Part shown: piece by piece, positions 1 to 64,000 of the stretch
Layout of the letters: each line of letters opens with the position of its first letter
Position numbering within the stretch: position 1 is the stretch's first letter
Assembly (NCBI GenBank): GCA_965209055.1
Contig: OZ242374.1
Coordinates: 4,768,001 to 4,832,000, forward strand
Source: Acidobacteriota bacterium
Lineage (GTDB): Bacteria; Acidobacteriota; UBA6911; RPQK01; JAJDTT01
DNA length: 64,000 nt
Direction of reading: 5' to 3'
Notes under the pieces: model-generated
What the model was told of the DNA's origin: nothing
Seen by the model: only the letters and a program-made list of their open reading frames with translations
Databases searched by the model: none
Translations under genes and position numbers: made by a program

Positions 1-739
1 AATATGAGATGTCCGCCTGGCTTCGTTCGAGCTCGGCGCGCGCAGCCTGGATCTGCTCGGTTCGCGGACCGATCTCCAGGAGCAGATGGTTCTTCTCGGC
101 CACGGCGACGGTGGCCTTGGCCATGTCACGGCGAGACCGGGCATCGTCCACCAGTTGTTGTGCGATGACGCCACTTTCGATGAGTTGACTCAATCGTCGA
201 TGTTCGAGTTCGGCATTTTCCAAGTCGGCGCGGCTTCGTTCCAGCTCCGCCTCCGCTCGCTGGATCTCTTCAGGCCGTGAACCGGTTTCCAATTCGGTGA
301 GGCGGGCCCGTGCCGAGTCGTGACCCGCTTGCGCCTGCTGGAGTTGGGCCCGGAACTCGGCATCCTCCAACCGGACCAGCAACTGGCCTTTTTCGACTCG
401 ATCCGATTTGTCGACACCGACCCATGCGACCTTCCCCATGATCCTTGAACTGACTTCGATCCGGTGGCGAGGGACGATGTAGCCCGAGGCGATGAGCAAC
501 GTCCGGTTCCGTTCCGGCGCCCCATCGGCCCCGGGGACGGCAGGAACGGCGTTCGCCCGATCCGCCTGCACGTCCGCCACCGCGGCATCCGGCGTCTGCA
601 ACGACAGGTTCAGGAAAACCAGCCCGGACAGGACAGCGCCCAAAACGAAAGCCATCAGTCCCATCAGCCACAAGTTTCGGGGCGGCCTGGCACGCTTCCG
701 GTTGCGGTCGATCCGCAACGCCTTCAAATCTTTTTCCAT
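1..739 (-). CDS. Efflux RND/MacA-type periplasmic adaptor (membrane fusion protein), partial; runs off window start
   Basis: Not in the ORF track. Manual translation from the ATG at 739 (TGATG overlap with the upstream permease stop) gives MEKDLKALRIDR, a TM helix, LIASGYIVPRHRIEVSSRIMGKV...VEKGQLLVRLE (lipoyl-like), then a coiled hairpin GSRPEEIQRAEAEL. Confidence 0.88.
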   Translation of the reverse strand, partial: MEKDLKALRIDRNRKRARPPRNLWLMGLMAFVLGAVLSGLVFLNLSLQTPDAAVADVQADRANAVPAVPGADGAPERNRTLLIASGYIVPRHRIEVSSRIMGKVAWVGVDKSDRVEKGQLLVRLEDAEFRAQLQQAQAGHDSARARLTELETGSRPEEIQRAEAELERSRADLENAELEHRRLSQLIESGVIAQQLVDDARSRRDMAKATVAVAEKNHLLLEIGPRTEQIQAARAELERSQADISY

Positions 740-1902
740 CAGTCTCGCATCACGTCGATCAATCTCACCCGGGCGGCTCGTGCGGCCGGCAGCAGGCCGC
801 CGGCAATCCCCACCAGGCTGACGAAGAGAATCGCCTTGAAAAGGATTTCCGGGGTGATTCGAAAATGGAACAGGACTTCGCTGAAACTGGCGAAGTTGGT
901 GGTCCCCGTGGAAATGCCGTGGACCGGCAACGCCATGAGACAACCGGCGACTCCACCCAGCAACGCCAGCAGAACGGATTCCGCCAGAAACGACGCCAGG
1001 ATGCTCCGCCTGCGGAATCCCAGCGCCCGCAGGGTCCCGATCTCCTTGAACCGGGCCATGACGGTGCCGTACATCATGTTCATGGCGGCAAAGCAGGAAC
1101 CGATTCCCATGACCACCGCAATAAAGATTCCCAAGGCCTTGAGTCCCACGGAGGAGATCGTCTGTCCCTCGTAGTATTCGGTCTGGGGAATGGCTTGCAG
1201 CTCGATGTTTCGATCCTCTTCGATCCGTTTCGCCAGAGCGGCTCGAGCCTCTCCATTCTTGGCGCGAACCAGGAAAGAGGTGTAGATGGGCCGGGTCCAG
1301 GCCAATGCGATCTCGTCGTAGTCTCCCCAGATTTCCGAATCGTAGGCCGTGCCGCCGGCGTCGAAAATTCCCACGACGGTCCACTCATTCTGGGCGATGG
1401 GCAAGGTGTCGCCCAGCTTCATCTGTTTGAAACGGCGCGACAATGACCGGCTCACGATCAGTTCCCGCACGCCCTTCGCAAAGCGCCGTCCCTCGACGAT
1501 TCGGACCTCCGGCCGCATTTCGAAGCTCCGGTTGCCGGCACCGCGAATGACAATGTTCGAGGTTTCGTTTTCTCCGGCGATCCGCTCATGATTGATGACG
1601 ACGATGAGTTCGCCCGAGGCCCAGGGCTCGTCGTTTCGGTCGCGGGCCACTTCAGGCAGAAATCGGACCCTCGGGAAGATGTCCCGGTCGAGATAGCTGT
1701 TGGTCTCGTTTTGGGAGCCCTGCCGAATGACCACCAGGTCATTGGGGTATCCGGTGTTGACGAAGGTCGAGTCGAGGCCGTCGATGAGAGCCATCATGGC
1801 CACCAGAATGGCGACCGTGAGCCCGATTGCCAAGGCCGTCATCAGAGTCCCGACCCGCCGCACCCAGAGACTCCTCAAGTTGTACCGGATGGGGATTTTC
1901 AT
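739..1902 (-). CDS. ABC transporter permease, MacB/FtsX family
   Basis: N-terminal TM, periplasmic domain, C-terminal NMMYGTVMARFKEIGTLRALGF FtsX motif and three further TMs. Confidence 0.92.
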   Translation of the reverse strand: MKIPIRYNLRSLWVRRVGTLMTALAIGLTVAILVAMMALIDGLDSTFVNTGYPNDLVVIRQGSQNETNSYLDRDIFPRVRFLPEVARDRNDEPWASGELIVVINHERIAGENETSNIVIRGAGNRSFEMRPEVRIVEGRRFAKGVRELIVSRSLSRRFKQMKLGDTLPIAQNEWTVVGIFDAGGTAYDSEIWGDYDEIALAWTRPIYTSFLVRAKNGEARAALAKRIEEDRNIELQAIPQTEYYEGQTISSVGLKALGIFIAVVMGIGSCFAAMNMMYGTVMARFKEIGTLRALGFRRRSILASFLAESVLLALLGGVAGCLMALPVHGISTGTTNFASFSEVLFHFRITPEILFKAILFVSLVGIAGGLLPAARAARVRLIDVMRD

Positions 1903-3054
1903 CTAGCCCACACTCTGCAAGGCTTCGAGCGTCGGCCGCCGGGCCGCCTGCCACGCCGGCAGGCCGGCGGCAATCAATCCGATCAACGCGCCAATCAGGA
2001 CGCAGACGCCGATGGTGGAGAACCGGACATCGAAATTCTGGATGAACCCGTTGCTGATGGCCTGCATCGGCACCGACTGGAAAATCAGACGAGCGCCCAG
2101 GGCGCCGAACCCGGCTCCGCTGATTGCAAGCAGCAGCGACTCGCTCAGCAACAATCCCAGAACCTGGGCCTTCCGGAATCCCAGGGTCTTGAGAATCCCG
2201 ATCTCCCGGACCCGTTCGCGGATGGACATGGCCATGGTGTTCGCGGCGACCAGGCTGACGGCAAAGATCACCGCCAGACAGATGCTGCTGATGAGAAACT
2301 GCACGTTTCCCAGCATGGAGACGAACCCCATGATGAAAGCTTTCTCGGTTTCCGTCTTGGTGGGAGCCATGGAATTCTTGAAGAGTTCGTCCACCTCCTC
2401 GGCGATGGCGGACATCACCTCCGGCGACGAGGCCCGGATCGAGAAGGTTCCGGTGACGCCGTTGTCGTTCATGAGTTCGTTGAAGTAGTCCCAATGGAAA
2501 TAGATGCTGCCCCCCTCGTCACCGCCCCCCTGGTAGATGGCGCGGACCGTCAATTCCAATTCGGTCGGGAAGAGGTTGCTGCCGGTATGGATCGTCTGCC
2601 CCACCTGCCAGCCGAAACGCTCCGCCAGGGTACTCCCCACCAACGCTCCGGAACGATCCTGCAGAAACGCTTGTTTCTGCTCTTCGGGAACGGCCATGTC
2701 GGGATAGATCTGAAACAACCGGTCCGTATCGGAGGCAAACTGCGCCAATCCGATTTCGGTCCCCTGGTGGTTGTAGAGGCCGCCGAACCACATCGATCCG
2801 ATCACGGCTTCCACTCCGTCCAGGGCGGCGATCTTATCCCGGTAGGAGGTGGGCAAGGTATTGAAAAGGGAGATCTTGTGCCGGACCACGAGCCGCAAGG
2901 CGGAGTCCGGGGTCTCGGGCGGACTGGTCAGCTCGTCGAGCACCGTCATCAAGGTGGCCACCAGGAAAACCGATGCCCCGATGCTGCTGGCCGTCAGCAG
3001 GGTCCTGAGCTTGTTCCGGAACAGATTCGTGGCGAGAAGTCTGAAAAATTTCAT
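1903..3054 (-). CDS. ABC transporter permease, MacB/FtsX family
   Basis: NLFRNKLRTLLT start and NTMAMSIRERVREIGILKTLGF motif; start placed at ATG 3054 (MKFFRLL). Confidence 0.92.
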   Translation of the reverse strand: MKFFRLLATNLFRNKLRTLLTASSIGASVFLVATLMTVLDELTSPPETPDSALRLVVRHKISLFNTLPTSYRDKIAALDGVEAVIGSMWFGGLYNHQGTEIGLAQFASDTDRLFQIYPDMAVPEEQKQAFLQDRSGALVGSTLAERFGWQVGQTIHTGSNLFPTELELTVRAIYQGGGDEGGSIYFHWDYFNELMNDNGVTGTFSIRASSPEVMSAIAEEVDELFKNSMAPTKTETEKAFIMGFVSMLGNVQFLISSICLAVIFAVSLVAANTMAMSIRERVREIGILKTLGFRKAQVLGLLLSESLLLAISGAGFGALGARLIFQSVPMQAISNGFIQNFDVRFSTIGVCVLIGALIGLIAAGLPAWQAARRPTLEALQSVG

Positions 3055-3151
3055 GTCCGCACCCGGCATTCCAGTCTGGCCCGAATTTCTCACCCGGGCG
3101 CAGAGGATGTGCCTAATCTAATTTTATCTTGAGTTGGCGGCCGGCGTTCAA

Positions 3152-3309
3152 CAGTCCGTGGTGAAAGTCCCGCGAGCACCGAGACCGTTCCTGCGCCCGC
3201 CGGACAAGGCGCGATTCGGGTGCATACCAGGAGTATGTGCCCGAATCGCAACGCCGTCCGCGCCTGTGCAGGGACGGTCGAATGCCGTGATGACTTTTGC
3301 CACGGGCTG
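3152..3309 (+). repeat. 158-bp MITE-like fold-back element with 18-bp terminal inverted repeats, flanked by TCAA direct repeats
   Basis: CAGTCCGTGGTGAAAGTC (3152-3169) pairs with GACTTTTGCCACGGGCTG (3292-3309); nested stems 3183-3196/3266-3279 and 3211-3227/3233-3249; TCAA at 3148-3151 and 3310-3313. Confidence 0.75.
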
Positions 3310-4569
3310 TCAAGGCTTCGAAGATCTCGTCACTTCCCTGTAACTGGCCGACAGACCCGTCACCTGGGGCAGGAGTTCCAACTGCTTCCGCAGCCGTTTC
3401 GTGGCCTCGGTCGTCGGGCCGGCCCGTCCCACCGCCGGGTGCTCATGGAACCGGAGAAAGTTCCCCGGCTCCACGTACAGCTTGACCCCGTATTTCTGGC
3501 AGTGAGGGCCGTAGTCCCTGCGAATGGCCTGCACCAGCGGGGGCAGGCCGAGACCCGTCTCCTGGTTCTGCAGGTATCCCCAGGTGCGCTGGATCCGTTC
3601 CGGATAGCGCGATCGGACCCGGGTGATGTGGCCCAGGACCAAGTCGTCGATGATCCCCTCTTCGATCCACTGCCGCCATTGAATCCTCATGTTTCCGAAG
3701 GGGGGACCGATGTACTCCCCCTGCTGGATGCCGATGGAGAGCTTCTGCCCCTTCGTCTTCAGGTGGGCCTTCAATTCCCGGAGAAAGAGGGTGAAATACT
3801 CGCCCCGGAGCTCGCGCCACTTCTCCACGTCGAAGTCCTCGCGCATGATGTCCCGGCCGTAGCGGCGCTTGTACTCCTGGACGATGGGCTCATTGAAACC
3901 GTACTGGTCCGCGTGGTCCGGCGGGAGGCCGTGGGACCGGATGCTCAGGAAGACTCCGTCGAAATCGAACCCGTCCGAGAACGTGCGGATGATCTTGTTG
4001 ATCATGTAGTCGCGCACCTCCGGGTAGGCGTACTCCATGACGTGCCACTGGTACTGGCGTCCGTTGGTGGTCAGGCTCCGGTCGTGGACCAGGAACTGAG
4101 GGTTCGCCTTGGTGAACTTGGAGTGCCACGGCCAGAAGGCCCTTCCCGTGGGCCCCATGTCGAACACGTTCACGTCGGGAGGACGCCCCTCGTCGGTGGG
4201 CGCGATCCACATGTAGACCTCGATCTCCGCCGCCTTCAACGCGTCCACGGCGGTCTTGACGAGCCCGTCCTTCCAGGCCCGCCGGGTGATCTTGATCCAT
4301 TCCCGCAGATACTCGTTCTTTCCGTCCACGGTGACGTCGTGATACAGAACCACCCGGAAGTCGTCGACCCGGAACATGACCTTGTCCACCCCGTTCCGCT
4401 TCCAGTTTCGAGTTGCCTCCAGAACCTTTTCGGGAGTGTCCAACTGGAGCACGCCTTCCATTCCGTGAATCACGTCTCCCCAACTGAGGGTGAGAAATTT
4501 CTCCTTTTCCTGCCCCGCGGCAGACCCGAGCAGGCTGAGCCCCACCAGAAGCGTTGTCCAAGTTCGCAT
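3310..4569 (-). CDS. Secreted putative glycoside-hydrolase-like TIM-barrel protein (GHL10/DUF187-like)
   Basis: Signal peptide MRTWTTLLVGLSLLGSAAG; MEYAYPEVRDYM...FDFDGVFL and YGFNEPIVQEYKRRYG motifs; GGAGG RBS before ATG 4569. Confidence 0.6.
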   Translation of the reverse strand: MRTWTTLLVGLSLLGSAAGQEKEKFLTLSWGDVIHGMEGVLQLDTPEKVLEATRNWKRNGVDKVMFRVDDFRVVLYHDVTVDGKNEYLREWIKITRRAWKDGLVKTAVDALKAAEIEVYMWIAPTDEGRPPDVNVFDMGPTGRAFWPWHSKFTKANPQFLVHDRSLTTNGRQYQWHVMEYAYPEVRDYMINKIIRTFSDGFDFDGVFLSIRSHGLPPDHADQYGFNEPIVQEYKRRYGRDIMREDFDVEKWRELRGEYFTLFLRELKAHLKTKGQKLSIGIQQGEYIGPPFGNMRIQWRQWIEEGIIDDLVLGHITRVRSRYPERIQRTWGYLQNQETGLGLPPLVQAIRRDYGPHCQKYGVKLYVEPGNFLRFHEHPAVGRAGPTTEATKRLRKQLELLPQVTGLSASYREVTRSSKP

Positions 4570-4598
4570 GACTCGTTTCCTCCCTGATTCGTCTTTTT

Positions 4599-5030
4599 TT
4601 AAAGGCGCCGATTCTCGAAAATGCGGACGGTCCCGCGGTCGGAGTCGACTTCCACCCAATCGCCGTCGCGTATCGAATTCAGGTCCGCCGCGGCAACCTT
4701 AATCACCGGGATCCGGGCGATGACGCATCCCAGTATCGAGGGCGGGTCCGCTTCCAGGTTGACGAGGGCGGCCGGCGCCGTTCCCTCCAGCCCGGCGACG
4801 CGGACATGCATGGTATTGCCCGACGATCCGGTCCCCGACGGCATGACCAGCACCCGGCCCGACAGGTTCCGATCGTAGAGTGGATGCTGGCTGTCGATCA
4901 CCTTCCCGCTGGCGGGATCGAACTCCGAACGGAAGCAGAGGGGGGTCTCACTGACCATGGCTCTGCCCGAGGCTTTTCCCGCCACGATCTTCCGGCCTCG
5001 AATGACCCGTTTCTCCTTCAACCGGCCCAC
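4599..5030 (-). CDS. Aconitase X small (swivel) subunit, DUF126
   Basis: G-x-A-x-G-x-A-x-VS start, FDPASGKVID..HPLY, GRVLVMPSGTGSSG, DGDWVEVDSDRGTV. Confidence 0.88.
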   Translation of the reverse strand: MGRLKEKRVIRGRKIVAGKASGRAMVSETPLCFRSEFDPASGKVIDSQHPLYDRNLSGRVLVMPSGTGSSGNTMHVRVAGLEGTAPAALVNLEADPPSILGCVIARIPVIKVAAADLNSIRDGDWVEVDSDRGTVRIFENRRL

Positions 5031-6259
5031 CTCCCGCTGACGGCCGCCGCAACGCAGCCTTCCAGGGGCAGGACCCCGGTGCGGGAGGCCAGGGCGCTGC
5101 GCCCGTAGAACGCCTGCTTGAATGAGTTGGAGACGTAGTTGCGAGGCCGCGCATGGCCCAGGGCGCCGGGACAGATATCCGAGAGGATGTGCCCTCCGGC
5201 CTCCTCGATCACTCCTGCATAGCCCAGGCGCCGGGCGTCGACCAGCGTGTGCCGGGAGGTGCAGACGATCAGCTTCACGCCCGGAGCCACCTGCCGGCGG
5301 GCCAGCACCTGGGAGATCTCACGGAGCTCGTCCAGGGAACTGAAGGGGCAGCCCAGAGCCACCGTGTCGATGGGTTCCCCCTTCTCCATCCGGTTCATCT
5401 TCCGGTATGTGGTCCGGAGGTCGTCCCGGTCGAAGGTCAGCGATTCTATGGGCTGGTCCGGATCCAATGCCTCTTCCACGGTCGGAGCTTCGGGAGTCAG
5501 GCCGGCGATATGGAACATGGTGGTGCCCCGGCCGGCGTACGGCAGCGACGCTGAGAGCTGTTTGGCCTCGGCGGGCGCGATCTCCTCGATCCCCTCGAAA
5601 ACCGGAATCCCGGAGCCGGCTTTTTCCCCCACATGGTAGCCCAACGCGCCCCAGTCGCTGACCGAATTCATCTTCACCCGAAGCTCGACTCTCACCGCCG
5701 CCTTTCGATTCCGGTCCAGGAGGGCGCCGAACTCGGGGACCCAGCCCAGGAACGCCGCCGCCAGAGAGCTCTCCATGCCGTTGCGGTTGGTCCGGGCTCC
5801 CATCATGGAGTTGGAGTAGACCACGGCCGAAGACTCGGTCCAGGCGCAGATCTCTCCGAACCCGGGGACCGCCCCCACCTGGTACGGCGCACAGGACCAG
5901 GTGGCCTTGACCCCGGCGCCGGCCGCCAAGGCGTGCAGTTCCTGCTGAAAGTTCAGCTCCTTCTCCGTCAGGCCCTTCTCCCGCAGGGCGGCCAGGTCGG
6001 TGCAGTTGGCATGGGTCAGGGTAGTGCACTTGACCCGGTGGCGGCACAGCTCACGGAACTCGTCCAGGTAGGTGTCCAGCGTCCGTTCCGAGACCCCCTT
6101 CAGGCAGGGCGTCCGCAGGATGCAGTGGACGTTGGTGACGGGCACCAGCCGAGTGGCGCCAAGCGCCCCTCCCCAGAGGATCGACCACTCAAGATACCTG
6201 GCCAGCAGGTCTCCCCGCTCACCTGCAAGAATGGCCTTCTGTTCCTCCGTCAAATTCAT
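5018..6259 (-). CDS. Aconitase X large (catalytic) subunit, DUF521
   Basis: MNLTEEQKAILAGERG start, WSCAPY, WTESSAVVYSNS..GARTNR, MFHIAGLTPEA, ALGCP. Confidence 0.9.
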   Translation of the reverse strand: MNLTEEQKAILAGERGDLLARYLEWSILWGGALGATRLVPVTNVHCILRTPCLKGVSERTLDTYLDEFRELCRHRVKCTTLTHANCTDLAALREKGLTEKELNFQQELHALAAGAGVKATWSCAPYQVGAVPGFGEICAWTESSAVVYSNSMMGARTNRNGMESSLAAAFLGWVPEFGALLDRNRKAAVRVELRVKMNSVSDWGALGYHVGEKAGSGIPVFEGIEEIAPAEAKQLSASLPYAGRGTTMFHIAGLTPEAPTVEEALDPDQPIESLTFDRDDLRTTYRKMNRMEKGEPIDTVALGCPFSSLDELREISQVLARRQVAPGVKLIVCTSRHTLVDARRLGYAGVIEEAGGHILSDICPGALGHARPRNYVSNSFKQAFYGRSALASRTGVLPLEGCVAAAVSGRWAG

Positions 6260-6272
6260 GCGGCTCCGCCCG

Positions 6273-7229
6273 TCAATATCCTCTCGCCTTGTCGCAGACG
6301 AAACGGAGCGGCTCTCCGGCCAGATAGCGCCTCAGGTTCTCTTTGAAGATCTCGCGGCGGCGCTGCCACATCTGAGGAGAGTCGGCCGAGACGTGGGGCG
6401 AGATGATCACGTTGGGCAGATCCCAGAGCGGACTCTCCGGGGCCGGCGGCTCGGGGTCGGTGGCGTCCAGCGCCGCGCCCCCCAGGTGTCCCGACCGAAT
6501 CGCCTCGACCAGGGCGTCCTCGTCCACGATTCCCCCGCGCGAGACCACGATCAGGTGGGAGCCCCGCTTCAGATGGGCCAGGCGGCCGGCGTCGATCAGA
6601 CCACGCGTGGATTCCACCAGCGGCGCCGTCACCACGAACCAGTCGCTGATGGCCAGCATCTCGTCCAGGCGTTCCACGCCCCACACCTCCCGCACGCCGG
6701 GCGGAGGCTCCATCGGCACGACGTCCACGCCGTAAACCTCCATGTCGAATCCGGCGGCCCGTTGGGCCACGCCCTTTCCGATGTCCCCCATGGCCAGGAT
6801 CCCCAGGGTGGTGCCGGCCAGTTCGGTCATGGCGCCGAAGTACTTGATGGTGTCCCAGTTGCGGGCCCGCTGGTCTTCCAGCAGATCGGGGACCCGGTGG
6901 GCGAAAGCCAGGATCATGGCCAGGGCATGGTCCGCCATGGCGATGACGTGGGTTTCCCGGGCGTTGGTCATGACCACGTCGCTCTCGACGAGTCCCGGGG
7001 CGCGAGTGAGAATGTGGTCAAAGCCGATCCCGACAAAATGAAACCAGCGGAGCTTGCGGGCGGCCTCAAGGACTTCCTCCGTGATCAGACCGAACTGGAC
7101 CTCGGCGTCGGGAACCTCCCGAAGCTGCTCCTCCGGCGTATAGGCGGTTCGAAATTCCACCTCCGGGAAGATTTCCCGGAGTTCCTCAACGAATCCTGGT
7201 CCGATCCGGTGGGTGATGACGACTTTCAT
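6273..7229 (-). CDS. D-2-hydroxyacid dehydrogenase (NAD-binding)
   Basis: GILAMGDIG Rossmann variant, VSRGGIVDE, LDATDPEP, NVIISPHVS catalytic His. Confidence 0.92.
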   Translation of the reverse strand: MKVVITHRIGPGFVEELREIFPEVEFRTAYTPEEQLREVPDAEVQFGLITEEVLEAARKLRWFHFVGIGFDHILTRAPGLVESDVVMTNARETHVIAMADHALAMILAFAHRVPDLLEDQRARNWDTIKYFGAMTELAGTTLGILAMGDIGKGVAQRAAGFDMEVYGVDVVPMEPPPGVREVWGVERLDEMLAISDWFVVTAPLVESTRGLIDAGRLAHLKRGSHLIVVSRGGIVDEDALVEAIRSGHLGGAALDATDPEPPAPESPLWDLPNVIISPHVSADSPQMWQRRREIFKENLRRYLAGEPLRFVCDKARGY

Positions 7230-7262
7230 GATCTCAATTGCTCCTTCGCGTGAGGTTGGTCC

Positions 7263-9335
7263 TCACGGGCGGTTTCCGCCCCGGTCCGCTCCGGCACCGA
7301 CGCGGTATTTTTCGAACCAGGCCAGGATATAGCTGACCTTGGCCACCAGATGGCTGGGCCGCTGGGCGATGCCGTGGTCGGCCTCGGGAATCCGCACCAT
7401 GGCCGTGTCCACCTTGCGCAACTTGAGGGCCTGATAGTACTGCTCCGTCTCGGAGATGGGCGTCCTCAGGTCCGACTCTCCGGTGAGGAGCATGGTCGGC
7501 GTCGTGACGTTCCCCACCAGCGAGAGAGGCGAGTACTTCCAATAGGTTTCGTAGTCCTCCCAGACCGGGCCCGGCATCCAGTACTTGCTGAAGGCAACGT
7601 AGATGTCGCTGGTGCCGCCCATGCTGATCCAATTGATGACCGGCTTCGAGGCGACCGCCGCCCGGAACCGGTCCGTCTTCCCCACGATCCAGGCCGTCAG
7701 GACCCCTCCCCCCGATCCTCCGGTGACGAACAGGTTTTCCGGGTCCACATAGCCGCGCCCCAGCACGTAGTCCACACCGGCGATCAGATCGTCGTAGTCC
7801 TGGCTCGGATAATTCTGGTGGATGAGGTTGGCGAACTCGGCTCCGTAGCTGGTGCTGCCCCGGGGATTCGTGTAGAGCACCACGTAGCCGGCCGACGCCA
7901 TCAACTGAAGCTCGACGCTGAAGTAGGGGCCGTAATAGGCGTAGGGACCTCCGTGGATTTCCAGGATCAGGGGATATTTCCGGGACGGATCGAAGTCGGG
8001 AGGTTTGATGATCCAGCCGTCGATGGGACGGCCGTCCACCGGCGAAGCGTAGGTGATCGGCTCCACCGGGCCCAGCGCCTTGTGGGTCAGCAGGTCCTCG
8101 TTCAGATGGGTCAGGCGGCGGGCTTCACCCGAGGCTGGGGCGAAGCCGACATCGGGAGGACTCCGGGTCGACGTGGACGTGTAGACGATTCCGTTCCTTC
8201 CGGCCCGATAGGCCCCCGCCCCGTACGGCCGGCCCAGGGAGAGGCCGCCGGCGTCGGTCACCACCGGATGGATCTTGCCGTCGAGGCCGACCCGAGCCAC
8301 TTGAGTCGAGCCCACATCGCCGTAAAGGACGTAGATTCCGTCACCGTCCGGATGCCACTGGGGACTGGAGACGGACCGGTCCAGACCCTGGGTCAACGGG
8401 CGCGTGTTTTCTCCGTTCCGATCCATGACGTAAAGGACCCTGTTGGCATAGCTCAATCCCCGGTCGTCATATCCCGTATAGGCGATGGTCTTGCCGTCCG
8501 GAGAAAGGGCGGGGTCCGAGTCGGGCCCTTTTCTGTCGGTCAGGGTCCTGATCTCACCCGTCAGGGACACCTCATGGATCTCCGACTCCCGAGGCTCGTA
8601 CTCCCAACCGGGAGAGCGGTTGGAACTGATCAGGATCCCCGCGCTCTCGGGCAACCAGACCGGCGGACCCGAGTTGTATTCTCCCCGCGTCAGTTGCCGG
8701 GGCGTGCCTCCGTCGTCGTCCAGGAGAAAGAGCTGGACATTGCCCTCCTCCAGCAGTCCCTGACCGTCCCGGCGATACCGGACGCTCCGGATCTCCCGGG
8801 GCCGGGGAGCCCATTGGGCGCCTTCGGGCGGGGACGGCAACTGCACCATGGGCGGCCGTTTCCGCGGGACGAACTGGGTGAAGGCGATCCATTTGCCATC
8901 CGGGGACCAGGCCGGGTTCGAAGGCGCCCGCGCGAGGTGCGTCAGCCGGGCGGTCTGCCGCGTGTCCATCCACATGACGTAGAGCTGGGGGCTTCCCTCG
9001 GCGTCGGAGACGTAAAGCAGCCGCCTCCCGTCGGCTGAGAGCCGGGGGGAGGCGTACCGGGCTTCGCCGGACAAGAGCGGACGATGCCGGCTTCCATCCA
9101 GATCGACGGTCCAGACGCTGCTCCGGCGCCGGTCGGTCATCACGTCCATGGCGTTGCGCATGTAGATCACGCGTCCGCCGTCGGGGGCGAAGCGGGGATC
9201 GGAAGCCCATTCCAGTTCGAACACGTCCTTCGGCTCGAATCGCTCGAGTTCGCCGGCCAGGAGCCGCATGGGAAGGAACGAACCCAGCCAGACGCCGAGA
9301 CCGGCGATCAGAAGAAGCGACCGAAACATGACCAT
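7263..9335 (-). CDS. S9 family (acylaminoacyl/dipeptidyl) peptidase, secreted
   Basis: Signal peptide, PD40-type propeller repeats (PAWSPDGK, PALSPDGK), IHGGP, GGSGGG nucleophile, DLRTP Asp, ADHGI His; start placed at 9335. Confidence 0.92.
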   Translation of the reverse strand: MVMFRSLLLIAGLGVWLGSFLPMRLLAGELERFEPKDVFELEWASDPRFAPDGGRVIYMRNAMDVMTDRRRSSVWTVDLDGSRHRPLLSGEARYASPRLSADGRRLLYVSDAEGSPQLYVMWMDTRQTARLTHLARAPSNPAWSPDGKWIAFTQFVPRKRPPMVQLPSPPEGAQWAPRPREIRSVRYRRDGQGLLEEGNVQLFLLDDDGGTPRQLTRGEYNSGPPVWLPESAGILISSNRSPGWEYEPRESEIHEVSLTGEIRTLTDRKGPDSDPALSPDGKTIAYTGYDDRGLSYANRVLYVMDRNGENTRPLTQGLDRSVSSPQWHPDGDGIYVLYGDVGSTQVARVGLDGKIHPVVTDAGGLSLGRPYGAGAYRAGRNGIVYTSTSTRSPPDVGFAPASGEARRLTHLNEDLLTHKALGPVEPITYASPVDGRPIDGWIIKPPDFDPSRKYPLILEIHGGPYAYYGPYFSVELQLMASAGYVVLYTNPRGSTSYGAEFANLIHQNYPSQDYDDLIAGVDYVLGRGYVDPENLFVTGGSGGGVLTAWIVGKTDRFRAAVASKPVINWISMGGTSDIYVAFSKYWMPGPVWEDYETYWKYSPLSLVGNVTTPTMLLTGESDLRTPISETEQYYQALKLRKVDTAMVRIPEADHGIAQRPSHLVAKVSYILAWFEKYRVGAGADRGGNRP

Positions 9336-9441
9336 TTCCGCACCCTTGCCCGCGCCAATCGGCGCCGTTTCGTGAACCGCTATCATTCTGCGCTTCGACT
9401 TCGGACTCCACAAGGCCGTATGAGGAAAGAGAAAAGACAAG

Positions 9442-9517
9442 GCGGGCGATTTCCAATCGCCCGTGCCCCGCATTCCTCGATGTTCCACGAATCGGCGGTC
9501 AGGGAACCTCCGCTCCC
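9442..9517. repeat. REP-like palindromic hairpins between the divergent peptidase and mtnA genes
   Basis: GCGGGCGATT-TCC-AATCGCCCGT (9442-9464) and CGGCGGTCAGGGAACCTCCGCTCCC (9493-9517), related to the hairpins at 38729-38780. Confidence 0.5.
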
Positions 9518-9562
9518 ATCCTTTCCGTTGCCGGCTTCCAGGGCTTCGTGTAACTTGTGCCC

Positions 9563-10612
9563 ATGATTCGCACAATCGAGTGGACCGACGAGGGCGTGGT
9601 CATGATCGACCAGCGCCTACTGCCGACCCAAGAGATCTACAACACGTACACCACCGTCGAAGGAGTGGCCGAAGCCATCCGGAGCATGGTGATCCGGGGC
9701 GCTCCGGCCATCGGCGTGGCCACCGCCATGGGCTTGGCGTTGGGGGTGAAGAACCTGACCTCCGGCGAGGACCTGGAATCGGAATGGCAGAAGATCTGCG
9801 AGACCATCCGGGTGACCCGGCCCACCGCCAGGAACCTCTTCTGGGCCATCGAACGGATGGACCGGGTGTTCCGGGCCCACTGCGGTTCCCTGGCCGAGGT
9901 TCAGGACGCCCTGGTGCGGGAAGCGCAGGAAATGCACGGTGAGGACATCGAGATCAACCGGCGCATCGGCCGGCACGGCCAACGGCTGCTTTCACAGGGT
10001 TCCACGGTCCTGACCCACTGCAACGCCGGCGCCCTGGCCACGGCCGGATACGGAACGGCGCTGGGGGTCATCCGGGCGGCGGTCGAGGCGGGAAAGGGCA
10101 TCCAGGTCTTCGCCGACGAGACCCGGCCCTTTCTCCAGGGAGCCCGCCTCACCTCCTGGGAAATGGTCCGGGAGAACATTCCCTGCACTCTCATCACCGA
10201 CAACATGGCGGGTTACTTCATGCAGGCGGGACGAATCCAGGCCGTGGTGGTGGGTGCCGACCGGATCGCGGCAAACGGCGACATCGCCAACAAGATCGGC
10301 ACCTACGGCGTTGCCGTGCTGGCCAAGGAGCACGGGATCCCCTTCTTCGTGGCGGCTCCCCTTTCAACCATCGACCTGGGGACGCCCACAGGCGCCCAGA
10401 TTCCCATCGAGCAGCGGGACATCGCCGAGATCACCCAAATGGCCGGGCAGGACCTGGCTCCCGAGACCGTCCAAGTGGCCAATCCCGCCTTCGACATCAC
10501 CCCCAACCGCCTGGTCGCCGGCATCATCACCGAGGAGGGCGTCGCCCGGACGCCCTACGTCGAGTCGTTGGCCGGCCTCTACCGGATCGCCAGTGAACGT
10601 TCTGGGAATTGA
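9563..10612 (+). CDS. mtnA: S-methyl-5-thioribose-1-phosphate isomerase
   Basis: [76 protein letters not shown]. Confidence 0.96.
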
Positions 10613-11633
10613 GACCAGTTGCGACGAGACCGCGGCGGCGCTGGTCGAAGACGGACGGCGGATCCTCTCCAACGTGGTGGCCTCCCAAGTGGACGTCCAC
10701 TCAATCTACGGCGGCGTGGTTCCGGAGCTGGCCAGCCGGGAACACGCGTCCAACATCAATCATGTCGTCGATCTCTGCCTCGAACAGGCATGGAACGGCG
10801 AGTCGGCCTGGGACCGGGTGGATGGCATCGCGGTGACCCGGGGCCCGGGACTGGTGGGGGCGCTACTGGTGGGAATGGCCTACGCCAAGGCTCTGGCCTT
10901 CGCGCTGGAGATTCCCATGGTGGGAGTCAACCACCTGGAAGGGCACATTCGATCGGTCCCCTTGGAGCATCCGGAGGCGGAGTTGCCGGCCCTGGCCCTG
11001 GTGGTGTCGGGTGGGCACACGAGCCTTTTTTGCCTGGACGATGAAGGTTCCTGCCGGGAACTCTCCCGGACCCGCGACGATGCCGCCGGCGAAGCCCTGG
11101 ACAAGCTCTCCAAGGCGCTGGGCCTGGGATATCCCGGGGGTCCCGTCATCGATCGGCTGGCCCCGCTGGGCAACCCGAAAGCGGTGCGGTTCTCGCTTCC
11201 CAGGACCAAGGGCGCCGAGCTGGACTTCAGCTTCAGCGGAATCAAGACTGCGGCCCTTCGCCATTGCCGGTTGGAAGGGATCCAACCGGTCGAGCCGGAA
11301 TTTGCGAAATCTCCGAAAACGGTGCCGAAAGCGATGTTGGACCTGGTGGCCAGCTACCAGAAGTGCGTCGTGGACCAACTTCTGGACCGGCTCGAGAAAG
11401 CCTGGAAACGACACGACGTGCGTTCCATCCAGATCTCGGGCGGCGTCTCCGCCAACAGCGAACTCCGCCGGCGGGCGGCAGACCATTTCCGGGACCGCGC
11501 TCCCGTCTACTTTCCTTCCCTCCTTCTCTCCACCGACAACGCGGCCATGATCGCCGCCACCGGACACCGCCGCCTCGCCGCGGGAGAGAGGGACTCGTGG
11601 GACCTGACCGCCGAACCCAACCTGCCCCTCTGA
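10593..11633 (+). CDS. tsaD: tRNA N6-adenosine threonylcarbamoyltransferase
   Basis: GTG start at 10593: [75 protein letters not shown]. Confidence 0.96.
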
Positions 11634-11773
11634 CCCCCGGTTCCCGGCCAGACGAGCTTTTTCATGTTTTTGCTCCCGTTGTCGTTTGATTGACTGATGC
11701 ATTCCTCCTCACGGGAAATCATCGGCCTCGCCTCCCCATCGGCGCGGACGCGGCCGCATGACCGGAAAAGGCT

Positions 11774-12043
11774 ATGAACCAGGACTACCGAAACTTCGTA
11801 GAGCAGCTGACCGAAACCCGGCGCCATTTCGACGTGGTGGGCGAATCCTTACGGGACGAGATCCAGCTCGTGGCCGAAGGAGAGATGAACCTGGAAAAGG
11901 GCCTCGGGGGAATTCGTCAGGAAATGACGGTGGAACTCTCCCAGGTCAAGGCCATGCTGCGGCTGTCCCACGCCGATCTGAAGCACCGGATCGCCTGCCT
12001 GGAACGGACCGTGGAGGCTTTGATGCGGGATTCGAACGCCTGA
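11774..12043 (+). CDS. Small coiled-coil hypothetical protein
   Basis: 89-aa heptad-rich ORF (ETRRHFDVVGESLRDEIQLVAEG) with a purine-rich RBS. Confidence 0.65.
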   Translation: MNQDYRNFVEQLTETRRHFDVVGESLRDEIQLVAEGEMNLEKGLGGIRQEMTVELSQVKAMLRLSHADLKHRIACLERTVEALMRDSNA

Positions 12044-12116
12044 CGGGCGCGAAGCGGCGTTCCTCTGGAAGTCCGGCGCGCCTGATCTTGCCGACCGGCG
12101 GTGGGCGGGACCAGTT

Positions 12117-13655
12117 CTATTCGGTTCCGATAGCGGCCAGGATGCCCTCCAGCGCCCGGTTTACCGCGGACTTGCTGTGGGCCTCCAGGGAGTCGTCATA
12201 GTCGGTGAGACGGGCCAGCACCAGATCGCGGGACGGAATCACCACAGTGCTCTGTCCGCCGGCCCCGGCCGCGTAGTAGGCATCCTCGGGCGCAGCCCAG
12301 TTTCCCTTGGTGTTGACCCACCACATGCCGCCGTACCGGGCCACGCCCTCGCCCCGGTTCTCCTCGTTCTTCCATGCCGGGGCCGGGGTTCGCACGAAGT
12401 CGACGAACTCCTCGGAGAGGAGCCGCTCACCCTGCCACATGCCGCGCTGCAGGTAGAGAAGGCCGATCCGGGCCCAATCCCGCGGCGTTCCGTGCTCGTA
12501 GCCGGACAGCACGAAATTGCCGTGGGGGTCGGTATCCAGGACCATGCGCCGGATCCCGATCTTGTCGAAGAGCTCCCGCTGGGGGTAGGTCAGGTACTCC
12601 TGGCCCTGTTCCTGGACGATCCGCTTGACGATGTAGCCCAGGGTCAGGGGATCGCAGTTGCGGTAGCGGCCCACCGTGTTGGGCGGAAACTGGAGGGGGC
12701 GGCTCGTCACGTAGCGAAAAACGTCGATGGCGCCCACATAAGGGTAGTAGTGATCCGGGTATTGGGGACCCACCTCCGAGCGGCCTTCCGGACTCTTCAC
12801 CAACCTCTCATAGAGCGTGAACTCGAGTCCGCTGGACATCCGCATCAGGTCGGCAATGGTGATCTTGGACCGTTCGTCTCCGGGACCCTGCCACTCGGGG
12901 ACGGGAGCCGGGTCCTCCAGTTTCAACAGGCCCTCCTGCTCAAGGCGCCCGATGAGCGTCCCGGTCAGGCTTTTGCCCTGCGACCAGCTCTCCATCAGCG
13001 TGTCCCGGGCGATGCCTTCGGCGTAGCGTTCGGCCACGAGCCGGCCCTTGTAGACCACCACCAGCCCGGCGGTTCGGGACGGCGGCTCGAAGGCCACCTC
13101 CACCGCCGCCTTCAGCTTCTCCTCGTCCACTTCGGGGGGCAGCGGTTCGTCCGGCAGGAGGTCGCCCATGGGCCAGGGCAGGGTTTGGGCATCGGGAAGA
13201 GAGGTTCGAACGGGAACCGGGTCGAAATAGATGCCGTCGTGGTCCTCGGGATGGATGATGCAACCCTGATCGCCGTAGAGCTTGGCCGTCCGCGTGAGGG
13301 TACCGCGCAACGTGGCCCGAACCAGGCGGTTCTCGTGGTCGATGGACTCGGTGACCTGGGCCATGTCCTCGGCCGGGAGGCGCACCAGCGCCCGCGTGAC
13401 TCTCCGGCTGTGTTCGATGGCCACGCCGTCTTCCATTTCCGAGACGAAGACCGACGAGCAGAGCAGCTTGGCGTAACCCGCCACGCCCAAGCTGCCGATA
13501 TCCTGGTCCTTGGCTTCCGGAATAGGTTTGGCCCCGGGGTCCCCGCCGGCGCCGGTGCAGGAGGCGCCAATAATCAGACCGACTGCCAGCACCAAAACGA
13601 CCGGATTCAGAGAGACCAGGGAACGACACGCAGAATAGGGATACTGCTCAGGCAT
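12117..13655 (-). CDS. Serine hydrolase, beta-lactamase class C-like, probably exported
   Basis: SWSQGKS (SxxK), ITIADLMRMSSGL, RYRN (YxN), TPRDWARIGLLYL, GAGGQ...IPSRDLV; start uncertain. Confidence 0.88.
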   Translation of the reverse strand: MPEQYPYSACRSLVSLNPVVLVLAVGLIIGASCTGAGGDPGAKPIPEAKDQDIGSLGVAGYAKLLCSSVFVSEMEDGVAIEHSRRVTRALVRLPAEDMAQVTESIDHENRLVRATLRGTLTRTAKLYGDQGCIIHPEDHDGIYFDPVPVRTSLPDAQTLPWPMGDLLPDEPLPPEVDEEKLKAAVEVAFEPPSRTAGLVVVYKGRLVAERYAEGIARDTLMESWSQGKSLTGTLIGRLEQEGLLKLEDPAPVPEWQGPGDERSKITIADLMRMSSGLEFTLYERLVKSPEGRSEVGPQYPDHYYPYVGAIDVFRYVTSRPLQFPPNTVGRYRNCDPLTLGYIVKRIVQEQGQEYLTYPQRELFDKIGIRRMVLDTDPHGNFVLSGYEHGTPRDWARIGLLYLQRGMWQGERLLSEEFVDFVRTPAPAWKNEENRGEGVARYGGMWWVNTKGNWAAPEDAYYAAGAGGQSTVVIPSRDLVLARLTDYDDSLEAHSKSAVNRALEGILAAIGTE

Positions 13656-13706
13656 GCGGCGAAGTCTACTACGGTCCTGCGGCAGAAGTCCCACTCAGGT
13701 GACGAG

Positions 13707-14723
13707 TCACCGGCTATCGGAGGATCGCAGCTCCCGGGCGGAGGGACGAAACGAGAACCAGCGGGCCATGGAATCCGCCGGCGCCCGGCGGGAAGCCCGG
13801 ATCCACTCCTGTTTCCGGCGGAACCGGTTCCTGAGCCTCCACACCTGCCGGTAGGCGCCCAGCGAAGACCGTTCCCGCAGCAGGACGTACCCACCGATCC
13901 CCAGATCCCGAATCCACATGTAGGGGAAACACCTGCGCCGCACCGCCGGGTCCAGGTTCTTGATCCGCATCAGGTACCGGTTCTTGAGCGAGTGGTAGTT
14001 GATGTGTGAGGCGAGACGGGCGCGGCGGGAGGGGAGCACCCGCCGCAGGTGCAGGCCTTGGGCAGCCGGTTCGTAGAGAGCCCGCCATCCCCGGAGTTGA
14101 GCCCGCCAGGCCAGGTCCGCGTCCTCCCGGTAGGCGAAGAAGTCCTCATCCAGGTATTCGTCCCCGTAGCGGATGTCCTCCAGCATTTCGCGGGTGCACA
14201 GGAGGGCGGCGCCGCTGATTCCGAACACGAGTTGGCGGCGGTCGTACTGGCCCCGGTCCGGTTGCTGGCTGCCCCGGTCGAAGTGCCGCTGAGTCGGAGT
14301 GAAATAGATGCCGGTGGTGTCCAGCACCGGGTATCCCCCCTCATGAACGGTCCGGCCTTCCGCGTCCATGCGAAAGAACTTCCCCCCCGCCATCCCCACC
14401 CGCTTCACGCCGGCCATGGATGCCATCAGCGTCTTCAGGTACCCCTTGGAGAGAATGACGTCGGGATTCAGGATCAGGACGTGATCGAACCCGCCCTGGC
14501 GAAGGTGGAAATTGTGACCGAAGCTGAATCCCCGGTTCCTGTTGGAGCGGTGCAGACGTGCGCCATGGCTCAGAGCCACACGGCAGCTCTCGTCTCGGGA
14601 GGCGTTGTCGTAGACGCGGATCCGCACGGGCACGTCCTGCTCCCGCACGGAGCGCAGGCAGGAGTCCAGGTGCGCCTCGCTGTCGTAGGTGACGATGCTG
14701 ACCAGTACGGGAAAACTCGTCAT
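13707..14723 (-). CDS. Glycosyltransferase family 2
   Basis: VSIVTYDS, VYDNASRD, NRGFSFGHN, LILNPD, LDEDFFAYREDADLAWR. Confidence 0.92.
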   Translation of the reverse strand: MTSFPVLVSIVTYDSEAHLDSCLRSVREQDVPVRIRVYDNASRDESCRVALSHGARLHRSNRNRGFSFGHNFHLRQGGFDHVLILNPDVILSKGYLKTLMASMAGVKRVGMAGGKFFRMDAEGRTVHEGGYPVLDTTGIYFTPTQRHFDRGSQQPDRGQYDRRQLVFGISGAALLCTREMLEDIRYGDEYLDEDFFAYREDADLAWRAQLRGWRALYEPAAQGLHLRRVLPSRRARLASHINYHSLKNRYLMRIKNLDPAVRRRCFPYMWIRDLGIGGYVLLRERSSLGAYRQVWRLRNRFRRKQEWIRASRRAPADSMARWFSFRPSARELRSSDSR

Positions 14724-14814
14724 TACATCCGGACAATTGTGCAAGACCCTTTACGAATGCCCCAACCCACCGCCAAGGATGCGTTGCACGCTCCTCTCCA
14801 AACCCCGTTCCCTC

Positions 14815-15750
14815 CTATAGACATATCCGCGGTTCGTAGTCCAGATCTGCAAACCGGGACGAGATACGCCGAGCATCGGCAAACACGGGCGAAGATGGAG
14901 ACCACTCGATCCGTTGAGTGAGATTTTTCAAATCAGGTGCGGAAAAAACATAACGTTCATCATATTGCCGAAACAGCGCACCAAAGAATTGCTCGAGGCG
15001 TAGCGGGCTGTCTCTGCGCGGAAATTCCTCCAGCAAATCCCCGGGCTGTCTCCGGTTGGACTCGACCAGACCTAGAGCCACGGCTTCGTAGCGACTCACG
15101 TCGTTGCGAATACCGCGCCGTTCCGTCAGTTCCCTAAGCGCCCCATGAAATCGAACAATCGACGCGACAGGTTGGCCGTCAGAACCGATAGCAATATCGT
15201 TGGGCTTGAGAACGCGTCCCGGCGTCGGTCCCGAGTCCACCAATCCGACTGATTCACCATCTCTTCGGTTGGCACGCATGACGAACATGTAGCCGAAAAC
15301 CATGGCCGGATAGGTGATGTGCAGATTCGTGCAATCACCGACGGCCTCCTCCATACGATTTGTAAGGTTTCGATAGGCACCAATCGCTCCTTTGCACGAA
15401 ACGGCCATCACCGGACCAATTCCGTTCTTGGTGACAACGACATCCACATTCTTGGTCTTGAGCCCACCCAGTATCGTGCGCTCACCGCCTTTCCCTGCGT
15501 CACGGTTATGGCTTAACTCGAACGCTCCTTTCGTTTTGCGAGTTTCGAACGGGGGTCGTGGTGTAATCTCATCTGGATTGAAGCCACCCTCCAGCACAAG
15601 GCGGCAGGCGACATACCAGTGCAATGGCTTGATATGCTGCTGTGACTGGGTCTTTCCGCTAAAGGTCGCGAAATGCCTTAGGGCATCCTGACGCGAAATC
15701 CACTTACAGGTGTTGCCGAACAATGCACCGGCCCGCCGGTTATCTGCCAC
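14815..15750 (-). CDS. Putative type II restriction endonuclease (PD-(D/E)xK fold, PaeR7I/XhoI-like)
   Basis: TKNVDVVV...MAVSCKG...RNLTNRMEEAVGD; directly downstream of and overlapping an m6A methyltransferase; GTG start at 15750. Confidence 0.6.
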   Translation of the reverse strand: MADNRRAGALFGNTCKWISRQDALRHFATFSGKTQSQQHIKPLHWYVACRLVLEGGFNPDEITPRPPFETRKTKGAFELSHNRDAGKGGERTILGGLKTKNVDVVVTKNGIGPVMAVSCKGAIGAYRNLTNRMEEAVGDCTNLHITYPAMVFGYMFVMRANRRDGESVGLVDSGPTPGRVLKPNDIAIGSDGQPVASIVRFHGALRELTERRGIRNDVSRYEAVALGLVESNRRQPGDLLEEFPRRDSPLRLEQFFGALFRQYDERYVFSAPDLKNLTQRIEWSPSSPVFADARRISSRFADLDYEPRICL

Positions 15751-17269
15751 GACTGTAGTGTCTCCAGGAGCGCATCGTTGCGAGAGCATCGTCCACGGTC
15801 GGTTCATCCAGGCGCGCCAAGCGAGACGGATCAGGCAGGATAACCTGGGCTGCTTCTCTGGGTTCCAGTTTCAGCATTCCGCCTCCGAGCGGGTGTCCTT
15901 CCAGTTCACAACTCAGTTGGACGAACAAACTATTCCAACGCATCTCCAACTGATGACCTGCAACAATGGACTTCAACTGAATGCCGTGGACCGAATTTGT
16001 GCAGGTGCAACGCGCATCATTGCGAACCATACTCGGTTGGACTCCCGACATGTAGCTGAGAAAAAAATCAGGAATACGCACGCTTGGCACAACGTACCAG
16101 GGATCTCGGGTCCGACATTTGTATGATTGGCGCGCGGCTTTACCGGCGGAACTATCCAGGTAACGCCGGATCGCATCCGGCAACTTCATGTCTCTCGACA
16201 AATGGAGCAACCACATGGGTGCGTCTGCACGCCGCCATTGCTCGACCATCGCCGCATCCACTCGGCGCGACCTCAACGCACGGCCGTTGCGAACAGTTGG
16301 ACGAAGTAGGGAATCCGGTATGCCTGATCTCTCAGCTTCGGAGGGACGGAGGTGGAAGAAGTCATTGGCACCGGTGACATAGCCGATTCCAATTCGTCCC
16401 AAGTCACCCAACCTCGTCGAATCTCGATCTGCTGCAACTTCACGGTACAGATCTCGCGCTGCTTGAGACATGATGAATGGCCGCAACCGGCACCCCCAAC
16501 TCGTGCGCCAATCCCTGACGGACACGGCCTCATATTCGCGTGGTGGGGTTTGCATCAGCCTGAATTCGTCAAGCGTTGTGAAGCGAATATCGGCACTTTG
16601 TCCACCGCAGCCATCAGCGTAAAGAAGCCAGCAATCTTCAGACAGAGTCGGGAAGAGCTTTGACCGCATCGCGACGATATGAACCACGGAAAATCGCTCG
16701 ACGAGATACTTGATCACGGGAGCGCCATAGGGCGCGTGACCAATCTCAGCGGGAACTACGAAAGCCATCCGCCCTCCACGCGCCACAAGTGAAGCCGAGG
16801 TGACAATAAAAGGGGCCCAGGACGAGGTTAGGCCGGTGAAACTGGCACCGAGGTCCCGGCACAAGCTCAGTGCGCGCGAGCGAGTGTTTCCCTTGAAATT
16901 CTGATAGCGGATGAATGGCGGGTTGCCTGCCACGCAATCGAAACGGTCTGATGTTTCGGCCGCCCAAGCGAAGAAATCGGCATCATGGATAACAGCGGAG
17001 GGGGCCCGGCATGTTGCGGCTTCGACCGATGCCGAATCCCACTCTATCCCCACACTATTGGGATGCCTGGCGATAAATCGACCATCGCCACAAGACGGAT
17101 CCAGCAATCGATCGTCTTCGCGTCGGATTACCCAGTTTAGCAGTGTCTGAACGACCGACTCGGGCGTATAGTAAGCGCCATTCTGCTTCTGAGTTGTTGG
17201 CATCTTGGTCTGAAATTTGTCGTCGCCGGCGAAGAGTGGCCGACGATAGGTTCTGCCCGTTCGTTTCAT
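15740..17269 (-). CDS. N6-adenine DNA methyltransferase (gamma class, TaqI/Eco57I-like)
   Basis: GAYYTP (motif X), LLDPSCGDGRF (motif I), VAGNPPFIRYQ (motif IV), C-terminal LGGGMLKLEP; GGGAGG RBS before ATG 17269. Confidence 0.92.
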   Translation of the reverse strand: MKRTGRTYRRPLFAGDDKFQTKMPTTQKQNGAYYTPESVVQTLLNWVIRREDDRLLDPSCGDGRFIARHPNSVGIEWDSASVEAATCRAPSAVIHDADFFAWAAETSDRFDCVAGNPPFIRYQNFKGNTRSRALSLCRDLGASFTGLTSSWAPFIVTSASLVARGGRMAFVVPAEIGHAPYGAPVIKYLVERFSVVHIVAMRSKLFPTLSEDCWLLYADGCGGQSADIRFTTLDEFRLMQTPPREYEAVSVRDWRTSWGCRLRPFIMSQAARDLYREVAADRDSTRLGDLGRIGIGYVTGANDFFHLRPSEAERSGIPDSLLRPTVRNGRALRSRRVDAAMVEQWRRADAPMWLLHLSRDMKLPDAIRRYLDSSAGKAARQSYKCRTRDPWYVVPSVRIPDFFLSYMSGVQPSMVRNDARCTCTNSVHGIQLKSIVAGHQLEMRWNSLFVQLSCELEGHPLGGGMLKLEPREAAQVILPDPSRLARLDEPTVDDALATMRSWRHYSRGR

Positions 17270-17713
17270 AACAACCTCCCGGTAAACGACTCGGGCCGGA
17301 CTGATCCTCCCCTTTGTGCCCGCTTGGCCGGAAGCTCTAAAGGTAGCTCCCCGAAATTGCCCTGTTTCAGGGTGGGGATTGTCACCACAGGATTCGACCA
17401 AGCCTTTTTGCCGGCTGACGGTCTGGTTTCTCGTTTACATTCTCACGGCATCTCCATAGTTAACCCCAGTCTCAGACGCCCACGGAATTCTCCTTGGTGC
17501 GTTAGAAATTCATCGGGACCAGATAGGCCCCCAATCAGGAGACGCTCCCGGACGCATTTCCAAAACGCTTGGACGAATCATGATCTCATACGAGGCTGAT
17601 ACGCTAGGCACGCCTTTGCGGTTTCCGCCGATCATTCGATTGCTGCCGATTTTGGGCATACACCGGGCTGATGGGATCCCAGATTCGGAAGCTTTTCGCC
17701 CCGGAATGAACCC

Positions 17714-18592
17714 CTACCGCCACCGGCCGATCACGCTGCGCCGTGCCAGAGCACCCAGGCGAATCAGGGGCCCCACGAGCGGATAGGCCGACTTGTGGTG
17801 CTTGGCCAGGTACCGGAGCATGTTGCGGTAGTAGATTTCCACGAAAGCAGCGTATCCCAGCCGGTCCAGCGAAGACCCGCCCAGATGGGTCCCGACCTGC
17901 AGACCCGGAAAATGGAGGATCTCCCAGCCTGCGGCCAGAATCCGGCGGCAGAAATCCACATCCTCGAACCAGGCCGGATGGAACCGTCGGTCGAAACCGC
18001 CGATGGCCTCCCACGCCCGGCGCCTCAGCATCCAGAAAGCGGCCGCGGGCTGTTCCACTTCCAAGGCTCGCGAGGAGGATTCATCGACCGCCACTTCGTC
18101 CGCTTCAGGATCTCTCCTGCGGTCCAAGCCGGCCGCCGCCAGCAGCTCGTCCAGGAAGACGGCGTCCCGAAGCAGGGTCCACGGTCCCGGAAGAGGGCGA
18201 ATCTGGGGAGTTCTGCCGGAGGCGGAGAGAAGAGTCCCGGTGGCGATCCCGCAACGCGGCCTCTCGTCGGCCTCGTGACAGAGGGTTTCCACCGTTCCGG
18301 CACGAAGGGTGATGTCCGGATTCAGAAGCAGGACCCAGGGGGTGGCGACCCGGGCGATTCCCCGGTTGGCCGCGCCGGCGAAGCCCAGATTTGCTCCGGC
18401 TTCCACCAGTTCGACCCCCTCCCTTCCCAGCGCCGGCCGTGCGCTTCCGTCCTGCGACCCGTTGTCGACGACCACGACCCGGGCCCATTTCTTCCCCAGC
18501 GGTTCCATCGACTCCAGCAGCCGGGCCAGGCAGGAACCGCTGTTCCAATTGACGATGACGGCGCTCAGGCCCGATGCGGCGTCCATGGGCAC
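17714..18592 (-). CDS. Glycosyltransferase family 2
   Basis: AVIVNWNS, VVDNGSQDGS, NLGFAGAAN, LLLNPD, GGFDRRF...FEDVDFC. Confidence 0.92.
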   Translation of the reverse strand: MPMDAASGLSAVIVNWNSGSCLARLLESMEPLGKKWARVVVVDNGSQDGSARPALGREGVELVEAGANLGFAGAANRGIARVATPWVLLLNPDITLRAGTVETLCHEADERPRCGIATGTLLSASGRTPQIRPLPGPWTLLRDAVFLDELLAAAGLDRRRDPEADEVAVDESSSRALEVEQPAAAFWMLRRRAWEAIGGFDRRFHPAWFEDVDFCRRILAAGWEILHFPGLQVGTHLGGSSLDRLGYAAFVEIYYRNMLRYLAKHHKSAYPLVGPLIRLGALARRSVIGRWR

Positions 18593-18595
18593 TCA

Positions 18596-19897
18596 TCAGC
18601 CCTGCGGGCTGTCACCATCCCGGAAGCGGCGGAAACGGGGCGTGACCTCCCACCGCATCATCCCGTAGACCAGGCCGGGACTGGTCAGATCCAGAATGTA
18701 TGCGTTGTCGATCCAATCCTCGACGGTGTGTTCCCAGATGTTCCCCCGGGCGACGGCAATGGAAATGGAATAGCTGCCCGGCCGCAACTCGGGGATCCGG
18801 AACCGGAAGCTCACCGTCAGCACGTCTCCCGTTTGCGCCGGCGGCAGGTCCAATCCGGCGTAGGAAGTGTTGGACGAGGTGATCTCGACCCCCATGCGGT
18901 CCCGGACCGTGAAGCCGACGATGGGATTCTCCAGATCCTTCAGCATCCGGGCCGAGATCAGCAGATGGACCTCCTCTCCGATCTGCGCCTGATTCAGGAC
19001 CCGTCCGTCGGAAGAGTGGAGCAACACGCCCATGATGCGGGCGCCTCCGTCACCGTAGCGGTTGTGGACGTGAGGCACGGTGCGGACGATCCGGAGGCGG
19101 TCGTCTCTTCCGGCCCCGCTCCATTGGAGCCTCTCTCCCTCCCGTCCCGCTTGCCTTGCCGCGACCAGGGCCTGATAGCGCTGGACCACCCGTTCCGGCG
19201 AGCCGTCCTCCAACATTCTTCCCCGCTCCAACAGGATCGCCCGGTCGCAGAACTGGGTGACCGCCTGCAGATCGTGGCTGACGAAGAGAATGGTCTTGCC
19301 CAGACGGCGCAGATGACGAATCCGCTGGATACAGCGGTGCTGAAAAATGAGGTCGCCCACCGCCAGGGCCTCATCCACCAGCAGGATGTCCGGGTCCACG
19401 TGGACGGCCACGGAGAAGGCCAGCCGCATGAACATTCCGGTGGAATAGACCTTGACCGGCTGGTCCACGAATTCGCCGATCCGGGCGAAGTCCAGAATGT
19501 CGTCCTGGCGTTCCTCCATCTGCCGCTTGGTGAACCCCATGACGGCTCCGGCCATGAGCATGTTTTCCCGTCCCGTGAACTCGGGATTGAACCCGGAACC
19601 GAGCTCCAGCAGGGCCGAGACGGTCCCGCGGACCCACAGATCGCCCGTGGTCTGCCGATGGATACCGGCCACCAGTTGCAGCAGGGTGCTCTTGCCCGAT
19701 CCGTTCCGCCCCACGATGCCCAGCGTGGTCCCGGGCGCCACTTCCAGGTCGATCTCCCTCAAGGCCCAGAATTCCCGGTGCAGGCGCTTCCTTTTCCCCA
19801 GGAACAGCTCCAGGAACTTGTGGCTGGGACGCCGGTAGATCCGGTATTTCTTGGAGACCTGCCTCAGGCTCACCACCGGCGGCGGCTCAGAGGGCAT
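18596..19897 (-). CDS. wzt: Polysaccharide ABC exporter ATPase with Wzt C-terminal domain
   Basis: FWALREI, GRNGSGKS, YSTGMFMRLAFS, LLVDEALAVGD, VSHD; C-terminal carbohydrate-binding-like domain. Confidence 0.92.
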   Translation of the reverse strand: MPSEPPPVVSLRQVSKKYRIYRRPSHKFLELFLGKRKRLHREFWALREIDLEVAPGTTLGIVGRNGSGKSTLLQLVAGIHRQTTGDLWVRGTVSALLELGSGFNPEFTGRENMLMAGAVMGFTKRQMEERQDDILDFARIGEFVDQPVKVYSTGMFMRLAFSVAVHVDPDILLVDEALAVGDLIFQHRCIQRIRHLRRLGKTILFVSHDLQAVTQFCDRAILLERGRMLEDGSPERVVQRYQALVAARQAGREGERLQWSGAGRDDRLRIVRTVPHVHNRYGDGGARIMGVLLHSSDGRVLNQAQIGEEVHLLISARMLKDLENPIVGFTVRDRMGVEITSSNTSYAGLDLPPAQTGDVLTVSFRFRIPELRPGSYSISIAVARGNIWEHTVEDWIDNAYILDLTSPGLVYGMMRWEVTPRFRRFRDGDSPQG

Positions 19898-20783
19898 CGG
19901 CGAACTCCCGCTTCATCCCCCTGAAGGCGAGGCCGCCCAGGAAGAATATCGCCAGCGAAAAGCCGGCCATGGCCAGCCACGACTCGGGCGCCGGGATCCG
20001 GCCCTCCAGCAGCAGCAGGCGGTACCCCTCCACGACGTGGGTCAACGGATTGAGCCGCAGCCAGAACTGGAACCGGGGCGGCACCGCCTCCACCTGGTAG
20101 AAGATGGGAGTGAACCAGAACCAGAAGACCAGGAACACCGTTAGGACCTGCGCCGTGTCCCTCAGGAAGACCTGCAGGGCGGCCAGCAGCCAGCCCAGGC
20201 CCAGAGCCAGCAGCATCAGCCAGAAGAGCCATGCCGGCAACAACCAGACGGTCCAGGTCAACAGGCCGAGGTAGAGGAGCACTGACAGCAGCACCGCCAC
20301 GCCGAACAGATGGGTCACCAGGTTGGAGGCGGCCAGAGTCAGGGGCAGGACCTCCGACGGAAAGAGAGTCTTCTGAATGAGGTTCCTCTGTTCCACGACC
20401 GAGGTGCAGGAGCGCTGCAGCGTGTCCTGGAAGTAGAGCCAGGGCAGGAGCCCGCAGAAAAGGAAAACGGCGAAGCTGTCGGTCCTCCCCAGCTCGGGAC
20501 GAACCTGGAAGATGACCTGGAAAACAAAGGTGTAGGCCACTAACAGCACCAGCGGATGAAGCAACGACCAGCAGAGCCCCATGACCGAGCCCACGTAACG
20601 GCTCCTCAGGTCGCGCCTCACGAAGGTCCAGATCAGGTGCCGGCGCACCACGAGTTGGGTGAGGAAGCTGGACAGGATCTGGAACGGCACCGTGACCTTC
20701 ACGCGGGAACTCACCTCACCGGGACTGGCGTGTCCGGGTTTCCTTTCGGACCGTATGTTAGCAGTCCGTGGCGATAGTCCCAC
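19887..20783 (-). CDS. wzm: Polysaccharide ABC exporter permease
   Basis: RDLRSRYVGSVMGLCWSLLHPL, FWFTPIFY, LNPLTHVVEGYR, KREFADAL; the true start is probably a GTG near 20700-20714. Confidence 0.9.
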   Translation of the reverse strand: MGLSPRTANIRSERKPGHASPGEVSSRVKVTVPFQILSSFLTQLVVRRHLIWTFVRRDLRSRYVGSVMGLCWSLLHPLVLLVAYTFVFQVIFQVRPELGRTDSFAVFLFCGLLPWLYFQDTLQRSCTSVVEQRNLIQKTLFPSEVLPLTLAASNLVTHLFGVAVLLSVLLYLGLLTWTVWLLPAWLFWLMLLALGLGWLLAALQVFLRDTAQVLTVFLVFWFWFTPIFYQVEAVPPRFQFWLRLNPLTHVVEGYRLLLLEGRIPAPESWLAMAGFSLAIFFLGGLAFRGMKREFADAL

Positions 20784-20892
20784 GACTCTCCGGGATCGGC
20801 GGCGCTCGAAAGCGGGAGGCCTTTGGTATCATCGGCGGCGATTGCGGGCCGGACGGTCCGATCCGGAATCATTGCGCAGCGGAGGCAGAATC

Positions 20893-21690
20893 GTGACGGA
20901 GAACATCCTGGCCCTCGATTTCGACGGCGTGATTTGTGACAGCGCCCGGGAATGCCTCTTCACCTCCTATTCGTGCTACGGACCGGTGGCGGGATTCCCT
21001 CCTGCCTCGATCCTGGAGGAGATCTCCCCGAGCGTGCGGGGACCTTTCTTCCGCATGCGCCCCTTCGTCCGTGACGGAAAGGACTACATCGTCATCCTGA
21101 ATCTCATCCTGGGTCAGGACTCGGTCTCCCGCCAGCAGGATTTCGACCGCCGTTCCCGGGAACTTCTGCCGGATCTCTGCGCCTCCATGGGAGTCTCCGA
21201 TCCCCGGGCCCTGGAGGAGGTGTTTCAGGAGCACCGGAGAACGCTGCGCCAAAGGGACGAGGCGGCATGGATGGAGATGAATCCCCTCTACGCCGGGGTG
21301 GAGGAAGGGCTCAGATCGTGCCGGAGACACTTCGGCCGGATCTATGTCACCACCTCCAAGCCCAGCGATGCGGCCGCCAAGATCCTCCAGTATCAGAAGA
21401 TCGATCTCGCCACCGACCACGTCTACGGATATGACCGGGTCCGCCGCGCCCGGGGCAAGAACGGGCACCTGGCCCATCTGCATGAGCTGACGGGCGCGCC
21501 CTACTCCCGCATCCACTTCGTCGACGACCAGGTTTCCCACCTGCAATCGGCATCGGAGCTGGGCGTCGGCTGCTACCACGCCACCTGGGGATACACGACC
21601 CCGGAACAGGTCAAGGACGGGATCTCCGCCTCGGTGACTCCCCTGCAGGAAGAATCGGCGGCCGCCTGGATGAGGCGGCTGCTGGACTGA
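20893..21690 (+). CDS. HAD-superfamily hydrolase
   Basis: GGAGG RBS at 20881, GTG start; ILALDFDGVICDS motif I, VTTSK motif II, FVDD motif IV, ATWGY. Confidence 0.85.
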   Translation: MTENILALDFDGVICDSARECLFTSYSCYGPVAGFPPASILEEISPSVRGPFFRMRPFVRDGKDYIVILNLILGQDSVSRQQDFDRRSRELLPDLCASMGVSDPRALEEVFQEHRRTLRQRDEAAWMEMNPLYAGVEEGLRSCRRHFGRIYVTTSKPSDAAAKILQYQKIDLATDHVYGYDRVRRARGKNGHLAHLHELTGAPYSRIHFVDDQVSHLQSASELGVGCYHATWGYTTPEQVKDGISASVTPLQEESAAAWMRRLLD

Positions 21691-22196
21691 CTTCCGGCGA
21701 TCAGGAGTTCTCGCTCAGCTTCGGCTCGGCCTGCCCGGCCGGACCGGAGGAATAATCCTCATTGCTCCGAGTCGGACGCCGGAGCACGCCTCGGTTCAGC
21801 GCTTCCAGGCATTGGCCCGATCCCGGAGCCGGGTTGGAGACACATCGGACTCTGCGGTCGCCAATGATGGCGACTTCGGGCGAAATCGCACAGGTTTGTC
21901 ACAATATAGACCCAATTTGTCATTCCCATATCATCTTTTACCAAAACAGCTCAAATTTATTTCGTTACGCTGTACGGTAAGTGTTATATATCGCAGTGGG
22001 TCGCTCACCGAAGATCCCTCGATCCCAATTCAGTAAACAGCAAAAGAAGCTCCGCCCTCTCTTTTTCTCACAAACGTCGTTCGGGCAAACCGGACGAGAC
22101 CGAGGGGGGAGGGCCGCCCCGGGGATACGACGATGGCCGGAAGAAATTCGCTGGACATCCGATCTCCTGGATTGACGCCCCGAGAGTTGCCGGTCC

Positions 22197-25013
22197 ATGC
22201 CAAAGAGAGCCTGCCGGAGGTCCGGCGGCCGGAGTCGACATCGACAGCCCGCACCGATTGTCCTGCTCGCCCTGTTCGTCTTGTGGGGACCGACTGAAGC
22301 GTGGTCGCAAGCCACCGGTGTTTGCGACCGGACCCCACAGGTTCGAGACGCGATTCTAGGGCGGCTCACACCAGGCACGGCCTGCGGCGACGTAACTGCC
22401 CAGCAACTGGCAGGAATCAACCAACTGACCCTTTCGGACAGTGAGATCGATGCGTTTCAATCCGACGACTTTTCGGGTCTCACGAGCATGCAGTTCCTGA
22501 ATATCACAGGCACCAGTATTACCACGCTGCCGGCGGGCGTTTTCGAAGACCTTGGCCAGTTGGAGGTCCTGACCATCAACCGAAATTCTCTCCTGACTAC
22601 AGTGCCGTCGGGCGCGTTCAGGGGCCTCACCAGCATGGTGCATTTCAATTTCTACGTAAACGGACTGACTACGCTGCCGTCGGACGTGTTCAACGGTCTC
22701 CCGAGTCTCCTGCGTCTTTACATCCATACCAACGCGCTGGCAACGGTGCCGCCGGACCTGTTCAGCGGCCTGACCAACCTGGAAGAACTGGAAATGGGAT
22801 TTAATCCTCTGACAGCAGTTCCGGCCGGCCTGTTCAGAGGTCTCTCCGCGCTTCAGAAGCTCACTATGCAAAACAACCTGTTGCGGACATTGCCGGATGG
22901 GATATTCGTCGGCCTCACCAGCCTGCAGTTGTTGTACCTGAGCGGCAACCAGCCCGACGATCCCGATTCGCTCTTCCCATTCCTATTCACCTTCCCACAA
23001 GAGGGAACCGCGACTGAGGAACAGGCCACGGTGCGCGTCCGCCTGGGGTTGGGCGTTCCCCTGCCAATGTTGCAGTTGTCCTTGTCGGCAGAAGGAGGCA
23101 CCGTGTCGCCCGCAGTGGTGTCTATCGCGCAAGGCGAGACCGAGAGTGCGCCGGTCACCGTGACGCGTACCGGGGACGGACCCGTCACTCTCATACTTAC
23201 TGGCCTGAGCGCGGACTTGAGCTGCACCATTACCTCCGTCTGCTGGAGCGGGTTCCGCTTCACCTACAGGCCACTCACTTTGTGGGAGGGTCCGGCGGGG
23301 ACCCCGATCGACGACAGCGACGACGTCCCGGGTTCCCAACTGCTGTTCATCACCGACACGGGGACCAGCGCCCGGGACCAGGCGGGGACCGGCATCCCGG
23401 CCTCTCGGAGTGTCTCGGACCTGTTGGGGACGACGGAGGCCGCTCAGAAGAACTTCATCTCCGTTGCCAACACCAGCGAGCACCGGGCGGTGACGGTGCT
23501 GTTTCAATATCACAACGACGAGATGAAACGTGTTCTCTGGTACCTGCGGGTTCTGAGGGCCGGCGCCGCGGTCCTGGTCGATCCCTTCGATCACGAGATT
23601 CCAGGCACTGCTGACGGAGAGGGCGCCGGGGGGAGGGTGAACATCAAGGATATCCTCTTCGACACGATCCCGGCTCTGAGTTCCGAAGAGGATGCCGGCT
23701 TCAATTCCGGGCGATTCGTGATTGCCGTCACGGCGGTGGGTGCAAACACGGTCGACGATCCCGACACCAGCGACAACGAAAGCAATACGGCTGACACGGC
23801 GAACATCCTCTTCCCCACATTCCTGGCCAAGGACCTGCACGGGGTGGACAACATCGACAATTGCGGGGAGATCAGGACGGCCGTCGGCGCCACCGACGAA
23901 GACAACAACCTCGAATACACCCGGCATGGCATTGACGGAGCCAATGATTGCTCCCAAGCGAGCGACGCTGCCGGTGCCGACGATACCTCCAGGAACGTCG
24001 GCGACTTGAGCATCCACAACTACCATCCCCTGGCTTTCAACTGGTTGACCGGCCACCACACGGCGGCCCAGCTCCTTCCGGACCTGGGCGAGGGGATCGC
24101 CTGGGGCGTGAACGCCTTGACGCGACCGGCCATTGCGACCTCCGGGGCGGCGAGTGCGGTTCACATCGGAATCGACGTCCCTTATACCGTCCTGGACGGC
24201 GCGAACGGGGGTCGTTTGGCCCCCAAGGTGCATGGGGGCGCCGAGGAGGAGAACGCCGCGACCGACGACGACAACCGAGCCGACGACAGCGGCGCCGGGT
24301 CTCCCGTGGCCCAGGATCCGACGGCCTCGGAGAACAACCGAGTCGTCAACGGCGGGGCGCTTGTATGGCCGGCCCTGTACCGGACCGTCCACCAGGAGCA
24401 GCGGGTCCGGTTCCTGTCCGTGGCGGATGACTACGGCGACCCTGGCGAGTACCAACTCCTTGCCGCCAGGACTCTGTACAGGATCGCGCTCCACGATGCC
24501 ATGGGAAATGTATTGTCGTTCCCCGAGACGGATCTCCCAGTGTTCGGTGGACTGCCCCTTCCCGAGCCTCCGCCGAGCCTCCATGTCCTGGTGGATGGGA
24601 TCGGAGTCCTGCCCAATGCTTCTCCGGCGGATTGCATTGGGAATGCCCGGGTCGAAGGTTGGAGCTTGGCCGACCTGACGGACATCGTCCCCTCGGCGGC
24701 CGCCGGTGGGACCGGCTTTGCGGGTCTGGACGCCCCGGTCGATCCGGAGACGAACGCTTCATCGGGGTGGGTGAGGTTCCACCGCGCCCAGGTCACATGC
24801 ACCAGGGACTTTGGAGACGGAGACCCTTCCGACAGCGTGATTGAGATTCCCGATGGCGTTCCGACCCAGGACAAGAGGTCGTTCATCGGCGGCACCGTGG
24901 TGGTGGAGAAGGAGACGGCGAACCGCACCTTCGTCACGGCGGGGCAAGTCGTCGTGAGATTCCTGACCCCGCACTCGGCATTCGGGGCCTCCTGGTGGCT
25001 GGGCGAAGATTAG
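22197..25013 (+). CDS. Secreted leucine-rich-repeat surface protein with a large C-terminal domain of unknown (S-layer-like?) function
   Basis: Signal peptide ending TEAWSQ, Cys cap VCDRTPQVRDAIL..C, 7 full 24-25-aa repeats of LxxLxLxxNxLxxLPxxxFxGLxx plus a partial repeat (about 22416-22950), beta-rich linker, Asp/Gly-rich C-terminal region. Confidence 0.85.
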   Translation: MPKRACRRSGGRSRHRQPAPIVLLALFVLWGPTEAWSQATGVCDRTPQVRDAILGRLTPGTACGDVTAQQLAGINQLTLSDSEIDAFQSDDFSGLTSMQFLNITGTSITTLPAGVFEDLGQLEVLTINRNSLLTTVPSGAFRGLTSMVHFNFYVNGLTTLPSDVFNGLPSLLRLYIHTNALATVPPDLFSGLTNLEELEMGFNPLTAVPAGLFRGLSALQKLTMQNNLLRTLPDGIFVGLTSLQLLYLSGNQPDDPDSLFPFLFTFPQEGTATEEQATVRVRLGLGVPLPMLQLSLSAEGGTVSPAVVSIAQGETESAPVTVTRTGDGPVTLILTGLSADLSCTITSVCWSGFRFTYRPLTLWEGPAGTPIDDSDDVPGSQLLFITDTGTSARDQAGTGIPASRSVSDLLGTTEAAQKNFISVANTSEHRAVTVLFQYHNDEMKRVLWYLRVLRAGAAVLVDPFDHEIPGTADGEGAGGRVNIKDILFDTIPALSSEEDAGFNSGRFVIAVTAVGANTVDDPDTSDNESNTADTANILFPTFLAKDLHGVDNIDNCGEIRTAVGATDEDNNLEYTRHGIDGANDCSQASDAAGADDTSRNVGDLSIHNYHPLAFNWLTGHHTAAQLLPDLGEGIAWGVNALTRPAIATSGAASAVHIGIDVPYTVLDGANGGRLAPKVHGGAEEENAATDDDNRADDSGAGSPVAQDPTASENNRVVNGGALVWPALYRTVHQEQRVRFLSVADDYGDPGEYQLLAARTLYRIALHDAMGNVLSFPETDLPVFGGLPLPEPPPSLHVLVDGIGVLPNASPADCIGNARVEGWSLADLTDIVPSAAAGGTGFAGLDAPVDPETNASSGWVRFHRAQVTCTRDFGDGDPSDSVIEIPDGVPTQDKRSFIGGTVVVEKETANRTFVTAGQVVVRFLTPHSAFGASWWLGED

Positions 25014-25255
25014 GCCGGACCGAATCGGCAGTTGCGACGGCTCATGTCCAAGGATCGGAGGGCTTGCGTTGGAGAGGAAAACGACAGCGCAAGAACTCAA
25101 GCAAGAACCAATGCCCACCACAAAACCCGGCAGGGAATGTTTCCGTGTTTTCAGCCCGCCGCTCTTCGGCCTGCGAGGGTGTCTTGTCCAGAACGGCCCG
25201 TTCCCGCCTTGACGCGCCTCCATATCAGGGGGGTCATCGCCGTCGCGGCCGCCGC

Positions 25256-25549
25256 CTAGTCTGAGGAGTGTTCCGCTGATGTCCGGCGCGCCGGCCGGAC
25301 CGGAGGCGTCTTCTCGGCGGTTCGATCCCGGAGCGACCTCAGTTCCCGGACCAGTGCCTGCTGCACCCGGGTCTGCTCCTGAATTGCCCGGGCCACCGCG
25401 TCCAAACGGGGCTTGATCCCGAAAATCGCGAAAGGCACCAGGCACCAGATCAGACCCAGCACGACACACAGACACAGAATCAGAACGAACGAGCTTCCCA
25501 GGATGAAACCCAGGACGTCCATGATCGGCTCGGCATTCATCGCAGGCAC
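25256..25549 (-). CDS. Small membrane protein
   Basis: Long hydrophobic stretch ending LVPFAIFGIK followed by a short coiled tail. Confidence 0.6.
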   Translation of the reverse strand: MPAMNAEPIMDVLGFILGSSFVLILCLCVVLGLIWCLVPFAIFGIKPRLDAVARAIQEQTRVQQALVRELRSLRDRTAEKTPPVRPARRTSAEHSSD

Positions 25550-25594
25550 TCCCGCATACGGCGGACCGAGAGATGCGAAGGAACCGGAAGTGAT

Positions 25595-26455
25595 TTAACC
25601 GGCCGGCTCCAGAACGTGGGCGAATTCCTCCCGCCGGACCTGATCGCCGAACAGGACCGGGGCGCATCCTTCCAGGTCGTAGAGAAACATGGCTCGCGTG
25701 GCCTGATCCGGATCGATATCCCGAACCAGAAGCGCCTCTTCTCCCAGCCCGGTTTCTCCCACCACCTGCCCGTCCGGGGCCACGACCAGGCTGGTGCTGT
25801 TCTGATGCTCCTCGTAGCAGCAGTTGCAGGAAGCGACCCAAACCGTGTTCTCGGCCGCTCGAGCGACGATCAAGGAACGGTGAATCGGGATTTTCCAAGC
25901 GGCCGGGCGCGTGGTGTTGTTCTGAGGATGAAAGACCAGTTGGACTCCCTGGGAGACACACTCGCGCGTGGCCTCGGGAAACCGGAATCCCTCGAAGCAG
26001 ATGACGACCCCCACCCGGACTCCCCACAGCTCATAGGTCTCGAAGCGGGTCCCGGGGATATAGGCGGTGGCGTCCAGGGGAGTCAGCCGGACCTTGTGGT
26101 GGGCCCCCAGAATCTGGCCTTTTTCGGAAACGACCAGAGCCGAATTGTAGGGTTTCCCCAGCACCGGATCCTCCGGGTTGGGGATTTCGGTCCCCAGGAT
26201 GCAGGCCATTCCCAATTCTCCGCAGCGCTCGGCCACCTGCCGATGGAGCCGGGAAAGATGGTCCGCCGGCACCGGCCGCTGCGGGGGCGGCGGCGTCACG
26301 TCGACGCGGTAGCCGACGGTGTGAGTCTCGGGAAAGCAAAGGATCTGCACGCCCCGGGCCGCAGCCTCCTCCATGAACCGGAAGACGGTCCGGGCGTTGA
26401 TCTGAAGGTCGTCCACCTGCCTGGCCTGAGCCAGCCCAATCCGGATTGAAGCCAT
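25595..26455 (-). CDS. Carbon-nitrogen hydrolase (nitrilase family)
   Basis: IRIGLAQ, LCFPE (Glu), HHKVRL (Lys), VICFEG (Cys), ARAAEN; start at ATG 26455, not the ORF-track start. Confidence 0.9.
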   Translation of the reverse strand: MASIRIGLAQARQVDDLQINARTVFRFMEEAAARGVQILCFPETHTVGYRVDVTPPPPQRPVPADHLSRLHRQVAERCGELGMACILGTEIPNPEDPVLGKPYNSALVVSEKGQILGAHHKVRLTPLDATAYIPGTRFETYELWGVRVGVVICFEGFRFPEATRECVSQGVQLVFHPQNNTTRPAAWKIPIHRSLIVARAAENTVWVASCNCCYEEHQNSTSLVVAPDGQVVGETGLGEEALLVRDIDPDQATRAMFLYDLEGCAPVLFGDQVRREEFAHVLEPAG

Positions 26456-26542
26456 TGGCGTTTCCCCCCTTTTTCCTCGAATCCTACCACTTCTCTCCTC
26501 TTTGCTCTCCGAACGGTTTATTCTGAAAACCGGAGGGACAAC

Positions 26543-27295
26543 ATGAACAGGATCGATCTGACAGGAAAGAACGCGGTTGTTACCGGAGGGGCCCGTGGCA
26601 TCGGCTATGCCATTGCCCGGCGCCTCCTGGATTCGGGAGCAGCCTGCTGCATTTGGGACATCAATGAGGAGACCGCGGCGGCAGCGGCGGATCGACTCGG
26701 GGAAAAGGGAGCCTGCAGCTTCCGGACGGTCGATCTGACCCGGGCGGATCAGGTCGATGCCGTTGCCGAGAGCACCCGCAGCGATTTGGGGTCCATCGAC
26801 ATTCTGGTGAACAATGCCGGCGTCGCCGGCGCCACCAAGCCCCTCTGGGAGTATGACCCACAGGAGTGGCATTGGGTCGTCGAGGTCGACCTGTTCGGCG
26901 TCTATCACTGCTGCCGCTCGGTGGTCCCCATGATGCTGGACCGGGGCTGGGGCCGAATCGTGAGCATCGCCTCCATCGCCGGCAAGGAGGGGAACCCCAA
27001 CGCCTCCCACTACAGCTCCGCCAAGGCGGGTGTCATCGGCCTGACCAAGGCCCTGGGCAAGGAACTGGCCACCAGCGGAATCCTGGTGAATTGCGTGACC
27101 CCGGCCGTGATCGAGACCGACATGCTGAAACAGTTGACCCAGCAGCACATCGACTACATGCGCTCCAAGATCCCGATGGACCGCTTCGGAAAGACCGAAG
27201 AGGTGGCGGCGCTGGTGGCCTGGCTTTCGTCCCCGGACTGTTCGTTCAGCACCGGCGGCGTGTTCGATATCTCGGGCGGGCGGGCCACCTACTAG
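26543..27295 (+). CDS. SDR family NAD(P)-dependent oxidoreductase
   Basis: TGGARGIG, LVNNAG, YSSAK, DISGGRATY; GGAGG RBS. Confidence 0.93.
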   Translation: MNRIDLTGKNAVVTGGARGIGYAIARRLLDSGAACCIWDINEETAAAAADRLGEKGACSFRTVDLTRADQVDAVAESTRSDLGSIDILVNNAGVAGATKPLWEYDPQEWHWVVEVDLFGVYHCCRSVVPMMLDRGWGRIVSIASIAGKEGNPNASHYSSAKAGVIGLTKALGKELATSGILVNCVTPAVIETDMLKQLTQQHIDYMRSKIPMDRFGKTEEVAALVAWLSSPDCSFSTGGVFDISGGRATY

Positions 27296-27347
27296 CCAAG
27301 ACCGGGAAGGATCCGGCGGAGGGGGCCGTAGCGGCGGGAAATGCGAA

Positions 27348-27378
27348 GGGCCCCGGCCTGGGGTCAGGCGCGGGGCCC
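27348..27378. terminator. GC-rich hairpin between the convergent SDR gene and the micro-ORF/radical SAM unit
   Basis: GGGCCCCG-GCCTG-GGGT-CAGGC-G-CGGGGCCC, a 13-bp stem with one bulge; U-tract is weak. Confidence 0.5.
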
Positions 27379-27459
27379 AGAAAGGAATGGTTTCGGTGGC
27401 GTTGGGTCCCCTTCCCTCAGGAAACCCTCCTTGACACCACTTGACAAGAGTGGCTTCCG

Positions 27460-27504
27460 TTAGAAGGACGCCACCTCCGCCATACCATGTTTATCTATAT
27501 CCAC
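27460..27504 (-). CDS. Putative 14-aa micropeptide MDIDKHGMAEVASF within a structured RNA
   Basis: GTG...TAA preceded by AAAGGAGGTGAT (reverse complement of 27508-27519), a full anti-16S match, with GGAGG 7 nt before the start. Confidence 0.5.
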   Translation of the reverse strand: MDIDKHGMAEVASF

Positions 27505-27619
27505 TGAATCACCTCCTTTCCGGGCAATACCCTCACTTAGCAAGACCCCTCCTGCTCGGCTCCGTGGGCCGCCCAAGTCCCTGGAACCGCCACCACTCCG
27601 ATGCCGGAGCCTGTGGAAC

Positions 27620-28504
27620 TCAACAATGTTCGACCATAGGCCGGCCGCTTGTCAAATACCGGCCCGCAAACCCATCGATGCCGACTCCGACCCGCCCTGG
27701 GAGGATGTCCCGGGCCACCTGGACCATACGGTCCCGGTAGGCGAGACCGATGGATTCCTTGTCGACCTGAATCATCGCTCGAGGCAACGCCGTCCTCAGC
27801 GTCCGTGACCCGTCGGGAGATCCGTCTCCCTCGACGAAATGGTCGATCACGACCCGGTCCGCGGCGTCGCCGATTCGGCGAAAGAATCGCTCCGGATCCC
27901 GGATGGGCAGCAGCGGAGAAACGGTGATCACGGTGAAAAGGCCGAGTCGCCGGAGCCGGCAAGCAGCCTCGAAGCGGTGATCGACGGAGCTGGCGTGGCC
28001 GGGCAGGCCGGGGACGGCGTCGAGATCGGTCTCGATGGAAATATGGATCCGAAGCCGGCAGCGCCGTGAGAGTTCCAGGTAGAGGTCGGAGTAGCCGGTC
28101 ACCCGGTGGGAGTGGGTCTGAAGCACCAACAGGTCGGGCGGCTGCTCCAACATGGCCTCCAGGACGCTGTCGGTGACACGGTACCGGGATTCCTGGGGCA
28201 GAAATGGCTCGGTGGAACTGGACAGGAAGACTCCGAAACGCTCTCTGCAGCGGCGGGCCCAGTTCCTTTCCCGCCGCCAGTGCCGCCGATAGGAAGCGGC
28301 AGCGTTCTCCCGGACCTCCAGGAAACTCCCCCAGGAGCGTCCCCGGGTCAGAAAGAAATTGTGCCGGACGTAGCAACCGGCGCCGCAGAGTGAGTTGCCG
28401 AAACTGCAGCCCCGATAGGGCTGGAGCGAGTGGGAAGTGACGGTCTTCAGGTAGCCGCTGGTCCGGGTGAGGACGTTTCCCACCTCCCGCAGGGTGACAT
28501 CCAT
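27620..28504 (-). CDS. Radical SAM protein, spore-photoproduct-lyase-like (SplB/Rv2578c-like)
   Basis: LTRTSGYL..HSLQPYRGCSFGNSLCGAGCYV, FLSSSTEPF, ISIETD, TVSPLLP. Confidence 0.8.
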   Translation of the reverse strand: MDVTLREVGNVLTRTSGYLKTVTSHSLQPYRGCSFGNSLCGAGCYVRHNFFLTRGRSWGSFLEVRENAAASYRRHWRRERNWARRCRERFGVFLSSSTEPFLPQESRYRVTDSVLEAMLEQPPDLLVLQTHSHRVTGYSDLYLELSRRCRLRIHISIETDLDAVPGLPGHASSVDHRFEAACRLRRLGLFTVITVSPLLPIRDPERFFRRIGDAADRVVIDHFVEGDGSPDGSRTLRTALPRAMIQVDKESIGLAYRDRMVQVARDILPGRVGVGIDGFAGRYLTSGRPMVEHC

Positions 28505-28559
28505 CCTTCCCACTCTACGGGCTTCGAGGCGCGGGCTCCAGCGGGCGCGGTTGGAAGCT

Positions 28560-29159
28560 TCAGTTGATCGTGCTCTGACCCGGCACCGGCAGATCGTCGG
28601 GGAGGACGTTGCGGTTCACGGCCTGGTCCAGATCGATGACATAGGTGTGGGGAGACTCCAGCAGAATCGGCGAATGGGTCGCCGTGACGATGCGCATGTT
28701 CTTCTGATCCACCAGTTCCATGAGCATCTTGAGCACGCGGCGCTGGTTCGACTGGGACAGGGCCATCTCCGGCTCGTCCAGCAGGAGCACCGTCCCTTCG
28801 GGGAGCTTGGGAAACGACTCCTGGAAGAGCGAGAGCATGATCTGGCCGTGGCTCGCGACATGGAGGAATTCCAGCATCTGCGGCTCGTCCTTGAAGAGGT
28901 GCAACTGATTGCGGGGGTTGTGCTGCTCGGCGTCGAAGAGGCGAACCTCCCCGATCTCCACGTCCCGGGTTTCGAGACGATACGAATAGTGCTGCAGTCG
29001 TTCACCCCTAAGCGCATGGTAGATGGAATGAAGCAGCGTCGACTTCCCCGATCCGTTCTCTCCGCTCAGCATGATGAGGGGATGACGCAGATCGACGATC
29101 ATGGGCATGTGGAAGTTCAGGTTCATGAATATGGGATGAGTGAGGATTTTCAGGTACAT
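28560..29159 (-). CDS. Stand-alone ABC/AAA-type ATPase
   Basis: GENGSGKST Walker A, SHGQ signature, LLLDEPE Walker B, ATHSP; start at ATG 29159. Confidence 0.85.
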   Translation of the reverse strand: MYLKILTHPIFMNLNFHMPMIVDLRHPLIMLSGENGSGKSTLLHSIYHALRGERLQHYSYRLETRDVEIGEVRLFDAEQHNPRNQLHLFKDEPQMLEFLHVASHGQIMLSLFQESFPKLPEGTVLLLDEPEMALSQSNQRRVLKMLMELVDQKNMRIVTATHSPILLESPHTYVIDLDQAVNRNVLPDDLPVPGQSTIN

Positions 29160-29344
29160 GGTTTGCTCGACTCGTGGGTGACGATTCCGGCGGTGGACCC
29201 CGCCCCCAGAACAGACCGGGGGCCCCATGTTAGGAAGCGCGCCGGGAACCGTCAAGGAACGATGGTCCACACAACCAGCCTTGTGAGGTGGACCCGAAGG
29301 ACTCCCGAATCGAAGGTTGCTTCCATCCCTCACGCAGGAAGGGA

Positions 29345-29812
29345 TCAATTTCCCAGCAGGAGAGACAAGCGATCTCTGTTTTCAGTCCTGAAGGGATTCA
29401 GGAACTCGACTCCACCCAGGCGCCGGCCATCTTGCAGATCTTCGGTCAGAATCGACGAGCAGCGAGCACTCCGCGCGGCGGCCCAGAGCATCGCGTCCCA
29501 GAATGACAGTCCGTGTTCCTCCGCTGCTTCCATGGCATCGACCAATGCCACGTCGTCCGCTGAGGCGATATCGAATAGTCCGAGCCAATCTCGCACGAAA
29601 GCGCCCGCGTCGGCCGGACTGAGCAACCCTTTGCGGGTGGTCGCCCGAAAGAATTCCGCCAGCGACTGGATCGTCAGCACGCAGTCGCACTTCGCCGCGT
29701 GGCCCACCAAATCGACGGCTTCATGGTGCCGGAGTCCGCTATCGCGATCGACCGCGTACACCAGGATGTTGGTGTCCAGCGAGAAGCGTCTCGGGACAGG
29801 CCTAACCCGCAA
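29345..29812 (-). CDS. vapC: PIN-domain (VapC-like) toxin; 5' end possibly disrupted
   Basis: FSLDTNILVYA, QSLAEF, LSFWDAMLWAAA, ILTEDLQDG, FLNPF. Confidence 0.85.
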   Translation of the reverse strand: MRVRPVPRRFSLDTNILVYAVDRDSGLRHHEAVDLVGHAAKCDCVLTIQSLAEFFRATTRKGLLSPADAGAFVRDWLGLFDIASADDVALVDAMEAAEEHGLSFWDAMLWAAARSARCSSILTEDLQDGRRLGGVEFLNPFRTENRDRLSLLLGN

Positions 29813-29925
29813 TTCTACGCCTGCTGGTGCGTTTTGTGTCCCGGATACTTCGGCAGACGATGGACAGGTGCGGGAGAATGAGATTCATCTCGGAAACTCT
29901 TTCCTGAAGCGGGGGGCCATTCCGG

Positions 29926-30171
29926 TCAACGTTCATGGATCTCGTCACGCTCGATCCTCAGACCTCCGAGCGAGGCCCCCTTCCTCAGGCGGGTCATCAT
30001 CTGCCGGTAGGCCGCATTCCAGTTGGGGTCGGTGGTCTTGTCAGCCTGGTGGGGTACAAGCTCCGCAATCGGATGGCCTCTCCGGGTAATCAGGAATTCC
30101 TGACCGTTTTCAACCTCCTGCACCAGCTTCGAGAACTTCTGGTTGGCAACCCTCAAGGGAATGGTCCGCAT
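29926..30171 (-). CDS. Phd/YefM-family antitoxin
   Basis: MRTIPLRVANQKFSKLVQEVENGQEFLITRRGHPIAELVP. Confidence 0.9.
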   Translation of the reverse strand: MRTIPLRVANQKFSKLVQEVENGQEFLITRRGHPIAELVPHQADKTTDPNWNAAYRQMMTRLRKGASLGGLRIERDEIHER

Positions 30172-30196
30172 TGGGTTCTCCCTCTGTGACGCTCTA

Positions 30197-30212
30197 TGTA
30201 GTATATACTACA
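30197..30212 (-). promoter_or_regulatory. Perfect palindrome operator overlapping the -10 box of the TA operon
   Basis: TGTAGTATATACTACA is a perfect 16-bp palindrome containing TATACT, 25 bp upstream of the antitoxin ATG. Confidence 0.75.
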
Positions 30213-30376
30213 AATTGGCCCGCCTGTCACCTTGCCACGGTACGTTGGAGGAGCGTATTCTGAGGGATCAAACCCGAATGGCCGGCGGGCGAGCGGCCGA
30301 TCGCGATCAGGAACCGGGCGCCGCTGAAGAGCCGGTGTGAAGGAAACAGTCTAAACGGCGAAAGCAGGAGTCGACC

Positions 30377-31342
30377 ATGGCCGAAGCGTCAAACGGTTTC
30401 ATGCGGCAGTTCGAGGAGCAGGGTTACGTGGTGCTGGAGGGAATCCTGGACCCGGAACTCGATCTCCAACCCATTCTGGACCACTACGAGCGGCTCGTGG
30501 ATTCCCTCAGCCGCCGGCTCGCGAACGAAGGCGTCCTCTCCAGCACTTACGAGGACCTCCCGTTCGGGCCACGCCTGGCGGCCGTCGTCAGCGAGACCGG
30601 AGGTTCCTTCTTCCAGCAGATGGAGATCTCGCTCCCCCAGAGCGGGATTTACCCCGACACTCCAATTCATCATCCGCCCGAGGTGTTCCGTCTCCTCAGA
30701 CACCCGGGACTGCTGGATGCGGTCGAACGTTTCATCGGCCCCGAGATCTATTCGAACCCCGTGCAGCACATTCGGATCAAGCCGCCCCAGCGCCTGCTGT
30801 CCGAAGACGTGCTGCTGAACGCGCTGGTCGCGCGCACTTCCTGGCATCAGGACCAGGGTGTCGTGATCCCGGACGCCGACTCCACCAAGATGCTGACGGT
30901 CTGGGTTCCGATCACGGACGCCACCCGGGAGAATGGTTGTCTGATGGTGGTGCCGGGCAGTCACAAACGGGGATTGACTTTGCATTGCACGTCCCCGGGC
31001 AAGTTCCAGATTCCCGACCGGCTCGTCGCCCCCGGGGCCCGCCCCCTGCCGATGAAGGCCGGAGACGTGCTCTTCATGCACAAGCTGACCATGCACAGCT
31101 CTCTCGCCAACCGGAGCGATCAATTGCGTTGCAGCTTCGATCTTCGATACAACCCCATCGGAGAGCACACCGGGCGGCCCTGGTTTCCGGGATTCGTGGC
31201 GCGGAGCCGTTCCAATCCCGAGTCGGAACTCAGGGACCCGGAAATCTGGGCGGAGAGCTGGCGTCAAGCCAGGGACCACCTGGCCCAGGTTGAAAACCCC
31301 AGCTTTCAACGCTGGGTCGAAGGCGATCCTCGCTGCGCCTGA
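30377..31342 (+). CDS. Phytanoyl-CoA dioxygenase (PhyH) family 2OG-Fe(II) oxygenase
   Basis: FEEQGYVV, WHQD (HxD), TVWVPITDATRENGCL.VVPGSH, H..TMHSS..N, R.SFDLRY. Confidence 0.92.
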   Translation: MAEASNGFMRQFEEQGYVVLEGILDPELDLQPILDHYERLVDSLSRRLANEGVLSSTYEDLPFGPRLAAVVSETGGSFFQQMEISLPQSGIYPDTPIHHPPEVFRLLRHPGLLDAVERFIGPEIYSNPVQHIRIKPPQRLLSEDVLLNALVARTSWHQDQGVVIPDADSTKMLTVWVPITDATRENGCLMVVPGSHKRGLTLHCTSPGKFQIPDRLVAPGARPLPMKAGDVLFMHKLTMHSSLANRSDQLRCSFDLRYNPIGEHTGRPWFPGFVARSRSNPESELRDPEIWAESWRQARDHLAQVENPSFQRWVEGDPRCA

Positions 31343-31420
31343 GTCGCCCGGCTTCCCAATTTCCCGAGGTGTGGAGGATCCGGGAGCACGGTGACCGCGG
31401 CCCCGGTGAGAAATCCGCGC

Positions 31421-34400
31421 CTAAAATATGTACTTCACGCCCAGCATGATCCGCCTGGGCCAGGTCACGTCCCGCTGAACCAACCCGAAGCTGCCGCTGG
31501 TGGGGTTCGTCACCACCGGACCGAAGCTGGCGTGATTGAAGGCGTTCAGGAACTGGGCCTGAAAGCGGAGCCGGTGGCCCTCGGTGATGAAGGTGTCCTT
31601 GATGACGCTGATGTCCCAGAAGTCGACCGGAGCGGAACGCAGATTGCTGAAGCGGAAGGGGAAGGTCCGCTTGTGGGTCCCCTCGGGAGCCCTGGCGGAA
31701 CTCCTCTCGAATCCGGCGTTGGTGTTGAACCATTTCTCCACGGTTCCGCCCGACAGAGGCAGCTTCTTGGGGTCGAAGCCCGAGGTGGTGAACACGTTCC
31801 CGAAACTGAGGGGGAAACCGCTCTGGAGCTGCCAGACCCCGGAGACCTGCCAACCGCCCAGCCTGTGGCCGCGCCCGAAGGGCACCTGCCAGATCCCGGT
31901 GAGCTTGAAGTTGTGGGTCCGGTCGGCGGTCGCCACGACTTCGTAGGGAACCGGATCGCTGGGGTTGAGGTACTGCCGGGCCTCCATGAACTTGGACCAA
32001 CTGTAGCCGAGCATGTAGCTGATGCCTCGGCTCAGACGCCTTTCCAGCCGCGACTCCAACGCGTGATACCAGGCGTAGTTCTGATTGGTCATGCTCAGGG
32101 TCACGTTCCGGAAATGAGGGTACGGCTTGAGCAGATCGCTGCGGCTGATGTTGGCGGTGTTCAATCCCGTCCCCGGGAGGAGTCCGGCGAAGGGGTTGGC
32201 AAAAGAAGCGCCCAGCAAGGCGATGTTCGCTTCGTTGCGGTGGCTGAGGGTACTCAGATAGCGGCCCGGAAGGACGTTCAGGTTCCGGGATCCGAATCCA
32301 CCCGTCGCCCGGGTTCCCACGTACCCCACTTCCAGCAGCGTGTCCGCCGGCAGCATGTGCTGGACGGTCAGTGACCAGCGCTGGTTGTAGGGGATCTTGA
32401 CCGTGTTCTGGTCGAAGAAGCTCACGCTCTGACCCAGGTTCGTGGCCAGACCCATGCTGTTTCCGATGGGCTCCTTGAGTCCGGTGGGGAAAGGGTCTTC
32501 GAAGGTGGCAATGTAGGTGACGCCATTATCGAAGCTGGGAACCAGGTCGGTCGACTGACTGAAACCCGTGAGAATGGGCCGGAACCGGTTTCCGAAGATG
32601 CCCACCGGCTCATGAAACATCCCGTAGCCCCCGCGCAACACCGTGTCCTCGCCGAAGCGGTAGGCGAAACCAATGCGGGGAGCGAAGAGGTTGGAGGGCA
32701 CATCCCATAGTTCTCGTCGGATTCCGCCGACGCCGGCATAGGTGATCCCTCCTTTGACCTGAAAATCGCCGGGAGAGATCTCCGGAATGGGATTGGCCAT
32801 ATACGCCGCCGTCGCCGCGGCCGCGATGGGGCTGTCGGCTCCGAAGTCGAAGGTGCTCACGCTCCGGTCGAAACGCTCGGTGACCGGAGCGAAGTACTCC
32901 CAGCGAAGCCCGATGTTGACGGTCAGTTCGGGAGTCACTCGCCAGTTGTCCTGAATAAAGACGCCGTAGTAGTTGGTGTGGGCCGCGAAGTTGGCGTTCC
33001 GGTTGATGAATCCGCTGGAGGGTTGCCCCAGCAGGAAGGCGGCGAAACCCTGACCCTGCGCGCAGGGCGAGGTGTTCAGCGGCCCGTTGGTGAAATCGCA
33101 GCCGAAGCGGAAGACCGGATTGGCCCAGGTAAAGCTGGCCTGGTTGGTCAGGCTGCTGCGGAACTCCATACCCAACTTGACGTTGTGATTGCCCCGGTTG
33201 AGGTCGGTGGAGGTCTCCGCGGTGTGGACCATGGTGCGGTAGAGCGCGTTGCGGGTCTCGTCGTGGATACCGCTGAAGCCCTGGATCTGGATGTGGGGCA
33301 GCGCCGTCTCGGCCGGGTCCAATTGACTCAGCATGTTCTCCGAGAAGGGGAGGGTGGCCAGGTCGAAGAACCCGTCCGGGTGGTTCGTCTTCTTCATGCT
33401 CTTGGCGTAAGCCGGATACCCTCCGCGGTTGAAGCTGTAGCGGAAATTGAGGATGGTCGTGGGACTCACGGTCCAGACGTCGTCCAAGCCGAAGTTCCAC
33501 CGTTCGATCGCCTGCCAGAAGCCGGTGGCCAGGTTGCCGTAATAGTCCCGCCATTCACCCGACCAGTCTCCCAGGAGCGCGTAGTTCCCGAAGAGCCGGT
33601 TGCTGGGGCTGAAGGTGTGGTCCACCCGGGCGAAGTACTGGGTCCACCCGGTGGGGGAGGGAGTCACGGGCTGAAAGTTCCGGGTCCCGTCGGCTCCCCC
33701 GGTCACATTGGGCGCAGGCCAGAATTCCAGGAGTTTTTGAGAGATGGGGTGAATCTTGCTGGAGGGAATGATGTTGTTGGGAATGGGCTGCCTGGAAAAA
33801 AATCCGTCCCCCGTGGGTTGGATGGTGCCGGGGTCGTAAATCTGGTATTCGGGGCCGGCGGCCAGCAGCGCCGAAAGGTCTCCCTGCAACATGGCGGGGG
33901 TGGGCACGGTGCGGGTCCCGTAGAACTCGGTCGTCTCCTGGAAGGTGCTCTCGAAGGTGAAGGCAAAGAAGGTCTTGTCCTTGAAGACGGGCCCGTTGAC
34001 CCCGCCGCCGTAACGCCGGTAGAAGGAGGGCACCTTGTCGGCGCCGGCGCGGTTGTCGAAGAAGGCGGCGGCGTTCCAGTCGCTGTCGCGCCAGAATCCG
34101 TAGACCGACCCGTGCCACTGGTTGCTGCCCGACTTCATGGTGACGTCCATGGTGGTTCCCGAGTGGTGCCCCTTGGTGGCGTCGTAGTCGTGGGAGATCT
34201 TCATCTCCTGGACCGCCTCCGTAGAGGGCTGGACCTGGGCCTGCTGGCTGCCGCCGACGGCGTTCCCCACGTTGTTGATGCCGTTGAGGGTGAAACCGAT
34301 GGCGTTTCCGCGCGTGCCGTGGAAATAGAAGCCGGTGGCGATGGACCACCCCGGCTCGTCCCACTTCCAGCCGCCGCCCGGAGGACTCGACGCGCCGGGC

Positions 34401-34876
34401 GCCAGGATCAGCAGGTGGCTCGGATTTCCTTGGGCCAACGGCAGGGTCTCGATCCGCTCGTTGTCGATGAGGTTGCTCAGCGTGGCGTTGCTGCTCTGAA
34501 GCAACGGCGCCTGGGCCTGGACCGTCACCTCTTCCGTGACCTCGCCGACCTCCAGCGTGAAGTCCAGGAGCAGAGCATCGCCCGTCCTCAATTGGACCGT
34601 CTGCTTGATGGTCTTGAACCCGGGGAGAGACACGGTCAATTCGTATTCGCCCGGCTCCACGTAGTTGACCCGGTAGGTGCCGGTGTCGTTGCTGACGGTG
34701 GAAAGATCCACTCCGGTGGCGACGTTGGTCGCCGTCACCGCCACGCCCGGGATGACGCCGCCGGTGTCGTCCACCACGCGGCCGCCGATGGAGCCGCGGG
34801 TTCTCTGGGCCCAGACGGGACTCCAGGCCAACAGGACGACCAGCAGAAAAAGGACCAGGCCCTTCCGCTCGTTCAT
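31421..34876 (-). CDS. TonB-dependent receptor with N-terminal carboxypeptidase-regulatory-like domain (Acidobacteria-type)
   Basis: Signal peptide, GSIGGRVVDDTGGVIPGV, KSGSN.WHGS, FIQDNWRVT..LTVNIGLRWEY, FAPRIGFAY, C-terminal GVKYIF. Confidence 0.93.
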   Translation of the reverse strand: MNERKGLVLFLLVVLLAWSPVWAQRTRGSIGGRVVDDTGGVIPGVAVTATNVATGVDLSTVSNDTGTYRVNYVEPGEYELTVSLPGFKTIKQTVQLRTGDALLLDFTLEVGEVTEEVTVQAQAPLLQSSNATLSNLIDNERIETLPLAQGNPSHLLILAPGASSPPGGGWKWDEPGWSIATGFYFHGTRGNAIGFTLNGINNVGNAVGGSQQAQVQPSTEAVQEMKISHDYDATKGHHSGTTMDVTMKSGSNQWHGSVYGFWRDSDWNAAAFFDNRAGADKVPSFYRRYGGGVNGPVFKDKTFFAFTFESTFQETTEFYGTRTVPTPAMLQGDLSALLAAGPEYQIYDPGTIQPTGDGFFSRQPIPNNIIPSSKIHPISQKLLEFWPAPNVTGGADGTRNFQPVTPSPTGWTQYFARVDHTFSPSNRLFGNYALLGDWSGEWRDYYGNLATGFWQAIERWNFGLDDVWTVSPTTILNFRYSFNRGGYPAYAKSMKKTNHPDGFFDLATLPFSENMLSQLDPAETALPHIQIQGFSGIHDETRNALYRTMVHTAETSTDLNRGNHNVKLGMEFRSSLTNQASFTWANPVFRFGCDFTNGPLNTSPCAQGQGFAAFLLGQPSSGFINRNANFAAHTNYYGVFIQDNWRVTPELTVNIGLRWEYFAPVTERFDRSVSTFDFGADSPIAAAATAAYMANPIPEISPGDFQVKGGITYAGVGGIRRELWDVPSNLFAPRIGFAYRFGEDTVLRGGYGMFHEPVGIFGNRFRPILTGFSQSTDLVPSFDNGVTYIATFEDPFPTGLKEPIGNSMGLATNLGQSVSFFDQNTVKIPYNQRWSLTVQHMLPADTLLEVGYVGTRATGGFGSRNLNVLPGRYLSTLSHRNEANIALLGASFANPFAGLLPGTGLNTANISRSDLLKPYPHFRNVTLSMTNQNYAWYHALESRLERRLSRGISYMLGYSWSKFMEARQYLNPSDPVPYEVVATADRTHNFKLTGIWQVPFGRGHRLGGWQVSGVWQLQSGFPLSFGNVFTTSGFDPKKLPLSGGTVEKWFNTNAGFERSSARAPEGTHKRTFPFRFSNLRSAPVDFWDISVIKDTFITEGHRLRFQAQFLNAFNHASFGPVVTNPTSGSFGLVQRDVTWPRRIMLGVKYIF

Positions 34877-35028
34877 GATTTCCCCTCTCTAAAGGACTGT
34901 CAGGCAAGAAGTTATGGGGTAATTTACCACCATTGATAGCAGCTCTCGGGAAAGGAGTCAAATCACGGGGCCCGACGCGTCTCCCCGTTCCGGTCCGATG
35001 GTTGGCGCCACGTTGTAGAGTAGGTGAG

Positions 35029-36111
35029 ATGCGGACAAGCCTGGGTTTGCGGGTTCTGGGAACGCTTCTGCTGGCCGTCGCCGGCTTCAAATCACTGGAC
35101 TGGGCCTTTGTCGAGCTCAACGCCCGCAAGGTCGTCCTTCCCCAGTTCGACGTCCGGTTGATTCCGACCCACGATCCGCGGGTCACGAAACGGCTGGCCA
35201 GTATCCTGAGATATGAGCGGCCGCCGCAAATCATCTTTACGGGAGACTCCCGGACCAAGTGCGGATTCGACCCGGAAGTGATCGGCCGCACCCTGGGAGT
35301 CCCGCCCGAGACCTTCTTCAACTTCGGGACCGGCTCCCAGACGGTCCGCTTCACGAGGCAGGTGTTCCTGCCCGAGTTACTCCTGGGCAACGGCATCCGG
35401 ACCGGGACGCTGGTGTTCGGCGTCAGTCCCGACTGGCTCCTGACCACGGACAAGTCCACACGATTGACCCGCCTCTACCGGGATTCGCTGCACTACCGGA
35501 TGAAACATTCCGAATCGGGTGCGGAAGATCCGATCGGAACCGCGGTCTCCAATTTCCTGGCCCGTCATCTGGCCCTCTACCGCTACCGCTCCGACCTCAT
35601 CCATCAGGAGGTGATCCCGGACCTGAAGTGCTGGTTTCTGGGAGATTGCTACGTCGCTCCCTACGTGGACGCCTCCATGACCTTCCGGGAGGCGGAACGG
35701 GTGGCCGGCCTGCAGACCCGGTACGGGTGGCACAGCGATCAGTGGGCCCTGCTGACCAGCGGCGAGTACCGGAGCGAGGGGCAACGGCCCCGCTTCACCG
35801 AAGAGAATGCCGTCGATCTGGAAAATCTTTCAGTGCTGATCGACGAGGTCAGAGACGCGCGCATCACTCCCGTCTTCCTGATCATGCCCCTGCACCCTTC
35901 GTTCCTCCGGGTCCACGAACCGGCGGCCTCCCGAAACCAGCGCCTGTTGGAATCTCTGGCCGGAGAGAAAGGGGTCGGCGTCCTCTACCCTCGCCGGGAC
36001 TACTCGGACCCCCGTCTCTTCACCGACGGTCACCACCTCTCCCCTGCCGGCGCCGCCTGGTTCAGCTCCGACATCGCCCCCCGGCTCCGGCCGTACCTGT
36101 CCGGCTGTTGA
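35029..36111 (+). CDS. Membrane-anchored SGNH-hydrolase-like protein (DUF1574/DltD-like)
   Basis: N-terminal TM, IIFTGDSR (block I Ser), FNFG, FTDGHHLSPAGA (DxxH). Confidence 0.7.
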   Translation: MRTSLGLRVLGTLLLAVAGFKSLDWAFVELNARKVVLPQFDVRLIPTHDPRVTKRLASILRYERPPQIIFTGDSRTKCGFDPEVIGRTLGVPPETFFNFGTGSQTVRFTRQVFLPELLLGNGIRTGTLVFGVSPDWLLTTDKSTRLTRLYRDSLHYRMKHSESGAEDPIGTAVSNFLARHLALYRYRSDLIHQEVIPDLKCWFLGDCYVAPYVDASMTFREAERVAGLQTRYGWHSDQWALLTSGEYRSEGQRPRFTEENAVDLENLSVLIDEVRDARITPVFLIMPLHPSFLRVHEPAASRNQRLLESLAGEKGVGVLYPRRDYSDPRLFTDGHHLSPAGAAWFSSDIAPRLRPYLSGC

Positions 36112-36323
36112 GTTTCGCTGCCGCAACACAAAATCATCCGACTCTTGGCGCCCTGCCGATTCGAGTCCGTAGACTCTGCTATCTTAAAGATTCGTCGCGG
36201 TTATCTTTACGGACCCTTGATGTGGGCGCCGGCGAAGGACGAGGGGAGAATCGTGATCAACCGCCGCAAGTCGACGTGTGCCTCTCGGCCGGGCGTGAGA
36301 ACGGTCAGGAGAGGTTCGGCGAA

Positions 36324-37292
36324 ATGAAGCTGGTCGTCACCGGGAGCAACGGCTTCATCGGCCAGAACACCTGCCGGAGGCTCATCGACGTGGGCCACCA
36401 GGTCATCGGCGTCGACGACCTCTCCGAGGGTTCGTCCAGGCGCCCGGTGAATGGCGTCCGGTATCACGTCCGATGCGTCACCGACACGGAGTGGCTCCGC
36501 CGCCTGTTTCGGGAAATCCGTCCCTCTGCAGTGATCCATCTGGCTGCCGTGCCACGGGTCTCCTATTCGGTCCAGGAGCCTCTGCGGAGTGCGACGCCCA
36601 ATCTGACCGGGACCATCTCGGTGCTGAACGCCATGCTCAAAGCGGGTCTCGTGGGAGAGAGCCGGCTGGTCTTCGCCAGCAGCAGCTCGGTGTACGGCGG
36701 CGCCGACACCCTGCCCACTCCCGAGACGCATCCCTGCAACCCACAGTCGCCGTACGCTCTGACCAAGCTGCAGGGCGAACAATGGTGCCGGATGTTTCAT
36801 CGCCTCTACGGCCTGGACGTGGTGAGCCTGCGCTACTTCAACGTCTTCGGACCCGGAGCCCGTTTCGGCGGCGCCTATTCCACCGTGTTGCCGGCGTGGC
36901 TCCATCACCTGTACGTGGATCCTTCGTACCAGCCCTATCTGGAAGGGGACGGCACGCAGACGCGGGACTTCTGCTTCATCGACAATGTGGTGCAGGCCAA
37001 CGTCGCCGCGGCGGTTCGCAACCACGGTTTTTCGGCTGAAGTCTTGAACATCGGGCAGGGACAGGCCCACTCCCTGATCCAACTCCAGCAGGCCCTGGAG
37101 CAGATCAGCGGCAGAAAGCTTCCGCTGGAACGCCGGCCTCCCCGCACCGCCGACGTGGCTCACACTCAAGCGGACATCTCCCAGGCCCGGGCCGAGCTGG
37201 ACTTCAATCCCACCATCGACTTCCGTGACGAACTCTCCCGGACGGCGGCCTGGTACCGGGAACGCCGGCCGGCGCCGGCCGGGAACGCCTGA
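36324..37292 (+). CDS. NAD-dependent nucleotide-sugar epimerase/dehydratase
   Basis: MKLVVTGSNGFIG, IHLAA, FASSSSVYG, YALTK, LRYFNVFGP, GDGTQTRDF. Confidence 0.93.
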   Translation: MKLVVTGSNGFIGQNTCRRLIDVGHQVIGVDDLSEGSSRRPVNGVRYHVRCVTDTEWLRRLFREIRPSAVIHLAAVPRVSYSVQEPLRSATPNLTGTISVLNAMLKAGLVGESRLVFASSSSVYGGADTLPTPETHPCNPQSPYALTKLQGEQWCRMFHRLYGLDVVSLRYFNVFGPGARFGGAYSTVLPAWLHHLYVDPSYQPYLEGDGTQTRDFCFIDNVVQANVAAAVRNHGFSAEVLNIGQGQAHSLIQLQQALEQISGRKLPLERRPPRTADVAHTQADISQARAELDFNPTIDFRDELSRTAAWYRERRPAPAGNA

Positions 37293-37348
37293 CGCGCTGC
37301 CATGGCCCGCGGCGCCGTCACTCAGCGAAATCGGTCAGACTTCAGTTC

Positions 37349-38728
37349 ATGATCGAATGGTTCCGACATCTCGGCGCTTCGCTCTCCCGCTTCACCGAAC
37401 GCTGGGTGCCCGATTCATGGGTCATCTGCATGTTTCTGACGGCCGCGGCCCTGCTGCTGGCGGTGGCCGGAGCCGGTGTGGGCGTGGAGGCGGCGGTCCT
37501 GGCCTGGGGGACGGGCATGTGGACCCTGCTGGAGCTGGCGATGCAATTCGCCATCGCCATGGTGGCCTCCCACGCCTGCGTGTCGTCGCGGCCGGCCTAC
37601 CGTCTGCTGGACCGCATCGCCCGGATTCCGGATCCCGCGCGGCCGCTTCAGGCCGTGTTCCTTGCGGGCCTTTTCTCACTGGTCACCGGTTATCTCAACT
37701 GGGCCTTCTGCATTGTCGCCGGGGCCCTCTTCATTCCCTTCCTCTGCCGTCACAATCCCAACGCGGACGTCCGGATTCTCGTCGTCGGCGCCTACCTGGG
37801 AATGGGGACGGTGTGGCACTGCGGACTGTCCGCTTCGGCGCCCCTCATCATGGCCACGCCGGGAAACCCGCTCCTGGAACCGGCCGCGGGCCAGCCGGTC
37901 GTCGATCGCCTGTTTCCAGTCACCCAGACCCTGTTCAACCCCTTCAACCTGGTCTACATGTTCGGCATTGCCACCGTCGGCCTGGCGACACTCCTGCTGC
38001 TGCATCCCAAGCGAGGGCGGGTCACGCTCACCCGCGAACGGGTGGAGGCCATCCTGCCGCAGCCTCCCCTGCTTCCGGAAAGGATCTCGACGCCGGCGGG
38101 GACTCTGGAACGTTTCAGGGGTTGGATCGCGCTGGCGGTCGTCCTGATCCTCTATCCCCTGGGCCATACGATCGTGACCCGCGGATTCGGGACGGCTTGG
38201 ACCATCAACGGCTACAACATGCTCTTTCTGGGAGCGGCCCTGCTGCTGCACGGCCGTCCCGATTCGTTCGTCCAGGCCTGCCGCAAGGGCGCCGGCGCAA
38301 CCTGGGGCATCATCCTGCAGTTCCCGTTCTATGCCGGCATCTTCGGAGTGATGAACAACACCACGCTGGGCGCCTGGCTGGGCGACTTGTTCGCCAGGCT
38401 GGCCAGCGCCGACACCTATCCCATCGTGATCTATGTCTACTCCGGCTTCATGAATCTCTTCGTCCCCTCGGGAGGTTCCAAGTGGATGATCGAGGCCCCA
38501 TTCCTCATTCCCGCCGGCGAGGAGCTAGGCGTGTCCGTGACCACGATTCTGCTGTCGTATTCCTACGGCGACACCACGACGAACCTGATCCAGCCCTTCT
38601 GGGCCATCCCGATCCTGTCGCTGATGCGGATGCGTTTCGGGGACGTTGTGGGGTATTCCTCGCTGGTGGGCCTGGTTTGTTTCTGCTTCAGCCTTATCGC
38701 CATGCTTCTGATCCCCATCCGGCTCTAG
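37349..38728 (+). CDS. atoE: Short-chain fatty acid transporter (AtoE family)
   Basis: ERWVPDS, WHCGLSASAPL, GIILQFPFYAGI, NLFVPSGGSKW, NLIQPFWAIP. Confidence 0.88.
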   Translation: MIEWFRHLGASLSRFTERWVPDSWVICMFLTAAALLLAVAGAGVGVEAAVLAWGTGMWTLLELAMQFAIAMVASHACVSSRPAYRLLDRIARIPDPARPLQAVFLAGLFSLVTGYLNWAFCIVAGALFIPFLCRHNPNADVRILVVGAYLGMGTVWHCGLSASAPLIMATPGNPLLEPAAGQPVVDRLFPVTQTLFNPFNLVYMFGIATVGLATLLLLHPKRGRVTLTRERVEAILPQPPLLPERISTPAGTLERFRGWIALAVVLILYPLGHTIVTRGFGTAWTINGYNMLFLGAALLLHGRPDSFVQACRKGAGATWGIILQFPFYAGIFGVMNNTTLGAWLGDLFARLASADTYPIVIYVYSGFMNLFVPSGGSKWMIEAPFLIPAGEELGVSVTTILLSYSYGDTTTNLIQPFWAIPILSLMRMRFGDVVGYSSLVGLVCFCFSLIAMLLIPIRL

Positions 38729-38897
38729 GGAAGCGGCGGTTTCCTGTCGCCAGGACCGGCGGTTTTCCTACCGCCGGTTGGGGGGTAGGGGGGACGGCAG
38801 TCCCTCCTCTACGATTTCCGGACTCTACCCTTTCCAGCCGCCGAATCGCACAGAAACCAAGAAGAAGAACACGGGGGACAAGACTGTCCCCCCTCCT
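38729..38897. repeat. Cluster of REP-like hairpins
   Basis: GCGGCGGTTTCCTGTCGCC, ACCGGCGG-TTTTCCTA-CCGCCGGT and GGGGGACA-AGAC-TGTCCCCC-CTCCT (38873-38897); the last recurs at 42697. Confidence 0.6.
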
Positions 38898-38974
38898 GTC
38901 GTTGACCGGCACCCGCGTCCACGAATAGACTCGACCTGTACAGATCATTCCATGGCCTCACCAGGAAACGGCCG

Positions 38975-40435
38975 GTGAATTTTAATCTAACGCTTCATCC
39001 GCAGTGGACGCGGCGGCATTTCTTCTCCCGTACTACCCTCGGTGTGGGAACGGCGGCGCTGGCCACCCTGCTCCGCCCAGGACTGGCGGCCGGCTCCGGG
39101 GACACCGGCTCGGGGCAACGGGGACTGCCCGGCCTGCCCCACTTCGCTCCCCGCGCCAAGCGCGCGATCTTTCTCTTCCAGTCGGGCGGACCCTCCCAGT
39201 TGGACCTCTTCGACTACAAACCGGGACTCCACGAGTTGAGAGGCACCGAGCTGCCCGCGTCCATCCGGATGGGACAGCGCATCACCGGAATGACGTCTCA
39301 GCAGGCTCAGCTCCCGGTGGTCCCCTCCCTTTTCCGGTTCGCCCAACACGGCCAATCCGGGACCTGGGTCAGCGAGCTGCTGCCTCACACGGCCCGAGTC
39401 GTGGATGACCTGCTGGTGGTGAAGACGGTCCATACCGAAGCCATCAACCATGATCCGGCCATGACCTTCATTCAGACCGGGAGCCAGCAGCCGGGCCGGC
39501 CCAGCATGGGCGCCTGGCTGAGCTACGGACTGGGCAGCGAGAACGAAAGCCTGCCCAGTTTCGTGGTCCTGGTCTCCAAGGGGGAGAACCGGGCCATGCA
39601 GCCCATCATGTCCCGGATGTGGGGAAGCGCTTTCCTCCCCTCCAGCCACCAGGGCGTCAAGTTTCGGGGCGGCGGCGATCCGGTGCTCTATCTCTCCAAC
39701 CCTCCGGGGATCAACCCGGCAACCCGGCGCCGGATGATGGACGGTATCGGAGAGCTGAACCGAATCCGGATGGATTCCCTGGGCGATCCCGAGATCGCCG
39801 CCCGGATCTCCCAGTACGAAATGGCCTTTCGGATGCAGGCCTCGGTCCCCGAGTTGACCGACCTTTCCCAGGAACCGGAGCGCACCTTCGATCTCTACGG
39901 TCCCGACTCCCGGACACCCGGGACCTATGCCGCCAACTGCCTGCTGGCCCGCCGCCTCAGCGAGAAGGGGGTGAGCTTCGTGCAACTCTTCCACCGGGGA
40001 TGGGATCAGCATCTCGACCTCCCCAGCGCCATCCGGGAGCAGTGCGCCGCCACCGATCAGGCCAGCGCCGCGCTGGTCACGGACCTGAAGCAACGGGGAC
40101 TGCTGGAGGAGACCCTGGTGATCTGGGGCGGCGAGTTCGGAAGGACGGTCTACTGCCAAGGCCAGCTCACCGAGGACAACTACGGCCGCGACCATCACCC
40201 CCGGTGCTTCACCATGTGGATGGCCGGCGGCGGCATGAAGGCCGGCGCCGTCTACGGGGAGACCGACGACTTCGGCTACAACGTGGCCCGGGACCCGGTG
40301 CACGTCCACGACTTCCAGGCCACCGTTCTCCATGCATTGGGCATCGACCACACCCGGCTCACCTTCAAGTTCCAGGGCCGGCACCACCGGCTGACCGACA
40401 TTCACGGAAGGGTGGTGGAGGACTTCCTGGCCTGA
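38975..40435 (+). CDS. DUF1501 domain protein (Tat-exported)
   Basis: TRRHFF Tat motif, [54 protein letters not shown]. Confidence 0.92.
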
Positions 40436-40499
40436 ATCAGGCGACGAGCCCGGGTGAGCAGGGTCCCCCTGCCGGCAGCTCGCCGGCTTCCCGGTTTGC

Positions 40500-41621
40500 C
40501 TACGAACGCGGCCGACCCGACGCCGTGTAGTCCCCGGGTCGCCACGTGGCCACGCGCATCTCGTAGTGGAAGTCTTCCGAGACCTGCGTGTAGTAGGCGG
40601 TGACGGCGCGGCCGTCGGAGAGCTGGACTGTGCTGGGATACCCGCAGTCGCGCCGGGGACAATCCGCGACGCGAATGGGCGGGCTCCAGGTCTTTCCGTG
40701 GTCCTCGCTGAGCCGGACGTCCACGCCGAAGTTGTTCCAACAGCGGTTCCCGTAGCTGAGGAGAACGCGTCCGTCTGAGAGAACGGCCAGGTTGCCCGTC
40801 ACCTGCATGGGCAGACTCAGCGGCATCTCTCGCTGCCAGGTGCGCGCGTCGTCGCTGGAGACGAACAGTTCCAAATGAACGTCGCGGCTCTCCTTGAATT
40901 CTCGTGACGCGGCCAACCAGCGCCCTCCCCCCAGATGCATAATGTCAGTCTCGTTCCCCACGGGATTCAAGGGCACGTGTTCGCCCCAGGACCAACCGTC
41001 GTCGCGGCTGCGAAGCAGGTAGGACTCACGCAGGTTGTCCCGCCGGAGGTAGACCGCCGCGCACAGAGATCCGTCGTCCGCGATGCGAATATTGCCGAAC
41101 GGGATGAACTCATTGTCCCGGCCGGCCGGCGAGTCCGGTGGTGCGGGAAAGTCGCGGCTCACCTCCCAGGTCCGGCCTCCGTCGGAGGAGCGGCAAACCC
41201 AGGCTCGAACGACTCGCCGGTGAGGCCCGCTGAGGACTCCCTGGGGTGCCCGGTCCGCCCATCCGCTGCAAAGAACGACCAGATCGCCGTTGGCGGCGAA
41301 CCCGGCGGCGCAGTTCATCCGGGCCGTGGTCGGCTCATGCTCGGCAGGCCGGCTGCGAAAGCGCCAGGTGCGGCCGTCATCCTCGCTGGCCCAACAGTCC
41401 AGGTCCCCCTCCCAGAGCCCATGGCAGGGCTGGTTGTAGATGAAAGCCACCAGGGTTCCGTCTTCCAGCCGCTTCAGGTTGGGCCAGGCGCAGACCTTCT
41501 GGATAGCCGTCCGCACTCGACTGACGGACGGTCCCCCGTCGGTATGTGCGGAAAGGCGAGGAGTCAGCGCCGGCAGGACCAGAGAAGCCGCACCGGCTTG
41601 AAGCGCTTCCCGTCGATTCAT
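40500..41621 (-). CDS. Sialidase-like BNR/Asp-box beta-propeller protein (Tat-exported)
   Basis: MNRREAL Tat motif; five Asp-boxes (SEDDGRTW, SSDGGRTW, SRDDGWSW, SSDDARTW, SEDHGKTW); DCGYPS. Confidence 0.85.
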   Translation of the reverse strand: MNRREALQAGAASLVLPALTPRLSAHTDGGPSVSRVRTAIQKVCAWPNLKRLEDGTLVAFIYNQPCHGLWEGDLDCWASEDDGRTWRFRSRPAEHEPTTARMNCAAGFAANGDLVVLCSGWADRAPQGVLSGPHRRVVRAWVCRSSDGGRTWEVSRDFPAPPDSPAGRDNEFIPFGNIRIADDGSLCAAVYLRRDNLRESYLLRSRDDGWSWGEHVPLNPVGNETDIMHLGGGRWLAASREFKESRDVHLELFVSSDDARTWQREMPLSLPMQVTGNLAVLSDGRVLLSYGNRCWNNFGVDVRLSEDHGKTWSPPIRVADCPRRDCGYPSTVQLSDGRAVTAYYTQVSEDFHYEMRVATWRPGDYTASGRPRS

Positions 41622-41772
41622 GGAGTCCTCTCCCGATTGGATTACGTACCGTTGTGGAACGCGTCAGTATAGCAGTCATCGGAGATCGCCTTACTTCACG
41701 GCCAGCCCGGGGCAGCCACGGGAAAAAGGTGTGCGCCCGGACATGGGGTAGGTCTACAGGATTCCACGAGAC

Positions 41773-41796
41773 ATGACTTCGCAACGAAGTCATAAT
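41773..41796 (+). promoter_or_regulatory. Inverted-repeat operator overlapping a putative -10 box upstream of the aldolase
   Basis: ATGACTTCG-CAA-CGAAGTCAT (perfect 9-bp arms) running into CATAAT. Confidence 0.5.
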
Positions 41797-41849
41797 CCGT
41801 CTGAACCGAACACGACCGGGACGACGGTGAGACCAACTTCGGAGGACCC

Positions 41850-42692
41850 ATGCCCCAACATCGGACGACCAGCATCGGAGTCGACAACCCCTGGTACCCG
41901 GAGGGAGGGCCCGGGCGGCATCTCAAAGCCCGGCTCAAGCGGGGTGAGGTGCTGATCGGCCCCATGCTGGAGGCGTATGCCCATCCGTCCCTCATCAAGC
42001 TGTTCCGGCACGCGGGATTCGACTTCGTCTACATCGAGTACGAGCACAGCCTCTTCGACCTGCAGGACCTGGCCGACACCATCCTGGCCGCCCGCGACAA
42101 CGGTCTGCCCCCCATCGCCAAGACGCCCCAACTGGAGCGGCAGGAGGTCTCGAAGCTGCTGGAGGCGGGAGTGGTGGGCATCCAGTTGCCCCGGACCGAG
42201 ACCCGGGAGCAGGTTCAAAGGCTGCTGAGCTATCTGAAGTTTCCACCGGCGGGAACCAGGGCCGTGGCGCCGGGATGGGGCAACAGCGACTACCGGGAAG
42301 TCACCGACTGGCAGGGCTGGATGGACGAGCAGGACCAGGAGACCACGGTGGTGGTGCACCTGGAAACGGTGCGCGGGTACGAGAACGCGGAAGAGATCCT
42401 GAGCCTGCCCGGGGTCGACATGTGCTATGTGGGCCCGGGAGACACCTCCATCGAGTTCGGACATCCAGGCGACTACGACCATCCCGCCGTGCGGGGCCCC
42501 ATGGAGGAGGTTCTGGCGCTCTGCAAGAAGTATGGCGTGGCCTTCGGCACAACGCCCTCCGGCGGAGCCGCCGCGGGCGAATGGGCCCGCAAGGGGGCTA
42601 CGTTCTTCGAAGCGGAGTCGGAGTTGGGGTTCATCCGGACCGGAGCCGCCGCGCTACTGGACGACTACCGGGCGAACATCGGATCGGGATAA
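41850..42692 (+). CDS. HpcH/HpaI aldolase family protein
   Basis: AGFDFVYIEYEHS, FPPAGTR, HLET..G..NAEEILSLPGVD..YVGPGD. Confidence 0.9.
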   Translation: MPQHRTTSIGVDNPWYPEGGPGRHLKARLKRGEVLIGPMLEAYAHPSLIKLFRHAGFDFVYIEYEHSLFDLQDLADTILAARDNGLPPIAKTPQLERQEVSKLLEAGVVGIQLPRTETREQVQRLLSYLKFPPAGTRAVAPGWGNSDYREVTDWQGWMDEQDQETTVVVHLETVRGYENAEEILSLPGVDMCYVGPGDTSIEFGHPGDYDHPAVRGPMEEVLALCKKYGVAFGTTPSGGAAAGEWARKGATFFEAESELGFIRTGAAALLDDYRANIGSG

Positions 42693-42696
42693 GAAT

Positions 42697-42722
42697 GGGG
42701 GACAGGAATGTCCCCCCTCCTA
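42697..42722. repeat. REP-like hairpin between the convergent aldolase and msrA genes
   Basis: GGGGGACA-GGAA-TGTCCCCC-CTCCTA, near-identical to 38873-38897; its last three bases are the msrA stop. Confidence 0.65.
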
Positions 42723-43376
42723 CACGCGCTCCACGGCGGCGGGACAGCGGACCCCCGTTCCTCCCAGACCGCAGTAGCCGGCAGGGTTCTTGGCCAGGTA
42801 CTGCTGGTGGTAGTCCTCGGCGTAGTAGAAATCGGGAGCCGGCAGGATCTCGGTGGTGACGGGACCGTATCCGGCGGCGGTCAGTTCCTGCTGGAAGGCG
42901 TCCCTCGAGGCCGCGGCCAAGTCATTCTGACGATCCGAACCGGTGTAGATTCCGGAACGGTACTGGGTCCCCATGTCGTTGCCCTGGCGCATGCCCTGGG
43001 TCGGATCGTGGTTTTCCCAGAAGATGCGGAGCATCTCTCCAAAGCCGGTCCGCGCGGGGTCGAAGACGACCCGGACCACCTCGTTGTGACCGGTCAGTCC
43101 GCTGCACACCTCCTGGTAGGTGGGGTTGGGCGTAAAGCCCCCCGCATAGCCCACGGAGGTGGAAAATACCCCTGCAGCTTCCCAGAACTTCCGCTCCGCG
43201 CCCCAGAAGCACCCCAGTCCGAAGAGAGCCGTTTCCATCCTGCGCGGGAACGGAGGGAGCAGGGGCGTGTCCAAGACAAAATGCCGGGCGGGAACCGGCA
43301 TGGAAGCATTCCGGCCGGGGAGCGCATCCTCCGGTTTCGGCATTCTGAGCTTGCTGGAAAAGTCCCAAAAGACCAT
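42720..43376 (-). CDS. msrA: Peptide-methionine (S)-S-oxide reductase
   Basis: [56 protein letters not shown]. Confidence 0.97.
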
Positions 43377-43437
43377 ATTCTCTCCCGCCTGCCGCCGTGC
43401 CTAACCGGCACCGGCGATGCAGTCTCCAACCCTCCGC

Positions 43438-45783
43438 CTATTCTTCGGACCGCCGCAGGAAAACGTCGCTCGTCGCGATCGCCGTGACCGCGGCGGAGAT
43501 CCGGTAGTCACTCTCTTCCAGCGCGCGGCGGGCCGACAGCACGGCATAGAAGTCGCCGGACTGGAGCTCCCGCGTCAAGGCGTATACGACCAGGTTCTCG
43601 GCGAAGTTCCGGACGAAGGTCCGCCTCCGATGTTCCTGGAGCAGGTACTGCTTCAGATCCTTCAATCCGCGAACGACGGTGCCGTCGGGCAACGGGTCCG
43701 GGTCTTCCACCGGTTCCCGGCTGCGGCGTCCGATGGCATCGAACTCCTCCAGCGCCAACCCCAGTGGATCGATACGGTTGTGACATCCGGCGCAGCGCGT
43801 GTCCTGCCGGTGGGCCGCCATCACTTCGCGCAAGCTCATCTCGGCCGCGTTCCCGTTTTGCGAGTCCTCCAGCTTGCCCGTCTCCACCGGAGGCGGCAGC
43901 GTGGGTGTCCCCAGGACCTCGTCCAGAATGTAGGCGCCGCGCTCGATGGCGCTCCGGCGATTCGGGTGGGAGGTGAGGCTCAGGATGCCCGCCATGCCCA
44001 GCAGGCCGCCGCGGCCGTCGCTCTCGGACAACGAGACCTTCCGGAAAGAGTCCCCTTCGATCCCCTTCATGCCGTAGAAATCGGCGAGCTCGGCGTTGAC
44101 GAAGGTGAAATCGGAGTCCAGGAGATTCAGGATGCTCAGGTCCTGCCGAATGATCTCTTCGACGAAACTCCGAATCTCCCCGTACATGGAAGCCTGAAGG
44201 GTCTCGGAGAAGCGGGGGAACTCCTCCCGAGAGACGTCCAGGTGGTCCTTCACCTTGTTGAACTTGAGCCACTGGCCCGCGAACTGGGTGGCCAGAGCCG
44301 CCGCCCGGGGATCGCGCAGCATGCGCTTCACCTGCGTCTCGAGGACCTGGCTGTCGTGAAGCCGTTCCTCCAACGCCAGCCGGATCAACTCCCAGTCGGG
44401 CGGACCCGACCAGAGGAAGTAGGACAAGCGCGACGCCACCGCATGATGGAGCAGAGGCCCGGTGGCCTTCGACGGCTTTCGTTTCTTGTCGCTCCAGTTG
44501 ATGATCTTCCTCTCCCAACCGTGCACTTCGGCCAGATAGACGAACTGGGGAGAGGACAGTATCCCCTGAATCCCCTTCCTCACAGCCGCCTGGCGGTCCA
44601 TCCCTTCACCGATCCGGCCGTCCAGAAAAGCCGTCAGACGCCTGGCTTCGTCCTCTCGCAGCGGCCGGCGCCAAGCGCGCTCGGCGAAGGCCAGCAGGTG
44701 GTGGAGGGCCCGGATCCGCCATTCGTCCGCGGGAAGCGGCTCCAGCGTTTCGGAAGCAGCCGGCGGCCCGAATCGGATGCCCTGGTCCGGGTCCAGAACG
44801 GCGTGGGACGCGATCCTGTCCGCCGCCTTCATGTAACGCGCCAGCTTGGTGGGTGACAACTGCATCTCGTGACCCCGATTGGCGAAACCGCCATCGCTGG
44901 CCACGCCCCCCGGCTGAGTGAGCCGGCTCAGGTCCAGGTCGAGCCCCGTCAGGTCGCGAACCGTGTTGTCGTACTCGAAGGGAGTCAACTGCCGCAGGCG
45001 GGCATTGCTGGGCCGGGAAGATTCGGGGGTCACCCGCTCTTCCAAAGCCCGCTCGTACCAGATGGCGAACAGTTCCCGCTCCTGTTCCGACGGCTGGTGC
45101 TTCTGGGCGGGATGAGGCATGGAGCCGGTGGTGAGGGCCCGCGCCACGCCGCCCCAGGTCTTGTGCCACTTCCGCAGTTCGTCGTCGAACCGTTGTTCGA
45201 CGCTTTCCTGCAGGTCGAGCCCCCCTTCCCGCGTCGCATTGTCGTGACAGCCGTAGCAGTAGTGCTTCAGGAAGGGGTGGATGTGCTCGGCAAACTTCAA
45301 CTCCGATGCGGGTCCCTGAAGCTCGGCATAGGGAATTTCCGGCTCGGAGGCTTTCTCCGCCGATAGGTCCGCCGGTTCCGGCCAGGAGGACGCCCGGTCG
45401 ATCCAGTCGGCCAGCATGGCAATCTGCTCAGCCGTGGGCCGGGGAAGGCCTTGGGGAGGCATGGTCTCGGGATGGTCCGGAGGCAGGCTGAGACGCCGGA
45501 TCAGACGGCTCCCGGCTGAATTTCCGGCAACCATCACCCGGCCGCTGTCGCTGCCCCGGAGGGCGTTCTCGAACCGGTCCAGGCGCAGCCCGCCTTGCGG
45601 ATTATTCTCGCCGTGGCAGCTCTGGCAGTAACGGCTGAAGAGGCTGTGGATCTTGGCGTCCCAATCCCCCGGCGGCGGAGCCTGCCGGCCCAGCGCGGCC
45701 GGTCCCGCCACGCCCATGAGCAGAACCCACAGGATTCCGAGGATTCGGATGCGGGATGAGCAACGTCCGGAGACGGACGTCAT
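43438..45783 (-). CDS. DUF1592/DUF1588-type (planctomycete-like) protein with cytochrome c domains
   Basis: Signal peptide; CQSCH, CYGCH and CAGCH motifs; LRQLTPFEYDNTVRDL, ASRLSYFLWSGPPD, FAGQWL, LEEFDAIGR. Confidence 0.88.
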   Translation of the reverse strand: MTSVSGRCSSRIRILGILWVLLMGVAGPAALGRQAPPPGDWDAKIHSLFSRYCQSCHGENNPQGGLRLDRFENALRGSDSGRVMVAGNSAGSRLIRRLSLPPDHPETMPPQGLPRPTAEQIAMLADWIDRASSWPEPADLSAEKASEPEIPYAELQGPASELKFAEHIHPFLKHYCYGCHDNATREGGLDLQESVEQRFDDELRKWHKTWGGVARALTTGSMPHPAQKHQPSEQERELFAIWYERALEERVTPESSRPSNARLRQLTPFEYDNTVRDLTGLDLDLSRLTQPGGVASDGGFANRGHEMQLSPTKLARYMKAADRIASHAVLDPDQGIRFGPPAASETLEPLPADEWRIRALHHLLAFAERAWRRPLREDEARRLTAFLDGRIGEGMDRQAAVRKGIQGILSSPQFVYLAEVHGWERKIINWSDKKRKPSKATGPLLHHAVASRLSYFLWSGPPDWELIRLALEERLHDSQVLETQVKRMLRDPRAAALATQFAGQWLKFNKVKDHLDVSREEFPRFSETLQASMYGEIRSFVEEIIRQDLSILNLLDSDFTFVNAELADFYGMKGIEGDSFRKVSLSESDGRGGLLGMAGILSLTSHPNRRSAIERGAYILDEVLGTPTLPPPVETGKLEDSQNGNAAEMSLREVMAAHRQDTRCAGCHNRIDPLGLALEEFDAIGRRSREPVEDPDPLPDGTVVRGLKDLKQYLLQEHRRRTFVRNFAENLVVYALTRELQSGDFYAVLSARRALEESDYRISAAVTAIATSDVFLRRSEE

Positions 45784-45793
45784 GACGGCCTCC

Positions 45794-47137
45794 TCAACCG
45801 GAAAGCGTGGAACCGAGAGACTCGGTGGCTTCCTTGAACCGGTCCATGGGCGCTCCCATGTTCTCGGCCAGCGACAGGAAGAGTCCGGACATGGATCCGC
45901 CCTGGAAATCGATGGCTCGGCCGGTCTTGATCCGGCCGCCCGCGCTGCCGCCCAACAGGATCGGATACTGTTCGCAGGTGTGGCGGTTCCCGTCCCACAT
46001 GCCGGAGCCGATCATGACCATGGAATGATCCAGCAGGGTTCCCTCCCCTTCCCTCACCTCGTCCATCTTTTGGAGCAGATAGGTGTACTCGGAGACATGC
46101 CAGCGGTTGATGAGGTGGTACTGGTGCAGAGAGCTGGGGGTCTCCTTGTGGTGGCTCAGGGCGTGCCATTCCCCCCGCACTCCGGGAATGAAGCTGAAGT
46201 CGCTGTACTTGGGTCCGTAGCTGTCGAACATGAAGCTCACGACCCGAGTCTTGTCCATCCGCAGCGCCAGCACGATCAGGTCCAGCATGAGCCGGGTGTG
46301 CTCACGGAAGTTCTCCGGCTGATAGAGGGCGAAGTCGGGCGTCTCCCCCGCCCCCCGGGGATCTTCCGGATGAAAGCGGCGGGAGATGGAGCCGGCTTCC
46401 GACTGCTGCTGTCGCTGCCAATCGGCCTTGTCCCGGTCGAGGCGGGCGATGCGCTGCTCCAACTCCCGAATGCCCTGGAAGTACTCCGACAGGGTCTGGC
46501 TGTCCTGGGCGCTCAGACGCTGCTCCAGAGTCTTGGCCTGATCCAGGACCAGATCCAGAACGCTCCGGTCCCGCTTCAGCCACGACTTGTCGCCGAAGAG
46601 GGCGTCGAAGGTCATGGCCGGATCGATCTCCTTGGCCAAGGGCTTGTCGGCGCTCACCCAGGAAACGGCGGAGTCGTAGAACCCGCGGCGGTTTCTGGAG
46701 GGTGCGATGCCCAGCGCCATAGACGGAAACTCGGTCTGGTGCCCGATCCGTTTGGCGATGTGCTGATCGATGGAGATCCCGGCACGGCTGTGGTCCCGTC
46801 CGCCCGGCTCGCCGGTGTACAAGGAGGCCACCTTCCCGGCGTGTCCCCTCAGCTTCTTCAAGTGGGGATGGGAAAGATCCTGCAGGATGTTGACCTTGTG
46901 CTGGATCGGCCGGAGGGGCTCCAGGGTCGGCTTGAGGGCGAGGGTCGAACCCTCTCCGGAGGCGCCCCATTCATGTGTATTGACGCCCAGGGGAAAGAAA
47001 GTCGCCAGGAACCGGATTGGGACTCCGGCCGCAACGTCTCCCGCCGGCGCGGCCACCACGCCGGGAATCGACTCCAGCCACGGGAGAGCCAGGCCCACCC
47101 CGGCGGCCCTCAGAAATGATCGACGATTTTGCAACAT
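45794..47137 (-). CDS. DUF1552 domain protein (Tat-exported)
   Basis: NRRSFLRAAGVGLALPWLES, ISIDQHIA, SVLDLV, WHALSHH, EGEGTLLDHS, PILLGG. Confidence 0.9.
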   Translation of the reverse strand: MLQNRRSFLRAAGVGLALPWLESIPGVVAAPAGDVAAGVPIRFLATFFPLGVNTHEWGASGEGSTLALKPTLEPLRPIQHKVNILQDLSHPHLKKLRGHAGKVASLYTGEPGGRDHSRAGISIDQHIAKRIGHQTEFPSMALGIAPSRNRRGFYDSAVSWVSADKPLAKEIDPAMTFDALFGDKSWLKRDRSVLDLVLDQAKTLEQRLSAQDSQTLSEYFQGIRELEQRIARLDRDKADWQRQQQSEAGSISRRFHPEDPRGAGETPDFALYQPENFREHTRLMLDLIVLALRMDKTRVVSFMFDSYGPKYSDFSFIPGVRGEWHALSHHKETPSSLHQYHLINRWHVSEYTYLLQKMDEVREGEGTLLDHSMVMIGSGMWDGNRHTCEQYPILLGGSAGGRIKTGRAIDFQGGSMSGLFLSLAENMGAPMDRFKEATESLGSTLSG

Positions 47138-47242
47138 GGTCAATCCCCGGAGAAAACGTCCTTTGCCTTCACGCGGTCCGACGGATCACGTTACTCGGGC
47201 ACGAGCAGCGCCGTCGACACGATAACCGACAGTATACCCTTT

Positions 47243-47499
47243 GGGGATTATAAAGACTGGTTGACCCCAGCCTCTACAGTTCCGGCGGCACGCTCGGGCC
47301 AACGCCCCACGTTCTGCCGCCCACGGCAATATCCCCGGCCGTGTGTGTTTCGTTTCGGGACTGGCGGAACTGGCGAAGCAAAATCCATCTTCTCATCCGC
47401 CTTCATGCCCCAGGAACTGAATAGTGCCAATTACTCTGCGGACAGTATACCCCATGGGGGCGTCACTATCAGGGACGTCAAACTGTCTTTATAATCCCC
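47243..47499. mobile_element. 257-bp MITE / internally deleted IS with 23-bp TIRs and 8-bp target-site duplication
   Basis: Left TIR GGGGATTATAAAGACTGGTTGAC (47243-47265); right TIR reverse complement GGGGATTATAAAGACAGTTTGAC (47477-47499), 21/23 identical; TACCCTTT at 47235-47242 and 47500-47507. Confidence 0.9.
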
Positions 47500-47546
47500 T
47501 ACCCTTTCACTACGACCTTCGCCAGCGTCCCGCGGCCAGGCAACAG

Positions 47547-48464
47547 CTAATCGGGCACGGCCTCCGGCGGTAGATGCCGTTCCATCCAGGCCTTGAGGGG
47601 AACATCCTCGGGTCCGGGCGAGGTGTAACCCATGCCGCCGGTGCCGGCGCCCAGGAGCTGCCGGCGAATGGGGCCGCAGCGATCCATCAGGTGATCCACG
47701 GTCATGTCGTCCCGCGGCCTGAGCCAGCGGTAGCTGTAACCGTAGAACAGGACTTTCCGCGTCCAGTCCGAATCGTTGGGACTACCCGAGTGCCAGAGCC
47801 GCCGGTCGAAGAAGACCGCAGTCCCCGGCGGGACGCAGACGGTCAGGGCATCGGGCGGGTCGGAGACACCGTCGTCAGGCAGGGGCAATCGGTTGCGGCG
47901 GTGGCTTCCGGGCACGATGGTGAAGTTGCCGCAACCGGGTTGCGACGTGTCCGTGAGGAAGAAGCCGATCTTCAGCGAAACCCTGGGCCGCGGGTCACCT
48001 TCCAATTCCAGGTTCAGGCGGCCACTATCCTGGTGCCACTCCAGCCGTTTCTTCCCGGGCGGTCGAACCCTTCCGGGCGGGGTAATGATCATGTCGGTGT
48101 GGTAGAGCTGGATGTTCCAGCCGAGGATCCCCCACACCTTGGGAAACGTCAGGGGCCAATCCAGCAACCGGAGGAACAGGTCGTCGCGGCCGATGAAATC
48201 CAGGATATGGATCATCTCTCCGGCATCAATGCCGTTTGTCTGGCGATGCCGGCAATCGAGCCGGTCGACTACCGCCGCCAGATCGCCGACCAACGACGCC
48301 GGCAGGGCATCGGGAACGATGAAATAACCCTCCTGTTCGAACTTTCGTCGTTCCTTCGCGGTGAGGCGATAGTCGAGACAACTGGGTTCCACTCTGTCCA
48401 ACTCCCCGGCGACTCGCGCGCCCGTGGCACATCGAAGGAAATGACTCTCGTGCCGGACATCCAT
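47547..48464 (-). CDS. Phytanoyl-CoA dioxygenase (PhyH) family protein
   Basis: FEQEGYFIV, WHQD, IVPGSH, FFDRRLWHS..PN, RKVLFYGY. Confidence 0.9.
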   Translation of the reverse strand: MDVRHESHFLRCATGARVAGELDRVEPSCLDYRLTAKERRKFEQEGYFIVPDALPASLVGDLAAVVDRLDCRHRQTNGIDAGEMIHILDFIGRDDLFLRLLDWPLTFPKVWGILGWNIQLYHTDMIITPPGRVRPPGKKRLEWHQDSGRLNLELEGDPRPRVSLKIGFFLTDTSQPGCGNFTIVPGSHRRNRLPLPDDGVSDPPDALTVCVPPGTAVFFDRRLWHSGSPNDSDWTRKVLFYGYSYRWLRPRDDMTVDHLMDRCGPIRRQLLGAGTGGMGYTSPGPEDVPLKAWMERHLPPEAVPD

Positions 48465-48866
48465 TCGATATCAGAACCAGACACGGCAGACAAGCGCCGC
48501 AGATTCCGTTTGGCTTCAGACTCGATGCGGGTATGAGTCGGCCGGGGTAGCTGCTATGATGTGGCTCGAAATCACCAAAGACTTCATTGTGGGCGTTGCG
48601 CCGGGCACCTAGCGCCAGGAACTGATGGTGATCGGAAAGTCTGAATCGCCGTTTGGGGAAGCGATCGGCCGTTTCCAACGAATCGGTGGATTCTTCCCAA
48701 GACAGGTTCATGCCCTGCCAGCAATGGTTCACCTTTCCTCGCACGACTCCCAACGGCTTGGGGATGGTCATTTCCCAACGCTCGCCCGCTACCCAAAACC
48801 GTGCGATCCACGGACAGGCAATGCAACCTGCCACTCTATCCAATTCAAATCCGAAAGGAGAAAACC

Positions 48867-49514
48867 ATGCCACCGTTAGTCAAATGGAGCCGGAGATCAG
48901 GAATCCTGATCGCGATGCCGGTCGGACGCATTGACGGAACCAACTATCTCGAATGCCAAAACATCCTGGAGTCCGGTATCGATCCCGAAGAGGGCGCCCT
49001 GATTCTGGATTTTGCACGATTGGGCTACATCAGCAGCGCGGGACTTCGCGTCTGCCTGGTCATTGCCAAGAAGTTCAACGAACCGGGAAAGGCCTTCGGC
49101 ATCTGCAACCTCTCCAGTTCGATCCGCGACATCGTCACCGTCAGCGGCTTTGATCAGATTATCCCGCTTCACGAATCTCAGGGGGCGGCAATCGAAGCCA
49201 TCACGGGGGTGACCGGCTTCGAAAGCGACCGGGCGGCAACTCAGGCGGCCAGCACCATCCCAACGAAGCGCTCGGTCAACTTCGATATCGTCGGAGAGAA
49301 CATCCGGGATATTGCCAATTTCACGATCGAAAAATACGAATACAAGAACGACCAAACACTCTCCCTCCAGGCGCGGGAGGCGGCGATCGCCGGAATTACG
49401 AATGCCCTGTGGCGGTTCGTCGACCGTTTGAGGACCCGGCGCCAAAAGATTCTTGAGGAGATGTTCAGCTCGGCTGAGAAGGCGTTGGACGAGGTCATCG
49501 CCAAGACGGACTAA
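48867..49514 (+). CDS. STAS-domain (anti-sigma antagonist-like) protein with C-terminal helical extension
   Basis: AAGGAG RBS; GRIDG, LILDFARLGYISSAGLRV, IVTVSGFDQII; about 100 extra C-terminal residues. Confidence 0.85.
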   Translation: MPPLVKWSRRSGILIAMPVGRIDGTNYLECQNILESGIDPEEGALILDFARLGYISSAGLRVCLVIAKKFNEPGKAFGICNLSSSIRDIVTVSGFDQIIPLHESQGAAIEAITGVTGFESDRAATQAASTIPTKRSVNFDIVGENIRDIANFTIEKYEYKNDQTLSLQAREAAIAGITNALWRFVDRLRTRRQKILEEMFSSAEKALDEVIAKTD

Positions 49515-49579
49515 CGGCAACGCTGCCGGTCGCGCCGAAGTGAATTGAAAAGGCGCGGAACGGCGTTTGCGGCAACAGA

Positions 49580-52084
49580 TCACGCATCGGGTTTGCGAAT
49601 TCCGCTACGGGTAAGAAAGTCCCGGTATCCCGAGAATGCAGCGTTGACCTCCTCGGACGTCAAGCCGTAGTCCGCCAGATCGTAGCGGTGTTTCGGCTGC
49701 TTGCGGCGATGCTGCGCTTGCTGGAACAGCCAATCGTCCATGGTGTTCAGGACCGACCGTTTGAGCGGCCAGTTGAACCGTTCGTAGATGCTGTGCACCA
49801 CGGCCAGCGGATCCTCCACCAGATCGACGTAGTTCACGTCCATCCAGCGATGTTCCAGTTCGGGATGGGCTTCCCGGAAATTCACGCCCCTTTCCATCAT
49901 TCCGCTCATAAATGCCAATAACTCCGGACCGAGGCTTTCCCGCGGCTGCGGATGGACGGATAGTGAGCGGGCCTTTTCCACAAAGCTGCTCCAGGACCCC
50001 ATGAACTGGCTGGGGCTTCTATGCGTCTGGATGAACAGGGCGTCCGGATAGGTCTCGACCAGGGTCTCCAGCTCCATGAGGTGAAAGGGCATCTTGAACA
50101 ACCATTGGCCGTGGTGGCCAGGCTGTCGTTGGCGACGCTGCCAATTGTAGTGCTGCATGATTCGGTGGTGGTGGGCATAGGCGTGCCGCGAACCGGTGGC
50201 GGCCAGCCACCGGCCGAATTCGGGAATATGAAATCGAACGGTGGAGGTCCATGCGCCGAAGGCCATGTTCAAGATCGGGAAGTCCTCTGCCGGTTCGTCG
50301 ACGTCGAAGTCGTGAACCCCTTTGAAGACTTCGACCACCCGGGACGATTCGAGCATTTCCTCGACCCGCGCCCGGCGGGGGTCGTCCCCTGTACCCCCGA
50401 TCGTGGCGTATTCCTCCTTTGACAAGACCGGCTCGGCGTACTCATAGCCCCGCAACGACCAGAATCTCGGGTCCCGGGCCATGAGGCGATGCAGGTAGGT
50501 GGTGCCGGTTCGGTTGATCCCGACGATGAACACCGGTCGCGTGATCCCCTCCCTTTCGATTTCCGGGTACTGCATCCGTTCCCGGGCAAACGCGGCGTTG
50601 TTTCGCAAGAGACGGCCGAAGTCGAAGACCAGCCCGGGAAGCTTGTCCTCCAGCAGTCTGACCTCGGAAGTTCGCACAGCGCGTACCAATTGCTCCAGGT
50701 TTCGACACATCCAGGGGGGATACGCCTGATCGAAAGAGACTCCGTTGTCCTCGGCGTAGCGCTCCGCCCGTGAGATCAGGCCGTCGAAGTCCAGGCGGCC
50801 CTGTGAAATGGGATGGGGCCATTGCCGTTGGTGGTCCATGACCCACTGGTAGGAGTGCCGAAGCTTGGTCATCACCCCCGGCCATTGGATCCGGTGCGGA
50901 CAGTCCTCCCGGAGCGCACGGTCCGAAATGGGCAACCTGTGCTGCGGTTTGTCCTGGCTGAACCAATACTTCGCAAAATGATCGAGCACCGCCCATTGTC
51001 CGTGCAGGGCCGAGTTCTCCATGGCCTGGCAGGCGCGCTTGAACGACTCGTAGGACACCTCCGGCAGATAGGTCCCGAAATCGGCGAATTCGAGGTCGTA
51101 ATAATCCAGTTGGGGGTTGCAGCAATGGTAGATGGTGAAACGCCGTTCGGGATTCAAGGAGATGGCGGTGCAGGCCCGGCTCAGCGTATCGACCGCCTCA
51201 TGGCCGGATCGAAAGGTGAGTCCTTTCGGTATGGTTTCGGCCTGCAGCGCGGCAGCAAATATCTTCACCGCCAGGTCGTTGGCCCGGACGAAACCGGTAC
51301 CGGAGATATTGACATGCGGCAGCCGGAATATCGCCAACGGCAATCCGGCCTGCTGCGCAAACAGAAGGACCTGCTCGGATGCCAGCTTGCTCCATGAATA
51401 GCCCAAAAACCCAATCGGAAACTCTCGCTTCATCATGTCGAGATCCGGTTGCGCCTGGTGGCCGATGGGGCTGTCTTTGAATTCGCGTGCGAAGGAATAG
51501 AAATACTGCGGAAACACGCCCATGGTCGAGGCATGGAACAGGTGCTTGAAGCGCCTGCGCAGACAGAGTTCCATCAGATTGCCGACACTGAGCGTATTGA
51601 GTTCCCGGATCGCCATGTATGAGGAAGAGAGATTGATATCGGCCGCAAGATGATAGACGGCGTCGATCCGCCGGCAATAGCCATCGAAATCCGCTTGGCT
51701 CAGACCGAATCGGACTTGGCCCATGTCTCCGGCCACCGCGCGAATCCGTGGAGCGAACGTGTCCTCCCAGAGGTCCGCCTCTTGCAGGGCGGTGCGCAGG
51801 CGCTCGAATCCATGCTCTTCACTGTCGGCCCGGACCAGGCAGTGCACGACCAGACGGAGATTCTGTTGCAGGAGGTCGCGCAGAAAGAACCGGCCGATGA
51901 AGCCGGTCGCGCCCGTCAGCAAGACCTCTCGGAAATCGGCCGGGGACACCGGGTCGGCCGGCGGCTCCTGTCTGATCGCGGCGCGGATGGACCGGCGCAT
52001 GATCTCGACGTCCATCTGACACTGCGGCGGCAGCGTCCCGACGAGCGGCGGCACTTTGGTGTCGGGCGAGGAGAATTCAGTCAT
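49580..52084 (-). CDS. swfB: SwfB-like fusion of thioester reductase (R) and sulfotransferase
   Basis: VLLTGATGFIG, VYHLAA, GYSWSK (YxxxK) R domain; PVFIVGINRTGTTYLHRL (5'-PAPS loop), WLFKMPFH, FIQTHRSP, YVDLVEDP sulfotransferase. Confidence 0.85.
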   Translation of the reverse strand: MTEFSSPDTKVPPLVGTLPPQCQMDVEIMRRSIRAAIRQEPPADPVSPADFREVLLTGATGFIGRFFLRDLLQQNLRLVVHCLVRADSEEHGFERLRTALQEADLWEDTFAPRIRAVAGDMGQVRFGLSQADFDGYCRRIDAVYHLAADINLSSSYMAIRELNTLSVGNLMELCLRRRFKHLFHASTMGVFPQYFYSFAREFKDSPIGHQAQPDLDMMKREFPIGFLGYSWSKLASEQVLLFAQQAGLPLAIFRLPHVNISGTGFVRANDLAVKIFAAALQAETIPKGLTFRSGHEAVDTLSRACTAISLNPERRFTIYHCCNPQLDYYDLEFADFGTYLPEVSYESFKRACQAMENSALHGQWAVLDHFAKYWFSQDKPQHRLPISDRALREDCPHRIQWPGVMTKLRHSYQWVMDHQRQWPHPISQGRLDFDGLISRAERYAEDNGVSFDQAYPPWMCRNLEQLVRAVRTSEVRLLEDKLPGLVFDFGRLLRNNAAFARERMQYPEIEREGITRPVFIVGINRTGTTYLHRLMARDPRFWSLRGYEYAEPVLSKEEYATIGGTGDDPRRARVEEMLESSRVVEVFKGVHDFDVDEPAEDFPILNMAFGAWTSTVRFHIPEFGRWLAATGSRHAYAHHHRIMQHYNWQRRQRQPGHHGQWLFKMPFHLMELETLVETYPDALFIQTHRSPSQFMGSWSSFVEKARSLSVHPQPRESLGPELLAFMSGMMERGVNFREAHPELEHRWMDVNYVDLVEDPLAVVHSIYERFNWPLKRSVLNTMDDWLFQQAQHRRKQPKHRYDLADYGLTSEEVNAAFSGYRDFLTRSGIRKPDA

Positions 52085-52129
52085 GTCCTGTTCCTCAAGT
52101 GGTGTGGATTCCGAACCGGCCTGTCGGCT

Positions 52130-55100
52130 TCAGCGAGTTGCGAGTTCCGCCGAGGAGCCCGGTTCGACGCCGGGACCCTGCGGGAAGTGGTCTTCGGGCC
52201 GGTTGGCGAAAGCCGAGGGCGCACGGCGGACCTGCTGCCCGGCAGCGCGGACGGCATCGTCGCGTCCGGCCGCTGCCGTTCCGGTCTCGTCCTCCTCGAC
52301 ATCCTGCTTTCCATGGATGATGTCCTGGGCCAGCGAGAGGGAGGAGGCGGTGGTCATCAGTTCCAACGCGCTGACCTGATAGTTGAACTGCATCCGGATA
52401 AACGCTCCCAGCTCGGCGACTGAGATGGAGGTCAGGCCGAAGCTGGACAACGTTTCTTCCGGACCGCCCTCGTCGTGGCCGCACAATTCGGCCACCTTGC
52501 CCGCGATCTGCGTCACGACGGTGTCGAGCGTAAGTTGGCCGCCCACATCCACCGAGAATGCGTCCGGGTTGCTGAGCAACCGTCCGGTGCGCATGTAGTC
52601 GGGCGAGTCGACCGTCATTGGCGGACGGGAGAAGACGGCGGTGATGAGGTGATCCCGGTCTGCCGTACTGCGCATGGCGTAGTCCAGATTGCTGACGGAG
52701 AAATCGGCGCTGACCGGCGGCATGCCCGACGACCGCGTGAGGCGCAGGACTTGCAGATTGCGCGAAGCCATGCCCGCCTCGGCGACCGCGGCCAGGTTGT
52801 AGCTGAGCGCGGGCCGCCCTTCGCGGCGGCGGAAGGCGGCCAAGCCGTCCAGGAACCCATTGGCGGCGCTATAGTTGATCTGTCCCGGGTTGCCGAAGGT
52901 CGAGGCGACGGAGGAGAACAGCACGAAGTGGTCCAGGGGGCAGTCGGCTGTCGCGTTGTGGAGATTGAGGGCGCCGCGCGCTTTCGGCGCGAATACCTTG
53001 GCCAGCGACTCGGGCGTGAGGTCGGCCAACAGGCAGTCGTCCAACGCGCCCGCGAGGTGGAACACGCCCTTGAGCGGTCGATCCAACTCGTCCACACACC
53101 GCCGGACGTCCGCCTCGCGGGCGACGTTTCCCGGGACGATTTCGATCTCCATCTCCTCGGTGAGGTACCACAAGGCGCTGGTCTTCCGGACCCAGTCGGC
53201 GGTGCGCCGGCGCTGCGGGTCGCGGTCCATCAGGGTGACGTGGCGTGCTCCGGCGGCCGCCAGATATGGCAGCAACAGCCGGCCGAATCCGCCAAGCGCG
53301 CCTGAGACCAGATAGGTTGCTTCCGGGTCGAGATACGGGCGCAGATCGACGATGGGGAAACGTTCGGCACCGGGCTCCGGCGGAGCTTTCAGGACCAGTT
53401 TCCCCGTGTGCCGGCCGGTGGTCATCAGGCGCAGCGCCTGGGCATAGTCGCCATATTCGAAGCACGTGACCGGCAAGGGCGGCACGGCCCCCTGATCCAG
53501 CAGATTCACGCACTCCTGGGAAAGCTCGCGCGCCAACTCCGGGTCGTCGTTCATCAGGCGGTCGATGTCGATGGCCGCGAAGCGCAGGTTCTTGCGGAAG
53601 ACGCTCAGGCTGAGGGCGTTGTCGGCATAGATGTCCACCTTGCCGATCTCGCAGTGCCATCCACCCGGCCGCAAAGCCTCCAGGCAGAGGGCGATGTGAC
53701 GTCCGGACAGGGAGTTCAGGACCACGTCCACTCCCTCGCCGCCCGTGGCCTCCATAACCCCTTCGTACCAGTCGAAACTGTGGGAATCGAATGCCGCCCG
53801 CACGCCCATCCCGCGCAGTTGTTCGCGTTTGCCCTCGCTTCCGGCCGTGGCGTAGATCTCCGCCCCCGCGTGCTTCGCCAGGGCGATCGCCGCCTGGCCG
53901 ACGCCGCCCATGGCGGAGTGGATCAGCACGCGCCGGCCCTTTCGCAGGCGTGCGAGATACACCAGGGAATAGTAGGCGGTGACGTAAACCGAAAGCACCG
54001 AAGCGGCCTCCTCCATGCTCAGAGACGGAGGTTTGACGAACACCAGGTAGTCCTTGACCACGGCTCGATTGGTGATGCAGCCGCCCTGGGTAAAGGCCAC
54101 GGCATCGCCGACCCTGCAGGTGCGCACGGCGGGGCCGACGCGGCGCACGACACCGCTCGCCTCAATCCCCACCGAGCGTCCCAGGGCCGATCGCTCGTAG
54201 GAGAGTGCCGGAAGCAACCCCAGCGTCACCATGACGTCGCGGAAGTTGAGCGCCGCCGCCGCCACGTCGACCTCCACGTCGTACGGCCCCAGCGGGACCG
54301 GTTCACAGGTCTTCATCTGCAGACCGCCGATCTGGCCTGGATTGTCCAGGGTCAGCCGGTATGTCGCGTTCTCGCCTGCCGGCACCAGAGAAGACCGCTC
54401 CCGAACGTGGATCAGGCGCGGCGCCCACACCCGGTTGCCACGTACCGCCAACTCGCGCTCGCGCAGGTCGCACTCGTCGAGCCAGGCCAGCGTCTTCAGA
54501 TCCTCGGCGGCGCCCAGATCCACCAGCCGAAAATCGATGGCGGCTTCCGCGCCCACGTCCGCGGCGATCTCCTGGCTGATGCTGCGAAGCGCTCCCCACA
54601 CGGCGCCTGCACGCGGTTCCGTCACGTCCAATACGGCGCGGCGGGTCACCACGGTCAGGCGGCAGGGGCGGCGAGCGTGGTCCACGCGGAAGGGGATCAA
54701 CGCCTTGACGAAGGAGACCAGGTGCGCCACCAACTGCTGTCCGGTCGGGTCTTCCGGATCGGCGCCGCAGATGATGTCGATCGCTTCCAGGTCGGCCGCG
54801 CCAGGCCAGTCGGCGAGGGCGCCGACGCGGCCGGCCTCCAATTCCGAGTATGAAATGGGGACCGCCTGAGACCCATCGAGGAAACCCAACCATTCGGCCG
54901 CCAGGCTGTCCGGTTCGCCGATGATCCAACGCGGCCCGGAGAGCCGGCGCGGTTCGGGCGGGTTTGCGTCCAGGTCCGGCGCCTGCAGCAGTGTCGTCCT
55001 CCGGCCGGCCCGCACCGTGGTCCAGCCAGCGTCCGGCTCAATCGACAATCCGTTGCCGTGGACCACCAGCGCCAAGCCGCCGGGAACCGCCAATCGGCGC

Positions 55101-58100
55101 AGCCGGCGCCATTGTTCCGGTCCGAACGTCGCAGCGTCATCATGGAGCATCAGGAGCTCGGCGGCATGCGGCCGCATCAGGCCGGCGTCCAACTCCGGCG
55201 CCTTGTCTGATGCGAGATCGAGGCGGGCGAAGCGCAGGGCGGAATCCTGGCCATGAAACGCGTCGTAGTGGGCATGGACCTGCTCCTTCGTGGCGCCCAC
55301 CAGCCAGTACTCGGTTTGAGCGTTGTCGCCGGCCATGTAGTCGAGACATTGTTTGAGGATGGCCTGCTCCGGGGTCCGCCCGCCCGCGACCTCCATGACG
55401 TGGCAAGCGCGGGGGGCGCCGGCAGGCTGCTCCAGGGCGGCGATCAGCGACGCGGGCTCGATTTCGCCGCCCGGCGGGACGTTCAACCAAGACTGCGCTT
55501 CTTCCACGAACTTGGGCTGCCACGAGACGATGTGCTTGCTGCGGGGCAGGTCATTCCAGCGCGGGTTGGAGTTGAACGAGACGTACGCGTCGATAAACGC
55601 AACCAGGTCTCCGGTGTCTCCGTCGTAGAATCGGATGCTGCCCCCGGATCGCTCGCCGCGCCGTTCCGTGAACTGCCCCAGTTCGTTCACGTCCGCCCAG
55701 TCTTTCTCCTTCTTCACATAACAGGTCAAACGCGGACCGGTCGGCGGACGCAGGAACGTCACTCCTTGAGCGCGCCGCGGCATGGCGAAGATGTCCGTCG
55801 CGCGGAGCAAATGATAGAGAAAGATTTGAAGTCCTCCGTCGAGCAGCGCCGGGTTCGCGACATACCCTTCCTGGCGGCCGGTCGTCCATAACTGCTCATC
55901 CATTTCGACGTCGAACAGGTAGTCGGCCGAATTGCCCTCCCACAGAACACGTTTGATGTTCCGGAAGTACGGACCGTACTGGAAGGTCTCGCCGAGGCTG
56001 GCGTCGATGCGCTCGTAGAAATCGCTCTCGCCCACGAAGTAGTAGGGCTCGAAACCGGTCGTATCGATATCCGCCAGGCGCAACGGAACGTTCACTGGGA
56101 ACTCGCTGTCCACCAGGCGCAACTTTCCGCGGGAGTGCATTTCACTTTGCGCGTCGATTTCGTAGGAACGGGACGAGATGGTGAAGGTGAATTCCTCCGG
56201 CGCATTGGCCACCGGAAGGAGTTCCGTGTGCAGCCTCACCGGCGTCTTACCGATGGGACACGGCTGCAGGAATTCCAGCGTTTCCACGTGCAACGGATGC
56301 CCACCGAACGCCTGCAGGAGCAGTTCGATGTAGCCGGCTGCCGGCATGATCGAAGCATGGTGCACCCGATGCTCCGCCAACCAGGGAAAGTCCCGCTCCG
56401 AGAGCCGGGCTTCGAACAGGAGATGTTCGCACGGCACCCGATGGCCGATCAGTGGACCGTGGGCATACTCGCCCAGATCGAGGAACATTTCATCGTCGCT
56501 CATCTCGTCGGATGCCCCCTGATCGTCGCGGGGATACCCTGGCAGCAGGTGGGCGATCGGCTCGGGGCGAGGGAATTGGACGGCGAAGTCCAGGTCCACG
56601 CCGGCCCGGAACAGGGCTCCGAGAGCTTCCTGAAATCCGAGGCGGACGTCGGTGTCGCGAATCAGCGTCGGAATGCAGGCCGGCCCCTCGGCATTGCCTT
56701 CCAGGCACTGCACGATGGTGGGCTGCAAGGCGCTGTGCGGTGCGACTTCCAGAAAGACATCGGGCCGGTGATTCCGCACCATGGTCTCCATCGCCGCCGC
56801 GAACCTTACGGGCCGCCGTATGTTCGACCACCAGTAGTCGTTGTCCAGCTTCTTTGCCTCGACGCCGGTCACTGAGGACACCATGGGCAGGTCAGAGTCG
56901 AACGCGCTGTCGTTCAGGAAGGTCAGAGCCGAGAGTGCGTCCTCGTGGATCGGCTCCATGGCGCTGGAATGAAATGCGATGTTGCCCGGAATCAGGCGAT
57001 TCTGCAGGTGGCGGCGGTCCAACTCTTCCATGATGGGGCGCAAAATGGCCTCCTTGCCGCAGATGACCGTGCTGGCCGGTGCGTTCTCGCAAGCGATCTC
57101 TACGTGCGCCGCCCCAGCTGCCCCGGGCTGCAAGGCCACACGCAAGGTCTCGAGCAGTTCCTCGACGCCCGGCCGATCCAGACCGATGGCCAGCATGCGG
57201 CCCGACCCGGCCGTGCGCTGCTGCAACCTGGCGCGATGGAACACAAGGCGCGTCGCCTCCGCCAAAGACAGCGCCCCGCAGGCATAGGCCGCAGCCACCT
57301 CGCCGGAGCTGTGTCCGACCACACAGTCGGGGTAGACGCCCCAGGTCTTGAACAGTTCCACCAACGCGCACTGAAGCATGAATATGGCGGGCTGGGCCAA
57401 CTGGACTTCGTTGAGTGCTTCTTGCGGAGCGGAGAAACAGGCGTCGCGCAACGAGATATCGGAGTGTTCCCGCCAGTGTTCCTCGATGGCATCGATGACG
57501 CGGCGAAAAACAGGGTCGGACTCGTACAGCGCGCGGCCGCAACCCGCCCACTGTGTCCCCTGACCGGAGAACACCATGGCGATTCGGCGCTCTCCGTCGT
57601 CGACCGTGCTGATGGGAACGGGATCACTCTCAAAGCCCTTCAATGCCTCGATCAATTCCTTCCGGGTGCGTGCCGCAAATGAGGTTCGCGCGGCAAAATG
57701 GGTGCGGCGGCGGCTGAGATTGCCTGCCAGGGTATACAGGTCCATCTCCCGATCGTCGAGCGCTTCCCGCAGCTTGCGCGCGCTCTGTTTCAGCGCCCCC
57801 GGCGTCCGCGCCGACAGGGGGATCATGAAACCTGCTTCCCGCGCCAGCGGCACCGACCAGATGGGACGGTGCTCGGGCCGGTATTCCCGGACCACGCAGT
57901 GCCCGTTGGAACCGCCAAAACCGAACGAGTTGATACCGACCACCACCGGGTGGTCGGGAAACGGTTCGCAGCCGGTCTGCACCTGCATCGGACAACTGTT
58001 GAAGTCGATCTCCGGATTCGGGACCAGGTAGTTTTTCGACACTGGCGCGAAGGTCCGGCGCCGCATCATCAAAACGACCTTGAGCAGGGCGCACGTGAAA

Positions 58101-59194
58101 GCCGCCGCTTCCATGTGCCCCACGTTGCTCTTCACGCTTGCAACCCGCAGCGGCGCCTTGCGCCCGCCGCCGAACGCTTCGCCGATGGCGTTGCCTTCGA
58201 TGCGGTCGCCCACCACGGTGCCGGTGGCGTGGGCTTCGATATAGTCGAACTCCCGCGGTGCGCGGCCCGCGCGGGCGCACGCAGTGCGCATCAACTCCAC
58301 CTGCGCATGCCGGGTGGGTGCGGTAATGTACCGCCCCGCCGCCAGGCCGACGGCGCCATCGGCTGCGCCGGCCGCATTGATCGCTGTCGACTCCACCACG
58401 GCGTGGATGGGGTCCCCGTCCCGTTCGGCCGCCGCCAAGGGTTTGACGGCGAAGACGAACGCGCCTTCCGAGCGCATGTATCCGTTGGCTTCCGCGTCGA
58501 AGGAGTGGCATCTCCCGTCCGGACTGATGACGCCCAAGGCATTGAACCCGGTGCTGAGGCGAGCGGACCCCAGGTAGTTGGCCGACCCGACGAAGGCTTG
58601 TTCGCAGTCGCCGGAGCGGAGCGCGTTCAACGCCGTGTGCAATGCGGTCAAGCTGGCGGAGCAAGCGGTGCAACAAGCGAGCGACGGCCCCATCAGGTTG
58701 AAGTGATAGGAGATGCGATTGGCCAGCATGGCCACGCTGATGCTGGCGATGGAGAACTCGGTTGCACCGAGCGGCCTGCGCCAGTTGGAGGTGGCCGGCA
58801 CCTGTGCGCCGACGAACACGCCGGTGCGGCTGTTGTGCAACGACTGCAAGTCCCATCCCGCTTGCTCGCAGGTCTCCCAGGTGCACGTCAACAGCATCCG
58901 CACGTGCGGGTCGGCGGACAGCATTTCGTGGTGCGACATTCCGAAAAGGCTGCGATCGAAGAGCTTCTCCCCTTCCTCGCGGATCAGCCCTTCGTATGCG
59001 CTGGCAAACCGGCCCGGCCCGGAGAACTCTCCGATGGGCCGGTAGCCCCTTCCGTAACGCTCGGTGATGGGTTCCCGAACGATCTCGCGTTCGCTGAGCA
59101 AGCTCCAGAAGTCGTCGTCGGTCCGGATTCCACCCGGCATGCGGTAGGCGTAACCGACGATGGCAACGGCGTCTTCGGGACTATGGGAACTCAT
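52130..59194 (-). CDS. swfA: SwfA-like single-module type I PKS/FAS (KS-AT-DH-pseudoMT-ER-KR-ACP)
   Basis: KS TACSAS/EAHATGT/KSNVGH; AT GQGTQW, GHSSGE, IAFHS; DH HRVHHASIMP, LLDGGLQ; ER IHSAMGGVG; KR GALGGFG, LDD, NYSAAN; ACP FGLTSI; no TE. Confidence 0.9.
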   Translation of the reverse strand: MSSHSPEDAVAIVGYAYRMPGGIRTDDDFWSLLSEREIVREPITERYGRGYRPIGEFSGPGRFASAYEGLIREEGEKLFDRSLFGMSHHEMLSADPHVRMLLTCTWETCEQAGWDLQSLHNSRTGVFVGAQVPATSNWRRPLGATEFSIASISVAMLANRISYHFNLMGPSLACCTACSASLTALHTALNALRSGDCEQAFVGSANYLGSARLSTGFNALGVISPDGRCHSFDAEANGYMRSEGAFVFAVKPLAAAERDGDPIHAVVESTAINAAGAADGAVGLAAGRYITAPTRHAQVELMRTACARAGRAPREFDYIEAHATGTVVGDRIEGNAIGEAFGGGRKAPLRVASVKSNVGHMEAAAFTCALLKVVLMMRRRTFAPVSKNYLVPNPEIDFNSCPMQVQTGCEPFPDHPVVVGINSFGFGGSNGHCVVREYRPEHRPIWSVPLAREAGFMIPLSARTPGALKQSARKLREALDDREMDLYTLAGNLSRRRTHFAARTSFAARTRKELIEALKGFESDPVPISTVDDGERRIAMVFSGQGTQWAGCGRALYESDPVFRRVIDAIEEHWREHSDISLRDACFSAPQEALNEVQLAQPAIFMLQCALVELFKTWGVYPDCVVGHSSGEVAAAYACGALSLAEATRLVFHRARLQQRTAGSGRMLAIGLDRPGVEELLETLRVALQPGAAGAAHVEIACENAPASTVICGKEAILRPIMEELDRRHLQNRLIPGNIAFHSSAMEPIHEDALSALTFLNDSAFDSDLPMVSSVTGVEAKKLDNDYWWSNIRRPVRFAAAMETMVRNHRPDVFLEVAPHSALQPTIVQCLEGNAEGPACIPTLIRDTDVRLGFQEALGALFRAGVDLDFAVQFPRPEPIAHLLPGYPRDDQGASDEMSDDEMFLDLGEYAHGPLIGHRVPCEHLLFEARLSERDFPWLAEHRVHHASIMPAAGYIELLLQAFGGHPLHVETLEFLQPCPIGKTPVRLHTELLPVANAPEEFTFTISSRSYEIDAQSEMHSRGKLRLVDSEFPVNVPLRLADIDTTGFEPYYFVGESDFYERIDASLGETFQYGPYFRNIKRVLWEGNSADYLFDVEMDEQLWTTGRQEGYVANPALLDGGLQIFLYHLLRATDIFAMPRRAQGVTFLRPPTGPRLTCYVKKEKDWADVNELGQFTERRGERSGGSIRFYDGDTGDLVAFIDAYVSFNSNPRWNDLPRSKHIVSWQPKFVEEAQSWLNVPPGGEIEPASLIAALEQPAGAPRACHVMEVAGGRTPEQAILKQCLDYMAGDNAQTEYWLVGATKEQVHAHYDAFHGQDSALRFARLDLASDKAPELDAGLMRPHAAELLMLHDDAATFGPEQWRRLRRLAVPGGLALVVHGNGLSIEPDAGWTTVRAGRRTTLLQAPDLDANPPEPRRLSGPRWIIGEPDSLAAEWLGFLDGSQAVPISYSELEAGRVGALADWPGAADLEAIDIICGADPEDPTGQQLVAHLVSFVKALIPFRVDHARRPCRLTVVTRRAVLDVTEPRAGAVWGALRSISQEIAADVGAEAAIDFRLVDLGAAEDLKTLAWLDECDLRERELAVRGNRVWAPRLIHVRERSSLVPAGENATYRLTLDNPGQIGGLQMKTCEPVPLGPYDVEVDVAAAALNFRDVMVTLGLLPALSYERSALGRSVGIEASGVVRRVGPAVRTCRVGDAVAFTQGGCITNRAVVKDYLVFVKPPSLSMEEAASVLSVYVTAYYSLVYLARLRKGRRVLIHSAMGGVGQAAIALAKHAGAEIYATAGSEGKREQLRGMGVRAAFDSHSFDWYEGVMEATGGEGVDVVLNSLSGRHIALCLEALRPGGWHCEIGKVDIYADNALSLSVFRKNLRFAAIDIDRLMNDDPELARELSQECVNLLDQGAVPPLPVTCFEYGDYAQALRLMTTGRHTGKLVLKAPPEPGAERFPIVDLRPYLDPEATYLVSGALGGFGRLLLPYLAAAGARHVTLMDRDPQRRRTADWVRKTSALWYLTEEMEIEIVPGNVAREADVRRCVDELDRPLKGVFHLAGALDDCLLADLTPESLAKVFAPKARGALNLHNATADCPLDHFVLFSSVASTFGNPGQINYSAANGFLDGLAAFRRREGRPALSYNLAAVAEAGMASRNLQVLRLTRSSGMPPVSADFSVSNLDYAMRSTADRDHLITAVFSRPPMTVDSPDYMRTGRLLSNPDAFSVDVGGQLTLDTVVTQIAGKVAELCGHDEGGPEETLSSFGLTSISVAELGAFIRMQFNYQVSALELMTTASSLSLAQDIIHGKQDVEEDETGTAAAGRDDAVRAAGQQVRRAPSAFANRPEDHFPQGPGVEPGSSAELATR

Positions 59195-59468
59195 GTTTCT
59201 CTCCGGTCATCGTCTCGCGACTTCAATCGCTGAGGGAAATGGCTCAAGGATCTGAGCGGGAGTCCGACCCGGCGCGACGGCCCGACCGCGTCACCTGGAA
59301 AACAGGAGAATACCGCCGTATTGGCGACGGCGATAGGAACACATCGAAATGCAATCCCCGTCAATCGTTACGAGCAAACCACTCCCATGATACCGATGCT
59401 CGCCCCGTCCTCACAACAAACCCTCCCAGGTTGCACCGCCGATACCAGCACGATTGGGCGCGGCACAC

Positions 59469-59502
59469 TTGCCTCAATTCTCAGAAAAGATTAACTTAAG
59501 TT
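59469..59502 (+). promoter_or_regulatory. Putative sigma70 promoter and palindromic operator of the vapBC operon
   Basis: TTGCCT (59469) - 17 bp - TAACTT (59492), overlapped by the palindrome AACTTAAGTT (59493-59502). Confidence 0.55.
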
Positions 59503-59526
59503 GAACTTTTTGACGAGAGCACTCCG

Positions 59527-59772
59527 ATGCATGAGGTTCTAAACGCCAAGCAGCTCCGGGAGAAATTGAAGGAGGTCGTCGAGAAGGTGAGACATGGGGA
59601 CAAGTTTACCGTTCTGTACCGGAGCCGCCCGGCATTCGATATCGTCCCGGTAGGCACTCCCTCTGTCGAAAGCGTGCCCTTGGAATCGGATTCGCTTTAC
59701 CGGGCCGCGCCCGTCGGATCTTCGGGTTCGGGAGACGCCGCCGTGAAGCACGACGACCTGTTGTATCGATGA
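59527..59772 (+). CDS. Phd/YefM-family antitoxin
   Basis: LNAKQLREKL..VVEKV..GDKFTVLYRSRPAFDIVP; acidic tail ending HDDLLY; ATGA overlap with the toxin. Confidence 0.85.
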   Translation: MHEVLNAKQLREKLKEVVEKVRHGDKFTVLYRSRPAFDIVPVGTPSVESVPLESDSLYRAAPVGSSGSGDAAVKHDDLLYR

Positions 59773-60176
59773 AGTCCATCTTCGTGGATACGGCCGCATG
59801 GATTGCTGCCGCTGACAGTGCCGATATCTCAGGCCCGTCCGTGCGGGAAGCTCGGGATCGATGGCTTTCGGAGGGCGGCATCCTGGTGACGACCGACTAC
59901 GTGGTCGACGAGACGCTGACCACGATCCGGTTCCGCCTCGGCCTCGACGCTGCGGAAGCCTGGTGGCGGCAGATAGAAGGGTCGACCCGGCGTCGCATCG
60001 AGTCGGTCGGTGAAGCACGAAGAGAGCGCGCACGATCGCTCTTTTTCGGCTACCGTGACAAGGACTTCTCCTTCACCAACTGCTGCAGCTTCGTGGTCAT
60101 GCGGGAACTGCGAATTCGGAGGGTCCTGACGTTGGACCATCACTTCCGGCAGATGGGCTTTGAGGTCGTTCCTTGA
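59769..60176 (+). CDS. vapC: PIN-domain VapC toxin
   Basis: IFVDTAAWIA, TTDYVVDET, FSFTNCCSF (usual Asp replaced by Asn), LTLDHHFRQMGF. Confidence 0.9.
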   Translation: MKSIFVDTAAWIAAADSADISGPSVREARDRWLSEGGILVTTDYVVDETLTTIRFRLGLDAAEAWWRQIEGSTRRRIESVGEARRERARSLFFGYRDKDFSFTNCCSFVVMRELRIRRVLTLDHHFRQMGFEVVP

Positions 60177-60359
60177 TTCGCCCGAAATTCCCAACCGTTG
60201 GCCTGTCCAACGCTATTGATGGTCCCGGCGGCAGTCGAGCGCCGTTGAAAATCTTCCGGTCATTTCAATGCCGCCGGAACCGGTCCGTGCGAACGGTCCT
60301 CTGACGTGGCTGGAACAGAAGATACACGATCGAAGAGGCGGAACAGGAGGCAGAATCCA

Positions 60360-60794
60360 ATGGAAGCTCTCAAACGGATCATCGGCATCTATCTGATCGC
60401 GGTTGCGGTCATCGTTGCGGTCCATACGATCATCGAGCCGCTGTATTACACCTCCACCGAAGCCCATCCCTACACACCGAACTGGAGCTACATCAACCCG
60501 CTGATGGCGATTGCCGTCGCGCTGAGCCTGATATTGAGCTACGGCTGCAAGCGGCGGGCCGACGCCGAGGGCGGCGACGCGCCGGTCACCCGCTACTATC
60601 TGGCGGCGAACACGCTCTTTTACGGCTTCATATTCATCGGAATCCTGTTCTTCTGGAACTGGTTCAACTACGTGAGCCCCGGCTTTACCGCGGTGGGAGA
60701 CGACACCGTCACGCTGGTCTGGGGCTTCATCGACGCAGCACTGCCCCCGCTCCTGGGCGCGATGGGCATGTGTCTGCTACGGTGCGACAAGTAA
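60360..60794 (+). CDS. Four-TM membrane protein of unknown function
   Basis: AGGAGG RBS, ATG at 60360, four hydrophobic segments. Confidence 0.75.
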   Translation: MEALKRIIGIYLIAVAVIVAVHTIIEPLYYTSTEAHPYTPNWSYINPLMAIAVALSLILSYGCKRRADAEGGDAPVTRYYLAANTLFYGFIFIGILFFWNWFNYVSPGFTAVGDDTVTLVWGFIDAALPPLLGAMGMCLLRCDK

Positions 60795-60900
60795 GCTGGC
60801 GGCCGGCGTCATGCTGAACCAGGAATGAGGGTTGTCGCGCCGGTTCTCCATTGTGATTGAACGGGTCTTGCACGGGCGCGCGGCAGGACGCACCACACCG

Positions 60901-61206
60901 TCACCGATTGGCCGAACCTCGAGCCGGCGCCGCGTGAAGCTGGAGTCCCAGCGTTTGGACGACCTTGAGCACGGTGGCGAATCTCGGATTGCCGTCAGGA
61001 GATAGCGCCTTGTAAAGACTCTCCCGCCCAAGACCCGCGTTTCGGGCGACTGTGGTCATTCCCTTGGCCCGCGCGATGTCGCCCAATACAGCAAATATCA
61101 ACCCAGGATCGCCATCTTCGAGCGCCGCTTCCAAATATGCGGCCATGTCCTCTTCGGTCTCGAGATGTTCGGCCGCATCCCATGGACGGGTCTTTATCGT
61201 TGCCAT
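60901..61206 (-). CDS. Addiction-module antidote protein (HTH, HI1420-like)
   Basis: WDAAEHLETEEDMAAYL, LGDIARAKGMT.VA...GLGRESLYKALS.DGNPRF.TV. Confidence 0.92.
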   Translation of the reverse strand: MATIKTRPWDAAEHLETEEDMAAYLEAALEDGDPGLIFAVLGDIARAKGMTTVARNAGLGRESLYKALSPDGNPRFATVLKVVQTLGLQLHAAPARGSANR

Positions 61207-61219
61207 GACTATCTCTCCC

Positions 61220-61510
61220 CTATAGTTGATGCGCCAAGGCGTACGCCTTCCTTATATCTCGTTCCTGGGTCGTCTTTTCGCCGCCTGCCAGCAGGATCAC
61301 CACTGTCCGTTCCCGCCGTACAAAATACACGCGGGAACCTGGGCCGTAGTGAACTCGCAGTTCCGAAACACCCTTCCCAACTGGCCTCACGTCGCCGGGA
61401 TTTCCCAGCGAAAGCCGCCTGATTCGGGCGTCGATGCGAGCTCGAGCCCGCCGATCCGATAGCCTCTCAAACCATCGAGCGTATGCTTCGGTTTGTCGAA
61501 TCTCGAACAC
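61220..61510 (-). CDS. Addiction-module killer protein (RelE/ParE-like, HI1419-like)
   Basis: GTG at 61510; ARARIDARIRRLSLGNPGD.RPVG.GVSELRVHYGPGSRVYF, ILLAGGEKTTQ.RDI. Confidence 0.92.
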   Translation of the reverse strand: MFEIRQTEAYARWFERLSDRRARARIDARIRRLSLGNPGDVRPVGKGVSELRVHYGPGSRVYFVRRERTVVILLAGGEKTTQERDIRKAYALAHQL

Positions 61511-61516
61511 TGGCCC

Positions 61517-61537
61517 ATTGTATCCCACAGGATACAA
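61517..61537 (-). promoter_or_regulatory. TA operator palindrome overlapping -10 (TACAAT); likely leaderless transcript
   Basis: TTGTATCC-CACA-GGATACAA; the minus-strand TACAAT lies 6 nt before the GTG and there is no SD. Confidence 0.7.
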
Positions 61538-61879
61538 GTGTGGCGAGCCTGCCGTTGAATTTCTCCCGCGAAGCGATGTGCCTTCGGGCTTGAGCAAGCA
61601 TCTGCCTTGCCCTCACAACAAACGGCAGAAGGTCCGCCGGGCAGGTTGTTCAACAACGACGGCCAGCAGCCAATTCTTCCCGTCCGCCAAGGCGTTCTTC
61701 CCAAGGGACCTTTGGCATACACGTGGGGTCTCAATAAAGATCCCTCATTCACCAACTCAATGGCTACAGCGTGGTGGACCGTCTTCGCCACCGCTCGGCA
61801 GTCTGGGGAGAGCAGCTTGAGCGGTCTTGGTGGAGAAACGACCGAAGAAGATGCAGTTGATGGCGATCGATCAGACGAA

Positions 61880-62290
61880 CGTTCCTTGCAAGCACACGGG
61901 TCACATCGCCAAGCGACTGCTGGAGCGTTTCGGTCATCGAGGCGGCTCCGGCGTCCATCGATTTCCTGACCGTGGTCATGTCCGAATCCAGCGCCGCGCG
62001 TACATCCTGCTGACTCTGGGCCATGCTTTCGGCCGCGTTCTTCAAGGTGCGGTTCAGGTCCGTGACGATCGACGCCATCTCGTCGAATTGAGATCCGGTC
62101 CGTTCCTGCATGGCGTCGGCGAATCGTCCGAGCACCCGCTCGATCATCTGGCTGGCATCGGTCGATCGATCCTGGCGGAGTCCCTCAACCGTTTCCACGA
62201 GTCGCTCAAGCTGCGGCGTCAGACGACCGGCGATCTTCTCCTCCAGGGCCTGTTCCATGGAGAAAATCAACTCAGTGTTGAAGCGTTCAT
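61880..62290 (-). pseudogene. Coiled-coil gene fragment, probably the tail of Zorya ZorA
   Basis: RFNTELIFSMEQALEEKIAGRLTPQLERLV..GSQFDEMASIV..; no TM region, no RBS/start, no partner genes; the frame degenerates after VTRVLA. Family assignment is from memory only. Confidence 0.4.
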
Positions 62291-62465
62291 TATTTCGTGG
62301 GGAAGGGAATAGCCTCTCTCCGGCGCTAAAGAGTTGGCCGTCCTTTTAGTTCAGGTACGGATTGATAGTGAAGGATTCCTGGGGAAACATCCACACAACA
62401 GCAAAGGCAACGCGTTACCGTACAGGCAATTCCGATTTAGAACCGGTCTTCTCAGCGCCGAACAG

Positions 62466-62903
62466 TCAGCGCCGGGACCCGGTGTGGGATGCCAAAGAGA
62501 CGGTGGTGTCGGGAGTCGCGGCGGCGACCGTGCCGTAGAGGGGGCAGCGCGCCTTCCAGAGCGCCGTCAGCACTTCGGCGTCGTCGTCGCTCACCCCCCA
62601 CATTTCGATCCGGACCCGGACCGAATCGTAGAGGGTCAACTCACCGGGTTCCTGATCGGGGTCGCGGTAGGCCTCCACCGAGACGTCCATCCACTCCAGC
62701 GGGGTCTCGTCGGCCGCGGCGATTCGCTCCACCATGTTGACGGCGCAGGCGGCGACGCCGGAGAAGAAGAGTTCGCCGGCTCCCACCTCTTCCCCGCCCA
62801 GGTCGTCGGCCACGAAATGGTGGCTCCGAGCGCTGCAGATGGCCCGGCCCAGGGTTCCGGTGCTGTAGCTTCTGGCTTTGTACGCGAGCTTCAACTCTCC
62901 CAT
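62466..62903 (-). CDS. OsmC-like family protein
   Basis: GAGELFFSGVAAC...RCPLYGTV two-Cys pattern. Confidence 0.8.
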   Translation of the reverse strand: MGELKLAYKARSYSTGTLGRAICSARSHHFVADDLGGEEVGAGELFFSGVAACAVNMVERIAAADETPLEWMDVSVEAYRDPDQEPGELTLYDSVRVRIEMWGVSDDDAEVLTALWKARCPLYGTVAAATPDTTVSLASHTGSRR

Positions 62904-62943
62904 GTTCGTTTCCCCCTGATCGGACTCGTGAAATCTTGTGGAT

Positions 62944-64000
62944 TCAGGCGTTCAGCAGCTTGTTCACCACGTTGCCGCCCACGTCCGTCAGCCGGAAGTC
63001 GCGGCCCATGTGATGGTAGGTGAGGCGGGTGTGATCCAGTCCCAGGCAGTGCAGGAGCGTGGCCTGGAGATCGTGGACATGCACCGGGTCCTCCACCGGA
63101 TACAGGCCCAGCTCGTCGGATCGGCCCACCACCTGTCCGCCGCGGATGCCGCCGCCGGCCATCCACATGCTGAAGCAGGTGGGATGGTGGTCGCGTCCCG
63201 GATCTCCGCCGTGGATCTCCGGCTCTCCCATGGGCGTGCGGCCGAACTCGCCGCCCCACAACACCAGGGTGTCCTCCAGCAGTCCCCGCTGTTTCAGATC
63301 CTTCAGGAGCGCGGCCGTGGGCTGGTCCGTATCGTGGCAATAGTCCCTCAGCCTCTTGTCGATCTGGTGGTGGAAGTCCCAGTTGGCGTGGTTGAGCATG
63401 ACGAACCGGACCCCCCGCTCCACCAGCCTTCGGGCCAGGAGGCAGTTGACCGCGTACGACTTGGCCCGCTTGCCTTCCCGGTTGACGCCGTACTCCTCCA
63501 GCAGCTTCGGGGACTCCTGTGAGAAATCCAGCAGTTCCGGGGCCGCCATCTGCATCCGGAAGGCCAGTTCGTACGAGGCGATGCGGGCGCCGATCTCGGC
63601 GTCGCCGGTTTCCCGGAACCGTTTCTCATTCAGGAGCCGGAGTGCATCCAGGTGGACTCGCTGAATGCTGGAATTGACGCCGGGCGGATCCGACAGGTAG
63701 AGGATGGGATCCCCGGTGCTCATGAACGGGGTCCCCTGGTAGATGGAGGGCAGGAAGCCGTTGGACCAGTTGTTCTCACCCGCGCTGGGCCGGCTGCCCG
63801 TGCTCAACACCACGTAGCCCGGCAGATCCTGCGACTCGCTTCCCAGGCCGTAGGTCACCCATGATCCCATGGTGGGATGCCCCAGGATGCTGGTGCCCGC
63901 GTTGAGGAGCAGCTCACCCGGGTCGTGGTTCACCGCGTCGGTCTGCATGGTGCGAATCAGGCAGATGTCGTCGGCGTGGGCCCCCGTATAGGGAAGGTAG
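62944..64000 (-). CDS. DUF1501 domain protein, partial (5' end beyond window)
   Basis: Frame is open to the window end (ADDICLIRTMQTDAVNHDP); [40 protein letters not shown]. Confidence 0.92.
   Translation of the reverse strand, partial: YLPYTGAHADDICLIRTMQTDAVNHDPGELLLNAGTSILGHPTMGSWVTYGLGSESQDLPGYVVLSTGSRPSAGENNWSNGFLPSIYQGTPFMSTGDPILYLSDPPGVNSSIQRVHLDALRLLNEKRFRETGDAEIGARIASYELAFRMQMAAPELLDFSQESPKLLEEYGVNREGKRAKSYAVNCLLARRLVERGVRFVMLNHANWDFHHQIDKRLRDYCHDTDQPTAALLKDLKQRGLLEDTLVLWGGEFGRTPMGEPEIHGGDPGRDHHPTCFSMWMAGGGIRGGQVVGRSDELGLYPVEDPVHVHDLQATLLHCLGLDHTRLTYHHMGRDFRLTDVGGNVVNKLLNA

Follow-up and report, generated by a model that had tools for sequence, protein, structure and literature searches.

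This analysis was concerned with a short segment of an acidobacterial genome, on the minus strand of which an open reading frame (ORF) of 14 codons stands behind an extended Shine-Dalgarno (SD) stretch, and the question raised by the locus is what kind of element this is and what so small a frame could be for. The window, meaning the whole 64,000-nucleotide stretch of DNA that was analysed, had been read once before, and the original prediction was of an unannotated structured RNA with a real mini-ORF behind an SD complementary to the full 3' end of 16S rRNA. That much was borne out: the minus-strand features it listed were all present where it had placed them, and the ORF was open in 51 of 51 homologs. 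The mechanism and the genomic association that it proposed fared differently, and both are taken up below. Coordinates are collected in Table 1.

Gene borders and transcription

The locus is a stand-alone gene whose product is a highly structured RNA some 280 nt long (window positions 27339 to 27620, minus strand), with its own sigma-70-type promoter and an intrinsic terminator. It gave a full-length match to covariance model R1, scoring 281 bits in the window's own genome, and its conservation in 51 genomes leaves no doubt that the element is real. The promoter pattern TTGAC[AT]-N16-19-NANN[AC]T was present no more than 60 nt upstream in 34 of the 51 homologous loci. The outer stem of the terminator was 98% paired among the 51 sequences, with changes on both sides in seven of its eight pairs, and a run of at least four T residues followed it in 33 of 50 homologs. 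A strict consensus scan of the window returned no promoters and no terminators: GAACAT agrees with TATAAT at just three of six positions, so that no promoter call was made, and the terminator was missed because the window's own terminator tail is poor in T. Folding of both strands, which had been suggested along with the original prediction, gave -104.2 kcal/mol for the minus strand (z = -3.45, with none of 200 shuffles as stable) and z = -2.28 for the plus strand.

Contigs from RNA libraries of four studies, 208 to 268 nt long, all lie within 27353 to 27619; they are assembled, give neither strand nor level, and may include DNA carry-over. One end of a metatranscriptome contig (X4) falls at 27619, where the -10-like hexamer predicts the start. 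The contig ends differ between studies (27592 to 27619 at one side, 27353 to 27395 at the other), so the contigs do not map the ends of the transcript. The flanking radical SAM and SDR genes were not covered by RNA-library contigs of the window's organism, an absence of cover that carries no weight.

Table 1. Positions of the features of the RNA locus in the window, with pairing statistics from the alignment of 51 sequences.
Feature	Position	Strand	Observation
-35 box TTGACA	27650..27655	minus	within the last codons of the radical SAM-like gene
-10-like hexamer GAACAT	27626..27631	minus	18 nt past the -35 box; predicted start about 27619
5' domain, P1 to P4	27539..27616	minus	pair counts, 51 sequences
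P1	27613-27616 with 27590-27593	minus	covaries CCAC:GUGG, CCGC:GCGG, UCAC:GUGA
P2	27605-27610 with 27595-27600	minus	pair counts
P3	27583-27589 with 27557-27563	minus	outer part 98% paired
P3a	27578-27581 with 27566-27569	minus	pair counts
P4	27551-27556 with 27539-27544	minus	96.4% paired; both-side changes in 6/6 pairs
PK1 pseudoknot	27522..27574	minus	P3a loop GGGCG (27570-27574) with UGCCC (27522-27526)
Extended SD GGAAAGGAGGUGAUUCA	27505..27521	minus	complements the entire single-stranded 3' tail of 16S rRNA in this genome
Mini-ORF GUG-MDIDKHGMAEVASF-UAA	27460..27504	minus	14 codons and stop
Internal SD-like GGAGGUG	27472..27478	minus	inside the ORF; 9 nt from its end to the stop
P5 long-range helix (P5a and P5b)	27387..27483	minus	pair counts
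P5a GGUGGCGU:ACGCCACC	27468-27475 with 27395-27402	minus	98.8% paired; both-side (compensatory) changes in 4/8 pairs
P5b	27480-27483 with 27387-27390	minus	81% paired; both-side changes in 4/4 pairs
P6 hairpin, stop codon in loop	27456..27468	minus	two inner pairs 82.8% paired
PK2 pseudoknot	27403..27549	minus	P4 loop GGGGU (27545-27549) with ACCCA (27403-27407)
P8 hairpin	27408..27423; 27419-27423 with 27408-27412	minus	inner 3 pairs 95.8% paired
Anti-SD UCCUUUCUGGGC	27375..27386	minus	first 8 nt equal the 16S rRNA 3' end; genus-specific
Terminator hairpin (8 + 5 bp)	27348..27378	minus	followed by UUCGCAUUU

Conserved structure

Pairs were counted on alignment A3 of 51 sequences, which is based on R1 and leans to the structure of that model. 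The covariation bears out nine nested helices and the terminator stem, together with two pseudoknots by which the ORF is clamped. The curated structure, both pseudoknots included, was 88.4% paired compared with 78.9% in shuffles, and 48 of its 64 pairs showed changes on both sides. Its covariation was 0.313, against 0.164 in shuffles (none of 500 reached it, with sequence relatedness remaining in these controls) and 0.04 to 0.09 when the partners were slid; the pseudoknots taken alone gave 0.137 against 0.089, a value likewise reached by 0 of 500 shuffles in which sequence relatedness remains.

PK1 joins the loop of P3a to a UGCCC that lies two bases 5' of the SD stretch, and was 90.4% paired, with covarying variants GAGCG:CGCUC, GAGCA:UGCUC and GAGACGA:UCGUCUC. 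PK2 joins the loop of P4 to the ACCCA immediately 5' of the P5a 3' strand; it was 79.7 to 84.7% paired and covaried as GGGGUU:AACCCC, UGGGAU:AUCCCA and CUGGA:UCCAG, while the pairing that competes with it (P8-outer, GGGU:ACCC) was 68% paired with almost no covariation. The nested helix GGUGGCGU:ACGCCACC, which the original prediction had picked out, proved to be real and forms the P5a part of the long-range helix P5. For P6, variants such as UCCUCC-UA-GGAGGA and CCCC-GUA-GGGG, among others, were seen by eye in the alignments. A pairing of the 5' CCA with the start codon, returned by RNAalifold from 18 sequences, was dropped, since the 51-sequence alignment has CCAC paired to GUGG at RNA positions 28 to 31.

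The reading frame and its ribosome-binding site

On the minus strand, GCCCGGAAAGGAGGUGAU stands upstream of GUG-MDIDKHGMAEVASF-UAA. The 16S rRNA of the same genome ends in ...GGAUCACCUCCUUUCU, so that GGAAAGGAGGUGAUUC complements its last 16 nt (two G-U pairs counted), and the A after GGAAAGGAGGUGAUUC pairs with the U before those 16 nt, which brings the total to 17 nt. The 13-mer core of the SD, GAAAGGAGGTGAT, occurs twice in the 6.08-Mb genome, at the RNA locus and in the 16S gene. Spacing from SD to start codon was 7 nt in 47 of the 51 homologs and 8 nt in the other four. A point against ready engagement of ribosomes is that structure prediction leaves little of the SD core free (mean unpaired probability 0.26), with partners that vary by lineage.

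The frame begins with GTG in 50 homologs and TTG in one, with no case of ATG, and ends in TAA (25), TAG (24) or TGA (2). It has 14 codons in 48 homologs and 13, 15 or 16 in one each, these three variants corresponding to changes of -3, +3 and +6 nt, i.e., to indels in threes. None of the 45 distinct ORFs carried an in-frame stop, compared with 32 and 39 of the 45 in the other two frames; shuffling of columns led to an expectation of 11.8 sequences with a stop, and zero was reached in 0 of 2000 shuffles. The pN/pS ratio was 0.85 for the frame itself and 0.81 to 0.87 for the others, and the entropies at the three codon positions (1.26, 1.25 and 1.38) amounted to almost no periodicity. The peptides, of 13 to 16 residues, are hydrophilic and variable, which upholds the earlier judgement that they are not type I toxins, and their sole invariant residues, E-V-A, are encoded by the P5a helix strand. 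On the evidence of these alignments, selection acts on the open frame, and the sequence of the peptide is barely constrained.

A second SD-like stretch lies inside the frame, at a fixed distance from its end. GAGGTG followed by nine nucleotides and a stop was found in 42 of 51 homologs, and the looser form RRGGTR-N9-stop in 50 of 51. The same GAGGTG-N9-stop geometry recurs in the consensus of the actinobacterial RNA Ms_IGR-5 (see below), at locus L152, and at five of the six short-form loci where an SD and an ORF can be recognised.

The anti-SD helix

The original prediction gave a central role to UCCUUUCUGGGC, read from 27386 to 27375, which was to hide the SD by pairing 12/12 with GCCCGGAAAGGA. 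That pairing exists, with one G-U pair, and the octamer in its anti-SD strand, UCCUUUCU, repeats exactly the final 8 nt of 16S rRNA in this genome. Structure prediction made the 3' linker pair with the SD in all nine RNAs of the window's genus, and in that genus only. As a family feature the helix did not hold: its columns were 66% and 53% paired, and its covariation of 0.089, compared with 0.079 in shuffled alignments, was matched by 40 of 500 shuffles. Among 300 dinucleotide shuffles of the RNA (282 nt), 38% contained an unbroken helix of 12 bp or more at some position, so that a 12-bp helix by itself is no more than would be expected by chance. The homolog search divided the proposal, the ORF being kept in 51 of 51 sequences and the SD:anti-SD pairing not being kept outside the genus. 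The supposed competition with the terminator also failed: the MFE fold of the window RNA holds the anti-SD helix and the full terminator together, so the two need not compete, and the GCCC that had been assigned to the terminator arm covaries instead with a hairpin loop of the 5' domain (PK1). A competition that depends on a helix confined to one genus is in any event no trait of the family.

Occurrence among genomes

R1 had a match in 29 genomes of the order (76 searched), 34 of the class (137 searched) and 24 from a sample of 151 across the phylum, and each of the 51 genomes with a match carried a single copy. The other 47 of the 76 genomes of the order had no R1 match, a gap that was not filled by the Ms_IGR-5 model, which gave weak matches in two of the 76, at other loci. 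The pattern GGAGGTGRT-N25-55-GAGGTG-N9-TAR matched in 17 of these 76 genomes, every locus having already been found by R1; the reversed control of this pattern gave 11 matches in 11 genomes. The patchy distribution speaks against an essential housekeeping role. Flanking genes were common only within a genus or family, and among 23 loci compared the radical SAM gene was a neighbor only at the nine of the window's genus; the gene downstream of the RNA is convergent in that genus and in a second one. Because the neighbors vary between genera, the RNA is not tied to the radical SAM gene, and the link to it that had been proposed was not upheld.

Related and unrelated RNAs

No family reached its gathering score in an Rfam scan. 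The novelty claimed for the RNA stands in this respect, and is reduced by a distant kinship to Ms_IGR-5 and a likeness to CC2171. Ms_IGR-5 (RF02471) is an actinobacterial and CC2171 an alphaproteobacterial sRNA, both of them expressed orphans that have stood in Rfam for years without an assigned function. No functional account of either was found in the literature searched. Passages of two papers (PMC8079986, PMC8780764) report expression of Ms_IGR-5 in Streptomyces, and those of a preprint report the detection of CC2171 by Northern blot (bioRxiv 10.1101/2022.01.24.477521).

The window RNA appears to be a distant, 5'-extended long form in a superfamily whose short forms include Ms_IGR-5, a relationship suggested by sub-threshold scores together with a common geometry. 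RF02471 gave no match to window positions 26800-28200 at E values up to 10, and its gathering cut-off (45 bits) was exceeded in none of the 76 genomes of the order and none of the 151 of the phylum sample. One locus was matched by both models, by R1 at G245:C3:99315-99562 with 41 bits and by RF02471 at G245:C3:99316-99516 with 24.7 bits (E 0.0018), and the bridging RNA there (L068) is without P1 to P3. The Rfam consensus of Ms_IGR-5 shares with the window RNA the extended SD (GGAAGGAGGUGGUCC), a short frame ending in GAG-GUG-N9-stop, and a 3' strand with CACC at its end, which pairs with GGUG... and precedes the terminator; the SD, the GAGGUG-N9-stop and the CACC 3' strand were also found in short forms from the window's own phylum. 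The two differ in that Ms_IGR-5 begins about 8 nt before the SD, whereas in the window RNA about 100 nt of covarying structure (the 5' domain, P1 to P4) come first, and this domain is tied to the SD and to P5 by the two pseudoknots. Furthermore, short forms use an ATG start, which the 51 long forms never do.

The consensus of CC2171 opens with GAAAGGAGGUGAUCCAGUG, followed by a long-range helix that joins the early frame to a point just before the terminator, and a frame of 12 to 27 codons starting with GTG is present at 77 of the 80 loci that carry this 19-mer. In the window the 19-mer differs at one position (UUCA for UCCA), and the helix is mid-frame rather than early-frame. Sub-threshold CC2171 matches fell on the corresponding region both in the window RNA and in four of the seven homologs scanned, with RF01867 scores of 17.2 bits for the window and 21.6 to 26.9 bits for the homologs, below the gathering cut-off of 75 and compared with 91 and 120 bits for true members. 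Conversely, R1 had no convincing match among 26 loci with the 19-mer, the best being 15.4 bits at a Burkholderiales locus, and no significant match to the alphaproteobacterial loci among those 26. CC2171 is without the GAGGUG-N9-stop rule and without the 5' domain, and its peptides differ (MSHC...). The resemblance may reflect convergence rather than common descent.

Several established classes were considered as well. A type I toxin mRNA would encode a hydrophobic peptide of about 20 to 60 residues and have a conserved long-range occlusion of its SD, but the peptides here are short and hydrophilic and the predicted SD partners depend on the lineage. A leader-peptide attenuator would need a regulated gene downstream on the same strand, which does not fit a downstream gene that is convergent in two genera and flanks that are not shared across families. 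A tmRNA would combine a tRNA-like domain with a tag frame that has no SD; ARAGORN found nothing at the locus, and the tmRNA of the genome is elsewhere (187.5 bits). The 6S RNA of the genome (RF00013, 57.5 bits) is elsewhere as well, and the present fold, branched and with pseudoknots, differs from the rod with a central bubble that marks that class. SgrS/SgrT, Spot 42/SpfP and RNAIII/hld are small, terminated, structured RNAs with a short translated frame; in such dual-function sRNAs the peptide is conserved and active and the RNA part base-pairs with known targets, whereas the mini-ORF peptide described here is unconstrained and the frame is under selection. The STAB-SD of the cryIIIA mRNA is an SD-like stretch, GAAAGGAGG, that binds the 16S 3' end and protects the RNA; it has no start codon or frame, unlike the window RNA, and the comparison is one of analogy only. 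The same is true of 6S RNA, a substrate mimic that captures RNA polymerase, rather than the ribosome, and is released once a short product has been made.

Discussion

We lean towards the view that the RNA engages ribosomes and that translation of the ORF unzips its folded core. Starting from what was observed, namely the gene, its conservation and fold, the open frame, and the geometry of SD and stop, we infer ribosome binding, translation and their downstream effects as follows. The RNA would bind a ribosome by pairing along the entire free 3' tail of its 16S rRNA, and this ribosome would initiate at the weak GUG 7 nt further on and read the 14-codon frame, the peptide itself being irrelevant. 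Codons 8 to 14 are in the folded core (P5, P6, and PK2 stacked by P5), so each passing ribosome would have to unzip it. With the stop codon in the A site, the second GGAGGUG would lie 6 nt upstream of the P-site codon, and the 16S tail could pair again there. In this way the RNA would alternate between two states, one closed and free of ribosomes, the other open and held by a ribosome, and its role may be either that of a sensor or sponge of free ribosomes, or that of a device that exposes its 3' strand only during translation.

The main alternatives differ in what they make of the frame. If the locus were an ordinary small mRNA, with a functional micropeptide of about 14 residues and a structure that tunes stability and translation, a frame open in every homolog behind a very strong SD would be expected, and one sub-group does share the motif x-[SIL]-D-K-[HR]-G-[LM], with synonymous third-position changes and a pN/pS of 0.56, a value that is biased because the sub-group was selected by the motif itself. 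This reading is improbable, given that the pN/pS of the family equals that of the out-of-frame controls, codon periodicity is almost nil and the invariant E-V-A is encoded by the P5a strand; in short forms of this phylum, moreover, the frame varies from 11 to 19 codons and the N-terminal halves are unrelated to one another, and about 235 of the 280 nt are outside the frame and covary as helices and pseudoknots. An unconstrained peptide would suit a purely non-coding sRNA, in which the SD-like stretch binds the 16S tail or some other partner, perhaps as a sponge or as a stabiliser of the 5' end, and the frame is a by-product that is never read, as would a 16S complementarity of 16 to 17 nt, far above what initiation needs, and the absence of ATG starts from all 51 long forms. 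Left unexplained by it, however, are the avoidance of stops in frame 0 only, the indels in threes and the fixed SD-to-start spacing of 7 to 8 nt. A stop of any type exactly 9 nt past GAGGUG, in 50 of 51 long forms and in five of six short forms of differing frame length, also argues against a frame that is never read, and the short forms do have ATG; we consider a non-coding RNA unlikely.

The translation-coupled switch originally proposed, whereby an anti-SD on the 3' side hides the SD in competition with a terminator-like hairpin, perhaps with the peptide or the RNA as a partner of the adjacent radical SAM enzyme, is refuted as a family-wide mechanism. In the window's genus self-occlusion is plausible because the anti-SD octamer equals the 16S 3' end, and the 12-bp helix appears in both the MFE and the centroid folds of the window RNA and its genus. 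Beyond that genus the helix is unconserved and without covariation, its length is no better than chance, the GCCC covaries with the P3a loop instead, and there is no common downstream gene for control by read-through, the radical SAM neighbor being confined to one genus. As an account of the RNA it is very improbable.

An extension of the preferred reading, that of an RNA engaged and unzipped by ribosomes, is suggested by analogy with 6S RNA. The RNA might be a decoy for the ribosome, capturing 30S or 70S particles via the entire free 16S tail and freeing them through translation of the ORF, although we regard this as a speculative and rather doubtful proposal. A captured ribosome would escape by translating the 14-codon throw-away frame and unzipping the pseudoknotted core, and the pairing might also shield the 16S tail from 3' exonucleases in starvation. 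If this were true, the long form, Ms_IGR-5 and perhaps CC2171 would represent one ancient class of ribosome-titrating RNA, which could tilt the balance between SD-led and leaderless translation.

New in the present analysis are the long form itself, to which a covarying 5' domain and two pseudoknots belong, evidence for selection on an open frame rather than on its peptide, and a strict geometry, from full-tail SD to start, GAGGUG, 9 nt and stop, that is found in at least three phyla. An orphan sRNA thereby gains a concrete hypothesis, that its partner may be the ribosome itself, and this is accessible in culturable carriers such as Streptomyces, Mycobacterium smegmatis, Caulobacter and Methylorubrum. 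If the ribosome is the partner, these RNAs would constitute a new layer of global translation control.

Genomic context and distribution

The window RNA, a minus-strand element of about 280 nt (27620 to 27339), was shown to be an independent, free-standing, conserved RNA gene. It sits between two convergent genes, one for a short-chain dehydrogenase and the other for a 297-residue radical SAM-like protein (table below). The latter gave no match in a Pfam search, and its NCBIfam matches (mobile pair B, 51 bits; PA0069, 50; Rv2578c, 31) lay below cut-offs of 360 to 430; by eye, its cysteine cluster reads C-x7-C-x3-C, as against the usual CxxxCxxC. In each of the nine loci from the window's genus, the gene upstream of it encodes a P-loop ATPase of 262 residues, which matches AAA_15, AAA_21 and SMC_N-type families. 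On the strand opposite the dehydrogenase gene lies an overlapping frame of 517 codons; judged from sequence, the 3' two-thirds of this frame look like a real gene of their own, and the overlap is probably a high-GC artefact.

Of 61 related genomes searched at the DNA level, 24 have the intergenic stretch; all eight other genomes of the window's genus carry it, as do five of six from a second genus. The covariance model R1, built from 18 sequences and spanning 280 positions, matches 29 of 76 genomes in the order, 34 of 137 in the class and 24 of 151 sampled from the phylum, always once per genome and at full length, with some families complete (13/14, 5/5, 6/6) and others at zero (0/16). The original prediction is borne out in that homologs exist and that its mini-ORF is open in 51/51 of them. 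It had also suggested a link to the radical SAM gene, but this is unsupported as a family feature, since only the window's own genus, in its nine loci, has the radical SAM and dehydrogenase neighbours. The second genus has a putative ABC-type ATPase gene upstream and a putative convergent HAD-like gene downstream, as judged by eye from N-terminal sequences, and clustering of the flanking frames of the 51 loci gave no gene family common beyond a genus or family.

Coordinates of features in and around the window RNA
Feature	Position	Strand	Remarks
517-codon frame	25595-27148	-	overlaps dehydrogenase gene
Short-chain dehydrogenase	26543 to 27295	+	Pfam adh_short, E = 3e-59
297-residue radical SAM-like protein	27620 to 28513	-	sub-threshold NCBIfam matches alone
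P-loop ATPase	28560-29348	-	262 residues
TTGACA	27655 to 27650	-	in last codons of upstream gene
GAACAT (-10 box)	27631 to 27626	-	in last codons of upstream gene
Mini-ORF	27504 to 27460	-	GUG and 14-codon frame MDIDKHGMAEVASF, UAA stop; preceded by GCCCGGAAAGGAGGUGAUUCA
Helix P5a, 5' strand	27475 to 27468	-	GGUGGCGU
Helix P5a, 3' strand	27402 to 27395	-	ACGCCACC
Anti-SD	27386 to 27375	-	UCCUUUCUGGGC; 12/12 pairing with GCCCGGAAAGGA, one G-U pair
13-bp hairpin	27378 to 27348	-	
RNA-library contig	27353 to 27619		268 nt
RNA-library contig	27372 to 27603		
RNA-library contig	27377 to 27592		
RNA-library contig	27395 to 27599		

Promoter, terminator and expression

The pattern TTGAC[AT]-N16-19-NANN[AC]T occurs within 60 nt upstream in 34 of 51 loci, and in the window its two boxes place the predicted transcription start near 27619. 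In the terminator stem, 98% paired, seven of the eight pairs show compensatory changes, and four or more consecutive T follow the stem in 33 of 50 homologs. A scan of the window for strict promoter and terminator consensus sequences returned nothing, as its own -10 box and T-poor tail fail them. The stretch was present in public sponge and marine metatranscriptomes (17 of 24 among the matches listed were recorded as RNA), and four runs from four studies yielded whole short contigs lying entirely within the window RNA; being assembled, these attest presence in RNA libraries and not strand, ends or level. A metatranscriptome contig of sequencing run X7 aligns to 27075-27273, inside the dehydrogenase gene, with 18 differences in 199 nt; its source is probably a related organism present in the sample.

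Reading frame and complementarity to 16S rRNA

All elements listed in the original prediction were found on the minus strand when the sequence of 27200 to 27800 was read. The 16S rRNA of the host genome ends in ...GGAUCACCUCCUUUCU, and its last 16 nt are complementary to GGAAAGGAGGUGAUUC, counting two G-U pairs; the A after GGAAAGGAGGUGAUUC pairs with the U preceding those 16 nt, so that the whole single-stranded 16S tail is covered. The 13-mer GAAAGGAGGTGAT has two occurrences in the 6.08-Mb genome, namely the window RNA and the 16S gene.

Among the 51 homologs, the start codon is GTG in 50, TTG in one and never ATG, at a spacing from the SD of 7 nt (47) or 8 nt (4), and the stop is TAA (25), TAG (24) or TGA (2). 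Frame length is 14 codons in 48; the variants of 13, 15 and 16 codons, one each, all belong to one genus and differ by a multiple of three. Internal stops occur in none of 45 distinct frames, against 32 and 39 of 45 in the other two frames, and in 2000 column shuffles stops interrupted on average 11.8 of 42 sequences and were never absent from all of them. The encoded peptide, judged by substitution patterns, is hardly constrained: entropy at the three codon positions is 1.26, 1.25 and 1.38 (codons 2 to 9), and pN/pS is 0.85 in frame versus 0.81 to 0.87 for the same bases out of frame (0.56 in a motif-selected sub-group, a value biased by the choice of group). The invariant E-V-A is a mere coding reading of the helix strand GAGGUGGCG. 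Comparison of the homologs shows a frame selected to stay open and a peptide that is not selected. Exactly 9 nt separate GAGGTG from the stop in 42 of the 51 homologs, and RRGGTR from it in 50; with the stop in the A site, this word would fall 6 nt upstream of the P-site codon, close to the 5-nt gap between GGAGGUG and the GUG start. An SD unique in the genome and matching the entire 16S tail is combined with a fixed start-GAGGUG-stop geometry.

Conserved fold and pseudoknots

The minus strand is unusually stable (-104.2 kcal/mol, z = -3.45, equalled in 0/200 shuffles), and the plus strand weaker (z = -2.28). The structure curated on A3, a 51-sequence alignment based on R1, comprises nine nested helices (P1, P2, P3, P3a, P4, P5a, P5b, P6 and P8), the terminator stem and two pseudoknots. 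Overall, 88.4% of cells are paired versus 78.9% with shuffled partners and 38.5 to 50.9% with slid ones; the covariation score is 0.313 versus 0.164 (reached in 0/500) and 0.036 to 0.089; and 48 of 64 pairs change on both sides versus 33.0 and 15 to 26. These statistics are supportive and not proof, because the shuffle controls ignore sequence relatedness and A3 was fitted to the structure of R1. P5a, already recognised in the original prediction, is 98.8% paired with four covarying pairs, and the stop codon of the mini-ORF is located in the loop of hairpin P6.

Both pseudoknots are long-range pairings absent from the earlier model. In PK1, the P3a loop GGGCG pairs with a stretch of the CGCCC type, UGCCC in the window, located two bases 5' of the SD; this pseudoknot is 90.4% paired and covaries to GAGCG:CGCUC in one family, and to GAGCA:UGCUC and GAGACGA:UCGUCUC in one genome each. 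In PK2, the P4 loop UUGGGU pairs with ACCCAA, which immediately precedes the P5a 3' strand; the pairing covaries to GGGGUU:AACCCC, UGGGAU:AUCCCA and CUGGA:UCCAG. Taken alone, the pseudoknots are 84.5% paired versus 79.9% in shuffles, with 20 double-change cells versus 7.5 and a covariation of 0.137 versus 0.089 (reached in 0/500). The window RNA has been shown to possess a conserved pseudoknotted fold.

Relatives in Rfam

In line with its original description as unannotated, no Rfam family reached its cut-off in the window or seven homologs. CC2171 (RF01867) gave repeated sub-threshold matches to one and the same part of the RNA, at 17.2 bits in the window, at 21.6 to 26.9 bits in four of the seven homologs, and with E = 0.0006 when 401 nt of locus L047 were searched alone. 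Its consensus starts with the 19-mer GAAAGGAGGUGAUCCAGUG, and an exact scan for this 19-mer in one genome per species matched at least 120 stretches. Among the matches listed (80 loci), most were from Alphaproteobacteria and a few from Burkholderiales, Bordetella, Phycisphaerales, Methylomirabilis and others, and 77 of the 80 carried a frame of 12 to 27 codons starting with GTG. Twelve of these loci were scanned against Rfam, and two from Caulobacteraceae scored 120 and 91 bits for CC2171. In Burkholderiales (L099:1630) and Bordetella (L105:4513) MAGs the 19-mer, comprising SD and GTG, heads frames of 26 (MRDDQG...) and 24 codons (MRDHQG...), each with a strong terminator after it and no Rfam family at cut-off; they may represent another, unnamed branch of this RNA kind within Betaproteobacteria. 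In a Phycisphaerales MAG (L097, about 6744-6762, minus strand) the 19-mer heads a 12-codon frame with a terminator after it, which suggests that the design reaches Planctomycetota.

In the same Rfam scan, the locus of a Candidatus Methylomirabilis MAG (L152:1663-1865, minus strand) matched Ms_IGR-5 (RF02471) at 67.7 bits (cut-off 45), a clear match outside Actinobacteria; its predicted fold puts the SD in a hairpin loop and the start codon in the stem of that hairpin. Like the window RNA, this locus and the Ms_IGR-5 consensus have the SD, GAG-GUG-N9-stop, a terminator, and a 3' strand ...CAGUCACC pairing with GGUGAUUG. Within the window's phylum, RF02471 gave near-threshold matches in 12 of 151 genomes (best 43.8 and 42.5 bits), 11 of them in families without an R1 match; the twelfth locus (G245:C3:99315-99562) was matched by R1 too. 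Nine of these loci were inspected: the SD/ORF motif was not seen in three, and six were short forms with recognisable SD and ORF, which differ in starting about 8 nt before the SD and in using ATG. Frames of 11 to 19 codons end E-V-x-x-x-stop in five of the six (four read by eye, one called by script); in the sixth, the pre-stop stretch reads GAGGUGAAU with no stop after it, and a longer frame ends REVVAT-stop. From these shared features, the short forms and the doubly matched locus, the window RNA is interpreted as a long form of the Ms_IGR-5 kind, with a 5' extension; for CC2171, the choice is between more distant kinship and convergence.

For CC2171 there is Northern-blot confirmation from Methylorubrum, with the condition affecting it never identified according to the authors (bioRxiv 10.1101/2022.01.24.477521), and two further papers list it without function (PMC5596092, PMC11701678); two transcriptome papers on Streptomyces (PMC8079986, PMC8780764) give Ms_IGR-5 as expressed. 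No functional study of CC2171/RF01867 or Ms_IGR-5/RF02471 was found in the main texts of openly accessible literature, and a function may have been published elsewhere.

The anti-SD helix and a proposed mode of action

The original prediction centred on a switch in which the anti-SD would sequester the SD in competition with the terminator hairpin. The 12-bp helix is present in the window but in itself unremarkable, one at least as long arising in 38% of 300 dinucleotide shuffles. Nor is the pairing kept across the family: its columns are 66% and 53% paired, its GCCC:GGGC pairs were never seen to covary, and its covariation of 0.089 versus 0.079 in shuffles was reached by 40 of 500. Among the folds predicted for the 51 RNAs, pairing of the SD core with the 3' linker is restricted to the window's genus (nine RNAs); elsewhere the partners of the core vary. 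The window's MFE fold holds the anti-SD helix and the full terminator together, so that competition is not needed even in that genus. As a family feature the switch is unsupported, and as a mechanism of the window's genus only we regard it as very improbable. The anti-SD, its octamer identical to the final eight bases of 16S rRNA, looks like a genus-specific addition, a 16S-tail copy which may mask the SD in the free RNA.

An mRNA for a micropeptide would account for the open frame, and sits beside a peptide that is hardly constrained; a binder of the 16S tail that is never translated would account for the extended SD, and sits beside a frame held free of stops. We consider both unlikely, and equally so. 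The reading we prefer, which we place just on the probable side, is that of a ribosome-engaged RNA that switches between closed and open states. A 30S subunit would bind the SD and initiate at GUG; the ribosome would have to melt P5 and P6, and with them PK2, before reaching the stop codon, where the 16S tail could re-pair with the internal GGAGGUG. The RNA would thereby alternate between a closed state and an open state held by the ribosome, and would serve as a ribosome sensor or sponge, or keep its 3' strand hidden except while being translated. The element is real and interesting, and it adds a new structural variant to a known kind of sRNA that is functionally orphan.
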